Shown in pieces: positions 1 to 64,000 of a DNA stretch of 64,000 nucleotides. Location of the stretch: positions 11,882 through 75,881 of the forward strand of contig JBBRNX010000009.1 of NCBI GenBank assembly GCA_038230035.1. Direction: 5' to 3'. Below the pieces are notes generated by a model that saw nothing but the letters and a program-made list of their open reading frames with translations, was not told the origin of the DNA and searched no databases. This DNA comes from Gaiellales bacterium (GTDB lineage: Bacteria; Actinomycetota; Thermoleophilia; Gaiellales; Gaiellaceae). Numbering within the stretch: the stretch's first letter is position 1; each line of letters opens with the position of its first letter. The translations under genes and the position numbers were made by a program.

Positions 1-378
1 GCGCCCACCGAACCGCCAGGCGAACAATGTCGCCACAAAGCTCGTGCCTACCCACGTCAACTTCGTCAGCGCGTCGTAGATCCAGGTCACGAGCGTGTCG
101 AGCCCGCTGCTGATCCCCGTCACGACGCGGAAGAACAGGTTCGGGTGCGCCGCATTCGACTGATCCGAGAGCCAGATCTGGAAGCTGTCGAGATGGCCGG
201 TGAGCGAGTTCCACTCGAGCGCGGCCGGCCACGTGTATTTCCCCTTCGCCGCGTAGTAGCCGACGAGCATCCCCACCACGACGAGCGCAGACAGGACGGC
301 GCGGCTCCGCCACCACGGCCGGTGATCGATCACGACGGGCGCGGGTACGGCTCCGACGACTTCGTCGACGGTGGTCAT
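1..378 (-). CDS. ABC permease, ProW/OpuAB-like; only the 5' part lies in the window
   Basis: Hand translation from ATG 378: MTTVDEVVGAVPAPVVIDHRPWWRSRAVLSALVVVGMLVGYY...; hydrophobic, open to the window edge, starts 2 nt after the proV stop. Confidence 0.7.
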   Translation of the reverse strand, partial: MTTVDEVVGAVPAPVVIDHRPWWRSRAVLSALVVVGMLVGYYAAKGKYTWPAALEWNSLTGHLDSFQIWLSDQSNAAHPNLFFRVVTGISSGLDTLVTWIYDALTKLTWVGTSFVATLFAWRFGGR

Positions 379-380
379 GG

Positions 381-1454
381 TCAGTCCTCGCCCGCAATCG
401 CCTGCAGCACCGCGTCGCGATCGACGACGCCTACGATCCGTCCTTCTTCGACCGCGCAGACCGGCCGCTCGTTCGACGCGATCATCGGCACCGCGTTCTT
501 CACGGTGGTACGCACGTCCAACGTTGGGCCGCCTTCCTCTCCGGGGCGGGCAGGACGCATGATCCAGCGCAGCGTCAGCACGTGACTACGGGGAATGTCG
601 CGGACGAAATTCGCGACATACTCGTCGGCGGGCGAGCCGACGAGATCCTCCGGCGTGCCGAGTTGGACGATCGCGCCGTCGCGCATGATCGCGATCCGGT
701 CTCCCAGCCGAAGGGCTTCCGGCAGGTCATGCGTGATGAAGACCATCGTCTTGCCGGTCTCCTCCTGCAGGCGGCACACCTCGTCCTGCATGTCGCGCCG
801 GATCAGCGGGTCGAGTGCGCTGAACGGCTCGTCGTAGAGCATCACCTTCGGGTCGACGACGAACGCGCGCGCCACGCCGACGCGCTGCTGCATGCCGCCC
901 GAGAGTTGATCCGGGAACTGGTTGGCCGAGTCCTCGAGACCGACGAGCTTGAGCACCTCGGTGGCGCGCGCGAGGCGCTCCTCCTTCGCGACGCCTTGGA
1001 CCTCGAGCCCGAAGGCGACGTTGTCGACGACGCGCCTGTGCGCGAGCAGACCGAAGTGCTGGAAGACCATCGACACGGTGTGGCGCCGGAGCTGCCGCAG
1101 GTCGGTCGTGTTGGACGCAGTGACGTCCTGCCCGGCGATCTCGATGCGCCCGGCCGTCGGTTCGATCAGACGGATCAGCGTGCGCACAAGGGTCGACTTG
1201 CCCGAACCGGACAGACCCATGACGACGAACACCTCGCCCGGCCAGACGTCGAACGAGACGTCCCGCACGGCCGACACACAACCGGTCTTCGCGCGCAGCT
1301 CGGCGCGCGGCAGGTCGGCGTCAGGCGTGCCGAGAACACGGTCTGCATTCGGCCCGAAGATCTTCCAAATGCCCTCCGCGTGAATCAGCGGCGGACCGGT
1401 CCGGTCGACCCGGTCAGCGCGATCCAGTACCGCGGGCGCAGTCGCAGCAGTCAC
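381..1454 (-). CDS. proV: Glycine betaine/proline ABC transporter ATP-binding subunit
   Basis: Walker A GLSGSGKST, signature LSGGMQQRV, DEPFSALDPLIRRDMQDE typical of ProV/OpuAA. Confidence 0.9.
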   Translation of the reverse strand: MTAATAPAVLDRADRVDRTGPPLIHAEGIWKIFGPNADRVLGTPDADLPRAELRAKTGCVSAVRDVSFDVWPGEVFVVMGLSGSGKSTLVRTLIRLIEPTAGRIEIAGQDVTASNTTDLRQLRRHTVSMVFQHFGLLAHRRVVDNVAFGLEVQGVAKEERLARATEVLKLVGLEDSANQFPDQLSGGMQQRVGVARAFVVDPKVMLYDEPFSALDPLIRRDMQDEVCRLQEETGKTMVFITHDLPEALRLGDRIAIMRDGAIVQLGTPEDLVGSPADEYVANFVRDIPRSHVLTLRWIMRPARPGEEGGPTLDVRTTVKNAVPMIASNERPVCAVEEGRIVGVVDRDAVLQAIAGED

Positions 1455-1566
1455 GCAGCATTCCCCGGCGGCGGATTCAGCAGCACGAGCGCACGATCAT
1501 AGTCCGGTTCGCGTCGTTCGTCACGCGCGGAGGACACCTGTTTGACGCCCTCGCCGAGGACTCCTA

Positions 1567-1604
1567 GACTCATCATGTGGCCTAACCGTTTCACATGATG
1601 AGTC
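1567..1604. promoter_or_regulatory. 13-bp perfect inverted repeat, probable operator between divergent proV and iclR
   Basis: GACTCATCATGTG-N12-CACATGATGAGTC ends immediately before ATG 1605. Confidence 0.55.
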
Positions 1605-2402
1605 ATGAGTACAACTGATCACACCCAATCCGGCACCCCACCTGGAACGCAGGCGATCGATCGCGCGGCGCAGCTCCTCGTCCATGTGCTCGAGAGCGCG
1701 CTGCCACCTTCTGTTGGCGGATTGGCGATCGCTGCAGGCCTGCCGAAGAGCACGACCTCGCGCCTCGTGCGCGCTCTGGAACGCCAGGGGCTCGTCGAAC
1801 GCGACGGCGCCCGCGGGAGCGTTCTTCCCGGGCCCGTGCTGACCCGCTTCGCGCGCGGGACAGCGCGAGACGCAGATCTCGTTGCCGCCGCCGCCGACAC
1901 GCTCCGCCGCATTTCGGAAGAGTGCGGTGAGACGGTCAACCTCGCCGTTCCCGGCCGCCACGGGGTCGACCATCTCGCACAGCAGGACAGCCGGCACTTC
2001 ATCGGCGGCACGAACTGGGTCGGCCGCGCCGCCCCGCTCCATTGCACGGCGAACGGGAAGGTGCTGCTCGCTTTCGGGGCAGCAGAGCTCACGAACGGAC
2101 CGCTAGAGCGACTCACCCCGCAGACCGTCGTCGACCCCGGAACGCTGGCCGGCGAGCTCGCGACCGTGCGCAAGCGCGGCTACGCGACGACACTCGAGGA
2201 GCTCGAGCCCGGCCTCGTCGCGGTTGCCGCGCCTGTCTTCGACCCGGGAGGCGGCGACGCAATTGCCGCGCTCAGCATCTCCGGGCCTACGATTCGCCTC
2301 ACACCGGCCCGGTTGCACGAGCTCGGAGCGGTGCTGATCGACCACGCGGCCGGGCTCTCGGCACGGCTCGACCACCACGACGCGAAGCGAGGAGCCGCAT
2401 GA
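1605..2402 (+). CDS. IclR-family transcriptional regulator
   Basis: N-terminal QAIDRAAQLL..GLPKSTTSRLVRALERQGLV HTH; C-terminal CTANGKVLLA, RKRGYA, ELEPGLVAVAAPV. Confidence 0.92.
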   Translation: MSTTDHTQSGTPPGTQAIDRAAQLLVHVLESALPPSVGGLAIAAGLPKSTTSRLVRALERQGLVERDGARGSVLPGPVLTRFARGTARDADLVAAAADTLRRISEECGETVNLAVPGRHGVDHLAQQDSRHFIGGTNWVGRAAPLHCTANGKVLLAFGAAELTNGPLERLTPQTVVDPGTLAGELATVRKRGYATTLEELEPGLVAVAAPVFDPGGGDAIAALSISGPTIRLTPARLHELGAVLIDHAAGLSARLDHHDAKRGAA

Positions 2403-3067
2403 CGAACGAGGAGATCCTGCAAGGGCTGTTCGACGACACGCTCGTCGGGAACGCGCCGTCGGTGAAGGCGTTGACCGAGGAGGGCCTCGCGGCCGGTATG
2501 AACCCTGAGACCTTGCTCTACGACGCGTTGATCCCCTCGCTCGAGGAGGTCGGCGCCCGGTTCGAGCGCGGCGACTTCTTCGTCCCCGAGATGCTGATCG
2601 CCGCGCGGGCGATGCAGGGCGCACTCGACATCCTGCGCCCGCTGCTCGCCGAGACGGGCGCCAAGCCGATCGGCACCTTCGTCATGGGCACCGTCAAGGG
2701 CGACGTGCACGACATCGGCAAGAACCTCGTCAACATCATGCTCGAGGGAGCAGGCTTCACGGTCTACGACCTCGGAGTGAACGTGCCGCCGGAGCGCTTC
2801 GTCGAGCAGGTCGAGGAACACAAGCCCGACATCGTCGGCTTCTCGGCCTTCCTGACGACGACGATGCCGATGTTCAAGGCGAACATCAACGCGCTCGAAA
2901 AGGCCGGCCTGCGCGACAAGGTGATCGTGATGGTCGGCGGTGCGCCGGTGACGCAGGAGTACGCGGACGTTGTCGGCGCCGACGGCTATGCAGCGGACGC
3001 GTCGACGGCGGTGCGGCTGGCGAAGGACCTGATCCAGAAGGCGCGCGCGGCGGTCGCCGTCGGCTGA
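2399..3067 (+). CDS. Cobalamin-binding corrinoid protein (MttC/MtgC-like)
   Basis: B12 motif GDVHDIGKNLV..MLEGAGF, SAFLTTTM, VGGAP; 4-nt ATGA overlap with the iclR stop. Confidence 0.92.
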   Translation: MTNEEILQGLFDDTLVGNAPSVKALTEEGLAAGMNPETLLYDALIPSLEEVGARFERGDFFVPEMLIAARAMQGALDILRPLLAETGAKPIGTFVMGTVKGDVHDIGKNLVNIMLEGAGFTVYDLGVNVPPERFVEQVEEHKPDIVGFSAFLTTTMPMFKANINALEKAGLRDKVIVMVGGAPVTQEYADVVGADGYAADASTAVRLAKDLIQKARAAVAVG

Positions 3068-3426
3068 TGGGACTTCTGACCGGCATCGAGCGCATCACGA
3101 AGGGGCCGGTCTTCGGCTGCCACATGTGCGGGCAGTGCGTGCTCCACTCGACCGGCTTGACCTGCCCGATGAACTGCCCGAAGCAGCTCCGCAACGGCCC
3201 GTGCGGCGGCGTGCGCGCCGACGGCGGCTGCGAGGTGAAGCCCGAGATGCGCTGCGTCTGGCTGAAAGGATGGGAGCGCTCGCAGAAGCTGCCGTGGAAA
3301 GAGGAGTTCAACCAGCTCCGTCCCCCGGTCGACAATCGCCTTTGGGATACCTCGTCCTGGAAGAACTACATCACGAAGCGTGACCGTGAGACCCCGGACG
3401 GCTGGACTGGCGCTGGGGAGGCATAG
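3067..3426 (+). CDS. metV: MetV-like Cys-rich subunit (MTHFR C-terminal domain family)
   Basis: GCHMCGQC..TCPMNCPKQLRNGPCGG..GCEV..RCVW Cys pattern; directly upstream of metF. Confidence 0.8.
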   Translation: MGLLTGIERITKGPVFGCHMCGQCVLHSTGLTCPMNCPKQLRNGPCGGVRADGGCEVKPEMRCVWLKGWERSQKLPWKEEFNQLRPPVDNRLWDTSSWKNYITKRDRETPDGWTGAGEA

Positions 3427-4365
3427 GTGTCCCGCCTCGAGGAGCGACTGACCGCAGGTGAGTTCGTCGTCACGGCGGAGATGCCGACGATCGACGGCGG
3501 CGGCCTCGACGCAGTTGCCTTCCAGCTCGAGCCGATGGCGCCGTGCCTCGATGCCGCGAATGCGACCGACAACACGGCTGCACACGCCCACGCGTCGCCG
3601 CTCTCCGTCTCGATCGCGCTCCAGAAGCTGGGGATGGAGCCGATCATGCAGCTCGTCTGCCGCGACCGGAACCGGCTCGGCCTGGAGGCCGAGATCGTCG
3701 GCGCGGCACTGCACGGGATCGAGAACATCTGCTGCCTGACCGGGGACGACGTCTCCGCCGGCGACGAGCCCGAGTCGCGGCGCGTGTTCGACCTGGACAG
3801 CCCGCAGCTCCTCGCGGCGGCACGGGCGATTCGCGACGGCCGGTACCTCTCCGGGCGGGCGATCGAACCGGCTCCGCATCTCTTTCTCGGCGCGGTCGAG
3901 AACCCCGGTGCGCCACCGTTCGAGTACCGCGTCGAGCGCTCGCTGAAGAAGGCCGACGCCGGCGCGCAGTTCATGCAGCTACAGCTCTGCTTCGAGCGCG
4001 ACCATCTCGAACGGTTCATGACCGAGGCGGTGGCCGCCGGTCTCGCGAAGCGCGTCCACCTGATCCCGTCGATCTGCATCGTCCGTACCGCTTCAGCGCT
4101 CCGCTTCATCGACGACAAGGTGGCCGGCATCAACGTTCCGGCCGATCTCATCGCCCACGTCGAAGCTGCCGACGATCAGCTGGAAGCGTGCTTCGAGATC
4201 GCCTACGACCTCGCCCGGCACGCGCTCGGCCTGCCGGGAGTGGCGGGCCTGCACTTCATCAGCTTCCGCAAGGACGCCGGTATCGCCAAGCTGTGCGCCC
4301 GACTTGGGATTCCGCCACGCAGCGAAAGGGAGACGAGTGGATACCGTTCTGCGATCGCAGTCTAA
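3427..4365 (+). CDS. metF: Methylenetetrahydrofolate reductase
   Basis: EPIMQLVCRDRNR, ICCLTGDD, VFDLDSPQLL, KADAGAQFMQLQ motifs. Confidence 0.88.
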   Translation: MSRLEERLTAGEFVVTAEMPTIDGGGLDAVAFQLEPMAPCLDAANATDNTAAHAHASPLSVSIALQKLGMEPIMQLVCRDRNRLGLEAEIVGAALHGIENICCLTGDDVSAGDEPESRRVFDLDSPQLLAAARAIRDGRYLSGRAIEPAPHLFLGAVENPGAPPFEYRVERSLKKADAGAQFMQLQLCFERDHLERFMTEAVAAGLAKRVHLIPSICIVRTASALRFIDDKVAGINVPADLIAHVEAADDQLEACFEIAYDLARHALGLPGVAGLHFISFRKDAGIAKLCARLGIPPRSERETSGYRSAIAV

Positions 4366-5191
4366 GACCGTCACAATCGGCGCCGGCCAGCCGTTCTGCA
4401 TCATCGGCGAGCGCATCAACCCGACCGGCCGCAAGGCGTTCCAGGCGCAGCTGCAGAAGGGCGTCCTCTCGCAGATCGAGATCGACGTCGCCGAGCAGGT
4501 CGGTGGCGCCGACGTGCTCGACGTCAACGTGGGTGATCCGCTCGCCGACGAGGTCGGGCTGATGGGCCAAGCGATCCCGCTCGTCCAGGGTCTCACCGAT
4601 CTGCCTCTCTGCATCGACTCGTCCGTGATCGAGGCGCTCGAAGCCGGCCTCGCCGCGTACGAGGGCAAGGCGCTCGTCAACTCGGTCACGGGTGAGGATG
4701 AGCGGCTGGAGCTAATCCTGCCGATCGTCGCCCGGCATGGCGCCGCGGTGATCGGCCTGGCGAACGACGACGAGATCCGGATGGAGCCCAAGGATCGCGT
4801 CGCGATCGCGAAGAAGATCGTGTCGGCGGCGGGCGACTTCGGCATCCCGCCGGAGGACATCGTGATCGATCCGCTTGCGATGCCGATCGGCGCGGAGCCG
4901 CGCGCCGTCACGGCGTTCATCGCGACGCTGCATCTGCTGCGCGACGAGCTCGGCGTCAACACGACCTGTGGCGCCTCGAACACCTCGTTCGCGATGCCCG
5001 GTCGGCACGCGCTCGGCGCCACGTTTCTCGCCATCGCTCAGAGCCACGGCCTGACGAGCGCGATCATGGACGCCCGTACACCCCAGTGCGTCGACGCCGT
5101 CCGCGCGAGCGACCTCCTGCTCGGGCGCGACGAGTGGGGCGCGACGTGGATCAGGCGCTACCGCGAGGCGCAGGCGGCCGCATCGTCTTGA
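4337..5191 (+). CDS. Methyltetrahydrofolate:corrinoid methyltransferase (pterin-binding, AcsE/MtgA-like)
   Basis: IIGERINPTGRK, DVLDVNVG, PLCIDSS, LVNSVTGE, IVIDPL, GASNTSF; GTG start behind AAAGGGAG. Confidence 0.88.
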   Translation: MDTVLRSQSKTVTIGAGQPFCIIGERINPTGRKAFQAQLQKGVLSQIEIDVAEQVGGADVLDVNVGDPLADEVGLMGQAIPLVQGLTDLPLCIDSSVIEALEAGLAAYEGKALVNSVTGEDERLELILPIVARHGAAVIGLANDDEIRMEPKDRVAIAKKIVSAAGDFGIPPEDIVIDPLAMPIGAEPRAVTAFIATLHLLRDELGVNTTCGASNTSFAMPGRHALGATFLAIAQSHGLTSAIMDARTPQCVDAVRASDLLLGRDEWGATWIRRYREAQAAASS

Positions 5192-7095
5192 GCAGCGCTG
5201 CCGCACCCGAGGACGAGGCAACCGGGCAGGCGGGGCCGAGTCGCGTCCGGCTCCGCTTCGTCGAGGGAGTGGCCGAGGCGGCGAAGGAAACCGAGACGCG
5301 GGTGCCAGCGGGGACGACGCTCTTCGACGCGGCGAGCTGGAACGCGATCGCCATCGACTCGACCTGCGGCGGCCATGGCACCTGCAAGAAATGCAAGGTG
5401 CGGGTCATCAACGGCGGCGCCGCGATCTCCGAGCTGGATCCGCGTGCGTTCACCCCCGACGAGCTGCGCGACGGCTGGCGGCTCGCGTGCCGCGCGCTCG
5501 CGACGAACGACCTTGTCGTCCACGTACCGCCGCTCCAGACCCGGCCGAAAGCTGCGCTCGCCGGCGTCGGGCGTCACGTCATCCTCCGGCCGGCCGTGCA
5601 GAAGCGACATCTCGTTCTCGACGAGCCGTCGCTCGAGGATCAGGCGGGCGATCTCGAGCGCGTATTCGCGGCGATGGACGACCTCGAACTGCACGCGTCG
5701 CTCGACGTTCTGCGCGAGTTGCCAGGACTGCTGCGTCGCGCGAACTACGACGTGACGGCTGTGATCGTCGACGACGAGCTGATCGCGCTCGAGCCCGGTG
5801 ACACGACTGCCCGCGTGCATGCACTGGCGTTCGACCTCGGCACGACGACGGTGGTGGCGACGCTGCTCGATCTCTCCACCGGCCAGCCGCTTGCCGTACG
5901 CAGCATGTTGAACGCGCAGCACCGCTTCGGCGCCGATGTGATCGCGCGGATCTCCGCGACCATGATGGAGCCGGGCGCGCTCGGCGAGCTGCGGCGCCTT
6001 GCGCACGAGACGCTCGCGGAGCTGACGGCCGAGGTCTGTGCTGAGGCTGGCGTCGCACCGGAAGAGATCTACGAGATCGTGGTCGTCGGAAACGTGACGA
6101 TGATCTCGCTCGCGCTCGGGATCGATCCCGAACCGCTCGGAATGGCGCCGTTCATCGTCGCGACACGCCACCCGATTCCCGCCACCGCCTCAGACTTCGG
6201 TGTCGTCGTTCACCCGCGCGCGCCTGCCGTGACATTCCCCGCGATCGGCGCGTACGTCGGCCCGGACATCCTCGCCGGCATCGTCGCGACCGGCCTTGCA
6301 CGCGATAGGCGCGTGCGGCTGTTCGTCGATGTCGGCACAAACTGCGAGATCGTGCTCGGCTCCTCAGCCGAGGCGGTGGCGACGGCGGCGCCCGCGGGAC
6401 CGGCGTTCGAAGGCGCCACGATTCGCTGCGGCATGCGCGCCGCGGAGGGCGCAATCGAGGGCGTGAAGATCGCGGACGACGGCGTCGAGATCCAGGTGAT
6501 AGGCGACACCGACCCGGTCGGCATCTGCGGCTCTGGACTCGTCGACGTCGTCGCCGAACTGCTGCGCCTCGGCTTGCTCGCACCATCCGGGCTCATGCTC
6601 GGAGTCGAAGACGTCCGTGAGCAGATGCCCAGCTTGGCGGATCGCTTCGTTCGTGTGCCGAATGGAAAGGGCGGCGAGGAGCGTGTGTTCGTCCTGGCCT
6701 GGCGTGGAGACGATCCTGCGCTCGCCGTCTATCTCTCGCAGGTCGACGTCCGCCGGCTGCAAGAGGCGAAGGCGGCGATCGCAACCGGCTGGCGGATGCT
6801 CCTGCAGCGGCTCGGGATCGAAGAATCAGACGTCCAGCAGGTGCTCCTCGGCGGGTCCTTCGGCGCCTATCTCACCCCGGCGAGCGCCGTCCGTATCGGC
6901 CTCGTCCCGAAGCTGTCGGTGACGAGAATCGTCGCCGCCGGAAACGTCGCGGGAGAGGGTGCGAAGATCGCCGCGCTCTCGCTGCCCGAGCGCCACGCCG
7001 CGCTCGCGCTGCTCGACGAGGTCGAGTACGTCGAGGCGTCCGGCAACGCCGAATACAACGATCTCTTCCTCTCAGAATTGACGTTTCCGGCATGA
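5188..7095 (+). CDS. ATP-dependent corrinoid reductive activator (2Fe-2S + ASKHA; RACo/RamA/AcsV-like)
   Basis: [14 protein letters not shown] 2Fe-2S; [39 protein letters not shown]; TTG start overlaps the upstream TGA. Confidence 0.88.
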
Positions 7096-7700
7096 GCCGG
7101 GTCGCGATCATCGCCTGCGGCGTGCTGACGCTGCACCTCAACGAGATCGCGCGCCGCCGGGGCTGGGAGATCGACGTCCACCCGTTGCCGCCCGAGCTGC
7201 ACAACCGGCCGGAGAGGATCGCCGTCCGCGTGGAACGCGAGATCGATCGGCTCGCCGGGAGGTACGAACGGATAGCCGTCGCGTACGCCGATTGCGGGAC
7301 CTATGGTGCGTTGGACGAGGTTGTCGCGCGCCGCGGCGTCCGGCGACTGTCCGGCGACCACTGCTACGACGTCTTCGGCCGCGACGAGGTGCGCGAGGCG
7401 CTCGCCGAACAGCCCGGCACGTACTTCCTCACGGACTTCCTGGCCCGCAGTTTCGAGCGGACGATTCTGCGCTCGCTCGGGCTTGACCGCCATCCCGAGT
7501 TGCGGGACGCGTACTTCGGCAACTACACCCGCGTCGTCTGGCTCGCGCAGCGGCCGACACCCGTGCTGCGAGCCGCCGCCGAGCGTGCCGCCGCAGCACT
7601 CGGTCTCCCGCTCGAGGTGCGCGAGGTCGGCGATCCCGGCCTGGAACGCCAACTCGAACAACTCGTCAACAGTTCGTCCGCCCTCGAGGAGGTCGCATGA
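7092..7700 (+). CDS. DUF1638-family protein
   Basis: [37 protein letters not shown]; family usually adjacent to corrinoid methyltransferase genes. Confidence 0.8.
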
Positions 7701-9136
7701 TCGTCAACAAGATGCCGCGGTACGAGATCCTCTCCGAGGACGCGATGGCGGCTCTCGACCGGGGTTGGCGACGCATCGTCAGCGAGCTCGGGATCGAGTT
7801 CATCCTCCCCGAAGCGCTCGAATACTTCCGCGAGGCGGGCCAGACGATCGAGGGCCAGGCGGTGAAGCTCGACCCCGACTTCGTGCTGGAGCAGATCGCG
7901 AAGGCGCCGCGCAAGTTTGACCTCCAGGCGCGCAACCCCGAGCGGAACATCCACGTCGGCGGCCAGCACATGGCGTTTGCGTCGGTGTACGGCTGCCCGT
8001 TCGTGCGTAAGGGCGACGAGCGGCGCGAAGCGACGATGGACGATTTCGAGAACCTCGTCCGGCTGTCGCAGTCGTTCGATCAGCTCGACTCGCCCGGCGG
8101 CACGATCTGCGAGCCGAACGACCGCCCGCTCGACTCGCGCCACCTGGACATGGTCTTCGCGCTGCAGACGCTCTCGGACAAGCCCTACATGGGCTCGGTC
8201 ACCTCCGGCCCGAACGCCGCGGACACGATCCGCATGTCGGAGATCCTGTTCGGTGGCCGGGAGGCGATCGAGAAGACGCCTGCATCGATCTCGCTGATCA
8301 ACGTCAACTCGCCGCTGCGCTACGACGACCGGATGCTCGCCGCGCAACTCGAGTACAACCGCGCGAACCAAGCGGTGGTGATCACGCCGTTCATCCTGAT
8401 GGGAGCGATGTCGCCCGTGTCGATCCCGGCGGCGCTGACCCAGCAGATCGCCGAAGCGCTCGCCGGCATCGCCCTGTCACAACTTGTGCGTCCTGGCTGC
8501 CCGGTCGTGTTCGGCTCGTTCCTCTCGAACACCGACATGCAGTCAGGCTCACCGAGCTTCGGCACGCCAGAGTCCGCGATCGGGCTCCTCTGTACCGGCC
8601 AGATAGCGCGCCATTTCGGACTCCCGTGGCGCAGCGGGGGCGGACTCACAGCCAGCCAGACCGTCGATGCGCAGGCCGCCTACGAGGCGATGATGACGAT
8701 GCTGCCGACGTTCCTCGCCGGCGCGAACTTCGTCATGCATTCGGCCGGCTGGCTCGAGTCGGGGCTCGTGTCGTGCTTCGAGAAGTTCATCGTCGACGTC
8801 GAGATCCTGCGCATGCTGCAGGACGAGTTCAAGCCGCTCGAGGTGACCGACGAGACGATCGCCTTCTCGGCCCACGAGGAGGTCGGCCACGGCGGCCACT
8901 TCCTCGGCGCGACGCATACGCTGGAGCGCTTCCGCGACTGCTTCTACCGGCCGCTGCTCTCGTCGACCGAGAACTTCGAGCGCTGGAACCGCCTCGGGGC
9001 GCGCGACACAACCGTCCGCGCCGGCGAGATCTGGCGCAAGACGCTGGAGGAGTACGAGGAGCCGACGCTCGATTCGGTGATCCGCGAGGAGCTGGCGGAG
9101 TACGTGTCGACGCGGCGGACAGAGCTAGGCGACTAG
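7697..9136 (+). CDS. Trimethylamine methyltransferase (MttB) superfamily, pyrrolysine-free (MtgB-like quaternary amine methyltransferase)
   Basis: [72 protein letters not shown]; no in-frame TAG. Confidence 0.9.
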
Positions 9137-9172
9137 CTCGACGGCGACCGCGGCGCCGAGTACGGTCCGCGG

Positions 9173-10831
9173 ATGAAACGGCAGTGGTCAACGCTGGTCG
9201 TGCTCGCGGGCTCGCTGGTGTTTCTGGCGAGCCTCTACCTGCCGTGGCAGCAAGCGACGTGCAACACACAGAGCGGCAGCTCCAAAGGACCTGGTGATGT
9301 CGCGGGACTCCTCAACCTGTTCTCGTCGTCATGTCAGACGATCGACCCGCTTCCGTTCGGCGGAGGCTCGGCTGCCGCACTGACCGCGCTTGCCCTCGCG
9401 GCTCTCGCCGTGATCGCGCTCGTGCGGCCGCAACTCGAAGATCGCCTCCCGATCGGCACGAGCGCTCTTGCGATGGGTTACTTCGCAACCGCCCTGACGC
9501 AAACGACAGCCTCTTGGGCAACGCGATTTCAAGTCTTCGGCGAATTTCACACCGCGTCCGGCACATTTATCGGGGTCGCGGCGGCAGCGCTTGCCTTTCT
9601 ATCTGCTGCAGTCCCGCGGAGGCGTGAACTCTTCTGGGATCGTTCGGCGCTCAGTCTCGTGAGGCTGGGGCTCGTTGGGTGCTATCTCGCAACTCTTTTG
9701 CTGCCGTGGCATTCGTCTACGCGGAACGGGCATGCCGAGATCACGGTGCTCGGCATCGAGGGCCTTGCCGGCACCCTTGCCGCAGGTTGCGTGCTGGTCC
9801 TACCGCTCGTCTGGTGGAGAGCCGATGGACGCTCTCGGGTTGACGGGATTCCTCTAGCGGCGACAGCAGCACTGCTGACAGGGGCAGCCATCACGATCGG
9901 CATAGTCGGGCTGGGTCGCACCGTCGTGCCGTGGGTTGCCGCCGGGCTCGCTTTGGCCCTTCTTGCCTCAGCGGCCGCGGGTGGCCGTCCGGTGACACCG
10001 TGGCTTTCGTTTCGAACTGCGATCGGAGCGGCCTCGCTCTCGGCGTTCATCGTAGGCATGTTCCTGCCGTGGCAGCAGGCGTGCGGCACCGAGATCAACA
10101 AAGCATTGTCTCATCGCTGCATCTCGGAGAACGGCTGGACGACGGCGACGACCGGATCGACGGCTGCGGCGCTCGCAATCGCACTCTTCGTCGTCCTCTG
10201 GATTCCGGGACACCTGCACGTGTTGGCCGTCGAACTCGCCGCAGGATTCGGGCTGCTCGTGGCGACCGCCGGTTTCGGGCGAGAGAGCCTTAGAGGCCCT
10301 GGGGACTATCGGCTCGACGTTGCCTACGGATCGACGGTTGCCTTCGTCGGGGCGGCGGCGCTCGTCCTACTTGCGTTGGCGGGGGTCCGCCTTTCGCCGC
10401 TCGACCGGCTCCGGATCCTCGAGAGAGCCATCCCGATCGCCGCGGCCATTTCATACATCGGCGTGATCGTTGTGCCGTGGTGGGACATCCTCCCTGAGCG
10501 TGTTGAGTCGGCGCTCTACTTCCCACCGTTCTCGTGGCCAACGATGATCGCGGAAGCCCTGATCGGAGTTCACCTTCTGGGCTACTGGGTTCGACGCGCT
10601 GCCGATCCAGTAGCGAGAAGGGACTGGCTCGTGGCACTGCCGCTTTTCCTGCTCGCGCTTGCCGCGCTCGATGTGATCATGCAACGCGAAGCGGGGATCA
10701 CGTGGCGTGGCGGGATCGTCGTCGGCCTCTGTCTCCTGCTCGCGTTCTTCGGCTACGCCGAGCGGCGCGGTGGCCTGCGCAAGCTCCGGATCCCCGAGAT
10801 CCTGCGCGTGGATCGGATCAGCGAGCCGTGA
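9173..10831 (+). CDS. Polytopic membrane protein of unknown function with internal repeats
   Basis: 552-aa hydrophobic ORF; repeated LPWQQ/LPW/VPWW units; TACGGT -10 6 nt before ATG. Confidence 0.7.
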   Translation: MKRQWSTLVVLAGSLVFLASLYLPWQQATCNTQSGSSKGPGDVAGLLNLFSSSCQTIDPLPFGGGSAAALTALALAALAVIALVRPQLEDRLPIGTSALAMGYFATALTQTTASWATRFQVFGEFHTASGTFIGVAAAALAFLSAAVPRRRELFWDRSALSLVRLGLVGCYLATLLLPWHSSTRNGHAEITVLGIEGLAGTLAAGCVLVLPLVWWRADGRSRVDGIPLAATAALLTGAAITIGIVGLGRTVVPWVAAGLALALLASAAAGGRPVTPWLSFRTAIGAASLSAFIVGMFLPWQQACGTEINKALSHRCISENGWTTATTGSTAAALAIALFVVLWIPGHLHVLAVELAAGFGLLVATAGFGRESLRGPGDYRLDVAYGSTVAFVGAAALVLLALAGVRLSPLDRLRILERAIPIAAAISYIGVIVVPWWDILPERVESALYFPPFSWPTMIAEALIGVHLLGYWVRRAADPVARRDWLVALPLFLLALAALDVIMQREAGITWRGGIVVGLCLLLAFFGYAERRGGLRKLRIPEILRVDRISEP

Positions 10832-11249
10832 TGTAGTCGGTCAAGTACTTGATCTGGACGCTCTGTTGCGTCGAGGTGAACTTGACGAGGTCGCCGATCG
10901 AGATCATTCCGACCAGCGCGCCACCGTCGACCACCGGTACGTGGCGGATCCGGCGCTCGGTCATGAGCGCCATGCACTCGTCGATGCCGGTGTCGGGGGT
11001 AACGCAGATCACCGGAGCGGACATGATCTCGCGCACGGGCGTCCCCGCATCGTCACGTCCCTCGACAGCCGCCCGGCGCAGGTAGTCACGCTCCGTGACA
11101 ATGCCGGTTATCTCGTCGCCATCGGTGACGAGGAGCGATCCGACGTTGGCCCCGACCATCGCCTTGACAGCGTCTAGGACGGAGGCGTCGCCGCCGATCT
11201 GCAGAACCTCTCGCTGCTTCCCCTGCAGGATGTCGGCGACCGCGCTCAC
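10818..11249 (-). CDS. CBS-domain protein
   Basis: VGSLLV..GIVTERDY, RIRHVPVV..GMISIGDLVK; GTG 11249 preferred over TTG 11258. Confidence 0.9.
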   Translation of the reverse strand: MSAVADILQGKQREVLQIGGDASVLDAVKAMVGANVGSLLVTDGDEITGIVTERDYLRRAAVEGRDDAGTPVREIMSAPVICVTPDTGIDECMALMTERRIRHVPVVDGGALVGMISIGDLVKFTSTQQSVQIKYLTDYITAR

Positions 11250-11275
11250 TCGCGGCAAATGCTACATCGGCCGAG

Positions 11276-11737
11276 CTAGGCGGCGAAGGTGCCGCGGCCG
11301 CTGATCGTCGCGGCGTAGATCAGGCAGTTGCCGAGAATCGTGCGACGGTGATGCGTCAGCGTCCCGTCGAACGTGCCGCCGTTGAACGTCACGCTCACTC
11401 GGTAGGTCTGGTTCGTGCAGCGGCTGCCGCGGTTCACGACCGTGACGCTGCCTCCCGTCACGGCTCCGCCGAGCCTCACGCCGGTGCGGCCGAGAATCGA
11501 GAACGTTCCGCCGGTGACCGCGACCGTCGGACCGGTCGAGAGCGGCTCGTGGACGATATGGGTTCGCCAGACCGCCGGTAGCTGGCCACGTGCGACGCCG
11601 ACGAACGTCCCGCGAACCGAGCTGACCGGGATGATCTCGGTGCCGGTGAACGAGTCGGAGTACGTGAATGAAGCCGATGCCGTCGCCGCCAGGGGGAAGG
11701 CGACGAGCAGTACGACGGCGACGGCAAGCGACTTCAC
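11276..11737 (-). CDS. Hypothetical secreted beta-rich protein
   Basis: Signal peptide MKSLAVAVVLLVAFPLAATASA; TAGCGT -10 6 nt upstream of GTG. Confidence 0.7.
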   Translation of the reverse strand: MKSLAVAVVLLVAFPLAATASASFTYSDSFTGTEIIPVSSVRGTFVGVARGQLPAVWRTHIVHEPLSTGPTVAVTGGTFSILGRTGVRLGGAVTGGSVTVVNRGSRCTNQTYRVSVTFNGGTFDGTLTHHRRTILGNCLIYAATISGRGTFAA

Positions 11738-11795
11738 AGGGCCACGCTAATCCTGAGCTGTGAGCCCAGCGTTAGCGATCTGATTGGATTGCGGC

Positions 11796-14060
11796 ATGAC
11801 CGCCGTCGAGGAGCCACGCACAGCGCAGTTCGTCCGACCGGACGGCAAGGAGAAAGTCACCGGAGCGGGTCGCTACACCGCCGACCTCACGCTCACCGGC
11901 CAGCTCGTCGCGAAGTTCCGCTACGCCGACCACACCCACGCGCGCATCCTGCGCATCGACGCGACGAAAGCGCGCGCACTGCCAGGCGTGCTCGCAGTCC
12001 TCACCCACGAAGATGTCCCGGATGTCCTCTACGGCGGCATGGTCAAGGACCGGCGGCTGTTCGCGAAGGAGAAGGTGCGTTTCGAGGGGGACGTCGTCGC
12101 CGGCGTCGCCGCGACCACCGCCGAGATCGCCGAGCGCGCCGCTGCGCTGATCGAGATCGACTACGAGCCGCTGCCCGCGATCACCGACTTCGAAGCCGCA
12201 GAGCACAACAGCGCGCTGGTTCACGAGGACTGGGAGAGCTACGACGCCGACGATGTGCTCCTCCGCGCGGGTAACCGGATGGGCTACTCGACGATCGTCA
12301 AAGGCGACGCCGAAGCAGCCATGTCCGCGGCGGACGTCGTCGTCCAGAGCCGCTTCGTGACCGACCCCGTGCAGGGCGTCCCGATCGAGCCGCGCGCTGT
12401 CATCGCGCAGTGGCAGGGCGACAAGGTAACGGTCTGGACGTCGACGCAGGTTCCGTACGCAGCACGCGGCGGAATCGCGCACACGCTGCAGATCCCGGAA
12501 TCGAACGTGCGCGTGATCGTGCCTCTGCTCGGCGGCGGCTTCGGCGCGAAGTGCGACTTCCACTACGAAGGCCACATCGCGGCGCTCGCCAAAGCTGCCG
12601 GCCGTCCGGTGAAGCTCGTCTTCACGCGGCGCGAGGAGTTCTTCGCCGTCGGCCACCGCCGCGAAGGAATGGTGATCGAGCTCGAGACCGGCGCCCGCTC
12701 CGACGGCACGCTGCTCGCGCGGCGCGGCCGGCTCGTCCTCGACAGCGGCGCCTACTGCGGCGAGGGCGGCTTCTTCGCACAGATGGCCGCGATGCATGCG
12801 CTCGGCCCGTACAAGATCGAGACCGCGGACATCGAGTCCTCGCTCAACTACTCCACCAACCAACCGTCGTCGTCGATCCGCGCGCCCACGGCGCCGCAAG
12901 TGTGCTGGGCGCTCGAGCAGCACATGGACGAACTCGCCGAAGCGCTCGGGATGGATCCGGTCGATCTTCGCCGGCACACACTCGTCGAGGAAGGCTCGGT
13001 CACCGCGACCGGCCAGGTGCTGGAGCGCATCGCGATGAAGGAGACCCTCGAGAAAGCGGTCGAGCTGATCGGCTACGGGAAGGAGCTGCCCGACGACGAG
13101 GCGATTGGCATCGCGGTCGGCTGGTGGCCATGCTTCACGGCGAGCTCGGGCGCCTACGTGAAGCTGAACGGCGACGGCTCCGGGACGATCATCACCGGCG
13201 CGCAGGAGAACGGCACCGGCGCGGTGATGGCGATGCCCAAGTACGTCGCCGAGGAGCTCGGCATGCAGCCGGAGGACTTCTCGATGCTCTATCAGGACAC
13301 CGACGCCGCCCCGTCGGACATGGGCTCGTGCGGCTCGCAGACGACGTTCAACAGCGGGCGCGCGGTGATCGCAGCGGCCGTCGATCTGCGCGACCAGCTG
13401 CTGGATGCTGCGTCCGAGAAGCTGGAAGCGGCGCGCGACGACCTCGAGCTCGTGGGCGGCGCGGTTCGCGTGAAGGGCTCGCCGGAGAAATCGGTCACGA
13501 TCGCGGACCTCGCCGGCAGCGGGACGTTCCACGGTAAGGGCGCGGGCGTGATTCCCGACGGGCCGGAGGCGTCGCCGGCCGAGGGCTGCCTCGGACGTCT
13601 CGGACTCGAGTCGTTCCATGCACCGCAGCTGATCGCGCACGCAGCGCGGGTGCGGGTGGATCGCGCGACCGGCGTCGTCCGCGTACTCCAGATCGCTGCC
13701 GCGCACGACTGCGGGCGGATCCTGAACCGGATAGGAGCCGACGGCCAGGTCTACGGCGGCGTCGTGATGGGCATCGGTCAGGCGCTCTCCGAAGGAACGC
13801 AGCTCGACGAGGACGGCCGCCAACGCAACGCCCATCTCACCGACTACAAACTCGTTACCGCGTCGGACGCGCCGCAGATCGACGTCGCCTGGATCGAGAC
13901 GGACACGCCGAACGCCGGGCCGAAGGGCTCGAAGGGCGTCGGCGAGCCGCCCTGCGTACCGACAGCCGGGGCGATCGCGAATGCCGTGGCGAAGGTGATC
14001 GGGTCGCGGGTGCGCGCATTGCCGATGACGCCGGAACGGGTCTGGGAGGCTGGGTCATGA
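11796..14060 (+). CDS. Xanthine dehydrogenase-family molybdopterin-binding subunit
   Basis: KVTGAGRYTAD, HARILRID, GGGFGAK, GAQENGTG, GSCGSQTT, AHDCGRILN, GGVVMGIG, KGVGEPP. Confidence 0.92.
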   Translation: MTAVEEPRTAQFVRPDGKEKVTGAGRYTADLTLTGQLVAKFRYADHTHARILRIDATKARALPGVLAVLTHEDVPDVLYGGMVKDRRLFAKEKVRFEGDVVAGVAATTAEIAERAAALIEIDYEPLPAITDFEAAEHNSALVHEDWESYDADDVLLRAGNRMGYSTIVKGDAEAAMSAADVVVQSRFVTDPVQGVPIEPRAVIAQWQGDKVTVWTSTQVPYAARGGIAHTLQIPESNVRVIVPLLGGGFGAKCDFHYEGHIAALAKAAGRPVKLVFTRREEFFAVGHRREGMVIELETGARSDGTLLARRGRLVLDSGAYCGEGGFFAQMAAMHALGPYKIETADIESSLNYSTNQPSSSIRAPTAPQVCWALEQHMDELAEALGMDPVDLRRHTLVEEGSVTATGQVLERIAMKETLEKAVELIGYGKELPDDEAIGIAVGWWPCFTASSGAYVKLNGDGSGTIITGAQENGTGAVMAMPKYVAEELGMQPEDFSMLYQDTDAAPSDMGSCGSQTTFNSGRAVIAAAVDLRDQLLDAASEKLEAARDDLELVGGAVRVKGSPEKSVTIADLAGSGTFHGKGAGVIPDGPEASPAEGCLGRLGLESFHAPQLIAHAARVRVDRATGVVRVLQIAAAHDCGRILNRIGADGQVYGGVVMGIGQALSEGTQLDEDGRQRNAHLTDYKLVTASDAPQIDVAWIETDTPNAGPKGSKGVGEPPCVPTAGAIANAVAKVIGSRVRALPMTPERVWEAGS

Positions 14061-14910
14061 GCGTCGTCTCGTATGTGAGCGCCGCTTCGATCGACGACGC
14101 CCTCGCCGCACTGGCAGGCGGCGCGCGACCTGTCGCCGGCGGAACCGACCTCGTCGTCGGCGCACGCTCGGGCAAGTCGACGCTGCCCGGGAGCCTTGTT
14201 GCGATCCACCGTCTGGTGGAGTTGCGCGGCGTCACGGTGACCGCAGACGGACTTCGACTCGGCGCGCTCGCGAGCCACGAGGCGATCTGCGCGAACGCCG
14301 AGGTTCAGGCGCACTACTCCGCACTTGCGGACGCATGCGCGATCGTCGGCTCGCACGCGACGCGCGCGCAGGGAACGCTCGGCGGCAACCTGATGAACGC
14401 GTCACCTGCGATGGAGACGGGCGGGCCGCTGATCTGCCTCAGCGCCACGGCAACACTGCGATCGGCAACCGGCGAGCGGACGATCGACGTGGCCGACCTG
14501 TTCACTGGCCCCGGGAAGACGGTCGCCGAGCCGGGCGAGCTGCTGATCTCCGTCGACGTGCCGGCGCCTGCGGCTGGAAGCGGCAGCGCGTATCTGCGAC
14601 TCGAGTACCGGCGGCAGATGGAGATCGCCGTCGTCGGCGCGAGCGCGCTCGTCACGGTCGACGACGGCAAATTCACTGATGCACGGATCGCGATGACCGC
14701 GCTGTCCCCGACGATCCGCCGCGTGCCCGAGGCCGAGGCGGCTCTCGTCGGCAGCGACGGCGGCGCGGCGGCGATCGCGGCTGCCGCCGCGGCGGTCTCG
14801 GCGGCGTCGATGCCGATCTCGGACGTGCGCGGCTCGGCCGACTACCGGCGGGCGATGGCGGCCGTCATTGCGAGCCGCGCCATCGAGCATGCGCTTGCGA
14901 GGGCCAGGGC

Positions 14911-14914
<4 letters not shown>
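14057..14914 (+). CDS. XDH-family FAD-binding subunit (CoxM/CutM-like)
   Basis: PVAGGTDLVV, GTLGGNLMNASPA, DVRGSADYRR. Confidence 0.9.
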
Positions 14915-15373
<459 letters not shown>

Positions 15374-15375
<2 letters not shown>

Positions 15376-15401
15376 CGAGGGCCGCTTTCGCAGCCCTCGT
15401 C
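15374..15401. terminator. Hairpin between the convergent XDH operon and glnII
   Basis: GACGAGGGC-N10-GCCCTCGTC 9-bp stem; no U-tract. Confidence 0.4.
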
Positions 15402-15412
15402 GACGTTGTGAG

Positions 15413-16477
15413 CTAGGCGACTGCCAGTTCGGCTTCCGTGATCGTCCCGTTCGAGCTCGCCGCGCGGACCGTCGCGATCGTCTCGATGATCCGGCCGGCG
15501 ATCCGGTACGGGTCGCCCTGCGAGTTGGGCCGGCGATCCTCGAGGTAGCCGCGGTACCCGTTCTCGACGAAGCTGTGCGGCACGCGCACCGACGCGCCAC
15601 GGTCGGCGACGCCGTAGTTGAAGGTGTCGATCGACTGCGTCTCGTGCAGGCCTGTCAGTCGCAGGTGGTTGTCCGGCCCGTAGACCGCGATGTGCTCCGC
15701 CTTGTTGTCGTCGAACGCCTCCATCAGCGCCTCGAAGTACTCCCGACCACCGATCTCGCGCATGTACTTCGTGGAGAAGTTCGCATGCATGCCTGAGCCG
15801 TTCCAGTCGACTTCGACGCCGAGCGGCTTGCAATGGAACTCAACGTCGACCTGGTAGCGCTCGCACAGCCGCAGGAGCAGATAGCGCGCAATCCAGACCT
15901 CGTCGGCGGCCCGCTTCGAGCCCTTGCCGAAGATCTGGAACTCCCACTGGCCTTTCGCGACCTCGGCGTTGACCCCCTGATGGCCGAGCCCTGCCTCGAG
16001 GCAAAGGTCGATGTGAGCGTCGACGATCTCGCGCGCGACGTCGCCCACGTTCTTGTAGCCGACGCCTGTGTAGTACTCGCCCTGCGGCGGCGGGAAGCCG
16101 CCACCCGCGGGAAAGCCGAGCGGTGCGCCGTCGCGATAGAGGAAATACTCCTGCTCGAACCCGAACCACGTGCCCGGGTCGTCTGCGATCCCGGCGCGGC
16201 TGTTGCTCGGATGCGGTGATCCGTCCGGGAGCATGACCTCGCACATCACCAGCGCCCCGTTCGAGCGCGCCGGATCCGGAAAGACGCTGACCGGCTTCAG
16301 GATGCAGTCGGAGTCGCTTCCGTCCGCCTGCCGGGTGGAGCTCCCGTCGAATCCCCAATGCGGGATCTGGTCGACGGTCGGGAAGCTCGCGAACTCGGCG
16401 ATCTTCGTCTTCGAACGGAGGTTCGGCGCGGGCTCGTAGCCGTCGAGCCAGATGTATTCGAGCTTCATCTTCGTCAT
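15413..16477 (-). CDS. glnII: Glutamine synthetase type II
   Basis: MTKMKLEYIWLDG, WGFDGSST, FEQEY, NAEVAKGQWEFQ, DWNGSGMHANFS, EDRRPNSQGDPY; about 354 aa; SD GGGAG before ATG 16477. Confidence 0.9.
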   Translation of the reverse strand: MTKMKLEYIWLDGYEPAPNLRSKTKIAEFASFPTVDQIPHWGFDGSSTRQADGSDSDCILKPVSVFPDPARSNGALVMCEVMLPDGSPHPSNSRAGIADDPGTWFGFEQEYFLYRDGAPLGFPAGGGFPPPQGEYYTGVGYKNVGDVAREIVDAHIDLCLEAGLGHQGVNAEVAKGQWEFQIFGKGSKRAADEVWIARYLLLRLCERYQVDVEFHCKPLGVEVDWNGSGMHANFSTKYMREIGGREYFEALMEAFDDNKAEHIAVYGPDNHLRLTGLHETQSIDTFNYGVADRGASVRVPHSFVENGYRGYLEDRRPNSQGDPYRIAGRIIETIATVRAASSNGTITEAELAVA

Positions 16478-16501
16478 CGGATCTCCCGGTTGTCGTGGAC
16501 C

Positions 16502-16535
16502 AATAAAAAAGCCCCAGGACTCGAAGTCCTGAGGC
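16502..16535 (-). terminator. Intrinsic terminator in the glnII 5' leader (attenuator)
   Basis: Minus strand GCCTCAGGAC-TTCGA-GTCCTGGGGC (10 bp, one G-U) followed by TTTTTTATT, upstream of the start codon. Confidence 0.8.
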
Positions 16536-16569
16536 GACATTGCCTCCAGCGCGGCGTTCGTTGCCGCGC
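16531..16569 (-). promoter_or_regulatory. ANTAR-like tandem hairpin element
   Basis: GCGCGGC-AACGAAC-GCCGCGC TG GAGGC-AATGTC-GCCTC; both loops have A1 and G4; hairpin 2 overlaps the terminator's 5' arm. Confidence 0.65.
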
Positions 16570-16660
16570 GCACGCCTACTTTAGACCAAGCGCGCCGACC
16601 GACGCAACCCTCAATCAGCTCGATGCGGGCAGAGGCGCCTGACGGGACACGCCTGCTGTG

Positions 16661-17028
16661 TCACAGCCCGAACCGTTCGTTCGTCTGTGGGTCGTAGAGG
16701 GCACAGCCAAAGCTGTTGGCGATGTCAATCATCTGATTCGCGCGTTCGTGGTCGAGCGGCCTCAACGTGATCCAGACGTATTGGCTCGTCCATGCGACCT
16801 CGAAGCTCGACATTTCGTCCGCGCTCATCCAATGGATCCACTCATCCTCCGGACCGTTCGGCTCCCGAACAGCCTCAGGGAATGCGCTCAGTAGTGCACT
16901 CAGGAAGTCATCGATCGGAAGATCCGGCAGCCCTTCCACCCTGCGGCCCTCGCTGAACGCGTCGAGAATCGCATCGGGTGGTCGGTCTCCGACTCGCCCT
17001 GGCGCCAAAACAGAAGGTCGTGACCCAC
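16661..17028 (-). pseudogene. Conserved-type hypothetical protein split by an apparent 1-nt deletion
   Basis: GTG 17028 behind GAGAGGA gives MGHDLLFWRQGESETDHP, then the sense continues in another frame as DAILDAFSEG..ALYDPQTNERFGL; shift at about 16976-16978. Confidence 0.5.
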
Positions 17029-17058
17029 CCGAAGGGTCCTCTCGCTCGGTGGTGCTCG

Positions 17059-18711
17059 CTACTCACTGACTTGGTGGCGGTAGAACGGTACTGGCTCCGG
17101 GGGTAGGGGGGTGTTGCCGAGGATCAGGTCTGCTGACTTCTCGGCGGTCATCATCACGGGCGCGTAGATGTTGCCGTTCGTCACGTAGGGGAAGACAGAC
17201 GCGTCGACGACGCGCAGGCCATCGAGGCCGTGCACGCGCATCGTCAGTGGGTCGACGACCGACTGCTCGCCCACGCCCATCGCACACGTGCACGAGGGGT
17301 GCAGCGCGGTCTCCGCGTCGCGCGCGACCCAGTCGAGGATCTCCTCGTCCGTCCCCACGCTCGGGCCGGGTGAGATCTCGCCTTCGCTGAACGGCTCGAA
17401 CGCCGACTGCTCGAGGATCGAGCGCGAGACGCGCACCGCCTCCACCCACTCTCGCTTGTCCTGCTCGGTCGACAGGTAGTTGAAACGCATTGCCGGATGG
17501 ACGCGCGGGTCGGTCGACGTGATCTTGAGCGAGCCGCGCGCATCCGAGTACATCGGGCCCACATGCACCTGGTAGCCATGCCCGCCGGCCGGCTGCGAGC
17601 CGTCGTAGCGGATCGCGATCGGCAGGAAGTGGAACATCAGGTTCGGGTAGGCGACGTCGTCGTTCGAGCGGACGAAGCCGCCGCCTTCGAAATGGTTCGT
17701 CGCGCCCGAGCCAGAGCGGAAGAACAGCCACCGGAAACCGACCCACGGGCGGTTCCGCCACTTCATCGCAGGCGCCACCGAGACCGGCTGCTTCGAGCCG
17801 TGCTGGATGTAGACCTCGAGATGGTCCTGCAGGTTCTCCCCGACGCCGGGCAGGTCGTGGACGACACCAACGCCAAGCGCTTCCAGCTCGGCGAACCGCC
17901 CGACCCCGGAGAGCTGCAACACCTGCGGCGAGTTGATCGCGCCGCCGCACAGAATCACCTCGCTCGCGCGTGCAACGTGTGCATCACCGCGACCGGTCGA
18001 GTACTCGACCCCGACCGCCCGCGTGCCTTCGAACACAACGCGTGTCACGAACGCGCGCGTCCTCACCTCGAGATTCGGCCGCCCCATGACCGGATGGAGG
18101 TAGGCGCGCGCCGCGCTCAGCCGTCGGCCGCGCCGGATGTTGCGATCGAAGGCGGCGAACCCCTCCTGCCGGTAGCCGTTCACGTCGTCGGTCAGCGGAT
18201 AGCCGGCCTCCTGCACAGCCTCGAAGAAGGCGCCGAAGAGCGGGTTCGTGACCGGGCCGCGCTCCAGTACGAGTGGCCCGTTGTGGCCGCGGAACGGATC
18301 GTCGTCCGCTGCAGCCAGGCAGGTCTCCATGCGCTTGAAGTACGGCAGGCAGTGGGCGTGGTCCCAGGTTTCCATCCCGGCGTCGGCGCCCCACCGCTCG
18401 AAGTCGAGCGGGTTGCCGCGCTGGAAGATCATCCCGTTGATCGACGAGGAGCCGCCGAGCACCTTGCCGCGCGCGTGGTAGATCCGCCGGCCGCCCATGA
18501 ACGGCTCGGGCTCCGACTCGTACTTCCAGTCGTAGAACTTGCTGCCGATCGGGAACGCGAGCGCCGAGGGCATGTGGATGAAGACGTCCCAGGGATAGTC
18601 AGACCGACCGGCTTCCAGGACGAGAACGCGCGTGGACGGGTCGACGCTGAGCCGGTTAGCTAGCGCGCACCCCGCGGAGCCGCCGCCGACGATGACGAAG
18701 TCGTAGTCCAA
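17059..18711 (-). CDS. betA: Choline dehydrogenase (GMC oxidoreductase)
   Basis: [61 protein letters not shown]; TTG start chosen. Confidence 0.9.
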
Positions 18712-18724
18712 GGTAGGCGCGATG

Positions 18725-19546
18725 CTATCCCGCGAGTAACGCGACCCCCACGGCAACGACCACTGCGCCGGCCAGCCGGGCTCGGCCGACGTGCTCCTTC
18801 AGAAGCGGCGCGGCGAGGGCCGTCGCGATCACGATGCTCGTTTCACGCACCGCGGCGACCGACGCGGCCGACGCGCGCTCGAGCGCAGCCAGCACGAGCG
18901 CGTAGGCGCCGAACGATGCGAGGCCGGCGGCAATCGCGGGGAAACCGATCTCAGCGCGTAGCCGCGTCGACCCTCTGGCGATCAGCACGGCGCCCGCGTA
19001 GCCGATCGTCGCCGAGCCCATGCTCAGCTCGAGGTACGTGATTGGCGCCGCATACCGGATGCCATGCTTGTCGAGCAACGTGTACGCGGCGATCACCGCC
19101 GCGATCGCGAGCCCGAAGCGGACGCCGCCCGAGCCTGTGGGCCGCCGGAAGCCGCGAACCAAGATCACGCCCGCGGCGACGAGACACACGCCGACGACCT
19201 GTACGACCGACGTCGTCTGAGACAGCGCGGTCGCGCCGACGACCAGGACGAGCACCGGCGCGAGGCCACGCGCGAGTGGGTAGACGACCGATACCTCGGC
19301 GCGTCGATAGGCGGCCGTCAGCAGCGCGAAGTAGACGAGCTGGAGCACGGCTGTGACCGCAATGAAGGGCCACGCTCTGCTGTCCGCGCGCCACGTCACC
19401 GCGGTCACCGGTGCGAAGACGACGATCGCCGCGATGAGTGCGACTGCCGTTGCGCTCTCAATGTCTTTTGCACGCGCGAGGAGCAGGTTCCAGAAGGCGT
19501 GGAGCACGGCAGCCGCGAGCGCGAAGACGAGAGCGAGGAGCGGCAT
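18725..19546 (-). CDS. DMT/EamA-family transporter
   Basis: [28 protein letters not shown]; about 10 TM segments. Confidence 0.88.
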
Positions 19547-19551
19547 CGCTA

Positions 19552-19713
19552 GTGCTCCGTTTCGGGAGTCCGTTGCCTGTCTGACGAGTGGCCAGGTGTG
19601 ATCTGGTGGTGCACGGTGCCTGCGCGCGTGCTGGTAGCACGTGTGCAGGTGCCGGGCGCCGCCAGGCGCCGCTGGACGCCGTCAGAGTCCAACGGAATCC
19701 CGGAACGGAGCAC
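19552..19713 (+). ncRNA. Rod-shaped structured RNA candidate (6S RNA-like)
   Basis: 24-bp basal stem (19552-19575/19690-19713), 6-bp stem, internal bubble, 13-bp and 18-bp apical stems; 8 G-U pairs on the + strand become A-C mismatches on the - strand. Confidence 0.5.
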
Positions 19714-19739
19714 CCACGGACAGTACGCTTCCGGCGCGG

Positions 19740-20381
19740 ATGTCCCGGGCACGCGCTGTCATCTTCGACTTCAACGGGACGCTCTCCCACGACGAGCCCG
19801 TCCTCCTCCGGATCTACCAGGAGCTGTTCGCCGCGCACGGTCGCCCGCTGACCGCCGACGACTACTTCTCGCAGCTCGCAGGGAACACGGAGGAGGCGAT
19901 CATCCAGGGCTGGCTCGGCGTTGACGGTGCCGAGCTCGATGCGCTCGTCGCAGAGCGAATCTCGCGGTATCGCGCGACCGCGGACGGCTCGACCATCACC
20001 GCGGAGATGCACGCTGCCGTCCGGTTCGCAGCGGCGCGCGGCCCGGTTGCGATCGTGTCGGGTGCGTTCCGTGCCGAGATCGAGCCGGTGCTCGCGGCGG
20101 CGGGTCTGACCGAGTTGTTCACCGCCGTCGTGACGGCGGACGACGTCGTCAAAGGCAAGCCCGCTCCTGACGGTTACCTGCGCGCGCTCTCCCTCCTCGG
20201 CGACCTGCCGCCTAATGGCGTCGTCGCCTTCGAGGACACGGAGGCAGGCGTTGCGTCGGCGAAGGCTGCCGGGCTGCTCTGCGTCGCCGTCCTCGGCACG
20301 CTGCCTGCGTCGCGGCTCACCGAGGCTGACGAGATCGTCGAGCGCATCGACGTCGCATTACTCGAGCGCCTGCTCGCATGA
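19740..20381 (+). CDS. HAD-family hydrolase (beta-PGM-like)
   Basis: IFDFNGTL motif I, IVSGA, KGKPAPDGY, FEDTEAG. Confidence 0.88.
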   Translation: MSRARAVIFDFNGTLSHDEPVLLRIYQELFAAHGRPLTADDYFSQLAGNTEEAIIQGWLGVDGAELDALVAERISRYRATADGSTITAEMHAAVRFAAARGPVAIVSGAFRAEIEPVLAAAGLTELFTAVVTADDVVKGKPAPDGYLRALSLLGDLPPNGVVAFEDTEAGVASAKAAGLLCVAVLGTLPASRLTEADEIVERIDVALLERLLA

Positions 20382-21274
20382 AGATGCACGCCGACGAGGT
20401 CGACATCGACGAGGTGCTCGTCCGAAGGCTGCTCTCGGCTGAGTTCCCACAGTGGTCGGACCTTCCGATCGAGCGAGTCGAGCCGGGCGGGACTGACAAT
20501 GTGATCTACCGCCTTGGCGGCGGGATGGCCGTCCGGCTGCCTCGGCGGCAGCACAACGCCGCGCGGTTGGAGACGGAGCGCCACTGGCTGCCGATGCTCG
20601 CGCCTCGCCTCCCACTCGCGATTCCGACGCCGCTCGCGATCGGAGTACCCGCCGAGGGCTACCCATTCAGCTGGTCTGTCTACAGCTGGCTCGACGGGGA
20701 GCCCGCGACGCTCGAACGTCTGGTCGATCCGGAGCAAACAGCGGGCGATCTCGCCGGGTTTATCGTCGCCCTGCGGGCGATCGACGCGACGGGCGGTCCC
20801 ATCCCCGGCCCGGAGAACGCGTGGCGCGGAGCGCCGCTCGCGGTCCGCGACACTCCCATGCGCGCGGCAATCGAGACACTGCGCGACGAGATCGCTGCCG
20901 GAGCGGTGACCGCACGCTGGCAGGAGGCGCTCGATGCCCCCGCCTGGCTCGCTGCGCCGGTGTGGCTTCACGGCGATCTCGACTCGCGGAACCTGCTCGT
21001 GCGCGATGGGCGGCTCAGCGCAGTGATCGACTTCGGCTGCCTCGGAGTCGGCGACCCAGCATGCGACGTGATGGTTGCGTGGAAGCTCCTCCCCGCTGCT
21101 CAGCGCGGTGCGTTCCGGGCGGCTCTCTCGGTCGACGACGCGACGTGGACTCGCGCCCGCGGCTGGGTGCTATCGCAGGCTCTCATCGCGCTCGCCTACT
21201 ACACGCTGGAGACAAACGAGGTTCTCGTGCTCGAGGCGCGACGCTGGCTTGCCGAGGTGCTCGCCGACTCGTGA
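20378..21274 (+). CDS. Aminoglycoside phosphotransferase (APH)/choline kinase-like protein
   Basis: GGTDNVIYRLG, WLHGDLDSRNLL, VIDFGCLGVGDPACD. Confidence 0.88.
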   Translation: MKMHADEVDIDEVLVRRLLSAEFPQWSDLPIERVEPGGTDNVIYRLGGGMAVRLPRRQHNAARLETERHWLPMLAPRLPLAIPTPLAIGVPAEGYPFSWSVYSWLDGEPATLERLVDPEQTAGDLAGFIVALRAIDATGGPIPGPENAWRGAPLAVRDTPMRAAIETLRDEIAAGAVTARWQEALDAPAWLAAPVWLHGDLDSRNLLVRDGRLSAVIDFGCLGVGDPACDVMVAWKLLPAAQRGAFRAALSVDDATWTRARGWVLSQALIALAYYTLETNEVLVLEARRWLAEVLADS

Positions 21275-21945
21275 CGCTCGTTATCGCGCACCGCGGGGCG
21301 TCGTGGGACGAGCCCGAGAACACGCTCCAGGCCGTCGAGCGCGCGATCGCCGTCGGCGCTGACTTCGTCGAGTTCGACGTCCAGTGCGCGAGTGACGGCG
21401 CGCTCGTCGTCTTCCACGACTCCGTTCTCGACCGCCTGACACCACTCTCCGGCCCGCTCCGCCACAGGCCGCTCGCAGAGCTGCGCGAGGTCGGCATACC
21501 CACACTCGAGCAGGTTCTCGAGCTGACGAGAGACCGGATCGGGGTCATGGCCGAGCTGAAGAACCCACACCTCTACCGCCGCCACGACCTCGTCAACCGG
21601 ACTGTCGCGCTCCTCGACCGCGACGCCGTTGTGATCTCGTTCAGCCGGTCGGCGCTGCTCGAAGCGCGTCGCGCAAGGCCGGAATTGCGCCTGCTGCAGC
21701 ACGTCGGCTACGGCGTCTCGATCCGCGTCGCGGCCGCGTATGCCTGGGGCGTCGGCTTCGGCGACTCGCGCGTCACGCGACGAGGGCTCGCGAAAGCGCG
21801 CGCACTCGGACTTGCAACAACCGTCTACACCGTGAACGAGACGGCGCGCATATTGGAACTCGAAGCGCTCCGCGTCGACGGGCTGTTCACTGATCGTCCA
21901 GATCTTGCGCGAGCGATGCTGCGTCCACGTCGTCAGGGAGGCTGA
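21271..21945 (+). CDS. Glycerophosphodiester phosphodiesterase
   Basis: IAHRGAS..PENTL, VEFDVQ, VVFHD, YTVN, GLFTDRP; GTGA overlap with the APH stop. Confidence 0.88.
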   Translation: MTLVIAHRGASWDEPENTLQAVERAIAVGADFVEFDVQCASDGALVVFHDSVLDRLTPLSGPLRHRPLAELREVGIPTLEQVLELTRDRIGVMAELKNPHLYRRHDLVNRTVALLDRDAVVISFSRSALLEARRARPELRLLQHVGYGVSIRVAAAYAWGVGFGDSRVTRRGLAKARALGLATTVYTVNETARILELEALRVDGLFTDRPDLARAMLRPRRQGG

Positions 21946-22993
21946 GGAGACGAGGGCTGTCGGCCGGGAAGCGCGCGTGAACCCGAACACCGATGGCGAG
22001 AGCCCCGGACCGGGCCGTCGGAACATCCGCCGTCATCTCACCCGCCCCGGTGTCGAGCCTGACCCGCGTCACCGAGCCGAGGAACGTACGCGAGACGACC
22101 GAGCCGGCGAGGACGCCCTCCGGCACGGCACCGGCAGCGGCAGGCTCGACCTCGACTGTTTCCGGACGGACGAGCAGCATGACGCGCTCACCGCGAGGAT
22201 GCCCCTTCGCCGCATCGACGCGAACCTTCGCGCCGGCATACTCGACCGAAGCCTCGTCTGCGACGGTCGACGTGAGCCGGTTCATCGTGCCGATGAACTC
22301 CGCGACAAATGGCGTAGCCGGAGAACCGTACATCTCGCTCGGCGTCCCGACCTGCTCGATCCTCCCGCCGTACATCACCGCGACCCGGTCGGAGATAGAC
22401 AGCGCCTCCTCCTGGTCGTGTGTGACGTAGATCGTGGTGATCCCGAGCTCGAGCTGGATGCGCCGGATCTCCTCGCGCAGCTGCACGCGCACCTTCGCGT
22501 CGAGCGCCGAGAGCGGCTCGTCGAGAAGCAGCACCTTCGGCTCGATCGCGAGTGAGCGCGCGAGAGCGACCCGCTGTTGCATACCGCCCGAGAGCTGGTG
22601 CGGATAGCGCTTCACGGCGTGGCTCAAGCCGACGAGTTCGAGCAGCTCGGCCACACGCTTCTGCCTGTCGTCGCGTGACTGCTTCCGCACCTTGAGGCCG
22701 AACTCCACGTTCTTCTCGGCGGTCATGTTCGGGAACAGGCTGTAGGCCTGGAAGACCATCCCCATGTCGCGACGGTTGGGCGGGACGTTCGAGATGTCCT
22801 TCCCATCCACGACGACGCGCCCGGACGTCGGACGGTCGAAGCCTGCGACGAGCCGCAGCGCAGTCGTCTTCCCGCATCCGGACGGGCCGAGCAGCGAGAG
22901 GAACTCGCCCTTGTCCAGCGTGACATTGATGCCTTTGAGCGCCTCGAAGTCACCGAACGACCTGCGCAGCTCCTGCAGCTCGACGTGCGGCAT
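21887..22993 (-). CDS. ABC ATP-binding subunit (PotA/AfuC-like)
   Basis: GPSGCGKTT, LSGGMQQRVALAR, LLDEPLSALD, TOBE-like C-terminus; ATG overlaps the permease TGA. Confidence 0.92.
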   Translation of the reverse strand: MPHVELQELRRSFGDFEALKGINVTLDKGEFLSLLGPSGCGKTTALRLVAGFDRPTSGRVVVDGKDISNVPPNRRDMGMVFQAYSLFPNMTAEKNVEFGLKVRKQSRDDRQKRVAELLELVGLSHAVKRYPHQLSGGMQQRVALARSLAIEPKVLLLDEPLSALDAKVRVQLREEIRRIQLELGITTIYVTHDQEEALSISDRVAVMYGGRIEQVGTPSEMYGSPATPFVAEFIGTMNRLTSTVADEASVEYAGAKVRVDAAKGHPRGERVMLLVRPETVEVEPAAAGAVPEGVLAGSVVSRTFLGSVTRVRLDTGAGEMTADVPTARSGALAIGVRVHARFPADSPRLLSLPDDVDAASLAQDLDDQ

Positions 22994-23790
22994 CAGCGAC
23001 CACCTCCTCCTAGCTGGACACGGGTCGCGCCGCCCCTGCGACCGACGAGCAGGATCGAGCCCATCGCCGCCCACGTGATGCCGAAGCTCAGCAGCGTCAG
23101 GGCAGCCGCCGGGTACGCCTGCGTCTCGTTGACGTTCTCGATGTAGACGGGGAAGGTCTTGAACGCGGAGAGCGCCGCGATCGTGTACTCGCCCATCACG
23201 ATCGCCAGGGTCAGGAACGCGCCACTCAGCGCTGCGACCTTGATGTTCGGAAGGATGACGCGGGCGAGCGTCGTGCGCCAGCTCGCACCCAGGTTCAGCG
23301 AGGCCTCGGTCAACGTGTGCACGTCGATCGCCCGGAAGCCAGCGTCGAGCGAGAAGAAGACGTACGGAAAGGCGAGGATCACGTAGGCGGCAGCGAGGAA
23401 GCCAAACGGCTTCGCGTAGAACCACTGCGGCGAGCCGCGGTAGAAGTTGAGGAGCCCGCCGACGAGGATGATCGGCGGCACGACGAACGGGACGAGCGCG
23501 AGGAAGCTGATCACCGCCCGCAGGCGAGGCAGCCTCAGGTGCACCCAGTAGATCGTCGGTACGAGCAGCAGCAGAGTGATCACGATCGTCTCGAGCGCGA
23601 GCTCGAACGAAAGCCGGATCCGAGACCAGAAGACCGGGTCGTGCAGGATGAAGCCGTAGGCGGAGAGGCTGCAGCAGTTGCCCGTCTGCTTGTCCTTGAT
23701 GCTGAACAGGAGCGTGGCGAGCAGCGGAATCAGGAAGTAGACCGCGGCAAGCACGATCCAGATCCACGCCGAGAGCGAGAAGCGCCTCAC
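22993..23790 (-). CDS. ABC permease (PotC-like)
   Basis: EASLNLGAS EAA loop, multiple TM segments. Confidence 0.9.
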   Translation of the reverse strand: MRRFSLSAWIWIVLAAVYFLIPLLATLLFSIKDKQTGNCCSLSAYGFILHDPVFWSRIRLSFELALETIVITLLLLVPTIYWVHLRLPRLRAVISFLALVPFVVPPIILVGGLLNFYRGSPQWFYAKPFGFLAAAYVILAFPYVFFSLDAGFRAIDVHTLTEASLNLGASWRTTLARVILPNIKVAALSGAFLTLAIVMGEYTIAALSAFKTFPVYIENVNETQAYPAAALTLLSFGITWAAMGSILLVGRRGGATRVQLGGGGR

Positions 23791-23800
23791 GCGACCGCCG

Positions 23801-24709
23801 TCATTTCGCCCACCGCGAGGCGCGCCGCTGGACTGGGATGTAGATCAACATCATCACCGCGAGCACGACGAACATGCCGAACGCGAGCGCCTGGGCCTCG
23901 TGCGGGTTCGACACGACATTGCCGCTGATGTCGAAGCCGATCGTGATCGGGACGAGGTGCACGGACTGACCGGTGGTCAGCCCATAGGCCGTCGCGTACG
24001 CCGCGAAGGAGTTGCCGAAGAGCAGGATCAGCGTGCTGATGATCGACGGCAGCAGGACCGGCAGCCCGACGTAGCGCCAGTACTGGAACGAGCTCGCCCC
24101 GAGATTCGAGGTCGCCTCGCGCCACTCGCGACGCAGGCCGTCGATTGCCGGTGCGATGACGAGGATCATCAGCGGAATCTGGAAGTAGAGGTAGACGACC
24201 TCGACGCCGGTCTTGCCGTAGATCGTGAAACCGTGCTGGTACAGCGAATAGTGGAGCTGGTTCTGCAGGAACACGGTGACGATCCCGAGTACGCCGAGGG
24301 TGGAGATGAAAGCGAACGCCAGCGGGATGCCACCGAAGTTCGCCGCCACGCCGGAGAAGGTCGTGAGCGCCGAGCGGATCCAGCGCGGCGTTCCTTCCCT
24401 GATCGCCGCGTACGCGATCAGCACTCCAAAAAGAGCGCCGAGGCCTGCGGTGACGAGGCTGACCTCGATGCTGGTCTTGTAGTCATCGCGGAGGTTGGGA
24501 TTGTGAATCACGTCGGACAGGTTCGAGAGCGTGGCGCCGCCGTGCGCTCCCTTGAACGCTCCGACCAGCACCTCCCCGGCCGGCAGGAACAGGAAGAGCA
24601 GCGTGTACGCGAAGAATGGGACGACGACGAGCCAGGCGAGCGGCAGCCGCCTCCGGCCGGGCCTCGTGCCCGGCCGGAGCTCGCCGACTGCTGCAACGTC
24701 TGTTGCCAC
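23801..24709 (-). CDS. ABC permease (PotB-like)
   Basis: EATSNLGAS EAA loop, multiple TM segments. Confidence 0.9.
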   Translation of the reverse strand: MATDVAAVGELRPGTRPGRRRLPLAWLVVVPFFAYTLLFLFLPAGEVLVGAFKGAHGGATLSNLSDVIHNPNLRDDYKTSIEVSLVTAGLGALFGVLIAYAAIREGTPRWIRSALTTFSGVAANFGGIPLAFAFISTLGVLGIVTVFLQNQLHYSLYQHGFTIYGKTGVEVVYLYFQIPLMILVIAPAIDGLRREWREATSNLGASSFQYWRYVGLPVLLPSIISTLILLFGNSFAAYATAYGLTTGQSVHLVPITIGFDISGNVVSNPHEAQALAFGMFVVLAVMMLIYIPVQRRASRWAK

Positions 24710-24749
24710 CGGCCCTAGGTTTCGACCGGCGTCATGCGGTTGCCCAGAT

Positions 24750-25931
24750 TCAAATGTTGGGCCACTGGGCGAGGATCAATGCCTTCGAGTCCGCGTTCTG
24801 CTTGGCGGTCGCGAACTTCAACTTCGAGTACAGCGCTGGCGACGGCAACGCCTTCAGCAACGCTGCGGGAATGACCTTCCGCTTCACTAGGTCGGGGAAG
24901 CGCGTCGGATGCGCGAATCCCTTGAGGAACAGCAACTGTCCCTGGTCGGAGTAGAGGAACTCCTGCCACAGTCGAGCCGCCCACGGGTGCGGAGCCGTAG
25001 CGCTGATCGCCTGGCAGTAGTACGCGCCGTACACCCCGTCCGCCGGAATGGTCGCCGTCCACTTCGCCGCGGGGAACTCCCCGGTGTAGACGAGGTTCAG
25101 GTAGTCCCAGTCGATCACGATCGGCGTCTGCCCCGAGGCGACCGTCTGCGGCGAGCCACCAACCGGGATGAAGTTCCCGACCGACTTCAACTTCTTGAAG
25201 AAGTCGATCCCCGGCTGGACGTTGTTGAGCGAACCACCGTGCGCAAGCGCTGCCGCGAAGACGCCGGCGCGGGCCGAGCCCGACGTCAGCGGGCTGCCGT
25301 TCAAGGCAACCTGGTTCTTGTACTCCGGCTTGAGCAGGTCGGCGAACGTCTTCGGGGCGTTCTTGACGATGTTCCCGTTCGAGCCGATCGAGATCGCACC
25401 GTAGTAGTCGCCGAGCCAGAGGCCGCGGGTGTCCTTCTGCGAACGCGGCACGGTCCTGTAGTTGGTCGTGTAGTACCTCGCGTACAGCCCCTCGTTCGCA
25501 CCGTCGATCGCAAATGGCGGGCTGACGTCGACGACGTCCGGCTGACGCGAGTCGCCCTTGAGGTCGCGAAGAGCCTGGTTCTCCTGCGCCGAGCTGCCCT
25601 GGTCGTTCTGCTCGTCCATCGAGAGGCCGTACTTCTTCTTGAAGGTCGAGATCACCTCGCCGTAGTTCGACCAGTCGTGCGGCAGGGCAATGACGTTGAG
25701 CTTGCCCTCCTTCTTCGCCTCCTTGACGATCTCCGCCAGAGTCACCTTCCGGCCGATGAGCGGTGGAGCTGCGAGCACCTTCTGGCGTGCTGCGAGCGCG
25801 GCTGCCGGCGTCGACAGGATCGTCAGGCCGGCTCCGGCCGCAAGACCCCGCTTGAGCAGCTTCCGCCGGTCGAGCGTGTCTTCGTCGAGCCTGCGCAGGA
25901 ACTCGTACTCCTGCTCTTGAAAATCTTCCAT
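24750..25931 (-). CDS. ABC substrate-binding protein with Tat-type signal (PotD/AfuA-like)
   Basis: DRRKLLKRGLAAGAGL twin-arginine signal; AKKEGKLNV, WDYLN, APHPWAARLWQEFLYSD. Confidence 0.85.
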   Translation of the reverse strand: MEDFQEQEYEFLRRLDEDTLDRRKLLKRGLAAGAGLTILSTPAAALAARQKVLAAPPLIGRKVTLAEIVKEAKKEGKLNVIALPHDWSNYGEVISTFKKKYGLSMDEQNDQGSSAQENQALRDLKGDSRQPDVVDVSPPFAIDGANEGLYARYYTTNYRTVPRSQKDTRGLWLGDYYGAISIGSNGNIVKNAPKTFADLLKPEYKNQVALNGSPLTSGSARAGVFAAALAHGGSLNNVQPGIDFFKKLKSVGNFIPVGGSPQTVASGQTPIVIDWDYLNLVYTGEFPAAKWTATIPADGVYGAYYCQAISATAPHPWAARLWQEFLYSDQGQLLFLKGFAHPTRFPDLVKRKVIPAALLKALPSPALYSKLKFATAKQNADSKALILAQWPNI

Positions 25932-26061
25932 CTGCCTTCTGCCCTCCTGTTGGAGTCACCGATTGCGTCGATAGTACGCCCCTGCGGTCGGACGCAACGT
26001 ACTCCTCTCACACTCCCGAAATGTTTTCAAGGGGTGACAACCTTGTGAAAGGCTGCGGCGG

Positions 26062-26997
26062 ATGACCGATCCCTGGCAAGAACCCGGCGACTGGCTGCGT
26101 TGTGCGCTGCACGCGCACACCACAAACTCCGACGGCGAGCTCGCACCGCGCGGCCTCGTCGAGCACTACGCGCGCGCAGGCTACGACGTTCTCGCCATCA
26201 CCGATCACTGGGCGCGGACCGACGCCGAGCCGGTCGGCGACCTGCTCGTCATACCGAGCGTCGAGCTGAACTGCATCCTCCCCGATCCGATCGGCGGGGC
26301 GCGCGACGGCCATGTCCTCGGCTTTGGAATCTCGTGCGAGCCATCGGAGCTCGCCGCGCTGGGCGCCGAGTACGCCGATCTCGCCCGAACAGCCGACTGG
26401 ATCGTGGTGCACGGCGGTATCGCCTACCTCGCGCATCCGTACTGGACAGGCGCGGTCCCGGGCCGGCTCGACCTACCGCCGAACGTCGTCCGGATCGAGG
26501 TCTTCAACGCTGGCTGCGAGCTCGAGGTCGGGCGTGGGCTTTCGAGCGTCCACTGGGACGAACTTCTCGAAACCGGCCGCCTGTGCCCGGCGATTGCGAC
26601 CGACGACTCCCATCACCCCGGCTTCGACTCCGACCAGGCGTGGACGTGGGTGCGTTCAGCCGAGCGATCGGCTCCTGCCGTGCTCGCCGCCCTCAGCTTC
26701 GGCTCGTTCTACGGCTCGAACGGGCCTCTGCTCCACGACGTCCAGCGCGACGGCGACACGATCGAGGTGCATTGCAGCCCGTGCCGCGCGGTCACACTCG
26801 TATCAGGGAAGTCGACGGGTGCCGCGGTCAACGCCGGTCGGCTCGGTTACCGCCACGGCGGCAGTGTGCTGACGACGGACGACGCCGGGCTTGTGACGGC
26901 GGCGCGACTCTCGATCCCGCAGGGCGCCAGGCACCTGCGCGTCGAGGTCACAGATGCGATCGGACGAAAGGCGTGGGCGAATCCGATCGCGGTATGA
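26062..26997 (+). CDS. PHP-domain (CehA/McbA-like) metallohydrolase
   Basis: LHAHTTNSDG, AITDH, LAHPYW, TDDSHH. Confidence 0.85.
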   Translation: MTDPWQEPGDWLRCALHAHTTNSDGELAPRGLVEHYARAGYDVLAITDHWARTDAEPVGDLLVIPSVELNCILPDPIGGARDGHVLGFGISCEPSELAALGAEYADLARTADWIVVHGGIAYLAHPYWTGAVPGRLDLPPNVVRIEVFNAGCELEVGRGLSSVHWDELLETGRLCPAIATDDSHHPGFDSDQAWTWVRSAERSAPAVLAALSFGSFYGSNGPLLHDVQRDGDTIEVHCSPCRAVTLVSGKSTGAAVNAGRLGYRHGGSVLTTDDAGLVTAARLSIPQGARHLRVEVTDAIGRKAWANPIAV

Positions 26998-27008
26998 CGG
27001 TGTCCGCC

Positions 27009-28313
27009 TCAGCCGCCCGAGCCCGAGCCTGAGCCCGAGCCCGAGCCCGAGCCTGATCCACTACCGTCGCTTGACCCGTCCGAGCCTGACCCGTCCGAGC
27101 CGGACCCGTCCGAGCCTGACCCGTCCGAGCCGGCGCTTCCGCGCCCGGATGAATCCCCGGCTACTGAGTCCCCGGCTACCTCGGTCGGCGCCACATCGTT
27201 CGGTTCTGGTTCGGTCGGAGCAGCAGCGGGTGCGTCCGTCGGCGTGGGATCAGGGGCGGCCTCCGGCGGAGGCGCACCGCCGGCGAACGTCGTAACGCCG
27301 CCTCCGTCGCCTGCCGTCGGCGGGTCAGCGGTAGGAACCTCGCCTGGATCAGCCGGAGGTGGATTGCCGGTCTTCGGGCTGGGCGAAACTGACGGAACGG
27401 CAGTGGGTACGTCGCTTGACGGGACTGCCGGAGTAACTGACCGTGATACGCGAACCTCCGGGCGTTCCGACGCTCTCGCCTCCAAGGGCCTTACGGCGCG
27501 TGGCCGCACCGCCAAAGACCGCAGCGGCTGGGCGGCGACGCGCTGCGGCGTCGTGCGAGAGACGGTGGTCGGAGCAGCATCATTTCCGGCCGGCGGCGCG
27601 TCGCGATCAAGCCCTGCCGACCCGGCGACGACGAGCACCGCACCGGCGCCGGCAGCCGCGAGCTTCGCCGCGATCGGAAGCGACGCGAGTCTGGCCAGCG
27701 TCCCTGCCGCCGGCTGATCGAATCCCGGAATCAGGCGGGCGAGTTGCTCGCGCAGCGCAACCGGAACGAGAAGGCCGTTGACTGCCTGCAACGCCCGACG
27801 GAGGCCCGTTCGCGCGCGAAACAAGAGCGAGTCGACAGCCGGCTCGGTCACGCCGAGCGTCAGGGCCAACTCACCGTAAGAGAGGCCCGCAGACTCGCGC
27901 AGCATGAACGCCTCCCGCTGCGGACGTGAGAGCGACTCGAGACCAGCGCGGAGAGCGGCGAAGTCTGCGTTCCGGGCGGCTGCCTCGAGCGGATCAGCGT
28001 CGGTAGACGGCACCTCCTGCACCGCGAGCTCCAATGCGAGCGGCTCGCGCATCCGGCGTTTGATCCTCAGCCAGCACTCGTTGCGCGCAATCGCGGCGAG
28101 CCACGCCGCCGGCTCGCGCGGTACCGCCCCGCCGAGCAAGCTGCGATACGCCGAGAGGAACGACTGCTGAGCGGCGTCCTCCGCCTCGGTCACGTCTCGG
28201 AGCAGGAAGCGGCAGAGACCGAGGATCGTCCGACCATGGGCCTCATACAGCGCAGCGACCCGGACGCCTGCGTCCGGGTCGCTCGCCGCAGATGTCTCGG
28301 GGCTAGTCGTCAC
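27009..28313 (-). CDS. ECF sigma factor with hydrophobic segment and long Pro-rich/Gly-Ser-Asp C-terminal extension
   Basis: Sigma2 EAEDAAQQSFLSAY..AWLAAIARN; sigma4 LSRPQREAFMLRE..LSYGELA..AVDSLLFRAR; start set at GTG 28313 overlapping the upstream stop (exact start uncertain). Confidence 0.82.
   Translation of the reverse strand: MTTSPETSAASDPDAGVRVAALYEAHGRTILGLCRFLLRDVTEAEDAAQQSFLSAYRSLLGGAVPREPAAWLAAIARNECWLRIKRRMREPLALELAVQEVPSTDADPLEAAARNADFAALRAGLESLSRPQREAFMLRESAGLSYGELALTLGVTEPAVDSLLFRARTGLRRALQAVNGLLVPVALREQLARLIPGFDQPAAGTLARLASLPIAAKLAAAGAGAVLVVAGSAGLDRDAPPAGNDAAPTTVSRTTPQRVAAQPLRSLAVRPRAVRPLEARASERPEVRVSRSVTPAVPSSDVPTAVPSVSPSPKTGNPPPADPGEVPTADPPTAGDGGGVTTFAGGAPPPEAAPDPTPTDAPAAAPTEPEPNDVAPTEVAGDSVAGDSSGRGSAGSDGSGSDGSGSDGSGSDGSSDGSGSGSGSGSGSGSGSGG
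27017..27131. repeat. Coding tandem repeats (GS)n and (GSDGS)x4
   Basis: 6-bp GAGCC(C/T) runs and four 15-bp GACCCGTCCGAGCC(T/G) units. Confidence 0.85.
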
Positions 28314-29400
28314 CGCCACCTCTGCCGCCGCCATCGTCGCCCCCGCCGCCCGAGCCGGATCCGGAGCCGCCGGAGTCGCCGCCCGAGCCGCTGCCGCCCC
28401 CGTCGTCGCCACCGGAGGAGCCAGAGCCGGAGCCATCGTCGCCCTGCTCCTGTCCCTTGACGTCGAGCTTGACGAGCGTCACCACGCCGTTCGCGCTGAT
28501 TCCTTTGGCTTCGACGCGAGTCCCCGCAGTGAGGATCGGCAGCGTCATGCCAGGACCGGCGACGAACGTGGTCTGGTTACCGGCGTTGTCGGCCACTACC
28601 ACCTGGGTCGCGGTCGAGCTCACGACCGTCCCCTCGACCTCGACCTCCTGACCCTGACCGGCCTGGCCGTTGTCGTCGCCTTGGTCGTCGCCGCCCTGGT
28701 TGTCGCCAGGCTCCACGGCCGGCTCCGACTGGAACTCGTCGACCGACACGAGCGTGAAGGCGTTGTTTGCATCGACGGAGACCGTGAGCTCGACCTCATC
28801 GCCCACTGCGAGCGCCGGCGGCAGCGTGACTGCCCCGAGCCCGATCGTCACGGGGAGCCCTTCGACGTTCACGACGAAGGGGGAGAGCGTGACGACCTTG
28901 CCTTCGACCTCGACGGTGCCGGTCGTGCTGAGTGCCGATGCCGAGGTCTCGCGGACTTTGCCGCCGGCGAACGAGACGCCGAACCTGGCGACAGTCCCAG
29001 GTGCAAGACCTCGTGCAGAAAGGGAGCGCTTCGCCGCGCGACGCTGGATCGCGATCACGCTTCGGCCCGTCGAGACGAGCGTCCGAGTGGCCAGCCGCCG
29101 AACGATGACGCCCCGCACGGTCGCGACTCGTGCGTGGCCGACGACGCGGAGCTTCGAGGAGCGGATGGTCCCGTCCCTCAGGAGCGTTCCACCGACCGAC
29201 ACTCGGTCGCCGAGTCGCGCTGCTGACAGTCGAGCGTGGACGGTGCGCGCCAGGCCGGAGCGGCCGGCGACGACGAGCGTCCCTCGACCCGCCTCCTTCG
29301 CGACGACAACGCCCGTCACTGTCATTCCTGCGGCATGCGCTGCGGTCGGTACGGCGGCTGCGGCCAAAGCGGCCATCGACAGGATGAGTCTCTTTCGCAC
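28303..29400 (-). CDS. Secreted protein with repeated beta units (DUF5666-like) and Gly/Asp/Ser tail
   Basis: Signal MRKRLILSMAALAAAAVPTAAHA; repeated VEVEGKV/EVEVEGTV..GDEVEL/GTRVEAKG; GDD/GSG tail. Confidence 0.7.
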   Translation of the reverse strand: MRKRLILSMAALAAAAVPTAAHAAGMTVTGVVVAKEAGRGTLVVAGRSGLARTVHARLSAARLGDRVSVGGTLLRDGTIRSSKLRVVGHARVATVRGVIVRRLATRTLVSTGRSVIAIQRRAAKRSLSARGLAPGTVARFGVSFAGGKVRETSASALSTTGTVEVEGKVVTLSPFVVNVEGLPVTIGLGAVTLPPALAVGDEVELTVSVDANNAFTLVSVDEFQSEPAVEPGDNQGGDDQGDDNGQAGQGQEVEVEGTVVSSTATQVVVADNAGNQTTFVAGPGMTLPILTAGTRVEAKGISANGVVTLVKLDVKGQEQGDDGSGSGSSGGDDGGGSGSGGDSGGSGSGSGGGGDDGGGRGGGDD

Positions 29401-29522
29401 GGAAGCTCCTCTGGGAGTAGTACCGGCCGACGGCTCGGTCGGTTCACTAGACAAGAGCGGCTGTGGCCGGAAAACCTGCGCACCCGGACGGGGGATCCGC
29501 CAGAACGGATGTCTCGGCGAGC

Positions 29523-30584
29523 TCAGCCGAGGGTGCGGCGCAGACGTACGAACAGCGCCTCGAGCGCGAGTGACGCGTTCACATTGAACTCCTCCGCGGC
29601 CCGCCACGCCTCCCGTACGATCTCCGCGGCACGCTCTGCCGCCGCGCCGCGGTCTGCATCGGCACGGAGATCTGCGAGACGGTCTGCATAGGTCGCAGCA
29701 GACTCGGCACCGGCGGAAACGACCACGAGATCGCGATACCAGGCAGCGAGCGCCTCCAACGAGGCGAGCAGCTCGTCCCTTTCGGCGCCGCGCTGGGCAC
29801 GCCGCACCCGCTGCTCCGCATCGCGGCCCGCGAGCTCTCTCCGGTCGACCTCGGCCTCTTCGAGCTCCTTCGCGCGCTTACCGGCGTTCGCCATCGCGTC
29901 GAGCACGACCGAAGCAGCCCCTGCAGGATCGAACCCCTCGTCGAGGTACACCGAGCGCGCCGTGTCGACGAGTCGGCTGCGCGCCTCCGCCTGCTCCGGA
30001 TCGAGAAGTCGCTCGGCTCGGTCGAGCCGGCCGCCCGAGCTACGGGCGATTGCGCTCCCAGCTGCCTCGTCGAGCGCCGGCTCTCTCTCCGCGAGCCATG
30101 CCCGAACAGCCGCCTCCGAGAGCCGGTGGAACGGCACGAGCTGGCAGCGCGAGCGGATCGTCTCGGGCAGCGGCCCGAGCTCGTCGGCGACGAGGACCAT
30201 CGTCGCGTAAGCGGGCGGCTCCTCGAGATCCTTGAGCAACGCGTCCGCGGCGTCCGCGTTCAACCGATCCGCTTCGAGCACCAGGTACACCCGCCGGTCC
30301 GCCTCGAACGGCCGCATGTGGAGATCGCGGCGCATCGCGCGAATCTCGCCGATCCGGATCATCTCGCCGAGCGGCTCCAGGATGTACAGGTCGGGATGCA
30401 CGGAGCGTCGCCCCCCGGAGAGCTCGGCGTCACCGATGAGGGCCGCCGCGAACGCCCTCGCGGCCGCGGTCTTCCCGACGCCCGGCGGCCCGTGCAGGAG
30501 ATACGCGTTCGCCGGCCCCTCGGCCAGCGCGGCCGACAAGAGCCGCTTGGCGCCCTCCTGCTCAGGAATGGCCGAGAAAGGCAC
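29523..30584 (-). CDS. holB: DNA polymerase III delta' subunit
   Basis: AYLLHGPPGVGK, HPDLYIL, ADALLKDLEEPP, TIRSRCQ; follows tmk. Confidence 0.88.
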   Translation of the reverse strand: MPFSAIPEQEGAKRLLSAALAEGPANAYLLHGPPGVGKTAAARAFAAALIGDAELSGGRRSVHPDLYILEPLGEMIRIGEIRAMRRDLHMRPFEADRRVYLVLEADRLNADAADALLKDLEEPPAYATMVLVADELGPLPETIRSRCQLVPFHRLSEAAVRAWLAEREPALDEAAGSAIARSSGGRLDRAERLLDPEQAEARSRLVDTARSVYLDEGFDPAGAASVVLDAMANAGKRAKELEEAEVDRRELAGRDAEQRVRRAQRGAERDELLASLEALAAWYRDLVVVSAGAESAATYADRLADLRADADRGAAAERAAEIVREAWRAAEEFNVNASLALEALFVRLRRTLG

Positions 30585-31158
30585 CGTGGATCCTCTCCGC
30601 GAGCTCGTCCGGTGGGAGCGCGGCGTCGAGAACGACGACCCGCTCGGGAAAGCGGGTGGCCAGCTCGCGATACCCGTCGGCCGCGCGGGCGTGGAAGCTG
30701 CCATCTTCCCGCTCGAGCCGGTCGCGCTCCTCCGTCATGCGCGTTTCGGCGAGTGTCGAGTCGACCTCGAGAAGCAGCGTGAGGTCGGGCAGCAGCCCGC
30801 CGACTGCGGCGAGATTCAGCTCGAGCACGCGGTCGAGCCCGAGTCCGCGCGCCACCCCTTGGTAGGCGACGGACGAGTCGATGTAGCGGTCGCAGAGAAC
30901 GACGGCACCCCGTTCGAGCGACGGCCGGATCACCTCTTCGACGTGCTGCGCGCGCGAGGCCGCGTAGAGCGCCGCCTCGGCCCAGGGGGCGACGTTGCCG
31001 CCGTGGAGGACGAGATCGCGGATCGCCTCGCCAAGCTCGGTCCCGCCAGGCTCACGCGTCGTCACGACGTCGCAGCCGTCCGCGGTCAACCGGTCGGCGA
31101 GCCGGCGCAGCTGCGTGGTCTTGCCAGAGCCGTCGAGCCCCTCGAAGGTGACGAACAT
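30562..31158 (-). CDS. tmk: Thymidylate kinase
   Basis: FVTFEGLDGSGKTTQ, TREPGGT, LCDRYIDSSVAYQG. Confidence 0.95.
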   Translation of the reverse strand: MFVTFEGLDGSGKTTQLRRLADRLTADGCDVVTTREPGGTELGEAIRDLVLHGGNVAPWAEAALYAASRAQHVEEVIRPSLERGAVVLCDRYIDSSVAYQGVARGLGLDRVLELNLAAVGGLLPDLTLLLEVDSTLAETRMTEERDRLEREDGSFHARAADGYRELATRFPERVVVLDAALPPDELAERIHGAFLGHS

Positions 31159-31219
31159 CGCACGCCAAGAATACGAGGACGCGCGCGAAGGCGAGCCAAA
31201 GACGTACGCAAGCCGTTCG

Positions 31220-31243
31220 CGTGCCTGTCACGTGACAGGCACG
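31220..31243. repeat. 24-bp perfect palindrome (REP-like or operator)
   Basis: CGTGCCTGTCACGTGACAGGCACG in the tmk/epimerase divergent spacer. Confidence 0.75.
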
Positions 31244-31305
31244 GGCACAGAGCGCGCACGAGTTCGTCACGGGATCGTCGCAGCGCCTCCGGCTAGGGTT
31301 GGGCG

Positions 31306-32208
31306 ATGCGCGTGATCGTCACCGGCGGGGCCGGATTCATCGGCTCACACGTCGTCGATGCTTTGGTCGCCCGGGGCGACGAGGTGCACGTCCTGGACAA
31401 CCTCGCCACGGGCTCACGCGAGAACGTCAACGCGGCGGCAGCGTTCCACGAGGCCGACATCCGAACCGACGCCCCACGACTCTTCGACAACGTCCGACCC
31501 GAGATCTGCGTCCACCTGGCGGCGCAGGCCGACGTCAACACATCGGTGCACCGGCCCGACTACGACGCCGAGGTCAACGTGCTCGGGACAGTCCGCATCC
31601 TCGAGGCGGCGCGCGCACACGGCACGCAGATCGTCTTCAGCTCGACCGGCGGTGCGATCTACGGCGAGTGCGACGCACCGGCCACAGAGCTCGCGCCGCG
31701 CCGGCCGCTGTCGCCGTACGGCGTCGCAAAGCTCGCGGCAGAGGAGTACCTCGCGGGCTGGAACCGCCTCCACGGAACGAGGCACGTCGCTCTTCGCTTC
31801 GCGAATGTCTACGGGCCGCGGCAGTCGGCGAGCCTCGAAGGCGGCGTCATCGCGATCTTCCTGGAACGTATGGCAGCGGGCGAGGCGACCGCGATCTACG
31901 GCGACGGCAGCCAGACGCGAGACTTCGTCTACGTCGGCGATGTCGCCGCCGCCGTGCTCGCGGCAATCGGCAATCCAGGCGGAGTGTTCAACGTCGGCAC
32001 CGGCGTCGAGACCTCGGTTACCGATCTCCACGCGGCGTGCCGCCGCGCCTCCGGATCGTCGGAGCTACCGGCCTACGAGCCCGCACGCGAGGGAGACGTC
32101 ATCCGCAGCGTGATCGATCCAACGCTTGCCGCCACCGCTCTCGGCTGGCGAGCGCAGGCATCCCTCGAAGCGGGGCTCGCGCTCACCTGGGCGGCGACGC
32201 AGGTCTAA
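31306..32208 (+). CDS. NAD-dependent epimerase/dehydratase (GalE-like)
   Basis: TGGAGFIGS, HLAAQ, SSTGGAIYG, YGVAK, NVYGPRQ, RDFVYVGD. Confidence 0.92.
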   Translation: MRVIVTGGAGFIGSHVVDALVARGDEVHVLDNLATGSRENVNAAAAFHEADIRTDAPRLFDNVRPEICVHLAAQADVNTSVHRPDYDAEVNVLGTVRILEAARAHGTQIVFSSTGGAIYGECDAPATELAPRRPLSPYGVAKLAAEEYLAGWNRLHGTRHVALRFANVYGPRQSASLEGGVIAIFLERMAAGEATAIYGDGSQTRDFVYVGDVAAAVLAAIGNPGGVFNVGTGVETSVTDLHAACRRASGSSELPAYEPAREGDVIRSVIDPTLAATALGWRAQASLEAGLALTWAATQV

Positions 32209-32263
32209 CGCTCCGCCGACGGCAGGAGGACTGGAGCAGGCGCAAGCGAACTCACGTCTCGCT

Positions 32264-32770
32264 GTGGATCATCCGCTGACAGCGTTCGACACCGTCCGCC
32301 CTTGGCGCACCGCGACGATTGTCGCCATCGCGGTCGCCGCAATCGAGCTAGTGCTGCTCGTCATCGTGGGCGGAACGCTGTTCGCGCGCCACGCGACGAC
32401 ACGCACGCTCCCCGCTCGCACCCACACCGTGCGCACCGCCGCGGCAAAGACAGCGCATGCGAAGCCGCGGCGGCACGCGACGCTCCACCTCGCACGACGC
32501 CAGGTCGGCGTCCTCGTCCTGAACGGCAACAGCCAGCACGGCGCCGCATCGGTTGCAGCCGCGAGAGTCCGCAGCCACGGCTACCGCATTCGCGCGGTCG
32601 GTAATGCGCAGCGAATGGACTACACGCGCAGCATCGTGATGTACCGCCCCGGCTTCGAGGCCGAGGGCCAACGCCTTGGTCGCGATCTCGGTGTCGCGAT
32701 CGTCGGGCCGCTCGACGGCCTGCGCGCAGCCCAACTGCACGGCGCGAAAGCCGTTCTCGTCGTCGGCTAG
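32264..32770 (+). CDS. Membrane-anchored LytR C-terminal-domain protein
   Basis: One TM helix then VLVLNGN..GAA..VGNA..YRPGFEAEG..VLVVG. Confidence 0.8.
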   Translation: MDHPLTAFDTVRPWRTATIVAIAVAAIELVLLVIVGGTLFARHATTRTLPARTHTVRTAAAKTAHAKPRRHATLHLARRQVGVLVLNGNSQHGAASVAAARVRSHGYRIRAVGNAQRMDYTRSIVMYRPGFEAEGQRLGRDLGVAIVGPLDGLRAAQLHGAKAVLVVG

Positions 32771-32779
32771 AGCCAGGCG

Positions 32780-34714
32780 CTACCCGCAGGCGTGGTCGTT
32801 GTTGACCGCATCCTTCGCCTGATCGAAGACGCCGCCCTTGATCCACTCGCTGCCGTTCGGGTCGAGCGTGTACGCGTGGTTGAAGGCGGTGTACGCCCGG
32901 CACATGTCCTGTGGCCCGTAGAACTCGAACTGACCGAGACGGAACCAGGTGCTCGTGTTCTCGGGCTGCAGCCGGGTCGCCTGCTCGAAGTGCGCCCGCG
33001 CGGTCGCGACATCACCGGCCCGAGCTGCCGCAAGACCCAGCGTGTAGAGCGGATCCGGCAGGAGAGGGTTCAGGCTGCGCGCACGGGTCGCGTCGTTCAC
33101 GGCCCCGGCCAGATCGCCGGAGCCGAGCGCACGGGTGGCGGCTTCGACCTTCTTCCCCGCAAGCCACGGCGAGCCGAGCGAGACGACGGCCGCCAACGCA
33201 ACGAAGGCGACAACGAGCACGGGAACGAGGCCCCCGCGACCACGTCGCAGTGGCCTTCCTGCGCCGAGTAGGACGCCGGTCGCCAGCAGGGCCGGTCCCG
33301 TAAGCGCGAGGAAATCCAGGTCGAAGTCGACGAGTGCGTGCCCGACGTACACCGCCGGGAGCGCGGTCAGCGCAACGGCCGCTGCACGCTCCTCGCCTTC
33401 GAGCCGGCGCAATGAGCGCACGACGCCGAGCCCGGCCGCTCCCGCGAAGACCACCAGCAAGCCGGCGCCGACGATCCCCGTCCCAGCCAGAAGCTGGAGG
33501 GGGACCGAGTGCGGTTCTGTCACGAAGTCGGCGTTCCGCCGTACTTGCGTCCGCGCAATCTCGAAGGTTCCCGCACCCGAGCCACCAACCGGATGATCGG
33601 CGAAGATCCGCATCGCCTCACGCCACCATTGGAGCCGGTTGTTCGCACAGAGCGAACCGACGCGGCCCGGATCGTTCACGCACTCGCCTCCCGAGAACCG
33701 GTGCGACCCTGCGGCTACGCCGATGCCGGCCAGCAGGGCGACGATCGCGACCCCGGCGAGCAAGCGTCCCACGCGTCGCTCCCGACCGGCTGCGAGCAGC
33801 GGCAGTCGAGATGCAGCCGTGACCGCGACGCCGGCGCCGATGAGCGTGAGGAGACCGAAGATTGCTCCGTCGCGAGCGCGTCCGCTGTGCGCGACGCCCG
33901 TGTCCACGAGTGCGGGACGGCTGAACGCCCAGCCGGCGACCAGCGCGGCCGGTACGCCGGCGCCGACCGCGACGAGCGCACTCGTCAGCCTTTCACGGCC
34001 GATCCAGAGCCACAGCCCGAGCGCAAGCAACGCGCCGATCACACCCGCCCGCGACGAGGTCAACAATACGACGAGAACGGCCAGGAACACCAGCAGAGCA
34101 CCGCCTGCACGCAGTAGCGCCAGTCGCGCGAGCGCGAGCCAGAGACCGAGCGCGATCGCCGCATCAGCAAGCAGCGCGAGCCCGTTCGCGTACCCGATGG
34201 GGCTCTGCAAGCGACCGATCCCGAGCAGGTCGGAGGGGCCGAGCGAGGGGATCGCCTTGCCGAGAAGCCCCCACACGAGAGCTGCGCCGAGGATCGCCGC
34301 GAGCAGGCTTGCAACCGTTGGCGTCGTACGAGTCCCGAGCGAGCAAAGCGCGAGCCCGACGACGAAGAACCCCGTATACGCGATGCCCTTGTTCAACGCC
34401 GACCACGAATGGTCGCCTGCGACTGACCAGGCGATCGTGATCCCCGTCCAGGCGACGAGGACCGCGAAGCTTGCAGTCGCAACCCGCCCAGCGCCGTCGA
34501 TCGCAGGCAGCTCGATCAGGCCGAGGCTCCGCAAGACGAGAGAGAGCGCTACGAGCAGGACTGCAGCACCGCCGACCCAGAGGACGCTCGAGTCACCGGA
34601 GCCGTCGCCGAAGAAGACCGCCCCGGTCACGAGACCCGCAGCGAGAAGCGCCAGCGCCAGCGGCACGCTCGCGGAGCCGCCCGCCGGCCCAGTCGTCCGC
34701 GCGGCGCTGTCCAT
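32780..34714 (-). CDS. O-antigen ligase-family membrane protein with TPR tail
   Basis: RLQSPIGYANG, TSSRAG, NRLQWW..GSGAGTF, EPHS; C-terminal TPR-like helices; ATG 34714 lies 8 nt behind TAGCGT. Confidence 0.82.
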   Translation of the reverse strand: MDSAARTTGPAGGSASVPLALALLAAGLVTGAVFFGDGSGDSSVLWVGGAAVLLVALSLVLRSLGLIELPAIDGAGRVATASFAVLVAWTGITIAWSVAGDHSWSALNKGIAYTGFFVVGLALCSLGTRTTPTVASLLAAILGAALVWGLLGKAIPSLGPSDLLGIGRLQSPIGYANGLALLADAAIALGLWLALARLALLRAGGALLVFLAVLVVLLTSSRAGVIGALLALGLWLWIGRERLTSALVAVGAGVPAALVAGWAFSRPALVDTGVAHSGRARDGAIFGLLTLIGAGVAVTAASRLPLLAAGRERRVGRLLAGVAIVALLAGIGVAAGSHRFSGGECVNDPGRVGSLCANNRLQWWREAMRIFADHPVGGSGAGTFEIARTQVRRNADFVTEPHSVPLQLLAGTGIVGAGLLVVFAGAAGLGVVRSLRRLEGEERAAAVALTALPAVYVGHALVDFDLDFLALTGPALLATGVLLGAGRPLRRGRGGLVPVLVVAFVALAAVVSLGSPWLAGKKVEAATRALGSGDLAGAVNDATRARSLNPLLPDPLYTLGLAAARAGDVATARAHFEQATRLQPENTSTWFRLGQFEFYGPQDMCRAYTAFNHAYTLDPNGSEWIKGGVFDQAKDAVNNDHACG

Positions 34715-34894
34715 CCAAAGCCACGCTACCACTGCCTCCGGCAGGCCCGTTCCAGGCAGGCACGGCAGCCGCAGTCAGGCCGGTTCGGCCGACCGCCTCC
34801 CATACAATTCGTTTACCCTCCTCTCACCGTCGGCTCAAGGCCAGCCGGGAGACTCCCTCTACCGCCGCGTTTGTCTCCTGCACCGCAACCGCCT

Positions 34895-35488
34895 ATGAAC
34901 CTGTCTTTACCCGCCAATAGCCGCCGCGTGGCGATCGCCGCGTTTGTCGCCCTCCTCACGCTGGTCGTCCTGGTCACCGCCATGCCCGCGTCGGCGTCGT
35001 CAGCCGCGTCAACCAAGGCGAAGGGTTGCGCGAAGCAGGTCATAGACGACTGGTATGCCCACAAGACCAAGGTCGTAGGGCACTACCCGTTGCACTGCTA
35101 CCAGGACGCGATCCACAGCATCGGCAGTGACGTCGGCGAGTACACGAACGCCAAGGAAGTGATCGCCGCGGCGGCCATCGCCGAAGGATTGCGCTGCAAG
35201 ACCGACTGCGGCCCGACGAGCGGTGGAACGGGCAGCGGCAAGACGCCGAAGCGCGGGGAGAAATGGATCGAGTACCGCAACACGTACGACTTCGGCGGCA
35301 AACCACCGTCACAAGGCCCAGTCGAGGTCGTCCCGGTCAGCAACTCGAGCGCGTCGTCGGTTCCGCTCCCGCTGATCGTCCTCGCCAGCCTCGCCGGGAT
35401 CCTCCTCCTCGCCGGAGCCGGCAGCTACCTCGCGCGACGGCTCAAAGCGAACCGGGCCGCACCACCGGCGACGGACACGTCCGCCTAG
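34895..35488 (+). CDS. Hypothetical exported protein with C-terminal TM anchor
   Basis: Signal-like N-terminus, CAKQVIDDW..YPLHCYQDAI core, C-terminal PLPLIVLASLAGILLL + RRLK. Confidence 0.65.
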   Translation: MNLSLPANSRRVAIAAFVALLTLVVLVTAMPASASSAASTKAKGCAKQVIDDWYAHKTKVVGHYPLHCYQDAIHSIGSDVGEYTNAKEVIAAAAIAEGLRCKTDCGPTSGGTGSGKTPKRGEKWIEYRNTYDFGGKPPSQGPVEVVPVSNSSASSVPLPLIVLASLAGILLLAGAGSYLARRLKANRAAPPATDTSA

Positions 35489-35534
35489 AGCGGCGCTCGC
35501 GTCGGCCGCTGATGCCGCCCCGGTAGAATTGGCC

Positions 35535-35660
35535 GTGCAGAAAGAAATGGCCGGTTTAGCAGGGACTTCCGTACCGTCCGATCCACTTCCTAGCATGGCC
35601 GGTCCGCTCGCACGACGCCCCAGGGTTCGCCCGAGCGTAATTTCATACCCTGTGATGTGA
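35535..35660 (+). CDS. Putative 41-aa uORF in the nrdJ leader
   Basis: TAGAAT 35524-29, GTG 35535, MQKEMAGLAGTSVPSDPLPSMAGPLARRPRVRPSVISYPVM, TGA 35658-60. Confidence 0.35.
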   Translation: MQKEMAGLAGTSVPSDPLPSMAGPLARRPRVRPSVISYPVM

Positions 35661-35681
35661 CGCACCGCTCGGGAGGACGAG

Positions 35682-38468
35682 ATGGCGACCGCAAAGACCA
35701 AGGACCCACTTTCCAGCACCCCCGCTGCACCGGCTGCAGAGGAGTACGTCAACACCGTCGTCGACGCGGAGGCGCAGGTCGCCCCACGCCGCTTCTTCAC
35801 GATCCCGGGCCGCGACCCGTTCGACGAGATCGAATGGGAGCTTCGTGACGCGCTGATCCCGGGCAAGGACGGCCCGGCGTTCGAGCAGCGAAACGTCGAG
35901 TTCCCCAAGTTCTGGTCGCAGACGGCCACCAACATCGTCGCGCAGAAGTACTTCCGCGGCCGGCTCTCCTCCCCCGAGCGCGAGCGCTCCGTGAAGCAGA
36001 TGGTCGGCCGCGTGGTCGACACGATCGGTGGCTGGGGCCGGGCGGGCGGCTACTTCGCGACCGACGACGAGGCCGAGACCTTCGAGGCCGAGCTGAAGGC
36101 GATCCTCGTCAACCAGTACGCCTCGTTCAACTCGCCGGTGTGGTTCAACGTCGGCTTCGAGGAGAAGCCTCAGTGCTCGGCGTGCTTCATCCTCTCGATC
36201 GAGGACTCGATGGACTCGATCCTCGACTGGATCCGGCGCGAGGGTGTCATCTTCCGCGGCGGCTCGGGTTCCGGTGTAAACCTTTCCCGTCTCCGTTCGT
36301 CGAAAGAGCAGCTCTCGAAGGGCGGTCACGCGTCAGGCCCGGTGAGCTTCATGCGCGGCGCCGATGCGTCGGCGGGCACGATCAAGTCGGGCGGCAAGAC
36401 GCGTCGCGCGGCGAAGATGGTCGTCCTCGACATCGACCATCCGGACGTCGAGGAGTTCATCTGGTGCAAGGCCAAGGAGGAGCGCAAGGCGCGCGTCCTC
36501 GAGCAGGCGGGCTACGACATGTCGCTCGACTCGCCCGACTGGTCGTCGATCCAGTACCAGAACGCGAACAACTCGGTGCGCGTGACGGACGCCTTCATGG
36601 AGGCCGTGGTCGAAGGCAAGGACTGGAACCTCACTGCCCGCACCGACGGCTCGGTCGTCGACACGGTCGACGCGCGCGCGTTGCTGCGCGGCATCGCAGA
36701 GGCGTCCTGGCAATGCGCCGACCCGGGTGTGCAGTACGACACGACGATCAACGCGTGGCACACCCTGCCGAACACGTCGCGCATCAACGCGTCGAACCCG
36801 TGCAGCGAGTACATGTCGATCGACGACAGCGCCTGCAACCTTGCCTCGCTCAACCTGATGAAGTTCCGCAAGGAGGACGGCGAGCTCGACGTCGAGATGC
36901 TCGAGCACGCGGTCGACGTGATGTTCCTCGCGCAGGAGATCGCGGTTGGCTACTCCTCATACCCGACGCCCGAGATCGGCCGCAACGCGGTCCGGTTCCG
37001 CCAGCTCGGCCTGGGCTACGCGAACCTCGGCGCGCTGCTGATGGCGCGGAGCTTCCCGTACGACTCAGACGGTGGCCGCGCGTACGCCGCGGCGATCACC
37101 GCTCTGATGACGGGTCGCGCCTACCGCAAGTCGGCAGAAGTCGCGAAGCGGATGGGTGCGTTCGACGGGTACCGCGAGAATGCGGCGGCGATGATCGGCG
37201 TGATCTCGAAGCACCGCGCAGCCGTCGGGAACATCGACCATGCGAACTCGGTGCCGGAGGATCTGCTCGGCGCTGCGCGGAGGTCGTGGGACGACGCGCT
37301 CAACCTCGGCGAGGTCGCCGGCTTCCGCAACGCGCAGGCGACCGTGCTCGCGCCGACCGGGACGATCAGCTTCATGATGGATTGCGACACGACCGGCGTG
37401 GAGCCCGACTTCTCGCTGGTGAAGTCGAAGAAGCTCGTCGGCGGCGGCGAGATCACGATCGTCAACAAGACGGTGCCGATGGCGCTCGAGAAGCTCGGGT
37501 ACGCGCCGGGCGAGGTCGACGACGTCGTCGCGTTCATCGACGAGCGGAACACGGTCGTCGGCGCCCCGCACCTGAAGACCGACCACTACCCGGTCTTCGA
37601 TTGCGCGATCGGCGAGCGGGCGATCCACTACATGGGTCACGTCAGGATGATGGGCGCCGTCCAGCCGTTCATCTCGGGCGCGATCTCGAAGACGGTGAAC
37701 CTGCCCGAGACATCGACGATCGACGAGGTCGGCCAGCTGCTGATCGAGGCATGGCAGCTCGGCGTCAAGGCGATCGCCATCTACCGGGACAACTGCAAGG
37801 TCGCGCAACCGCTCTCGGGCTCGAAGGACAAGAGCGAGGCTGGGCTTCTCGCCGTGGCGCTGATCCCGACCGGCGTGCTGCCGCACCCGAAGCGACGACG
37901 CGTGCCGGAGGATCGCACCGAGGTTGGCCGCAAGTTCAAGGTCGGCGAGTACGAGGGCTACATCCACGTCGGCCTGTTCGAGGACGGTACGCCCGGCGAC
38001 ATCTTCGTGGACATCGCGAAGGAGGGCACGACCCTTGCCGGCCTGATGAACTCGTTCATGATCTCCGTCTCGCTCGGCCTCCAGTACGGCGTGCCGCTAG
38101 AGGTGTACGTCTCGAAGTTCAGCCACATGCGCTTCGAGCCGTCGGGGATGACGAACGACGCCGACATCCGCGTCGCGAAGTCGATCGTCGACTACATCTT
38201 CCGCTGGATGGGCAAGAGGTTCCTGACCACCGACCAGCAGGAGGAGGCGGGCATTCTGACCGCCGAGGTGAAGGCGCGTCTCGCAGCCGCCTATGCGACG
38301 GGCGAGGCAGCCCCACCGGCAGCCGTCGAGGCGGCGCCTCCCGGCCAGACCGCGCTCTTCAACGCGTGGGAAGACGCAGTCGAGTGCGCGAAGTGCGGCG
38401 GCAGCATGGTGCGAACCGGCAGCTGCTACACCTGCCGCGACTGCGGCACCAACACCGGCTGCTCGTAG
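35682..38468 (+). CDS. nrdJ: Vitamin B12-dependent class II ribonucleotide reductase with TSCPD domain and Zn ribbon
   Basis: FNSPVWFN, QCSACFI, NPCSEY, ACNLASLNL, APTGTIS, ISKTVN, C-terminal CAKC..CYTCRDCG. Confidence 0.95.
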   Translation: MATAKTKDPLSSTPAAPAAEEYVNTVVDAEAQVAPRRFFTIPGRDPFDEIEWELRDALIPGKDGPAFEQRNVEFPKFWSQTATNIVAQKYFRGRLSSPERERSVKQMVGRVVDTIGGWGRAGGYFATDDEAETFEAELKAILVNQYASFNSPVWFNVGFEEKPQCSACFILSIEDSMDSILDWIRREGVIFRGGSGSGVNLSRLRSSKEQLSKGGHASGPVSFMRGADASAGTIKSGGKTRRAAKMVVLDIDHPDVEEFIWCKAKEERKARVLEQAGYDMSLDSPDWSSIQYQNANNSVRVTDAFMEAVVEGKDWNLTARTDGSVVDTVDARALLRGIAEASWQCADPGVQYDTTINAWHTLPNTSRINASNPCSEYMSIDDSACNLASLNLMKFRKEDGELDVEMLEHAVDVMFLAQEIAVGYSSYPTPEIGRNAVRFRQLGLGYANLGALLMARSFPYDSDGGRAYAAAITALMTGRAYRKSAEVAKRMGAFDGYRENAAAMIGVISKHRAAVGNIDHANSVPEDLLGAARRSWDDALNLGEVAGFRNAQATVLAPTGTISFMMDCDTTGVEPDFSLVKSKKLVGGGEITIVNKTVPMALEKLGYAPGEVDDVVAFIDERNTVVGAPHLKTDHYPVFDCAIGERAIHYMGHVRMMGAVQPFISGAISKTVNLPETSTIDEVGQLLIEAWQLGVKAIAIYRDNCKVAQPLSGSKDKSEAGLLAVALIPTGVLPHPKRRRVPEDRTEVGRKFKVGEYEGYIHVGLFEDGTPGDIFVDIAKEGTTLAGLMNSFMISVSLGLQYGVPLEVYVSKFSHMRFEPSGMTNDADIRVAKSIVDYIFRWMGKRFLTTDQQEEAGILTAEVKARLAAAYATGEAAPPAAVEAAPPGQTALFNAWEDAVECAKCGGSMVRTGSCYTCRDCGTNTGCS

Positions 38469-38534
38469 CAACGCATATCCGGCGGCTCCCTCGCCCTTGC
38501 GTCAGGCGTGGGAGCCGCCAGCTTCTTCGCGCCG

Positions 38535-39050
38535 TTACATCGGTGGCGCGAGCACGCGGACCGGGAGGTCTACTCCTCGAGGCGCGCCGGCCGCTATGAA
38601 CTCGACGCCGCGCGAGTCAACGTCGCTAAAGGGAACCCAGACGCTCGCCCCGTCCGTGAGAACCAGGGTGACGCTCCGCGGACGGCGTGTACCGCGAAGG
38701 AAAGGCTTGCCACCTGGATCCCGAACGAGCTCACGCACGTCGCCCCACTCGAGCGTGCGAGTCGTGAAGAATCCGACGAGCGAGATGCCATTGGCGTCGA
38801 CTCCCACAGCCCGACGCCAGTAACCAACCACCGCCACAGCGCAACCGGCGACGATCGCTGGGATCAGGATCCACTTCAGCGTGAGTTCGGGGACCCAAAA
38901 CTGGATGAAGAACAACACCCCCATCAGACCGATGTACGGCAGAAACGCATCACTCGTTGCCGCAAAGAGTCGTGGCAGGCCAACAGGGAAGCGGGCCAAG
39001 GGCTGAGAGCTCCGACCAGCAGGATCCGACCGACTCGTCAACAACCACAT
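38535..39050 (-). CDS. Small membrane protein with bacterial PH-like domain
   Basis: Two TM helices then VGVDANGISLVGFFTTRTLEWGDV; the longer ORF call is antisense to the HNH gene. Confidence 0.55.
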   Translation of the reverse strand: MWLLTSRSDPAGRSSQPLARFPVGLPRLFAATSDAFLPYIGLMGVLFFIQFWVPELTLKWILIPAIVAGCAVAVVGYWRRAVGVDANGISLVGFFTTRTLEWGDVRELVRDPGGKPFLRGTRRPRSVTLVLTDGASVWVPFSDVDSRGVEFIAAGAPRGVDLPVRVLAPPM

Positions 39051-39086
39051 ATCGTCGGCAGCGACATAGAGTCGTAGTATCGACGA

Positions 39087-39986
39087 GTGCGCGATGAGGA
39101 CATCCGCAGCTCGTGTTTCCACTCGCTCGCAGTCCTCTGCGCGCAGTTCGGTGAGGATGTGCCGTACAAGGGCGGTCTCGATCGCGGGTTCGCCTTTCGC
39201 GGCGCTCGCGTTCCGTTTCTGAACTATCAGAAGGGCATCTACCGCGCCGCCGCGCAGCGCGGGCCGGCGGCGCTCTCGATCAACACGTCGTACGTCTCGC
39301 CGTACGACGACGAGCAGACAGACGCGGGCTTCCTCTACGCCTATCGAACTGGCGCCATCGATCAGCCCGACAACCGTGCGCTCCGCGCGGCCTGTGAACT
39401 TCAGGTGCCGCTCGTCTACTTCATCGGCACCCGGCCAGGATGGTATCGGCCAGTCTTTCCGTCGTACGTCATTACCGACGATCCAGTCTCGCGACGCGTG
39501 ACGGTAGGCATCGGGCACATGGCCGGCCCGCTCGACGACCAAGAGGCGATCATCGCCGAAGACCCGATCGAGCGACGCTATGCAGTCCGTGAGACGCGCA
39601 CACGGTTGCATCAGGCTCGGTTCCGCGGACGCGTACTCCCTGCATACAAGGGCCAGTGCGCGATCTGTCGCCTGAAGGAGACGCGGCTACTCGATGCCGC
39701 CCACATCATCGGCGACTTCGAGGAGCACGGCGCCGCCGAAGTTAACAACGGCCTGAGCCTGTGCTCCATCCACCATCGCGCCTTCGACCAGGATCTGGTC
39801 GGCGTCTCGCCCGACTACGAGGTTCGGGTTGCGAGGCGACTCCTCGAAGACGCGGACGGACCAATGCTGGACCTGCTCAAGGGCTTCCATCGGCAGAGGA
39901 TCCACCTACCTGAGCGACGCAGTCACAGGCCGGATCCGATGCGGCTCGCTGCACGATTCGAGCGCTTCAGGTCGGCGTCTTCATGA
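39087..39986 (+). CDS. HNH endonuclease with SRA-like N-terminal domain (putative modification-dependent restriction enzyme)
   Basis: CAICRL..LDAAHII..NGLSLCSIHHRAFD HNH; N-terminal GIY..ALSI..SPYDD..YAY..DNRAL..PLVYF. Confidence 0.82.
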   Translation: MRDEDIRSSCFHSLAVLCAQFGEDVPYKGGLDRGFAFRGARVPFLNYQKGIYRAAAQRGPAALSINTSYVSPYDDEQTDAGFLYAYRTGAIDQPDNRALRAACELQVPLVYFIGTRPGWYRPVFPSYVITDDPVSRRVTVGIGHMAGPLDDQEAIIAEDPIERRYAVRETRTRLHQARFRGRVLPAYKGQCAICRLKETRLLDAAHIIGDFEEHGAAEVNNGLSLCSIHHRAFDQDLVGVSPDYEVRVARRLLEDADGPMLDLLKGFHRQRIHLPERRSHRPDPMRLAARFERFRSASS

Positions 39987-40002
39987 ACGAAAGGAGCCTC
40001 TC

Positions 40003-40224
40003 ATGACCGAAACACGGACTATCGAGCTGACCGACGCGGAGATTCACCTCCTGTGCGAAGCACTGGACTCTCACGAGTACTGGCAACTCTCCGAGCCGCA
40101 TGAACGGAACGACGGGTACTCGACTGTCGAAGATGGCGCGAACGAAGAGATCGATGACGTTCGGGCTCGCTCTGAAGCTCTCAGGGAGAGCCGGGACGGT
40201 GGCGGCGAGCTAGGAACACGCTGA
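40003..40224 (+). CDS. Small acidic hypothetical protein
   Basis: AAAGGAG SD before ATG 40003; MTETRTIELTDAEIHLLCEALDSHEYWQLS... Confidence 0.6.
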   Translation: MTETRTIELTDAEIHLLCEALDSHEYWQLSEPHERNDGYSTVEDGANEEIDDVRARSEALRESRDGGGELGTR

Positions 40225-40256
40225 GGCGGCTAGAGCGCCGCCCCAGCCTGTGAGTC

Positions 40257-40547
40257 CTACATCTGGCGTTCGAGGGCGACCTCGTAGATGTCGACCGCTG
40301 TGCGGCGGATGTTCCCGCCTCCGGACGGGCTCATCCCTTCGAGGGTCTCGGAGCCCTTCCGCAGGTCCTCCTCGGACGCGAAGCGAATTGCGACGACGAC
40401 CTTCCCGGCGGCGCGATCGGCCAGGACGGCGATCCGCGTCGCCGGCACGTCGGGCGGCGGGCCATCCGACGAGCTGATCTCGCTGACGAGGGCGTTCAGC
40501 GCCTCCTCGTCAGCCTCGAACGTCACAGCGCGCACGTACTCAGCCAT
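40257..40547 (-). CDS. Hypothetical protein (ABM/dimeric alpha-beta barrel-like)
   Basis: GGAGGA SD; 96 aa; DRAAGKVVVAIRFASEEDL pattern. Confidence 0.65.
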   Translation of the reverse strand: MAEYVRAVTFEADEEALNALVSEISSSDGPPPDVPATRIAVLADRAAGKVVVAIRFASEEDLRKGSETLEGMSPSGGGNIRRTAVDIYEVALERQM

Positions 40548-40657
40548 CTATTCCTCCTTCGACGGTGGTCCGGCCGAGTCTACGCCCGAAGTCCGCAAAG
40601 AGAAGGTCAGCAAGCGCGATCAAGTGCTCGCTTCGCCACCATGCCACGATCCGAGGC

Positions 40658-41575
40658 ATGAGCGCTACGACCGATACGTTCACGCGCTTCGTCGACGCCC
40701 TTGCGGACACGCTCGACGACCATGACGCAGCCGGTGACGCGCTCGCGTCGCGCTTGCACCTGTCTCGGTTCCACCTCGACCGGCTCGTCTCGGCCGCCGC
40801 GGGCGAGGCACCCGCAACGTTCCGCCGGCGTGTCCTGCTCGAACGGGCTGCGTACCGTCTCATCACGACAGACGACGACCTGCTGCGAGTCGCCTTGGAG
40901 GCCGGCTACTCCTCGCACGAGGCGTTCACCCGTGCGTTCGGGCGCGCCTACGGGCAGGCACCCTCGCGATGGCGTCAGCGGCCAAGCCGATTCCAGATCG
41001 ACGCACCGAGCCAGGTGCATTTCAACCCGCCCGGGGGCCTGCGTGTTCCCGCTCAGAGAAAGGTCACCGCCATGGATCTGCTCACACGCATGACCGAGCA
41101 CCACGTCTGCCTGATCGGCGAGATGATCACCCGGGCCGAAGGCCTGCCCGACGCCGTGCTCGATGCGCCCGTCGAACTCTCCGTCGACGGCATCGACCAC
41201 AATCCGACGCTGCGTTCCCTCCTGTCGCGGCTCGTCGGCCAGCTCGCGATGTGGGATGCCGTCACCCACGATCGGTCCTACGACTTCGATGTCGAGTTGA
41301 ACGAGAACATCCCGAGCATGCGCGCCCGGTTGGCCGAGGTCGGGCCTGCGTTTCTGACGCAGGTGCGCTCGATCGTCGACCAGGGGCGCCTCGACGAGAC
41401 GCTCGTCAACGCGCTTTGCGATCCGCCCGAGGTCTTCACCTACGGCGGGATGATCGCCCACGTGCTGACATTCGCCGCCCATCGCCGCACGCTGGTCTGT
41501 GGCGCCCTGTCCACCGCGGGAGTCCCCGACCTCGTCAACGGCGATCCGATGCGCTGGGTGGCGGAACACGCATAA
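40658..41575 (+). CDS. AraC-family regulator fused to a DinB-like C-terminal domain
   Basis: HLSRFHLDR, RRVLLERAA, AGYSSHEAFTRAFGRAYGQAPS; C-terminal IAHVLTFAAHRR. Confidence 0.82.
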   Translation: MSATTDTFTRFVDALADTLDDHDAAGDALASRLHLSRFHLDRLVSAAAGEAPATFRRRVLLERAAYRLITTDDDLLRVALEAGYSSHEAFTRAFGRAYGQAPSRWRQRPSRFQIDAPSQVHFNPPGGLRVPAQRKVTAMDLLTRMTEHHVCLIGEMITRAEGLPDAVLDAPVELSVDGIDHNPTLRSLLSRLVGQLAMWDAVTHDRSYDFDVELNENIPSMRARLAEVGPAFLTQVRSIVDQGRLDETLVNALCDPPEVFTYGGMIAHVLTFAAHRRTLVCGALSTAGVPDLVNGDPMRWVAEHA

Positions 41576-41683
41576 ACACCCGTCTCCATCGCGCTCTCGA
41601 ATGGCCGGTATCAGGAGCCGCTGTGGTGTAGCGCGCGCCGCGCAGCGACCATTCAGGTGTCATCAAGAGCCGAGGAGGCGCAC

Positions 41684-41875
41684 ATGCATCCCTACTTTTT
41701 CTCTCTGCTCTACCGCGAGCAGCTGGCCGAGTACGAGCGTCAGGCCGAGTACCGCAGACACATTCCGAGGCAGAAGGGTCACCTGGTGAAGCGGTTCGTG
41801 TCGATGGTCACGCGGTCGCGCAGGTCTGCTGCAACCGTGCCACCCGTTGCAGCCGAGGCGCGCCCGTGCCACTGA
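41684..41875 (+). CDS. Small hypothetical protein (63 aa)
   Basis: GAGGAGG SD before ATG; MHPYFFSLLYREQLAEYERQAEYRR... Confidence 0.55.
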   Translation: MHPYFFSLLYREQLAEYERQAEYRRHIPRQKGHLVKRFVSMVTRSRRSAATVPPVAAEARPCH

Positions 41876-41883
41876 CCGCCACA

Positions 41884-42846
41884 ATGCGGCAGATGAGCCC
41901 GGCGACCGACACTGAGAGGGCAGGCCAAGACCGCTGGCTCGGCGTCGAAGTGCGGCACCTCGCCGCACTTCGCGCTGTGGCTGACGAGGGGACGTTCGGG
42001 GCAGCTGCGCTCAGGCTCGGTTACGCGCAGTCGGCGATCAGCCAGCAGATCGCCGCACTCGAACGGCACGTTGGCCGCCGCCTCTTCGACCGGCCCGGCG
42101 GCTCCCGCCCCGTCTCGTTGACGCGCGCCGGCGAGCTGCTGCTCGGTCACGCGGAATCGATCATGACGCGCCTGTCGGCAGCCCGGATCGACCTCGACTC
42201 GATCGCAGACGAGGATCTCGGCACGACCATCCGCGTCGGCGCATATCAGAGTGTCGCGGCCACGATCCTGCCGCTGATCCTGCAGGAGCTCGGCGCCGAC
42301 CCGGAAGAAGTCCAGTTCGACCTCACCGAGTCGAACGACGACCGCGTGCTCCTCGAAATGCTCGAGCGCGGCGAGCTGGACGTCGCGTTCACCGAGCTTC
42401 CGCTACCCGACGGGCCGCTCGAAGCGGCTCGACTGCTCGACGATCCGTACCTCCTCGTCGTCCACGAAGACCACCCGTACGCGTCGCTCGACCGTGAGCT
42501 CACCCTGGAGGAGGTCGCCGGCGTACCGCTGATCACGTGCAAGCAGAACTCGGGCGGGAGCCGACTCGACGAGGCGTTCTCGCTGCATGGGCTCCGCCCG
42601 CGGTTCGTCCAGAAGGTGGAGGACACGGGCACGCTCCACGCTTTCGTGGTCGCCGGTCTCGGCGGCGGCCTCATCCCACGGCTCGCAGCAGACGTCGAAG
42701 GGAAGCCGCTCGTCGCGCTGCCGATCGAGTCGAAGCTGCCGCACCGCGTCGTCGCGATCGCCTGGCACCGCGACCGCCTCCACACCTGCACGGCCGGGAT
42801 GTTCGTCGACCTCGCGGTCGAGGTCTCTGCTCAACACTCGCGCTAG
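41884..42846 (+). CDS. LysR-family transcriptional regulator
   Basis: LRAVADEGTFGAAALRLGYAQSAISQQIAALE, LTRAGE, ERGELDVAF. Confidence 0.92.
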   Translation: MRQMSPATDTERAGQDRWLGVEVRHLAALRAVADEGTFGAAALRLGYAQSAISQQIAALERHVGRRLFDRPGGSRPVSLTRAGELLLGHAESIMTRLSAARIDLDSIADEDLGTTIRVGAYQSVAATILPLILQELGADPEEVQFDLTESNDDRVLLEMLERGELDVAFTELPLPDGPLEAARLLDDPYLLVVHEDHPYASLDRELTLEEVAGVPLITCKQNSGGSRLDEAFSLHGLRPRFVQKVEDTGTLHAFVVAGLGGGLIPRLAADVEGKPLVALPIESKLPHRVVAIAWHRDRLHTCTAGMFVDLAVEVSAQHSR

Positions 42847-42872
42847 CAGCAGCTTTCGGCATGCTGTAGACC

Positions 42873-43424
42873 ATGGAACACCTCGACCTTGCGACGCTCA
42901 ACGCCTCGCGCGACCGGATCCTTGCGTCGCCGAAAGACGACGGACGCGTCGAGTTGATCGTGCGCCGGCCTGCGGTCGAGGAGCGCGAAACCGTCACTGA
43001 GGCGACGCTCGACACAGTCGAAGGACTCGTTGGCGACTGCTGGCGCGCCCGCGGGTCGAGCAGCGCGCCCGACGGCTCGGCGAATCCGAAGGCGCAGCTC
43101 ACGCTGATGAACGCCCGGGTCGCCGCCCTCGTCGCCGTGAACCCGGAGCGCATCCCGCTCGCCGGCGACCAGTTTTTCGTCGACTTCGACCTGACCGCCG
43201 CGAACGTTCCGCCTGGCACGCGCCTGGCGCTCGGCTCGGCAGTCATCGAGGTCAGCGACGACCCTCATATGGGCTGCCGCAAGTTCTTCGACCGATTCGG
43301 CAACGATGCGCACCGCTTCGTGAACTCCAAAGAGGATCGCGCGCTCAACCTCCGCGGCATCAACGCGTTCGTCGTCACCGGCGGCACGGTCCGCGCCGGC
43401 GACACCATCCGCAAGACCAGCTAG
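42873..43424 (+). CDS. MOSC-domain protein
   Basis: GLVGD, QLTLMN, AGDQFFVDFDL, PHMGCRKF, LRGINA, GTVRAGD. Confidence 0.85.
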   Translation: MEHLDLATLNASRDRILASPKDDGRVELIVRRPAVEERETVTEATLDTVEGLVGDCWRARGSSSAPDGSANPKAQLTLMNARVAALVAVNPERIPLAGDQFFVDFDLTAANVPPGTRLALGSAVIEVSDDPHMGCRKFFDRFGNDAHRFVNSKEDRALNLRGINAFVVTGGTVRAGDTIRKTS

Positions 43425-44443
43425 CGGCGGCGGAGCGAGGCGTCTTCGAGCGACGGCGGCGTGTAGCCGGCATCGGCGGCGTTGAAGATCGTCCCGGGTG
43501 GGACGATCTCGTCGATCCGGTCGAGGATCTCGGTGCTCAGGACGACGCCCTGCGCACCGAGGTGGCTCTCGAGCTGCTCCATCGTGCGGGGGCCGACGAT
43601 CGCCGCGGTCACGGCTGGGTGGTTCATGACGAACGCAAGCGCGAGATGTACGAGCGGGATCCCCGACTCGTCGGCGAGCGCGCCCAGCGCGTCGGAAGCC
43701 TCGAACTTGCGCTGGTTGTCGGCCAGCGACATGTCGAAACGCTCCGGGATGCGCGTCGCACGACTCGACTCCGGCAGATCGCGCCCCTTCCGGTAGCCGC
43801 CGCTGAGCCAGCCGCCTGCCAGCGGGCTCCAGGGGATGACGCCCATCCCATACTGCTCGCACACGGGCAGCACGTTACGCTCGATCCCGCGCACGAGCAG
43901 CGAGTATGGCGGCTGCTCGCAGACGAACCGCTCGCGGCCACGCCGTTCGGCGACCCACTGCGCCTCGACGATCTCGTGGGCCGGGAACGTCGACGAGCCG
44001 ATGTAGCGCACCTTGCCCGAGCGGACGAGATCGGTGAGCGCGCCGAGCGTCTCGTCGATGTCCGTTCCCGGCTCGGGCCGGTGGATCTGGTAGAGGTCGA
44101 TCCAGTCGGTGCCGAGTCGGCGCAGGCTCGCCTCGACCTCCTTGACGATCCAGCGGCGGGAGTTGCCCCGCTCGTTGAGGCTGTCGCCCATCGTGCCGTG
44201 CACCTTCGTCGCAAGGATCACGTCGTCGCGCCGACCGAGGAGCGCTTTGCCCACGATCTCCTCCGACTCGCCGCGCGCGTAGACATCCGCCGTGTCGATG
44301 AAGTTGATCCCCGCGTCGAGCGCGCGGTGGATGATGCGGATCGAATCGTCGTGATCCGTGTTACCCCACGCGCCGAACATCATCGCGCCGAGACAGAGCG
44401 GCGAGACCATGACGCCGGTGCGACCGAGCGGGCGAAGCTCCAC
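43421..44443 (-). CDS. Aldo/keto reductase
   Basis: LCLGAMMFG, GINFIDTADVY, LRRLGTDWIDLYQIH, PWSPLAGG. Confidence 0.92.
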   Translation of the reverse strand: MELRPLGRTGVMVSPLCLGAMMFGAWGNTDHDDSIRIIHRALDAGINFIDTADVYARGESEEIVGKALLGRRDDVILATKVHGTMGDSLNERGNSRRWIVKEVEASLRRLGTDWIDLYQIHRPEPGTDIDETLGALTDLVRSGKVRYIGSSTFPAHEIVEAQWVAERRGRERFVCEQPPYSLLVRGIERNVLPVCEQYGMGVIPWSPLAGGWLSGGYRKGRDLPESSRATRIPERFDMSLADNQRKFEASDALGALADESGIPLVHLALAFVMNHPAVTAAIVGPRTMEQLESHLGAQGVVLSTEILDRIDEIVPPGTIFNAADAGYTPPSLEDASLRRR

Positions 44444-44494
44444 GACGCCAGCCTACCGTCGCGGAGCGCGCACCTCACCACGTAGTCTCTGAGC

Positions 44495-44908
44495 ATGAGC
44501 GAGCCGCTGACAGGAGGCTGTCTCTGCGGCGGGGTGCGCTTCGAGATCAGCGAACCCCCGGTCGTTGCGAGCTACTGCCACTGCACTCGCTGCCAGCGGC
44601 GAACGGGGACCGCAGCGGCCGTGTCGGCGCGGATTGCGCCTGGATCGTTGCGGATCACGTCCGGGGACGAACTCGTCCGAGCCTACGACCCGGGCGGCGG
44701 GTTCCTGAAGGCCTTCTGCCCGGATTGTGGCTCGGCTCTGTGGAGCCAGAGCCCGGACGACCCCGAGCTGAAGAGCGTCCGGCTCGGCGCCTTCGACTCC
44801 GACCCGGGGATCCGCCCCAGCTACCGCCAGTTCGTCGCGTACGCCGCGCCGTGGGAGCCGATCCCGGACGACGGCCTGACGCGCTACCCCGAGCGAATCC
44901 CCTCCTAA
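44495..44908 (+). CDS. GFA (glutathione-dependent formaldehyde-activating) family protein
   Basis: GGCLCGGVRF, CHCTRCQR, FCPDCGS. Confidence 0.9.
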   Translation: MSEPLTGGCLCGGVRFEISEPPVVASYCHCTRCQRRTGTAAAVSARIAPGSLRITSGDELVRAYDPGGGFLKAFCPDCGSALWSQSPDDPELKSVRLGAFDSDPGIRPSYRQFVAYAAPWEPIPDDGLTRYPERIPS

Positions 44909-44914
44909 CCGGGT

Positions 44915-46372
44915 ATGACCGCGCGCCACATCAATCCCTGGTTGGTGCTCGTCCTCGTGTGCCTCGCACAGTTCATGGTCGTGCTCGACGCGACCGTCGT
45001 GAACGTCGCGCTGCCGTCGATCCAGACCGATCTGCACATGAGCGAGAGCGACTTGCAGTGGGTCGTGAATGCCTACACGCTCGTGTTCGGCGGCTTCCTG
45101 CTCCTCGGCGGGCGGGCCGGCGACCTGATCGGGCGCAAGCGTGTCTTCCTCGCCGGCGTCGTGGTCTTCACGGCCGCATCGCTCCTCGACGGGCTGGCGC
45201 AATCGTCGACCTGGCTGATCGTCGCGCGCGGCGCGCAGGGCCTCGGCGGCGCCCTCGTCTCGCCGGCGGCGCTCTCGATCGTGAACACGACGTTCAACAC
45301 CGAAGCCGACCGCACGAAGGCGCTCGGCGTGTGGAGCGCGATTGCAGCTGGTGGCGGCGCTGTCGGGCTTGTCATCGGCGGCGTGCTCACGCAGGCGTTC
45401 TCCTGGCCGTGGGTCTTCTTCGTGAACGTGCCCGTCGGCATCGTGGCGTTCATCCTCGCTGCGCGGTTCGTTCCCGAGTCGAAGGCCGAAGACGAGCGCC
45501 GCAGCTTCGACGTCGCGGGTGCGGTGACGGTGACAGCCGGCCTGATCGCACTCGTCTACGCGATCGTCCGGACGAACTCGACCGGCTGGACGTCACCCGA
45601 GACACTCGGCACCGGCGCGGCCGCGATCGCGCTCCTCGTCGCCTTCGTGCTGATCGAGCAGCGTTCCCCGGCGCCGCTCGTCCGTCTCGACATCTTCGAA
45701 GTGCCGACACTCCGCGCCGCGAACCTGACCCTCCTGCTCGTGATGTCAGGCCTCTTCGCGATGTTCTTCTTCAACTCGCTGTACGTGCAGCGCGTGCTTG
45801 GCTACACACCGCTCCAAGCCGGACTGGCGTTCCTGCCGTTCACCGCCGGCATCGTGATCGGGGCCGGCGCCGCGCAGCAGCTCGGGGTGAAGCTCGGCCT
45901 CAAGCAGACGGCCATGATCGGGATGGCGATCGCGACGGCAGGAGTCCTCTGGCTGCTCCGTCTCGGCCCGGACGGGCACTACCTGCCGGATCTGCTGCCG
46001 AGCATCCTGCCGGTCTCGATCGGCATGGGACTCGCATTTGTCCCGCTCACGCTCCTCGCGACCGGAGGCCTGCCGAATCGCGACGCCGGGCTTGCCTCCG
46101 GCCTCTTCAACACCTCGCAGCAAGTCGGTGGCGCACTCGGGCTCGCCATCCTCTCTACCGTCGCGACAAGCAGAACGAACCACGCCTTCGCGGCGGCAGG
46201 GCCGCACCCGACCGGTTTGCAGAAGGCCGAAGCCCTCGTCCACGGCTTCGTCGGGGCCTTCGCAGGGGCAGCACTGTTCCTCGCCGTCGGAGCCGTCTTG
46301 TTGATGCTGCTCCTCCGTAAAGGTCACGTGGACGCAGTCACCTCGGCCGAGCCCGCTGGTGCGGGCGCCTGA
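44915..46372 (+). CDS. MFS DHA2 (EmrB/QacA) efflux transporter
   Basis: FMVVLDATVVNVALPSI, WVVNAYTL, GRAGDLIGRK, WVFFVNVPVG. Confidence 0.93.
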   Translation: MTARHINPWLVLVLVCLAQFMVVLDATVVNVALPSIQTDLHMSESDLQWVVNAYTLVFGGFLLLGGRAGDLIGRKRVFLAGVVVFTAASLLDGLAQSSTWLIVARGAQGLGGALVSPAALSIVNTTFNTEADRTKALGVWSAIAAGGGAVGLVIGGVLTQAFSWPWVFFVNVPVGIVAFILAARFVPESKAEDERRSFDVAGAVTVTAGLIALVYAIVRTNSTGWTSPETLGTGAAAIALLVAFVLIEQRSPAPLVRLDIFEVPTLRAANLTLLLVMSGLFAMFFFNSLYVQRVLGYTPLQAGLAFLPFTAGIVIGAGAAQQLGVKLGLKQTAMIGMAIATAGVLWLLRLGPDGHYLPDLLPSILPVSIGMGLAFVPLTLLATGGLPNRDAGLASGLFNTSQQVGGALGLAILSTVATSRTNHAFAAAGPHPTGLQKAEALVHGFVGAFAGAALFLAVGAVLLMLLLRKGHVDAVTSAEPAGAGA

Positions 46373-46382
46373 AATCGCAAGG

Positions 46383-46623
46383 GGGGTGCCAAACCTCCTC
46401 TTGCCGTGCGGCGCCGATCAGTTCGAGAACGCCGACGCCTGCCGGGCCGCCGGCGCAGCACGCGTCCTCATGCCCGACGAGCTCACCCGTCGACGCCGTT
46501 CGGGCGGAGATGACCGTGCTCCTCGACGACCCTTCGTACCGCGAACGAGCACGAGCGATCGCCGATGAGATAGCGGCGATGCCGTTGCCGGCCGAGGTCG
46601 CGTCGTTGCTCGTCGCCGTCTGA
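46383..46623 (+). pseudogene. C-terminal remnant of a GT1/UGT-type glycosyltransferase with a frameshift
   Basis: GVPNLLLPCGADQFENA..ELT, then with one extra C at 46486-88 removed VDAVRAEMTVLLDDPSYRERARAIADEIAAMPLPAEV..*; no start codon or N-terminus. Confidence 0.7.
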
Positions 46624-46639
46624 GCTCGCCGTCGAAGAC

Positions 46640-47453
46640 CTACGCCGACTTCACCGCCAGGTAGGCAAACCGCGACAGCCGCCGTTCGGCTGCGAGCGTC
46701 GCGGCGGTCTCGAAGAACCGCTGACGGCCTTCGAACGTCTCATTCCCCTCCGTCTCTCGAAGCTCGTGCTCGTGCATTGCCCGCGCGTCGAAGCGTCGAC
46801 GTGCAACCTCGGCTTTGCTCGCGGTCGTGTCGTCCGCTCCGAGGACTGTCAGACCCACGTCGGTCAGCAGCTGCTCGTTCTCACCCAGCGGGACGAACAG
46901 CCCATACCCGATCGACGTCCGGCTCGCGATCTCGTCACTGCCGAGAACGCCGGTCACCGTCAGCGGATCGGTGAAGAGGAGCCGCCCGCCCGTTGCGAGC
47001 AACCGGGCCCAGTCGGCGAGAACGCCCCGTCGGTCGGGGAGATGGTTGATCGCATCGATGCACAGAATCGTCGAACGAGCCGTCGTCGAACGGCAGCGGG
47101 AGGCTCGCATCAGCCTGCCGGAACCTTGCCCGCCCCATGAGCCCCGCGTCCGCGGCCAGACGGTTCCCGCTCTCGACCGCCTCTTCGTAGAGCTCGACGC
47201 CGACGACCTCGCAGCCCGTCCGTTGCGCGAGGTGCAACGCAGGCCCACCTGAACCGCAGGCGACGTCGAGCAGCCGGCTCGTCGGTCCGAGCTCGAGCGA
47301 GCGGCCAAACCCTTCGAGCTCGTCGACTGTGAGCCAGCTGTTCTGGCCAATGTCCTCCCCGAACGCTGCTCGGCGAACCTTCTCGTGAACCCCGTCGGCG
47401 AACTGGCCGTACTGGGCGCTGTAGTGATCCGCGACCTCGGGCTTCTCGGGCAC
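46640..47453 (-). pseudogene. Class I SAM-dependent methyltransferase split by a frameshift
   Basis: LLDVACGSGG..ADASLPLPFDDGSFD in one frame; ILCIDAINHLPDR..LATGGRLLFTD in another; break at about 47070. Confidence 0.78.
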
Positions 47454-47479
47454 GGGCGCCAGTCTACGACCCGCTCCGA

Positions 47480-48421
47480 TCAGCTGAAGATCGCGAGCGG
47501 CAGCAGCGCGCTCACGACGTACTGACCGGCATCGACGATCTCCGAGATCTTCAGGTCGACGCAGAGGCTCGACAGCACGTACGCATCCTCCGGCGTGAGG
47601 TCGTAGCGGTCACCGAGCTGCACGATCATCGCCCGTACGGCGTCCTGCGCGGCCACGTAGAGATCGGGGCCGACACCTGTCGTGCCGTAGAAACCCGCGC
47701 CGTCGACCCGTCGCGTCAGCGCGCCGGACGTCTGGAACTGCGGTGCTGGAATCGTCTTCCCCTTCTGGAGCGTGAAGCGCAGGGTCGCGCCCATCGGGGT
47801 CTCGATCCCGGTGACGCAGACCTCGCCGTCGCCCTGCGCTGCGTGGGCATCACCGCAGCTGAATAGCGCACCCTCGACTTGCACCGGCAGGCACAGCGTC
47901 GTCCCGCGAACGAGCTGGCGCGTGTCCATGTTGCCGCCGAACGTTCCGGGCGGCATGACGGGCTGCTCGCTCGCGCCTGCCGGGCAGACACCCATCGTGC
48001 CGAGGAACGGCTCGATCGGGATCGCGATGTCGTCGCGCAGGTACGTCACGTCGCCGCGGGTGAGGTCGAAGATACGGAGATGCGGATCCGTAAAGTCATC
48101 GGGAAGCAACCCGAGGCCGGGGATGATGGCGGCCCAACCCCAGTCTCGGGTTCTCAAGTCGAGTATCTCCACGGCGAGCGTGTCCCCCGGTGCCGCGCCT
48201 TCGACGTAGATCGGCCCGGCGAGTGGGTAGTAGCGGGCCGCGTCGACAGTCGCAAGAGCAGCTGCGTTCGATTCCGGCGTGATCTGGTTGTCGCTGACTT
48301 CACGCGTCTCGAGCGTGACCGTGTCGCCGCTCTCGATCATCAGAGCCGGCTCGTGGCCGACGTCCCAGGTGAAATGCACGAGCTCCGGCGCGAGCTCGTG
48401 CGTCGCGTCAGACAGCGTCAC
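47480..48421 (-). CDS. Acetamidase/formamidase family protein
   Basis: LAGPIYVEGAAPGDTLAVEI, PFLGTMGV, FGGNMD, GDAHAAQGDGEV, VDLKISEIVD. Confidence 0.9.
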   Translation of the reverse strand: MTLSDATHELAPELVHFTWDVGHEPALMIESGDTVTLETREVSDNQITPESNAAALATVDAARYYPLAGPIYVEGAAPGDTLAVEILDLRTRDWGWAAIIPGLGLLPDDFTDPHLRIFDLTRGDVTYLRDDIAIPIEPFLGTMGVCPAGASEQPVMPPGTFGGNMDTRQLVRGTTLCLPVQVEGALFSCGDAHAAQGDGEVCVTGIETPMGATLRFTLQKGKTIPAPQFQTSGALTRRVDGAGFYGTTGVGPDLYVAAQDAVRAMIVQLGDRYDLTPEDAYVLSSLCVDLKISEIVDAGQYVVSALLPLAIFS

Positions 48422-49436
48422 TCGATTTCTTCCAAAGGTTCAGCGCCCCATCGGTGGCGTAGCGGTCGATCTCGTCGAGCTCGTCCGATGTGAAGTTGAG
48501 GCGCGAAAGCGCGCCGACGTTCGCCTCCAGCTGGGCGACGCTGGAAGCACCGGCGAGCGTCGAGGTCATCCGCGAGTCCCGCAGCGTCCACGCGAGCGCG
48601 AGCTGCGCGAGGCTTTGGCCGCGTCCTTGCGCGATCTCGTTCAGCGCGCGGATCTTCGCGAGCGTCTCGTCCGTGAGTAGCTCCGGCGAGAGCGACCCTG
48701 GCCTGCTGGCGCGCGATCCCTCCGGGATCCCGTCGAGGTAGCGATCGGTCAGCATCCCCTGCGCGAGCGGTGAGAAGCCGATGCAGCCGACACCGAGCTC
48801 ACCGAGCGCGTCGAGCAGCTCCGGCTCGATCCAGCGGTTCAGCATCGAGTACGACGGCTGGTGGATGACGAGCGGCGTGCCGAGCCCGCGCAGGATCGCA
48901 GCAGCCTCGCGGGTCATCTCCGCGGAGTACGACGAGATCCCGACGTACAGCGCCTTCCCCTGCCGCACGACGGTGTCGAGCGCGCCCATCGTCTCCTCGA
49001 GCGGCGTGTCCGGGTCGAAACGGTGCGAGTAGAAGATGTCGACGTAGTCGAGCCCCATCCGCGCGAGGCTTTGGTCGAGGCTCGCGATCAGGTACTTACG
49101 CGACCCCCACTCGCCATACGGACCTGGCCACATGTCGTACCCGGCCTTCGTCGAGACGATCAGCTCGTCCCGGTACGGCCCAAGGTCTTCACGCAGCAGG
49201 CGGCCGAAGTTCTCCTCTGCCGAGCCGTACGGCGGGCCGTAGTTGTTCGCGAGATCGAAATGCGTGATGCCGAGATCGAATGCCCGCCGGACGATCGCGC
49301 GGCACGTCTCGAACTCGACCTCGTTCCCGAAGTTCTGCCACAGACCAAGCGTCAGCGCGGGCAGCTGGAGGCCGCTCCGCCCGCTGCGCCGGTAGGGCAT
49401 GCTGGCGTAGCGGTCGTCGGCTGCGACGTAGCTCAT
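48408..49436 (-). CDS. L-glyceraldehyde 3-phosphate reductase-like AKR (Gpr/YghZ family)
   Basis: LGLWQNFG, ITHFDLANNYGPPYGSAEE, KAGYDMWPGPYGEWGSRKY. Confidence 0.92.
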   Translation of the reverse strand: MSYVAADDRYASMPYRRSGRSGLQLPALTLGLWQNFGNEVEFETCRAIVRRAFDLGITHFDLANNYGPPYGSAEENFGRLLREDLGPYRDELIVSTKAGYDMWPGPYGEWGSRKYLIASLDQSLARMGLDYVDIFYSHRFDPDTPLEETMGALDTVVRQGKALYVGISSYSAEMTREAAAILRGLGTPLVIHQPSYSMLNRWIEPELLDALGELGVGCIGFSPLAQGMLTDRYLDGIPEGSRASRPGSLSPELLTDETLAKIRALNEIAQGRGQSLAQLALAWTLRDSRMTSTLAGASSVAQLEANVGALSRLNFTSDELDEIDRYATDGALNLWKKSSDAV

Positions 49437-49513
49437 GCAGGCGAGACTAGCGCGAGCCGGCTTCCGTACGAGTTCCTAACGGTCTGCTCACGGTCACGAA
49501 CTAGCGTGGCGGC

Positions 49514-51307
49514 GTGATTCGCACGCTTGCCGTTCTGGCCGTCGTCGCAGCTGGGTTGACCGCCGCCGTCACCGCCTCGTCTGCGCCCCAGCGACGCACC
49601 GACGCGTGCGGCGTGGCCGACGCGGCGCCGCTCTGGGTCGACTACGGCGAAGGCCCAGTCAAGCCCGATACGCGCAAGGTGCTGGCCCGCCCGGGTGTCG
49701 TCGTCGCGACGAGCGGAACGGCGATCCCCGCCTACTTCCGCAAGCAGGGCGCTACGACGACGTACATGGTGCTCGGCCTGCCGAAGCTCGTCGGGCAGCC
49801 ATCGGCTCCCGCCGACCCCACGACTATGCCGGCCGTCGCCGACGCGCTCTATACGAAGGCAGCAGCCTCGAGCGCGTGTGCGACACCTTGGATCACGCTC
49901 AACGAGCTGTTCGGATCGTCGCTCCCGACACCGTGGTCGACCACGAACGCGACATACCGCGCCAACATCCTCGCCCTGATGCAGGGTCTTGCAGCGCACG
50001 GCGCACATCCGTTGCTCTTCGTCAACGGCAGCCCGAGCTTTGCCGGCGACGCCGCGTCGTGGTGGCAGCAGATCGGCCAGGCCGGCTCGATCGCATACGA
50101 GGCGTACTTCGACGCGCGCAAGATCTCGACGCTCGGCTCTCTCCTCGGGAACCGCCGCGTTCGCCTCGGGATGCGCAAGGCGCTCGCGCCCTTCCTTGCG
50201 GTCGGCATCCCGCCGGCACGACTCGGGCTCGTGCTCGGCTTCCATTCGGGACTGATCGCGGGCGCCGGCGGACGCCAGGGTCTGCAGCCGCGCGAGGCGT
50301 GGCTCCGTGTCGTCAAGTGGCAGACGCTTGCCGCCCGCCAGGTCGCGGCGGACCTGCACCTCGGCTCGGTCTGGGCCTGGGGTTGGGGCACGTTCGGTGC
50401 GGGAAGCGTCGACGCAGACAAGCCCGCAGCCGCCTGCGTCTCTCTGTGGGCGCGCAACCAGACATTGTGCGACGCGCCGGCCGTCGGAGGCGCCGGGTTC
50501 AACGTCTCCCTGACCGAGGGGCAGATCGTGCTGCCACGCGGTGTTGCCTGCAATCTCTACCACTCGCGCCGGATCCTCTCGACCGACATCACCCGGCTCG
50601 CAGCGTTCACCGGCGATCGAGGCTCGGCCCTCGACACGCTGTTCGGACGCATCGTCTTTCGCTCGCGGCTGCAGGTCGGCAACGACCAGGTGCTCGCGGT
50701 CGAGCAGCAGTCGATCGATCGCGATTTCGGTGGTGACCGCAACGCCTATCTGGCTGCTCTCACCCAAGTCCATGCGACGCTCGCGTCCGCACGCAACCTC
50801 ATCCGTGACGAGCTGAAGCGACGTTCGATCCCGGCGATCCTCGCCGCGGCCGGCAGCATTCAAACCCCGTATGACTGGCAGGCCGGCATCCTGACCGGGG
50901 AGGCGCGCACGATGATCTGCCTCCGCGACGAGCTTCCCGGTGGCGGCGACATCCGAGTCGACGACAACCGCTATGTCCCGATCGTCCCCCTTCTCGCAAA
51001 GCTGCCGTTCTTGTTCGACGACACCACTCCGCCGGCTGCGCCGTTGGCAAGCGCAGCCCCCGCCGGCAAGACCGTCCAACTCATGTGGCGCGCCCCGATC
51101 GACGCAGACGTCGCCGGCTTCGAGGTCTTCCGCGCGAAGGCACCGGGCGGGCCGTACACCATGCTCAACGCGAGACTCGTCATCCTCGAGAGCTTCACCG
51201 ACGCAACCGCCCCGCCCGGCATTCCGTCGTATTACGTCATCCGCGCGGTGGACACCTCGGGCAACGAGAGCGGCCCCTCACCCGAGCTGTCCGCGACGCC
51301 GAGCTAG
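49514..51307 (+). CDS. Large secreted hypothetical protein with C-terminal FN3-like domain
   Basis: Signal peptide; C-terminal LMW..DVAGFEVFR..FTD..YYVIRAVDTSGNES; TAGCGT -10 6 nt upstream. Confidence 0.72.
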   Translation: MIRTLAVLAVVAAGLTAAVTASSAPQRRTDACGVADAAPLWVDYGEGPVKPDTRKVLARPGVVVATSGTAIPAYFRKQGATTTYMVLGLPKLVGQPSAPADPTTMPAVADALYTKAAASSACATPWITLNELFGSSLPTPWSTTNATYRANILALMQGLAAHGAHPLLFVNGSPSFAGDAASWWQQIGQAGSIAYEAYFDARKISTLGSLLGNRRVRLGMRKALAPFLAVGIPPARLGLVLGFHSGLIAGAGGRQGLQPREAWLRVVKWQTLAARQVAADLHLGSVWAWGWGTFGAGSVDADKPAAACVSLWARNQTLCDAPAVGGAGFNVSLTEGQIVLPRGVACNLYHSRRILSTDITRLAAFTGDRGSALDTLFGRIVFRSRLQVGNDQVLAVEQQSIDRDFGGDRNAYLAALTQVHATLASARNLIRDELKRRSIPAILAAAGSIQTPYDWQAGILTGEARTMICLRDELPGGGDIRVDDNRYVPIVPLLAKLPFLFDDTTPPAAPLASAAPAGKTVQLMWRAPIDADVAGFEVFRAKAPGGPYTMLNARLVILESFTDATAPPGIPSYYVIRAVDTSGNESGPSPELSATPS

Positions 51308-51651
51308 CCGCGCAGGTAGGCGTCGTCGCCGCGCACCCAGTCCTCGCGCACCGGCGAGAAGACGTCGAGCGCGATCGAATCCTCGAGGGCCTCGATCTCG
51401 TGCGGCACGTTTCCTGGAATCAGCACCGTCGAACCGGCCGAGACGATCTGCTCCTCGTCACCGATGACGAAGCGAAGGCGCCCTTCGAGCACATTCGTGA
51501 CCTGTTCGTTCGGATGCTCGTGGCGCGGTACGAAAGCGCCCTGCGCGAGGATGATCCGCGCAACCGTCATCGTCGCCGTGTGGGCCATCTGCCGCCCGAC
51601 GAGCGGATTGAGCTGCTCGACCGGCCAATCGCTCCAAGCGTGGACATCCAT
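51304..51651 (-). CDS. Cupin-domain protein
   Basis: PRHEHPNEQ..EGRLRF, IPGNVPHE, DVFSPVREDW. Confidence 0.9.
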   Translation of the reverse strand: MDVHAWSDWPVEQLNPLVGRQMAHTATMTVARIILAQGAFVPRHEHPNEQVTNVLEGRLRFVIGDEEQIVSAGSTVLIPGNVPHEIEALEDSIALDVFSPVREDWVRGDDAYLRG

Positions 51652-52421
51652 ACGCTGATCCTAAACCTCGCCGGGATCGACTCCAGCGGGTCGGGACGAA
51701 AACGCGCGAGAACGCGAGCGGCAACGCAACCGACCAGCACGACTGACCCGTCGATGACCGCGTAGCCGGCCGCGATAGCCGACGGTGGGTTACCGGACGA
51801 AATATGCGTCCATGGCGCGTGCGCCGCCCAAGCCCAATCCCCGGCCCAGGTTCCCACCACCTCGATCGTCATCGTGGCGACCCAGATCGCCGCGAACAGG
51901 TCGCCGCGCCCAGAGAACAGAATGCACCACGCGAAGAGCGGCAGCAGAAGCAGCCCTTGGACATCGAGCCGCCCCGTCAGCGGCTGGAGCACCGTGACGC
52001 CCGCGACCGTCCACATCGTGCAGACCGCAAGCACCGTATGGCGCACACGCCGGCCGTGTCGCTGCACCACGGGCAGCGTTGCGGCGGTGATCCCGAAGAG
52101 ATAGACGAGTGCGTGCCCGGGAGGGACGTAGAGAGGGATGTTGTGGAGTCGATAGGTGTAGCCGCCCCAGACGAGCGAGCCGATCGCCTCGAACCCGGTT
52201 GCGATCGGGACGCACAGCCATAGCTGCAGCCGCTGGAGTCCCTCGACGCGATGCGAGAGAGCGAACAGCACGCCGGATGCAACGACGCCGAGGGCAAGCT
52301 GCGGCCCGAGCCCGCCGAGCATCCCGTCCGCTACGAGCATCACCACCGTGAACGCGAGCAGGAACACGTGCATCCGGTACGGCCTCATCGCCTGCATGAC
52401 GCCCTCAGTCCACTCGCGCAC
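51567..52421 (-). CDS. Hypothetical polytopic membrane protein (3' end overlaps the cupin gene)
   Basis: Several TM segments; YRLHNIPLYVPPGH, EVVGT..GDWAW, GNPPS; the true 3' end is uncertain. Confidence 0.65.
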   Translation of the reverse strand: MREWTEGVMQAMRPYRMHVFLLAFTVVMLVADGMLGGLGPQLALGVVASGVLFALSHRVEGLQRLQLWLCVPIATGFEAIGSLVWGGYTYRLHNIPLYVPPGHALVYLFGITAATLPVVQRHGRRVRHTVLAVCTMWTVAGVTVLQPLTGRLDVQGLLLLPLFAWCILFSGRGDLFAAIWVATMTIEVVGTWAGDWAWAAHAPWTHISSGNPPSAIAAGYAVIDGSVVLVGCVAARVLARFRPDPLESIPARFRISVWMSTLGAIGRSSSSIRSSGGRWPTRRR

Positions 52422-52430
52422 GCCTAGCGC

Positions 52431-52646
52431 CTAGACCCGCGGTTTGCGCGCGAGCCAGAAGCGGAGGAAGTAGAACGGCACGATTATGCCGGCGGCGAGA
52501 AACGCGCCAACCCCCCACGCCGTTGCATGCTGGCTCCCGTGCTTGTTCGCGTGGTTGAAGACCCCAATTGAGATGCACGCGGCGATCGCCACAGCGATGA
52601 CGAAGGTGACAGGATTCGGCAGGGCGGCGGCCACGCCGTCCAGCAT
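52431..52646 (-). CDS. Small membrane protein
   Basis: 71 aa, two TM helices, basic C-terminus. Confidence 0.55.
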   Translation of the reverse strand: MLDGVAAALPNPVTFVIAVAIAACISIGVFNHANKHGSQHATAWGVGAFLAAGIIVPFYFLRFWLARKPRV

Positions 52647-52651
52647 CGCAG

Positions 52652-52999
52652 CTAGCCGTCGTTGTCGTCGCGCGTCAGAGAGCCGAAGCCGATATGAATC
52701 GCTGCGACGTACGCTCCGCCCGGTCTCTCGAGGAGTTGCTGCTTAACCTGCGGGCCTGGCGGAGGACCGGCGGTTCCCACCTGGCTCCGCAGCGCGTCAA
52801 TGCGGTCATGCAGCTCACGGCGCCGCTGCGACACCTCCTTCTCCTCCGCTTCGAGCTTGGCGAGGCGGTCGAGGCTGTCCTCGTCCTGCGCGCCGGTACC
52901 ACGGATGAAGTCGATCCGCTCGTGCACGCGTCGACGACGCTGCGACACCGCGCGCTCCTCCTGTTCGAGACGGGCCAGATCGCGGACCGTATCCGCCAT
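52652..52999 (-). CDS. RsiG-like coiled-coil protein with two c-di-GMP-type motifs
   Basis: E15-x3-S19-x2-R22-x3-H26-x3-D30 and E53-x3-S57-x2-R60-x3-H64-x3-D68. Confidence 0.65.
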   Translation of the reverse strand: MADTVRDLARLEQEERAVSQRRRRVHERIDFIRGTGAQDEDSLDRLAKLEAEEKEVSQRRRELHDRIDALRSQVGTAGPPPGPQVKQQLLERPGGAYVAAIHIGFGSLTRDDNDG

Positions 53000-53043
53000 G
53001 GTCTGGCTATCGACAGTCCGCCGTCACAGTTGACCCGCACGCA

Positions 53044-54594
53044 TTAGCCCGCGGCCGGGTGCTCTTCTGCGAGCCAGCCGAGCCGGATCGCAGATGCCAC
53101 GGCCTGAGTACGCGAGCGCGCGTCGAGCTTCGCCATCGAGCGGCGAACGTGGGTTTGAACCGTTTCCTCCGCAACGCCGAGCTCGACGCCGACCTCGGCG
53201 CTGGTCTTCCCGTGTGCCAGCAGACCGAGAACCTCACGCTCGCGTGGACTCAGAGAGCCGGCGAGCGGATGCCGCGAGCGAAACTCCTCCGCCTCGAGCT
53301 CACGCCGCTTGCGCTCGTCGATGTCGAGGATCTGCGCGACGGAGTACGCAGGCGTCCCGTCGTCGTCCCTGACGAGAGAGACACTGAGATGGATCCACAC
53401 CACACTCCGGTCCTTGCGGACGTAGCGCTTCTCCATCTGGTACGAACTGAACTCGCCTGCACGAAGCCGCACGCCGAGCGCCAGATCGGGAGCGAGATCG
53501 TCAGGGTGGGTGACGTCGTGAAACCGCATGGTCAGAAGCTCGCCGGCCGTGTAGCCGACGAGTTCGCAGAGAGCATCGTTGACCTTTAGCCAGCGTCCCT
53601 CGGGCGACGCGAGAGCCATGCCGATCGGCGCCGCCTCGAAGGCGCCGCGGAAGCGCTCCTCGCTCTCGCGCAGCGCCCGTTCCGACCGCCGGTGCTCGCG
53701 GAGGTCGCGGATCAGCGCATGAATGCCGACCACCTCGTCACCGTCGCGCAAGACGGTCGCCGTCACCTCGACCGGTATGCGGTTACCGGCAAAGTCGACC
53801 ACGACGTACTCGTAATGGCTCGTCACCTGTTCTCCTCGGAGCTTCGCCTCCACGCTGTTCTTGATCACGTCCGCCCACTCGGGCGCTGCGAAGTCGTTGG
53901 GGCTCAGGCCAATCAGCTCGTCGACCGTGCAACCGAGCAGACGGCAGGCAGCAGCGTTGGCGTCGGTGATGTGCGCCATCGCGTCAACAATGAAAACCGC
54001 ATCGCTCGACGCCTCGAAGAACAAACGCTGACGGGCGTGCGCAGCTTGGATGAGCTCGTTCGCCCGTGCGCGCTCGATCATCCTGACCAGTTGGACGCCG
54101 ACGGTCTGCAGCACCTCGAGAAGGTCGGGATCGGAGCCAATTGGAGTCGTTGAGTAGAACCCCATAACCGCGACGACCTGTTTCCCGACCCGTACAGGAA
54201 CGGCAATCGCACTCTGTAGACCTGCGGCGACAGCATCAGCGGCGGTCGTCAGCGTCGGATCGGCGCCGAGATCTTCGACGATTGACGGCTCGCCGGTCGA
54301 GAGCACGCGATCTATAAGGACATCGGTACTCACCGCTTCCTCCAACCCCGCTCGCAGCCTTGCTAGCCGACGCGCGTCGTCGACATGCCACGCGTGGTGC
54401 GAGGTGATGCCATCAGCAGAGACGAGGCACGCCTGTCCGACAGGCCACCCAGTGAAGTGGCAGATCTCTACCAGGGCGCGCGGGAGCGGCGCGTCGTCGA
54501 CATCGGTTGCGTCGTTCGTGATCGCGGCGATGACGGCGAGAAGGTGGAGCAGGCGGGCTGGCGACTGTGTCGCAGCGCTCCGTTGTTCGTGCAT
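53044..54594 (-). CDS. GAF-PAS-PAS-LuxR one-component regulator
   Basis: GAF (SAIAVPV..VAVMGFYS), two PAS (FFEASSDAVF; FEAAPIGMA..EKRYVRKD), LuxR LSPREREVL..TVQTHVRRSMAKL; GAAGGAG SD before ATG 54594. Confidence 0.87.
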   Translation of the reverse strand: MHEQRSAATQSPARLLHLLAVIAAITNDATDVDDAPLPRALVEICHFTGWPVGQACLVSADGITSHHAWHVDDARRLARLRAGLEEAVSTDVLIDRVLSTGEPSIVEDLGADPTLTTAADAVAAGLQSAIAVPVRVGKQVVAVMGFYSTTPIGSDPDLLEVLQTVGVQLVRMIERARANELIQAAHARQRLFFEASSDAVFIVDAMAHITDANAAACRLLGCTVDELIGLSPNDFAAPEWADVIKNSVEAKLRGEQVTSHYEYVVVDFAGNRIPVEVTATVLRDGDEVVGIHALIRDLREHRRSERALRESEERFRGAFEAAPIGMALASPEGRWLKVNDALCELVGYTAGELLTMRFHDVTHPDDLAPDLALGVRLRAGEFSSYQMEKRYVRKDRSVVWIHLSVSLVRDDDGTPAYSVAQILDIDERKRRELEAEEFRSRHPLAGSLSPREREVLGLLAHGKTSAEVGVELGVAEETVQTHVRRSMAKLDARSRTQAVASAIRLGWLAEEHPAAG

Positions 54595-54671
54595 GTCGTG
54601 CTCCTTCGGCTGGGATGTCCCCTGTTCCGGTGACAAGTGAGGGGATCGGCGGCCCCGGGTGTAACGGGAAT

Positions 54672-54685
54672 CCCCCTTAAGGGGG
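54672..54685. promoter_or_regulatory. Palindrome in the luxR/secreted-operon divergent spacer
   Basis: CCCCCTTAAGGGGG perfect 14-bp palindrome. Confidence 0.35.
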
Positions 54686-54771
54686 GTGCTGTCTACCCGC
54701 CCAACACCGATCGTGGAGCTTGGCCCGAACGATGTCCGACCTGAAACCGGGACAGACCCCAAGGAGACTCG

Positions 54772-55143
54772 ATGACCCTTGTACGCAGACCCAGCCGCAC
54801 GCTGATCGTCGCACTGATCGCAGTCGCGATCGGTGCCGGCGTGTACGCCTACGCGGCGACGAACACGGTGCCGGGCAGCACGGCCGGCTCCGGCTCCGGC
54901 ACGATCAGCGGTTACACGGTGAGCAGCATCGCGTACACGCTGAACTCCACCACGCCGACGAACCTCGACTCGGTGGCGTTCACGATCGCTCCGGCTGCAG
55001 CGAGCACAGTGAAGGTTCAGCTCGCAGCCGCCGGCTCCTGGTACAGCTGCACCAACACGACGGGCAGCGTCACCTGCGCCACGACGTCGCCCCAGGCGAC
55101 GGCAGTTGCCGCGACACAGCTCACGGTCGTCGCAGCGCAGTAG
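54772..55143 (+). CDS. Small secreted Thr/Ser/Ala-rich protein (TasA/pilin-like SipW substrate candidate)
   Basis: AAGGAG SD; hydrophobic leader ending GVYAYAATNTVPGS; two Cys near the C-terminus. Confidence 0.72.
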   Translation: MTLVRRPSRTLIVALIAVAIGAGVYAYAATNTVPGSTAGSGSGTISGYTVSSIAYTLNSTTPTNLDSVAFTIAPAAASTVKVQLAAAGSWYSCTNTTGSVTCATTSPQATAVAATQLTVVAAQ

Positions 55144-55145
55144 GC

Positions 55146-55706
55146 ATGTCCACGGTCGTCGCACCGGCCACGTTCGACGAATCGGCGGCGCGCTCATTGA
55201 GCGCGCCGCCGAACTCGTCTGCTCGCCGACGGTTCGCCCGGACGCGGATGGCTCTCTCGATCGCTCTCGCTGCGGCGGCCTTCGCGGCTACCTGGTGGTA
55301 CGTTGCGCCGCCGCCGCTCGGCGGTTCGACCACCGTTGTCACGGTCGATGGCACCAGCATGCTCCCGAAGCTCCGGCTGTCCGATCTGGTCGCTCTTCGC
55401 CCGCAACACACGTATCGCGTAGGCGACGTCGTCGGCTACCGAAGCGGGCTAATCCATCGCGTCGTCCTGCACCGGATCGTCGCAATCCATGGTGGTCGCT
55501 ACGTGTTCAAGGGCGACAACAACTCCTTTGTCGACCCTGACCGGCCGACGCGATCGCAGCTCGTCGGGCGCCTCTGGATTCACATCCCGTCCGCCGGTCG
55601 GCTCGTCCTGCAGCTCCACCGACCGCCTGTCGCGGCGACGCTCGCCGTACTGCTCGTACTCGTGGCCGGCCTGGGCGGCGGCACGAAGCGACGCCGCTCG
55701 AGCTAG
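55146..55706 (+). CDS. Signal peptidase I, SipW/ER-type (S26B)
   Basis: GTSMLP (Ser), VLHRIV (His), FKGDNN..D; TM segments on both sides. Confidence 0.85.
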   Translation: MSTVVAPATFDESAARSLSAPPNSSARRRFARTRMALSIALAAAAFAATWWYVAPPPLGGSTTVVTVDGTSMLPKLRLSDLVALRPQHTYRVGDVVGYRSGLIHRVVLHRIVAIHGGRYVFKGDNNSFVDPDRPTRSQLVGRLWIHIPSAGRLVLQLHRPPVAATLAVLLVLVAGLGGGTKRRRSS

Positions 55707-55715
55707 GCCATAACG

Positions 55716-56099
55716 ATGGCCAGATGTCTCTTTCGGCTCGTACTCGGGATCAGCGCGCTGGTGTTCTGCTTCGCAGGCCCGGCCCTGAGCGCGAGCAATG
55801 CGGTGCCTGGCACCACGGTCACCCGCTTCGTGACGACGATCACCGCGGACAAGCTGAAGCCGTCCAGCTGCTCTGCCATCACGCTGGCAACGGTAGTAGC
55901 CGGCAGCACGGGAACGGCAGGCAACGACCTCCTGCTCGGGTCCGCCGCTGCAAACACGATGAGCGGCGCCGGGGGCAACGACTGCATCCTCGGCGGCGGC
56001 GGCAACGACGCGATCAGCTGCGGCGCCGGCACGGACGTCGCAATCGGCGGCCCTGGCACCGACACGTTCAACGCCGACTGCGAGACGCAGATCCAGTAG
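55716..56099 (+). CDS. Secreted protein with RTX-like Ca-binding GGxGxD repeats
   Basis: Leader ending ALSASNAVPGT; GTAGND, GAGGND, GGGGND, GAGTD, GGPGTD repeats. Confidence 0.75.
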   Translation: MARCLFRLVLGISALVFCFAGPALSASNAVPGTTVTRFVTTITADKLKPSSCSAITLATVVAGSTGTAGNDLLLGSAAANTMSGAGGNDCILGGGGNDAISCGAGTDVAIGGPGTDTFNADCETQIQ

Positions 56100-56105
56100 C
56101 GGAAG

Positions 56106-57059
56106 CTAGCGCTCGTACCTGACGACGTCTTGAACCGCGTCGTCGATCGCTGCGAGCGTCCTCGCGTCGAGATGCAGCCCTGACGCAACCGCGTTCTCGT
56201 CGAGCTGCTCGGGCCGGCTGACACCGACGATTGCCGAGGCGACGTTCGGCTCCCGCAGCACCCAGGCGAGCGCAAGCTGTGACAGCCGGATGCCGAGATC
56301 GTCCGCGATCGGCCTCAGCCGGTCGACCGCAGCCAGCACGTCGTCGGAGAGGTAGCGCCCGATCGCCCAGCCCATCTTCTCCGAGCTCGCCCGCGTACCC
56401 GCCGGCGGGGCATCACCGGCGCGGTACTTGCCGGTAAGCACGCCTTGAGCGAGCGGCGACCAGACGATCTGCGAGATGCCGTTTGCGGCGCAGACGTCGA
56501 TTACGCCGCGCTCGGGTGCGCGGTGGAGGATCGAGTACTCGGGTTGGCTCGAGACGAACTTCTCGCTTCCCGGCACGTCGAGCGACGCCTGGATCTGCGA
56601 CGGCGTCCATTCGCTGAAGCCGACGTAGCGCACCTTCCCGACGCGGACTGCAGCGGTGAGCGCTTCCATCGTCTCCTTGAGCGGCGTGTCCGAGTCGTAC
56701 CGATGGCATTGGTAGAGATCGACATGGTCGGTGCGGAGTCGGGCGAGCGACGCGTCGAGCTGCTTTTCGACCTGTTTCCGGGACAGCCCGCGGTCGGTGT
56801 CGGACATCGGGAAGTAGAGCTTCGTCGCGAGGACGTACGAGTCGCGCGGCCTCGTGGCAAGGAGCTCTCCGAGGAGCTCCTCCGCCGCACCGCGGTTGTA
56901 GACGTTCGCCGTGTCGATGAAGTTGATGCCGAGGTCGAACGCGCGGTCGACGATCGCCCGCGCCGTGCCGCCGTCGATCCCGCCGCCGAGGGTGAGCCAC
57001 GAGCCGAGGGCGATCTCCGAAACGACGAGATCACTCGAACCGAGGCGGCGATACTGCAT
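56106..57059 (-). CDS. Aldo/keto reductase (K-channel beta-subunit-like)
   Basis: IALGSWLT, GINFIDTANVY, WSPLAQGVLTGKY. Confidence 0.92.
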   Translation of the reverse strand: MQYRRLGSSDLVVSEIALGSWLTLGGGIDGGTARAIVDRAFDLGINFIDTANVYNRGAAEELLGELLATRPRDSYVLATKLYFPMSDTDRGLSRKQVEKQLDASLARLRTDHVDLYQCHRYDSDTPLKETMEALTAAVRVGKVRYVGFSEWTPSQIQASLDVPGSEKFVSSQPEYSILHRAPERGVIDVCAANGISQIVWSPLAQGVLTGKYRAGDAPPAGTRASSEKMGWAIGRYLSDDVLAAVDRLRPIADDLGIRLSQLALAWVLREPNVASAIVGVSRPEQLDENAVASGLHLDARTLAAIDDAVQDVVRYER

Positions 57060-57105
57060 GTCTCCTGTCTATCACGCGACCGCCGACGCCAAGTAGTCTC
57101 GCGGC

Positions 57106-58080
57106 GTGGAGAGGCGAGGACTCGGCGGCAGCGGGATCGAGGTTACGCGGATCGTCCTCGGTTGCGGCAACTTCGGCGGCGTCGGCTCCTCGCCGACGTT
57201 CTTCGGGCAGGGAATCGCGAAGGACGAGGCGTTCCGGATCATGGATGCGGCCTGGGATCTCGGCGTTCGCGCGTTCGACACCGCCGACGCCTACGGAGGC
57301 GGCCACAGCGAGACCTGGATCGGCGAGTGGCTCCAGACGAAGAGCAACGCCGTCCGGGACGAGCTCGCAATCGAGACGAAGACCTTCAACCCCATGGACG
57401 CCGGACACGATCGCGGCCTCTCACGCTCTCGGATCCTGAGGCAGATCGACACGAGCCTCGCCCGACTCGGGGTCGAGCGGGTCGCGCTCTATATGACGCA
57501 CGCCTTCGACTCCGATGTGCGGCAGGAGGAGACGCTGCGCGCCTTCGACTCGCTCGTGCGCGCGGGCAAGGTCGGCGCGATCGGCGCCTCGAACTTCACT
57601 GCTGAGCAGCTCGCCGAGGCGCTCGAGATCTCGCAGCTCGAGGGACTCGCGCGCTACGAGTGGGTGCAGAACTCGTACTCGCTGCTCGACCAGGACGATC
57701 GGCAGACCGTTTTCCCGGTGTTGCGAGCGCATGGGCTCGGCTACGTCCCGTTCGGCCCGCTGGCGGGTGGCTGGCTGACAGGCAAGTACCGGCGCGGCGA
57801 GGCGTTCCCAGCGGGTTCGCGGATGACCCAGCGGCCGGAAGGCTATGCGGAGTACGTGAACGAGCAGGTCTTCGGCGCACTCGAGAGCCTGGAGGCGGAG
57901 GCGGCCGACCGGGGAGTGTCCATGGCCGGACTCGCGCTCGCCTGGCTCCTCGCCCAGCCAGAGGTCACAGGCATCGTGGTCGGCCCGGGCCGCGCCGAGC
58001 ATCTCGCGCCCGCCGTCGAGGCGCTCGGGCTGAATCTGACGAGTGCAGACGTGTCCCGACTGATGGAGGTATTTGCGTGA
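57106..58080 (+). CDS. Aldo/keto reductase
   Basis: LGCGNFGG, FDTADAYGGG, PFGPLAGGWLTGKY. Confidence 0.9.
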   Translation: MERRGLGGSGIEVTRIVLGCGNFGGVGSSPTFFGQGIAKDEAFRIMDAAWDLGVRAFDTADAYGGGHSETWIGEWLQTKSNAVRDELAIETKTFNPMDAGHDRGLSRSRILRQIDTSLARLGVERVALYMTHAFDSDVRQEETLRAFDSLVRAGKVGAIGASNFTAEQLAEALEISQLEGLARYEWVQNSYSLLDQDDRQTVFPVLRAHGLGYVPFGPLAGGWLTGKYRRGEAFPAGSRMTQRPEGYAEYVNEQVFGALESLEAEAADRGVSMAGLALAWLLAQPEVTGIVVGPGRAEHLAPAVEALGLNLTSADVSRLMEVFA

Positions 58081-59045
58081 GCGTCCTGATCCTGACCGAC
58101 GCAGAGGTGCGCGAGCTGTTGGACATGGAGTCGTGCATCGACGCGATGGCGGACGTGCTCGCAGCGCTCCAGCGGGAGGAGCTCTCGATGCCGTTGCGAT
58201 TCATCTTCCGGCCGGCGAACGCGTCTTCGCTGATGGGCTTCATGCCCGCCTATCGCGGTGGCGACGCACCGGTGTTCTCACTCAAGGAGATTGTGATCTC
58301 GCCTGGCAACTCGGCTCGCGGCAAGGATCCGCACCAGGGTGCGGTGATGCTCCACGACGGCGACACCGGTGAGCTACGGGCGCTTCTGAATGCCTCTGCC
58401 GTGACGGAGATCAGGACAGCCGCCGTGTCGGGTGTCGCAACGCGGCTTCTAGCGCGCCCCGACTCGCGCGTGGTTGCGGTGATCGGCGCAGGCGTCCAGG
58501 GACGCTCGCACATCGAGGCGATGCGGTGCGTCCTTCCCGGTGCGGAGATTCGATTGTGGAGCCGTGGCGCAGAACGGGCTGCAGCGCTCGCCACCGAAAC
58601 TGGTGTCGTGCTCGCCGAGACGATCAGGGCGGCACTCGACGGCGCGGACGTCGTCTGCACGACGACGTCGGCGCGCGAGCCGATCATCCAGCACGATCTT
58701 CTCGCGGCCGGAACCCACCTGAACGCCGTCGGCTCCTCGATCGCCTCGGCCCGCGAGCTCGACTCGGAGACCGTCGCCGCAGCGTCGCTGTTCGTCGACC
58801 GGCGTGAGTCGACGGTGAACGAGGCCGGCGACTACCTGATGGCCGCAGAGGAAACAGGGATCGGCTCCGATCACATCAAGGCGGAGCTCGGCGAGTTGCT
58901 CGAAGGCCTCCATCCCGGGCGGACCTCGGCCGACGAGCTGACGCTGTTCAAGTCTCTCGGGCTCGCGGTTGAGGATCTTGCGGCAGCCGAGCTCGTCGTC
59001 GCCCGAGCGAGAGAGCGCGGCATCGGCACGGAGGTCGAGTTCTGA
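58077..59045 (+). CDS. Ornithine cyclodeaminase/mu-crystallin family
   Basis: TEIRTAAVS, VIGAGVQG, HLNAVGS, FKSLGLAVEDL. Confidence 0.9.
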   Translation: MSVLILTDAEVRELLDMESCIDAMADVLAALQREELSMPLRFIFRPANASSLMGFMPAYRGGDAPVFSLKEIVISPGNSARGKDPHQGAVMLHDGDTGELRALLNASAVTEIRTAAVSGVATRLLARPDSRVVAVIGAGVQGRSHIEAMRCVLPGAEIRLWSRGAERAAALATETGVVLAETIRAALDGADVVCTTTSAREPIIQHDLLAAGTHLNAVGSSIASARELDSETVAAASLFVDRRESTVNEAGDYLMAAEETGIGSDHIKAELGELLEGLHPGRTSADELTLFKSLGLAVEDLAAAELVVARARERGIGTEVEF

Positions 59046-59995
59046 TCCCGCTCGCCGAGATCGAGCGCGCGCGGGAGGTGATCGCGAACGACGCGATTCG
59101 GACGCCGCTGGTCAGGCTCCAGGTCGATCTGCCCGACACCGAGATCTGGCTGAAGCTCGAGTGCCTCCAGCCAATCGGCTCCTTCAAGATCCGCGGCGCC
59201 GCGAACGCGATCCGGCAGGCATCGTCCCAAGCCATAGCCCACGGAGTGCTCACGACGAGCGCCGGCAACATGGCGCAAGGCGTCGCCTGGGTGGCACGCG
59301 ATCTCGGGATCCCGGCGACGATCGTCGCGCCCGACCATGCGCCCGAAACGAAGATCGCAGCGATTGAGCGTCTCGGCGGGCGTGTGATCAAAGTCTCGTA
59401 CGCGCGCTGGTGGCAGGCGATGGAGGAAGGGACCTATCCCGGCGTCGAAGGGTTGTTCGTGCACCCGGTGATGGATGACAAGGTGATGGCCGGGAACGGC
59501 ACGATCGGACTGGAGCTCGTCGAGCAACTCGAGGCAATCGACACAGTCCTGATCCCTTGGGGCGGCGGCGGCCTGACGACGGGCATCGCGAGCGCTCTCG
59601 CAGCACGCTCTCCCACGACACGAGTGTTCGCCTGCGAGCCCGAGACAGGCGCGCCCGTGGCAGCCACGCTCGCCAACGGCGGCGATCCCGTGGCGGTCGA
59701 CTACCGCGCCTCGTTCGTCGACGGTTCTGGCTCGAAGGCATTGCTGCCGCCGATGTGGGAACGGGCGCGTGCGCTGCTCTCCGGCTCGTACGTCGTCTCG
59801 CTCGACGAGACGGCTGCAGCGGTCCGGCTCCTGGCCGAACGCTCCCGGGTCGTCGCAGAGGGCGCGGGAGCTCTCGCTGTCGCTGCCGCAATCTCCGGTC
59901 GGGCCGGCAGCGGCAGAATCGTCTGCATCGTCTCCGGAGGGAACATCGACTCGTCGCGGCTGGCCGCGATCCTCGGCGGCTCGACGCCCGAATGA
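59042..59995 (+). CDS. PLP-dependent threonine/serine dehydratase family
   Basis: LKLECLQPIGSFKIRGA, SAGNMAQ, PWGGGGL, VAEGAGAL, VSGGNID; a CTG start at 59042 is proposed (GTG 59078 is the alternative). Confidence 0.88.
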   Translation: MIPLAEIERAREVIANDAIRTPLVRLQVDLPDTEIWLKLECLQPIGSFKIRGAANAIRQASSQAIAHGVLTTSAGNMAQGVAWVARDLGIPATIVAPDHAPETKIAAIERLGGRVIKVSYARWWQAMEEGTYPGVEGLFVHPVMDDKVMAGNGTIGLELVEQLEAIDTVLIPWGGGGLTTGIASALAARSPTTRVFACEPETGAPVAATLANGGDPVAVDYRASFVDGSGSKALLPPMWERARALLSGSYVVSLDETAAAVRLLAERSRVVAEGAGALAVAAAISGRAGSGRIVCIVSGGNIDSSRLAAILGGSTPE

Positions 59996-60035
59996 GGGGG
60001 GCGAGGCAAGCCTCGCCCTATTTCACATCAAGCCT

Positions 60036-60584
60036 CTAGCAGCCGCGCTGGAACGTGACCGAGCGCGCGAGCTTGGCCCACTCCAAGGGAATCGAAACTG
60101 CCTTGCGGATCCACGTGTCGGCGCTCGTTCCCCGCATGACGAGCTTCGCCGATGTGCAGCGCCCGAAGAGCCGTTCGGCCCGGTAGAGGTGGTAGCGCGA
60201 GCTGACGACGATGAGCGAGAGCCAGTGGTTTCGCGTCGCAAGCGCCGCCGCCAGCTGCGCCTCACCGCGCGTCGAGAACGGCTCGGCGTGCTGACAGATC
60301 AGCTGGTAGCCGCTGGGCTTGGGGCCGTGGCACAGCCGGAAGCGCGCCGGGTCGTCGGAGGCGCTTGTCTCCGAGACGACGAGCGTCTTCGCGGCGTGCC
60401 GTCGCATGAGGACGAGGGCGACCGGCAACCTCTTCTGGCTGCCGGCGAGAACAACGACCGCGTCAGCTTTGTGCCCGGGAAGCGGATCGTCCTTGTGCAG
60501 GAGAAACAGCCAGATGCCCAACCCGTAGAGAACTGCCACGGCGATGACCAGAAATGAGATGACGGATCGCATCGGATAGAACAT
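60036..60584 (-). CDS. YdcF/DUF218 (ElyC/SanA-like) protein
   Basis: N-terminal TM, ADAVVVLAG, STRGEA, VVSSRYHLYRA, EWAKL. Confidence 0.82.
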   Translation of the reverse strand: MFYPMRSVISFLVIAVAVLYGLGIWLFLLHKDDPLPGHKADAVVVLAGSQKRLPVALVLMRRHAAKTLVVSETSASDDPARFRLCHGPKPSGYQLICQHAEPFSTRGEAQLAAALATRNHWLSLIVVSSRYHLYRAERLFGRCTSAKLVMRGTSADTWIRKAVSIPLEWAKLARSVTFQRGC

Positions 60585-60589
60585 TCGGC

Positions 60590-61723
60590 GTGCGCACGAT
60601 CACAACGACCGCGCTTCGACGCCTCGTTGTCGATGCCCAAGGGTACGCGGGGCGTCGGAGGACAGCGTCGGCGCGCGAGGTTGCGGAGTTGATCCGCCGC
60701 CTGTCGTGCGTCCAGCTCGACTCGATCTCTACCGTCGACCGCAGCCACCGGATCGCCATCTCTTCTCGGGTCGGGGCGTACAAGCCCGACACCGTCTCGA
60801 AGCTGCTGCGCGGCGGCCGCGTCTTCGAATACTGGGCGCACGAGGCATGTCTCCTCCCGGCTGAGGACTGGCCGTTGTTCGCGGCGGCGATGCGTAACGG
60901 CGGCCGGCGCTGGTATGGCGACGTCGACAAGACGCATCCGCATCTCGCGGACGAGATTCTGGACGAGATCCGCACTCGCGGACCGCTCGGTTCCCGTCAT
61001 TTCGAAGGCTCGACCGAGGGCGGGATGTGGAACTGGAAGCCGGCCAAGGCGATGCTGGAACGGCTGTGGAACACCGGCGCGCTGGTAACGGCCGATCGGC
61101 AGGGCTTCCAACGCCTCTACGACCTCCCCGAACGTGTGCTGCCACGAGCTGTTCTCGACGCGCCCCCTCCGAGCGACGCCGAACGCCTGCGCGCGCTCGC
61201 CTTGAAGGCTGTCTCCGCGCGGGGGGCACTCACCGAGGCCGGCATCGTCGAGCACTGGCGGCTCAAGGGTGGGGTCGCGCGCGTGCGCCCGTCACTCGAC
61301 GGCCTGGTCGCCGACGGCCTGCTCGAACGCGTGCAGGTCGACGACGGTGGCGCGCCCGTGGTCGTCTGCGCCGGCCAAGAGCTCGATCGGCCTGCGCCGT
61401 CGGCGGCGGTCCTGCTCTCCCCGTTCGACAACCTGTTGTGGGATCGGCCGTTCGCGCGTCGCGTCCTCGGCTTCGACCACCTGATCGAGGTCTACAAGCC
61501 AGAGCCGCAGCGTGTGTACGGCTACTACGTGCTACCGCTGCTCTGGCGGGATCGCATCGTGGGACGAGCCGACCTCAAGTCGGATCGCGCCGCTGGGACG
61601 CTCCTTGTCAAGGCATTTCATCGCGAGCCGGGCGTCCGCGCGTCCGGCGCGCTCGACGAGGCATTCGATCGGGCGCTCGACCGCCTGCGTGTGTCGATCG
61701 GGTTAGAGCGGGTCCAGCGATGA
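60590..61723 (+). CDS. YcaQ/AlkZ-like winged-helix DNA glycosylase, copy 1
   Basis: VQLDSISTVDRSH, FEYWAHEAC, LLSPFDNLLWDR, GYYVLPLL..GRADLK. Confidence 0.88.
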   Translation: MRTITTTALRRLVVDAQGYAGRRRTASAREVAELIRRLSCVQLDSISTVDRSHRIAISSRVGAYKPDTVSKLLRGGRVFEYWAHEACLLPAEDWPLFAAAMRNGGRRWYGDVDKTHPHLADEILDEIRTRGPLGSRHFEGSTEGGMWNWKPAKAMLERLWNTGALVTADRQGFQRLYDLPERVLPRAVLDAPPPSDAERLRALALKAVSARGALTEAGIVEHWRLKGGVARVRPSLDGLVADGLLERVQVDDGGAPVVVCAGQELDRPAPSAAVLLSPFDNLLWDRPFARRVLGFDHLIEVYKPEPQRVYGYYVLPLLWRDRIVGRADLKSDRAAGTLLVKAFHREPGVRASGALDEAFDRALDRLRVSIGLERVQR

Positions 61724-62784
61724 GGCTCGTTTCCGCGGAGGAGGCACGACGCATCGCGGTGCGCTCCCAGCTCCTCGACGGCTCGGCAACAACCGTGCTC
61801 GACACCGTGCGACGGCTCGGGTTCCTCCAGCTCGACCCGATCGCGTCGGTCGCGACACCGCAGCACCTCGTCCTCTGGAGCCGCCTCGGCACCTACGACA
61901 CCGCGGAGCTCGATCGGCTGCTCTGGGACACGAGGCAGCTCTTCGAGTGGAACGCGTTCGTGAGGCCGATCGAGGAGCTCCCGCTCGTCCTCGCGTTCCA
62001 GCGCCGCTGGCGGCAGTCGACGCGCTACAAACACGAGCGCTGGGTGCGTGGCTTCGTCGCCGAGAACCGCGCGTTCCGCCGCTACGTCCTCCGCGAGATC
62101 GCCGAGCGCGGCCCGCTGCTCTCCCGGACGCTGGACGATCGCGCCAAAGGCGAGCCGCGTGACCACCGATGGTGGGGCTCGCGCCGCGTTGGTCTGATGT
62201 TGGAGGCTCTCCACGTTCACGGCGAGATCGCCGTCGTCGGGCGCCTCGAAGGGCAGCGGCTGTGGGACCTCGCCGAGCGCTGGTATCCGGAGACAAAGGC
62301 ACTGACGATCAAGGCCGCGGAGGCGCACAACGCTGAGCAGCGGTTCCGCACCCTCGGGGTGCGCCGCGTCCGTGAGGGCTGGGAGGCGCATCCGGACGCC
62401 GTCGAGGCCCCCGTCTTGCCTCGGACGACGTTCCTCTCGCCGTTCGACCGCCTGATCCACGACCGCGACCGTGCCGAAGCGCTCTTCGGCTTTCGCTACC
62501 GGCTCGAGATGTACGTGCCGAAGGCGAAGCGCGAGTTCGGCTACTACGTGTTGCCGATCCTCCGCAACGAGGAGCTGATCGGCCGGATCGAGCCTGTCTT
62601 CGACCGAAGGGCCGGCGCCCTGCGAGTCGACGGGCTCTGGGCGCAGCCCGACGCACCTGCCGACGCCGGCGCGGATATCGGTGGCGCGCTTCGCGAGCTC
62701 GCCGGCTGGCTCGGCGCGGGCGAGATCAAGCTTGCGTCGAAGCTCCCGCGCGCCTGGTCGAAGGCGCTTCGAGCGTCGGTGTAG
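61720..62784 (+). CDS. YcaQ/AlkZ-like winged-helix DNA glycosylase, copy 2
   Basis: LQLDPIASVATPQH, LFEWNA, FLSPFDRLIHDR, GYYVLPIL..GRIE; ATGA overlap with copy 1. Confidence 0.88.
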   Translation: MRLVSAEEARRIAVRSQLLDGSATTVLDTVRRLGFLQLDPIASVATPQHLVLWSRLGTYDTAELDRLLWDTRQLFEWNAFVRPIEELPLVLAFQRRWRQSTRYKHERWVRGFVAENRAFRRYVLREIAERGPLLSRTLDDRAKGEPRDHRWWGSRRVGLMLEALHVHGEIAVVGRLEGQRLWDLAERWYPETKALTIKAAEAHNAEQRFRTLGVRRVREGWEAHPDAVEAPVLPRTTFLSPFDRLIHDRDRAEALFGFRYRLEMYVPKAKREFGYYVLPILRNEELIGRIEPVFDRRAGALRVDGLWAQPDAPADAGADIGGALRELAGWLGAGEIKLASKLPRAWSKALRASV

Positions 62785-62825
62785 CCGACCGACCTGCGGA
62801 GGAGTCTTCCGACTACGATCGCGCG

Positions 62826-63983
62826 ATGGACTTCGAGACGCGAGCGATCCACGCCGGCCAAGAGCCCGATTCCGCGACGGGCGCGGTGACGACGCCGATC
62901 TACCAGACCTCGACGTTCGCCCAGGAGGCGGTCGGCGTCCACAAGGGCTACGACTACGCGCGCGTCCAGAACCCGACCCGCAAGGCGCTCGAGGAGTGCC
63001 TCGCCTCCCTGGAGAGCGCCGATTCCGGCCACGCCTTCTCGTCGGGCCTCGGCGCGACGACGACGATCATGCACCTCGTCGACCCGGGCCAGCGCGTCGT
63101 CTGCGTGAACGACGTCTACGGCGGCACGTACCGCATGTTCTCGCAGGTCTACGAGCCGAAGGGATACCGCTTCACGTACCTGACGCCCGCGGAGCTGTCG
63201 GATCCCGCCGCTGTGACCGCGCGCCTCGGTGACGACGTCGCGCTCGTCTGGATCGAGTCGCCGACCAACCCGTTGCTGAACATCGTGGACATCGGTGCCG
63301 TGTCGGACGCCGCGCATCGTGTCGGCGCGAAGGTCGTCGTCGACAACACGTTCGCGACGCCGTACTTGCAGCGTCCGCTCGAGCTCGGTGCCGACGTCGT
63401 GGTCCACTCTACGACGAAGTACATCGGCGGCCACTCCGACGTGATCGGCGGCTTCGCCGCGACGAGCGACGCCGAGATCGCCGAGCGTCTGAAGTTCCTG
63501 CAGAAGTCGCTCGGCGCGGTGCCCGGCCCGTTCGACGCGTGGCTCGTGCTGCGCGGCGTGAAGACGCTTGCCGTGCGGATGCGCCAGCACTGCGCGAACG
63601 CGCGCGCCGTGGTCGAGTTCCTGAGCGGGCACCCGGCAGTCGAGCGTGTGCTGTACCCGGGGCTGACCGACCATCCTGGCCACAAAATCGCGGCGCGTCA
63701 GATGAGCGATTTCGGCGGCATGGTCTCGTTCCTGGCCACGAGCGAGGAGGAAGCGGTCGCGCTGGTCGCGCGGACGAAGGTGTGGACACTAGCCGAGAGC
63801 CTGGGCGGAGTCGAAAGCCTGATCGAGCACCCGTTCCGCATGACCCATGGCGCGACAGCAGAGTCGGAGTTCGCAGCGCCGCGCAACCTGGTCCGCCTGT
63901 CGGCCGGAATCGAATCTGCCGACGACCTGATCGCCGATCTCCAGTACGCGCTGGCTTCCCAATCCGCCCGCAGTTCCGCTTAG
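62826..63983 (+). CDS. metB: Cystathionine gamma-synthase/gamma-lyase
   Basis: PIYQTSTF, YARVQNPT, DVYGGTYR, ESPTNP, DNTFATP, HSTTKYIGGHSD, AESLGGVESL. Confidence 0.9.
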   Translation: MDFETRAIHAGQEPDSATGAVTTPIYQTSTFAQEAVGVHKGYDYARVQNPTRKALEECLASLESADSGHAFSSGLGATTTIMHLVDPGQRVVCVNDVYGGTYRMFSQVYEPKGYRFTYLTPAELSDPAAVTARLGDDVALVWIESPTNPLLNIVDIGAVSDAAHRVGAKVVVDNTFATPYLQRPLELGADVVVHSTTKYIGGHSDVIGGFAATSDAEIAERLKFLQKSLGAVPGPFDAWLVLRGVKTLAVRMRQHCANARAVVEFLSGHPAVERVLYPGLTDHPGHKIAARQMSDFGGMVSFLATSEEEAVALVARTKVWTLAESLGGVESLIEHPFRMTHGATAESEFAAPRNLVRLSAGIESADDLIADLQYALASQSARSSA

Positions 63984-64000
63984 CCCCAGCACGCACCAAC

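Follow-up and report, generated by a model that had tools for sequence, protein, structure and literature searches.

A three-gene operon of uncultured soil Actinomycetota and Chloroflexota that probably encodes a very small variant of the TasA/Tafi-type fibre systems

Overview of the operon

The window, which is the 64-kb stretch of Gaiellales DNA analysed here, contains an operon of three closely spaced genes, all on the + strand, whose products are a putative subunit precursor of 123 aa (A), a Ser/His signal peptidase I of 186 aa (P) and an RTX protein of 127 aa (C). Gene P starts 2 nt past the stop codon of A. The operon A-P-C is probably a very small variant of the extracellular fibre systems of the TasA/Tafi type, which are characterized by a dedicated peptidase and donor-strand subunits, and we infer the mechanism that is set out below. 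That it forms a self-contained module for the secretion and assembly of an extracellular protein polymer, falling within the functional class of TasA, Tafi and AbpX with a smaller and unrelated subunit, is an evenly balanced proposition. One trait of TasA-superfamily loci is present in the operon, in that a dedicated signal peptidase I gene adjoins the subunit gene.

The general class has been known since 2022, and comprises a dedicated signal peptidase I, often DUF5305, donor-strand subunits and sometimes Ca2+ dependence. An earlier, sequence-only reading of this DNA held that the system was undescribed; this is half right, the class having been published, and in the literature we found no description of the 95-aa subunit family A or of its RTX partner.

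The features of gene A are as follows.

54772..55143, + strand: gene A, putative major subunit precursor (123 aa), an ORF with an AAGGAG RBS 6 nt before the ATG
54772..54855, + strand: predicted signal peptide of A (residues 1-28), whose n-region is basic and whose h-region of 19 residues adopts a helix in the AF2 model
54856..54912, + strand: N-terminal extension of mature A (residues 29-47, ATNTVPGSTAGSGSGTISG), candidate donor strand and Gly-rich linker
54913..55140, + strand: core of A (residues 48-123), a seven-strand beta-sandwich with conserved C93 and C102 (AF2 pLDDT 96-98)

The signal peptidase

The product of gene P consists of an N-terminal transmembrane segment, a catalytic domain and a C-terminal transmembrane segment.

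55146..55706, + strand: gene P, dedicated ER/archaeal-type signal peptidase I, 186 aa (TIGR02228, PF00717)
55356-55358, + strand: catalytic S71 of P, a conserved position
55470-55472, + strand: catalytic H109 of P, a conserved position
from 55512, + strand: GDNN box of P, likewise conserved

P scores 53.8 bits against TIGR02228 (archaeal/ER-type signal peptidase I), for which the curated cut-off is 51.85, and also matches PF00717. The catalytic Ser lies within GxSMxP, a His takes the place of the box-D Lys, and the GDNN box is present. Across 76 aligned members of the family, S71, H109-R110, G123-D124-x-N126 and D130 are conserved at approximately 100%, while no Lys is conserved; the enzyme is therefore of the Ser/His (ER/archaeal) and not the Ser/Lys type, as the sequence-only reading had it. 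P was rejected as an equivalog of SipW (NF046067), since it reaches 18.3 bits against a cut-off of 190.

Most relatives of P are fusions with DUF5305 (E 1e-11 to 1e-13), a domain that was found neither in the operon nor anywhere else in the 64-kb window. The clade to which the window belongs is a stripped-down form from which this accessory domain has been lost. In the literature DUF5305 figures solely as an accessory to the signal peptidase in Tafi and AbpX/TasA-like donor-strand fibre loci (PMC11821415; bioRxiv 10.64898/2026.01.04.697558), and its fusion to P in most relatives therefore lends independent support to a fibre context. Loci of the TasA superfamily often, but not always, include it.

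The common N-terminus of A and C

The products of A and C both possess a hydrophobic leader followed by the motif A-(S/T)-N-x-V-P-G, which reads YAATNTVPGS in A (residues 27-36) and LSASNAVPGT in C (residues 24-33). This resemblance had been picked out from the two proteins of the window, and it is conserved across both families: over their N-terminal 37 columns the profiles of the A and C families are aligned in register by hhalign (probability 87.5%, E 3.6e-6), and in each protein the -1 and -3 positions hold small residues. A hydrophobic stretch followed by N[TAS]VP is present in three ORFs of the 64-kb window, namely A, C and one other that looks spurious. The motif count in the window, the hhalign register and the recurring gene order show that the pattern is not due to chance.

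Cleavage of A is predicted between AYA and ATNTVPG, and both A and C are the putative substrates of P; that P would cut them before the motif is suggested by synteny, the common register and the small residues at -1 and -3. No match to the leader region of A or C was found among the SipW-cognate and alternate signal-peptide domain models of NCBIfam, which we take to be TIGR04088-04090.

The extension is the best-conserved segment of the A family, with A29, N31, G39, G41 and G47 conserved in at least 90% of members. In the AF2 monomer it is unstructured (pLDDT 50-57) beside a confident core, as is the extension of C in its own model, and the conserved N-terminus of the TasA and BsaA monomers is likewise unstructured (PMC9674648, PMC11580942). 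We favour the extension as a candidate donor strand because this best-conserved segment lies well past the positions that a signal peptidase normally reads. Strict conservation is confined to the short AxNTVP, and the Gly-rich stretch that comes after it might be no more than a linker.

The A family numbers 1237 close homologues and 1091 clusters at 50% identity, all of about 120-135 aa; the named members are all annotated as "hypothetical protein," bar one evident mislabel. No Pfam or NCBIfam model represents the family: A itself has no NCBIfam match at E ≤ 1, and a Pfam scan of 98 members yielded no credible family, the best E value (0.003) being to unrelated families. Orphan A genes without an adjoining P or C also exist (L045), which we count against the fibre reading together with the absence of DUF5305 from the operon. 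No further paralogue of A, P or C is found elsewhere in the 64-kb window.

The RTX protein

55716..56099, + strand: gene C, RTX-partner precursor, 127 aa (PF00353 (RTX), E 2e-8)
55890..56078, + strand: RTX beta-roll of C, residues 59-121 (PF00353, AF2, Foldseek)

From its N-terminus, C is made up of a leader (residues ~1-25), the extension ASNAVPGTTVTRFVTT (residues 26-41), a conserved ITAxxLKPxxC, a beta-roll of six RTX nonapeptides and the terminal CETQIQ. The nonapeptides (GGxGxDxUx) amount to approximately six repeats over residues 65-118. The RTX repeats first noticed in the letters are confirmed by PF00353, and AF2 together with Foldseek reveals a true beta-roll: pLDDT is 88 overall, 93-97 in blocks 41-120, 92 at 121-127 and 58-72 at 21-40, and the model matches the beta-rolls of serralysin and of CyaA block V with a probability of 1.0 and an rmsd of 1-2.3 Å. 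There are 384 homologues of 125-130 aa, in which K48, P49, C52, C90 and C122 are invariant. The NCBIfam matches of C are to RTX families, except for a weak one (E 0.21) to StcA, a small protein of Streptococcus pyogenes, which covers the leader only and was dismissed as chance. C-like proteins of Acidimicrobiia carry additional C-terminal domains, in the manner of tip or adhesin subunits, which we count in favour of the fibre reading.

Like the RTX proteins secreted by the T1SS of Gram-negative bacteria (serralysins, CyaA), C combines nonapeptide repeats with the beta-roll fold. Unlike them, it has an N-terminal Sec leader and no C-terminal T1SS signal, and no ABC or MFP genes are located near it, its neighbours being P and aldo/keto reductases. 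It differs further in having approximately six repeats in a mature protein of 102 aa, and in a host that is probably monoderm.

Synteny and distribution

The sequence-only reading had staked itself on the trio being syntenic elsewhere, and this is the case: the order A (one to three copies)-P-C recurs in approximately 70 of 84 independent loci, from three lineages. A scan of a genome collection, with an alignment of 14 closer A sequences as the query, gave 80 loci, of which 32 are labelled as Thermoleophilia/Gaiellales, 19 as Chloroflexota, 16 as Acidimicrobiia, 11 as unspecified Actinomycetota and two as other taxa. The operon is found widely among the uncultured Actinomycetota and Chloroflexota of soils. 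Several A paralogues are present per locus in about 15 loci; these are reminiscent of major and minor pilins, a further point in favour of fibres. A cultured host was sought among the Anaerolineales homologues, and the search gave MAGs only. Four soil runs labelled "GENOMIC RNA-Seq" contain short contigs with relatives of A and P at 90-95% identity; their library type is ambiguous and their coverage flat.

Regulator and upstream region

53044..54594, - strand: divergent regulator, 516 aa, with GAF, two PAS and LuxR/GerE HTH domains (Pfam GAF_2, PAS_9/PAS/PAS_3, GerE)
54669..54689, strand not applicable: conserved palindrome AATCCCCC-TTAA-GGGGGGTGC, 100 nt upstream of the A start in the divergent intergenic region

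The start of the regulator was set at 54594 (MHEQRS), since the longer ORF, which extends to 55197, would run into gene A and was discarded as implausible. A homologous divergent gene of the PAS...LuxR-HTH type lies directly upstream of A in six distinct related loci of the same clade (L002, L004, L005, L006, L018, and L032), and the same PAS protein is found in L003, where the end of the contig cuts it before the HTH. The proposed linkage of this gene to the trio is thus upheld, and its product is likely the transcriptional regulator of the operon. The RsiG-like gene, which had also been put forward as part of the module, is syntenic only in the nearest relative (L005), and its link to the operon is not supported.

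The palindrome aligns with ATCCCC-N4-6-GGGG(A/T)TGC in eight related upstream regions. In 21 of 83 loci the 260 nt that precede the first A gene contain CCCC-N3-7-GGGG, compared to 1.3% of windows drawn at random from these loci. The palindrome may be an operator or a 5′ hairpin. The 5′ leader as a whole has no significant RNA fold (z = 0.76), and scans for sigma-70 promoters and intrinsic terminators found none.

Proposed assembly

Sec export of A and C through their N-terminal leaders would be the first step, and follows from their sequences. The membrane-bound P would then cut both proteins directly before A-(S/T)-N-x-V-P-G, which would release a conserved N-terminal extension of 16-19 residues. 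The extension of A might dock as a strand on the beta-sandwich of the next A, resulting in a head-to-tail, non-covalent fibre. C possesses the same extension with what would be a Ca2+-dependent RTX beta-roll in place of the acceptor sandwich, and therefore could supply a strand without being able to receive one; it would be located at one end of the fibre only, as a nucleator or cap much like TapA, and would fold only in extracellular Ca2+. Judging from synteny, the divergent GAF-PAS-LuxR regulator may control expression, possibly via the conserved palindrome.

A more far-reaching claim, which we put forward tentatively, is that A-P-C represents an unrecognised class of bacterial surface fibre. 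Such a class would have a pilin of approximately 95 aa that is Ig-like rather than jelly-roll, an ER-type peptidase ancestrally fused to DUF5305, polymerisation through the AxNTVP strand, and a Sec-secreted mini-RTX nucleator or cap that makes assembly Ca2+-dependent, and it would constitute the main filament of abundant uncultured soil lineages (Gaiellales, Acidimicrobiia, and Anaerolineales).

The fold of A and alternative explanations

The AF2 monomer of A exhibits a confident beta-sandwich of approximately 75 residues behind the 19-residue extension, with strands at residues 49-57, 64-73, 79-83, 90-96, 99-103, 108-110 and 118-122. The core already has seven strands in this model, and no obvious missing strand or groove was demonstrated in it. 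Foldseek against the PDB gave a best E of 0.3, and its top 50 include neither TasA or AbpA nor a thread structure; the best matches (grass-pollen allergen, the Bap C region, and Ig domains) have a TM of ~0.3 and were set aside as generic beta-sandwich noise. The sole match of the A profile against PDB sequences, neocarzinostatin (E 0.098), is without Foldseek confirmation and was considered compositional. In hhalign, A and TasA align with a probability of 1.3%. Neither sequence homology to the TasA superfamily nor a jelly-roll core was detected in A by the Pfam, hhalign, PDB profile and Foldseek tests. Mean-field DCA on 370 A sequences (Meff 210), in which contacts between extension and core were sought, returned top pairs at indel-adjacent columns, which are noise.

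A less likely explanation is that A and C are substrates of P that form no strand-exchange polymer and are small secreted or wall-associated proteins (a Ca2+-binding coat or matrix, or an A-C heterodimer), the AxNTVP and Gly-rich N-terminus being only an extended element by which the peptidase-DUF5305 machine recognises or retains them. The core of A does look like a complete sandwich and matches no known donor-strand subunit fold, and its extension is linker-like in its glycine content, with the conserved motif directly adjoining the predicted cleavage site. However, positions +3 to +19 are rarely constrained by signal peptidases, multiple A paralogues occur per locus, the association with DUF5305 is so far known only from fibre loci, and the A family is very abundant and uniform in architecture.

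A covalently locked fibre, in which an intermolecular isopeptide bond links the motif Asn (N31 in A, N28 in C) to a Lys of the next subunit, seems improbable to us, though it has a precedent in N35-K74 of Clostridium perfringens BsaA (PMC11580942). The Asn is at least 90% conserved in the A and C families, K48 is invariant in C, and a majority of A sequences have K81; many A members, however, keep the Asn and have R, D, Q, Y or S at K81, and A lacks an acidic catalytic residue that is shared by 90% or more of its sequences. Because the A family does not conserve the Lys partner, a BsaA-like isopeptide triad is retained only as a minor rival.

It is very improbable that the hydrophobic N-termini stay uncleaved, with A and C membrane-anchored or pilin-like through the helices that AF2 places at residues 9-25 of A and 2-24 of C and the peptidase acting on other substrates, because a prepilin-peptidase motif is lacking, positions -1 and -3 have conserved small residues, approximately 70 loci strictly co-encode the peptidase with A and C, and TafD and SipW provide precedents for the cleavage of subunits encoded alongside.

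Comparison with known fibre systems

The interpretation of A-P-C as a donor-strand fibre system can be set against those already described. As in tapA-sipW-tasA of B. subtilis and sipW-bsaA-bsaB-bsaC of C. perfringens, a Ser/His ER-type signal peptidase I is co-encoded with secreted substrates, the conserved N-terminus of which is disordered in the monomer. TapA donates a strand and nucleates the TasA fibre, and the same role is proposed for C; A and C also share with TasA an Asn at +3 of the mature N-terminus (AFND... in TasA, checked against 8AUR). Mature A is, in contrast, approximately 95 aa in length compared to 234 for TasA, and is not a jelly-roll by the tests run. P falls far below the SipW cut-off, the partner C is an RTX beta-roll and not a TasA-like domain, and the hosts belong to the Actinomycetota and Chloroflexota, unlike those of the tapA and bsa systems.

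In archaeal Tafi (TafA-G) the signal peptidase I TafD has been shown to be required for subunit processing; Tafi and the DUF1102 clusters of Thermococcales are characterized by the DUF5305 protein TafG in the locus, a cluster-encoded regulator, and several small subunits beside a tip and a terminator, with a tip of approximately 130 aa in Pyrococcus (PMC11821415, PMC12337348). Tafi subunits, unlike A, are 150-370 aa in length, belong to the TasA superfamily and are Tat-dependent in haloarchaea (PMC11821415, PMC12337348). Those of A-P-C are of the Sec type, smaller and unrelated in sequence, and DUF5305 is fused to the peptidase in the relatives of A-P-C and absent from the window.

AbpX and CanA form Ca2+-dependent donor-strand fibres, and have a dedicated peptidase of the TIGR02228 type with a DUF5305 accessory (bioRxiv 10.64898/2026.01.04.697558, 10.1101/2024.12.30.630787). 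The AbpX preprint cites a peptidase-DUF5305 fusion in Anaerolinea thermophila (bioRxiv 10.64898/2026.01.04.697558), which has the same architecture as the Chloroflexota relatives of P. Ca2+ is involved in assembly in AbpX and CanA, as we propose for A-P-C; AbpX binds it inside the jelly-roll subunit, at the interface with the donor strand, whereas A-P-C has a separate RTX protein as its Ca2+ site. The peptidase of bacterial AbpX systems spans the membrane with 10 TM helices compared to two in P, and A, unlike AbpX and CanA, is not detectably in the TasA superfamily.

Significance

Gaiellales, Acidimicrobiia and Anaerolineae are abundant in soils and sediments but hardly cultured. The operon is very common in these lineages, with an A family of more than 1000 clusters at 50% identity lying outside Pfam and NCBIfam. 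The peptidase-DUF5305 fusions, together with the loss of the domain in the window's clade, constitute a natural experiment on the function of DUF5305. If A-P-C does make fibres, the principle of a dedicated peptidase, DUF5305 and donor strands would reach beyond the TasA jelly-roll, A would be the smallest known subunit of that class, and the RTX beta-roll would have found a new use as a Sec-dependent, Ca2+-gated end-piece of a fibre.

Gene organization

Three near-contiguous genes make up the putative fibre operon, in a region of ~66–70% G+C:

54772–55143, + strand, gene A, putative major subunit of 123 aa; AAGGAG lies 6 nt 5′ of the ATG
55146–55706, + strand, gene P, signal peptidase I of 186 aa; starts 2 nt past the A stop
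55716–56099, + strand, gene C, RTX partner of 127 aa; starts 9 nt past the P stop

The gene for an aldo/keto reductase runs convergently and stops 6 nt past C; what follows is metabolic, so the operon consists of A, P and C alone. Scans for sigma-70 promoters and intrinsic terminators found nothing. Elsewhere in the window, 49514–51307 (+ strand) encodes 597 aa with an N-terminal leader; Pfam gave nothing for this protein at E ≤ 0.001, and no tie to the operon is evident.

Subunit families and their shared N-terminus

A has 1237 close homologues, and its family forms 1091 clusters at 50% identity (exhaustive HMMER, E ≤ 1e-3). Among the matches listed, lengths are almost all 100–170 aa, mostly 120–135, and no host is cultured. 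No credible Pfam or NCBIfam model was found for A; named members are nearly all "hypothetical protein", with one mislabelled "signal peptidase I". The family consensus is h-region-YAFAA-x-NTVP-xxx-AGDGSG-x-ISGYTVS..Y.LN...P..ID.V.F.L.P....VK..L...G.WY.CT......TC.TT....TV..A..L.VVA., with two conserved cysteines; DCA gave noisy output. The 384 homologues of C, each 125–130 aa, share a leader-(F/L)TA(A/S)NTVP..., then ITANxLKPxxC, about six RTX nonapeptides and a terminal CETQIQ.

The two motifs quoted in the sequence-only reading are present, YAATNTVPGS at residues 27–36 of A and LSASNAVPGT at residues 24–33 of C. In hhalign, the A and C family profiles are in register over their N-terminal 37 columns (probability 87.5%, E 3.6e-6), which comprise the h-region and AA(s)NTVPxS; this register places small residues at −1/−3 relative to a cut before A-(S/T)-N-x-V-P. 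We infer cleavage between AYA and ATNTVPG in A and between ALS and ASNAVPG in C, and the predicted mature proteins would be ~95 and ~102 aa long, respectively. The conserved residues A29, N31, G39, G41 and G47 extend to +19 past the predicted site, and the N-terminal stretch is therefore the best-conserved part of A.

Signal peptidase and the DUF5305 fusion

P scores 53.8 bits against TIGR02228 (archaeal/ER-type signal peptidase I; curated cut-off 51.85); for the Bacillus SipW equivalog its score lies far under that model's cut-off. It is an ER/archaeal-type signal peptidase I, not SipW itself. In an alignment of 76 homologues from related loci, S71 (GxSMxP), H109-R110, G123-D124-x-N126 and D130 are ~100% conserved and no lysine is, which bears out the earlier assignment of P to the Ser/His type. 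Hydrophobic segments at both the N- and C-terminal ends are consistent with a bitopic membrane protease.

The P ORF of most relatives is longer, at 520–750 aa. It begins with the same S26 domain, continues through a TM segment into an extracytoplasmic domain and, after a further TM segment, ends in a cytoplasmic tail. The added part matches Pfam DUF5305 (E 2e-11 and 4e-13 in two examples), and the fusion is present at most of the loci L009–L084 (for instance L033:6476–8311 and L016:6299–7930). A short P with C directly after it characterizes the window and its nearest relatives (L001–L006, L008, L018, L032 and L060). DUF5305 is absent from the whole 64-kb window, as is any extra copy of A, P or C, and the domain is lost altogether in the window's clade. 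L031, L075, L079 and the first operon of L057 have a short P and a ~1.2 kb gap before C; DUF5305 may be a separate gene in these.

DUF5305 is TafG of the haloarchaeal Tat-fimbriae (Tafi) and recurs in Thermococcales clusters together with a signal peptidase and DUF1102 subunits; tafD deletion and complementation showed that a dedicated signal peptidase I processes the Tafi subunits (PMC11821415). In AbpX loci it is the "SPase I accessory", and a peptidase-DUF5305 fusion has been noted in Anaerolinea thermophila (bioRxiv 10.64898/2026.01.04.697558). The literature searched describes the domain only in Tafi/Thermococcales and AbpX contexts, all of them donor-strand fibres with subunits that a dedicated signal peptidase I processes. 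The A-P-C family therefore shares processing machinery with known fibre systems, despite its unrelated subunit.

Distribution and synteny

Scanning a single genome for each species gave 211 A relatives, from which 80 loci were kept: by label, 32 are Thermoleophilia/Gaiellales, 16 Acidimicrobiia, 19 Chloroflexota and 11 unspecified Actinomycetota, and two have odd labels, which may be binning errors. With four metagenome loci added, the order A (one to three copies)-P-C, sometimes plus further A copies, is found at ~70 of 84 loci; some of the others are cut by contig ends, and others hold an orphan A (e.g. L045). Two or three A paralogues occur at ~15 loci. The flanking genes vary between loci, so the trio itself is the conserved unit, and the objection foreseen at the outset, that it might not be syntenic elsewhere, falls away.

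Orphan A genes (L045:5905–6381, also L027, L019 and L023) have no peptidase or RTX gene in the available flanks; some genomes therefore hold extra subunit genes apart from the operon. An Anaerolineales MAG (L057:5491–11628) carries two full A-P-C units in tandem, one with a short P and one with a fused P. For window positions 54300–56400, soil runs X5–X9, ambiguously labelled 'GENOMIC RNA-Seq', contain short contigs 90–95% identical to A and P. The same stretch is present at 100% of sampled words in run X1, a sediment metagenome, and this sediment is probably the window's source environment.

Structure predictions

The model of A (98-sequence alignment) has a mean pLDDT of 85: residues 49–122 are predicted to form a seven-strand β-sandwich (pLDDT 96–98), and residues 26–48, with the conserved motif, score 50–57. 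Foldseek against the PDB gave no fold match under E 0.3, and entries for TasA, AbpA, threads and Tafi were all missing from the top 50 matches; hhalign against TasA (sequence checked against PDB entry 8AUR) gave a probability of 1.3%. By these two results A has no detectable membership in the TasA superfamily, and the sequence and fold tests applied all place it outside.

C (45-sequence alignment, mean pLDDT 88) is modelled as a β-roll, with blocks over residues 41–120 at pLDDT 93–97 and residues 121–127 at 92; residues 21–40 score 58–72. The roll matches those of serralysin and CyaA block V in Foldseek (probability 1.0, rmsd 1–2.3 Å over ~50 residues), in agreement with its first identification as an RTX protein. 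Membership tests class C among the RTX β-roll proteins, though not among the substrates of type I secretion.

The C-like protein of Acidimicrobiia has a degenerate roll, and in several genomes it is extended at the C-terminal end by 130–250 residues that match nothing in Pfam. In Acidimicrobiaceae (L051:8254–9447, L058:8167–9432, L064, L067, L031:7031–9097 and L043:4903–7626) C-like proteins keep the leader and NTVP motif, their RTX repeats are degenerate and the added residues are rich in Thr and Ser. The extra parts may be adhesin or tip modules, and variation of this modular type is known from tip/adhesin subunits.

Regulator and upstream elements

The following features lie upstream of A:

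54669–54689, palindrome AATCCCCC-TTAA-GGGGGGTGC, 100 nt 5′ of A; eight related leaders conserve it
53044–54594, − strand, divergent regulator of 516 aa with GAF, two PAS and GerE/LuxR HTH domains
52652–52999, − strand, RsiG-like coiled-coil protein of 115 aa (PF22802, E 1.6e-11), beyond the regulator
52431–52646, − strand, hydrophobic protein of 71 aa, no family, after the RsiG-like gene

The sequence-only reading had suggested that the regulator and the RsiG-like protein may form a regulated adhesion/biofilm module with the operon. A divergent PAS...LuxR-HTH regulator is indeed found 5′ of A at L002, L004, L005, L006, L018 and L032, and at L003, where the contig end cuts it before the HTH. 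Apart from the window, the RsiG-like gene sits beside the operon in L005 alone, the nearest relative, which leaves a tie between the two unsupported.

In Gaiellales-type loci the palindrome takes the form ATCCCC(C)-N4-6-(G)GGGG(A/T)TGC, ~80–125 nt 5′ of the first subunit gene, with arms kept and a variable loop (upstream of L001, L005, L006, L009, L018, L032, L048, L071, L076 and others besides the window). CCCC-N3-7-GGGG precedes the first A gene at 21 of 83 loci, compared with 1.3% of random windows. The palindrome may serve the divergent LuxR-type regulator as its operator, or may form a hairpin; the whole leader gave no significant RNA fold. A second conserved element, CCGGTATTCCGGTAGGA, lies ~30–50 nt 5′ of the A start, just before the RBS, in L002, L006, L018 and L032 (upstream alignment A4, columns ~208–226), and is weakly recognisable in the window (CCGACCTGAAACCGGG). 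Just 3′ of the trio, one clade (L002:7550–7870, L003 and L004) has a 106-aa ORF with an EAL domain match, which, taken together with the PAS domains of the regulator, is a hint of regulation through c-di-GMP; the ORF is absent from the window.

Proposed assembly

In our model, Sec would export A and C, and P would cut each of them ahead of A-(S/T)-N-x-V-P. The extension so released from A would pair with the sandwich of the adjacent A, giving a non-covalent head-to-tail fibre. C shares this extension, with a Ca2+-dependent β-roll replacing the acceptor domain, and could occupy one end only, acting either as a TapA-like nucleator (PMC10151520) or as a cap; its folding would be confined to the outside of the cell. 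The GAF-PAS-LuxR protein would control transcription. We give this fibre mechanism, with its strand donation and polymerisation, an even chance of being correct, and regard as likely the weaker claim that A and C, once processed by P, work together outside the cell. The main rival, which we consider rather unlikely, takes A and C as non-polymerising secreted or surface proteins and their common N-terminus simply as a recognition element. Subsets may have a covalent Asn-Lys lock of the BsaA type (PMC11580942); the Lys lacks conservation, so the lock is no general feature of the family.

As a strand-donating fibre system, A-P-C, known here from sequence and models, is proposed to be functionally like tapA-sipW-tasA and the Tafi and AbpX clusters. 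The literature searched described neither the A subunit family nor the A-P-C operon, nor any Sec-dependent mini-RTX partner. The interest of A-P-C lies in its abundance in uncultured soil lineages, its very small subunit and its separate Ca2+ module.
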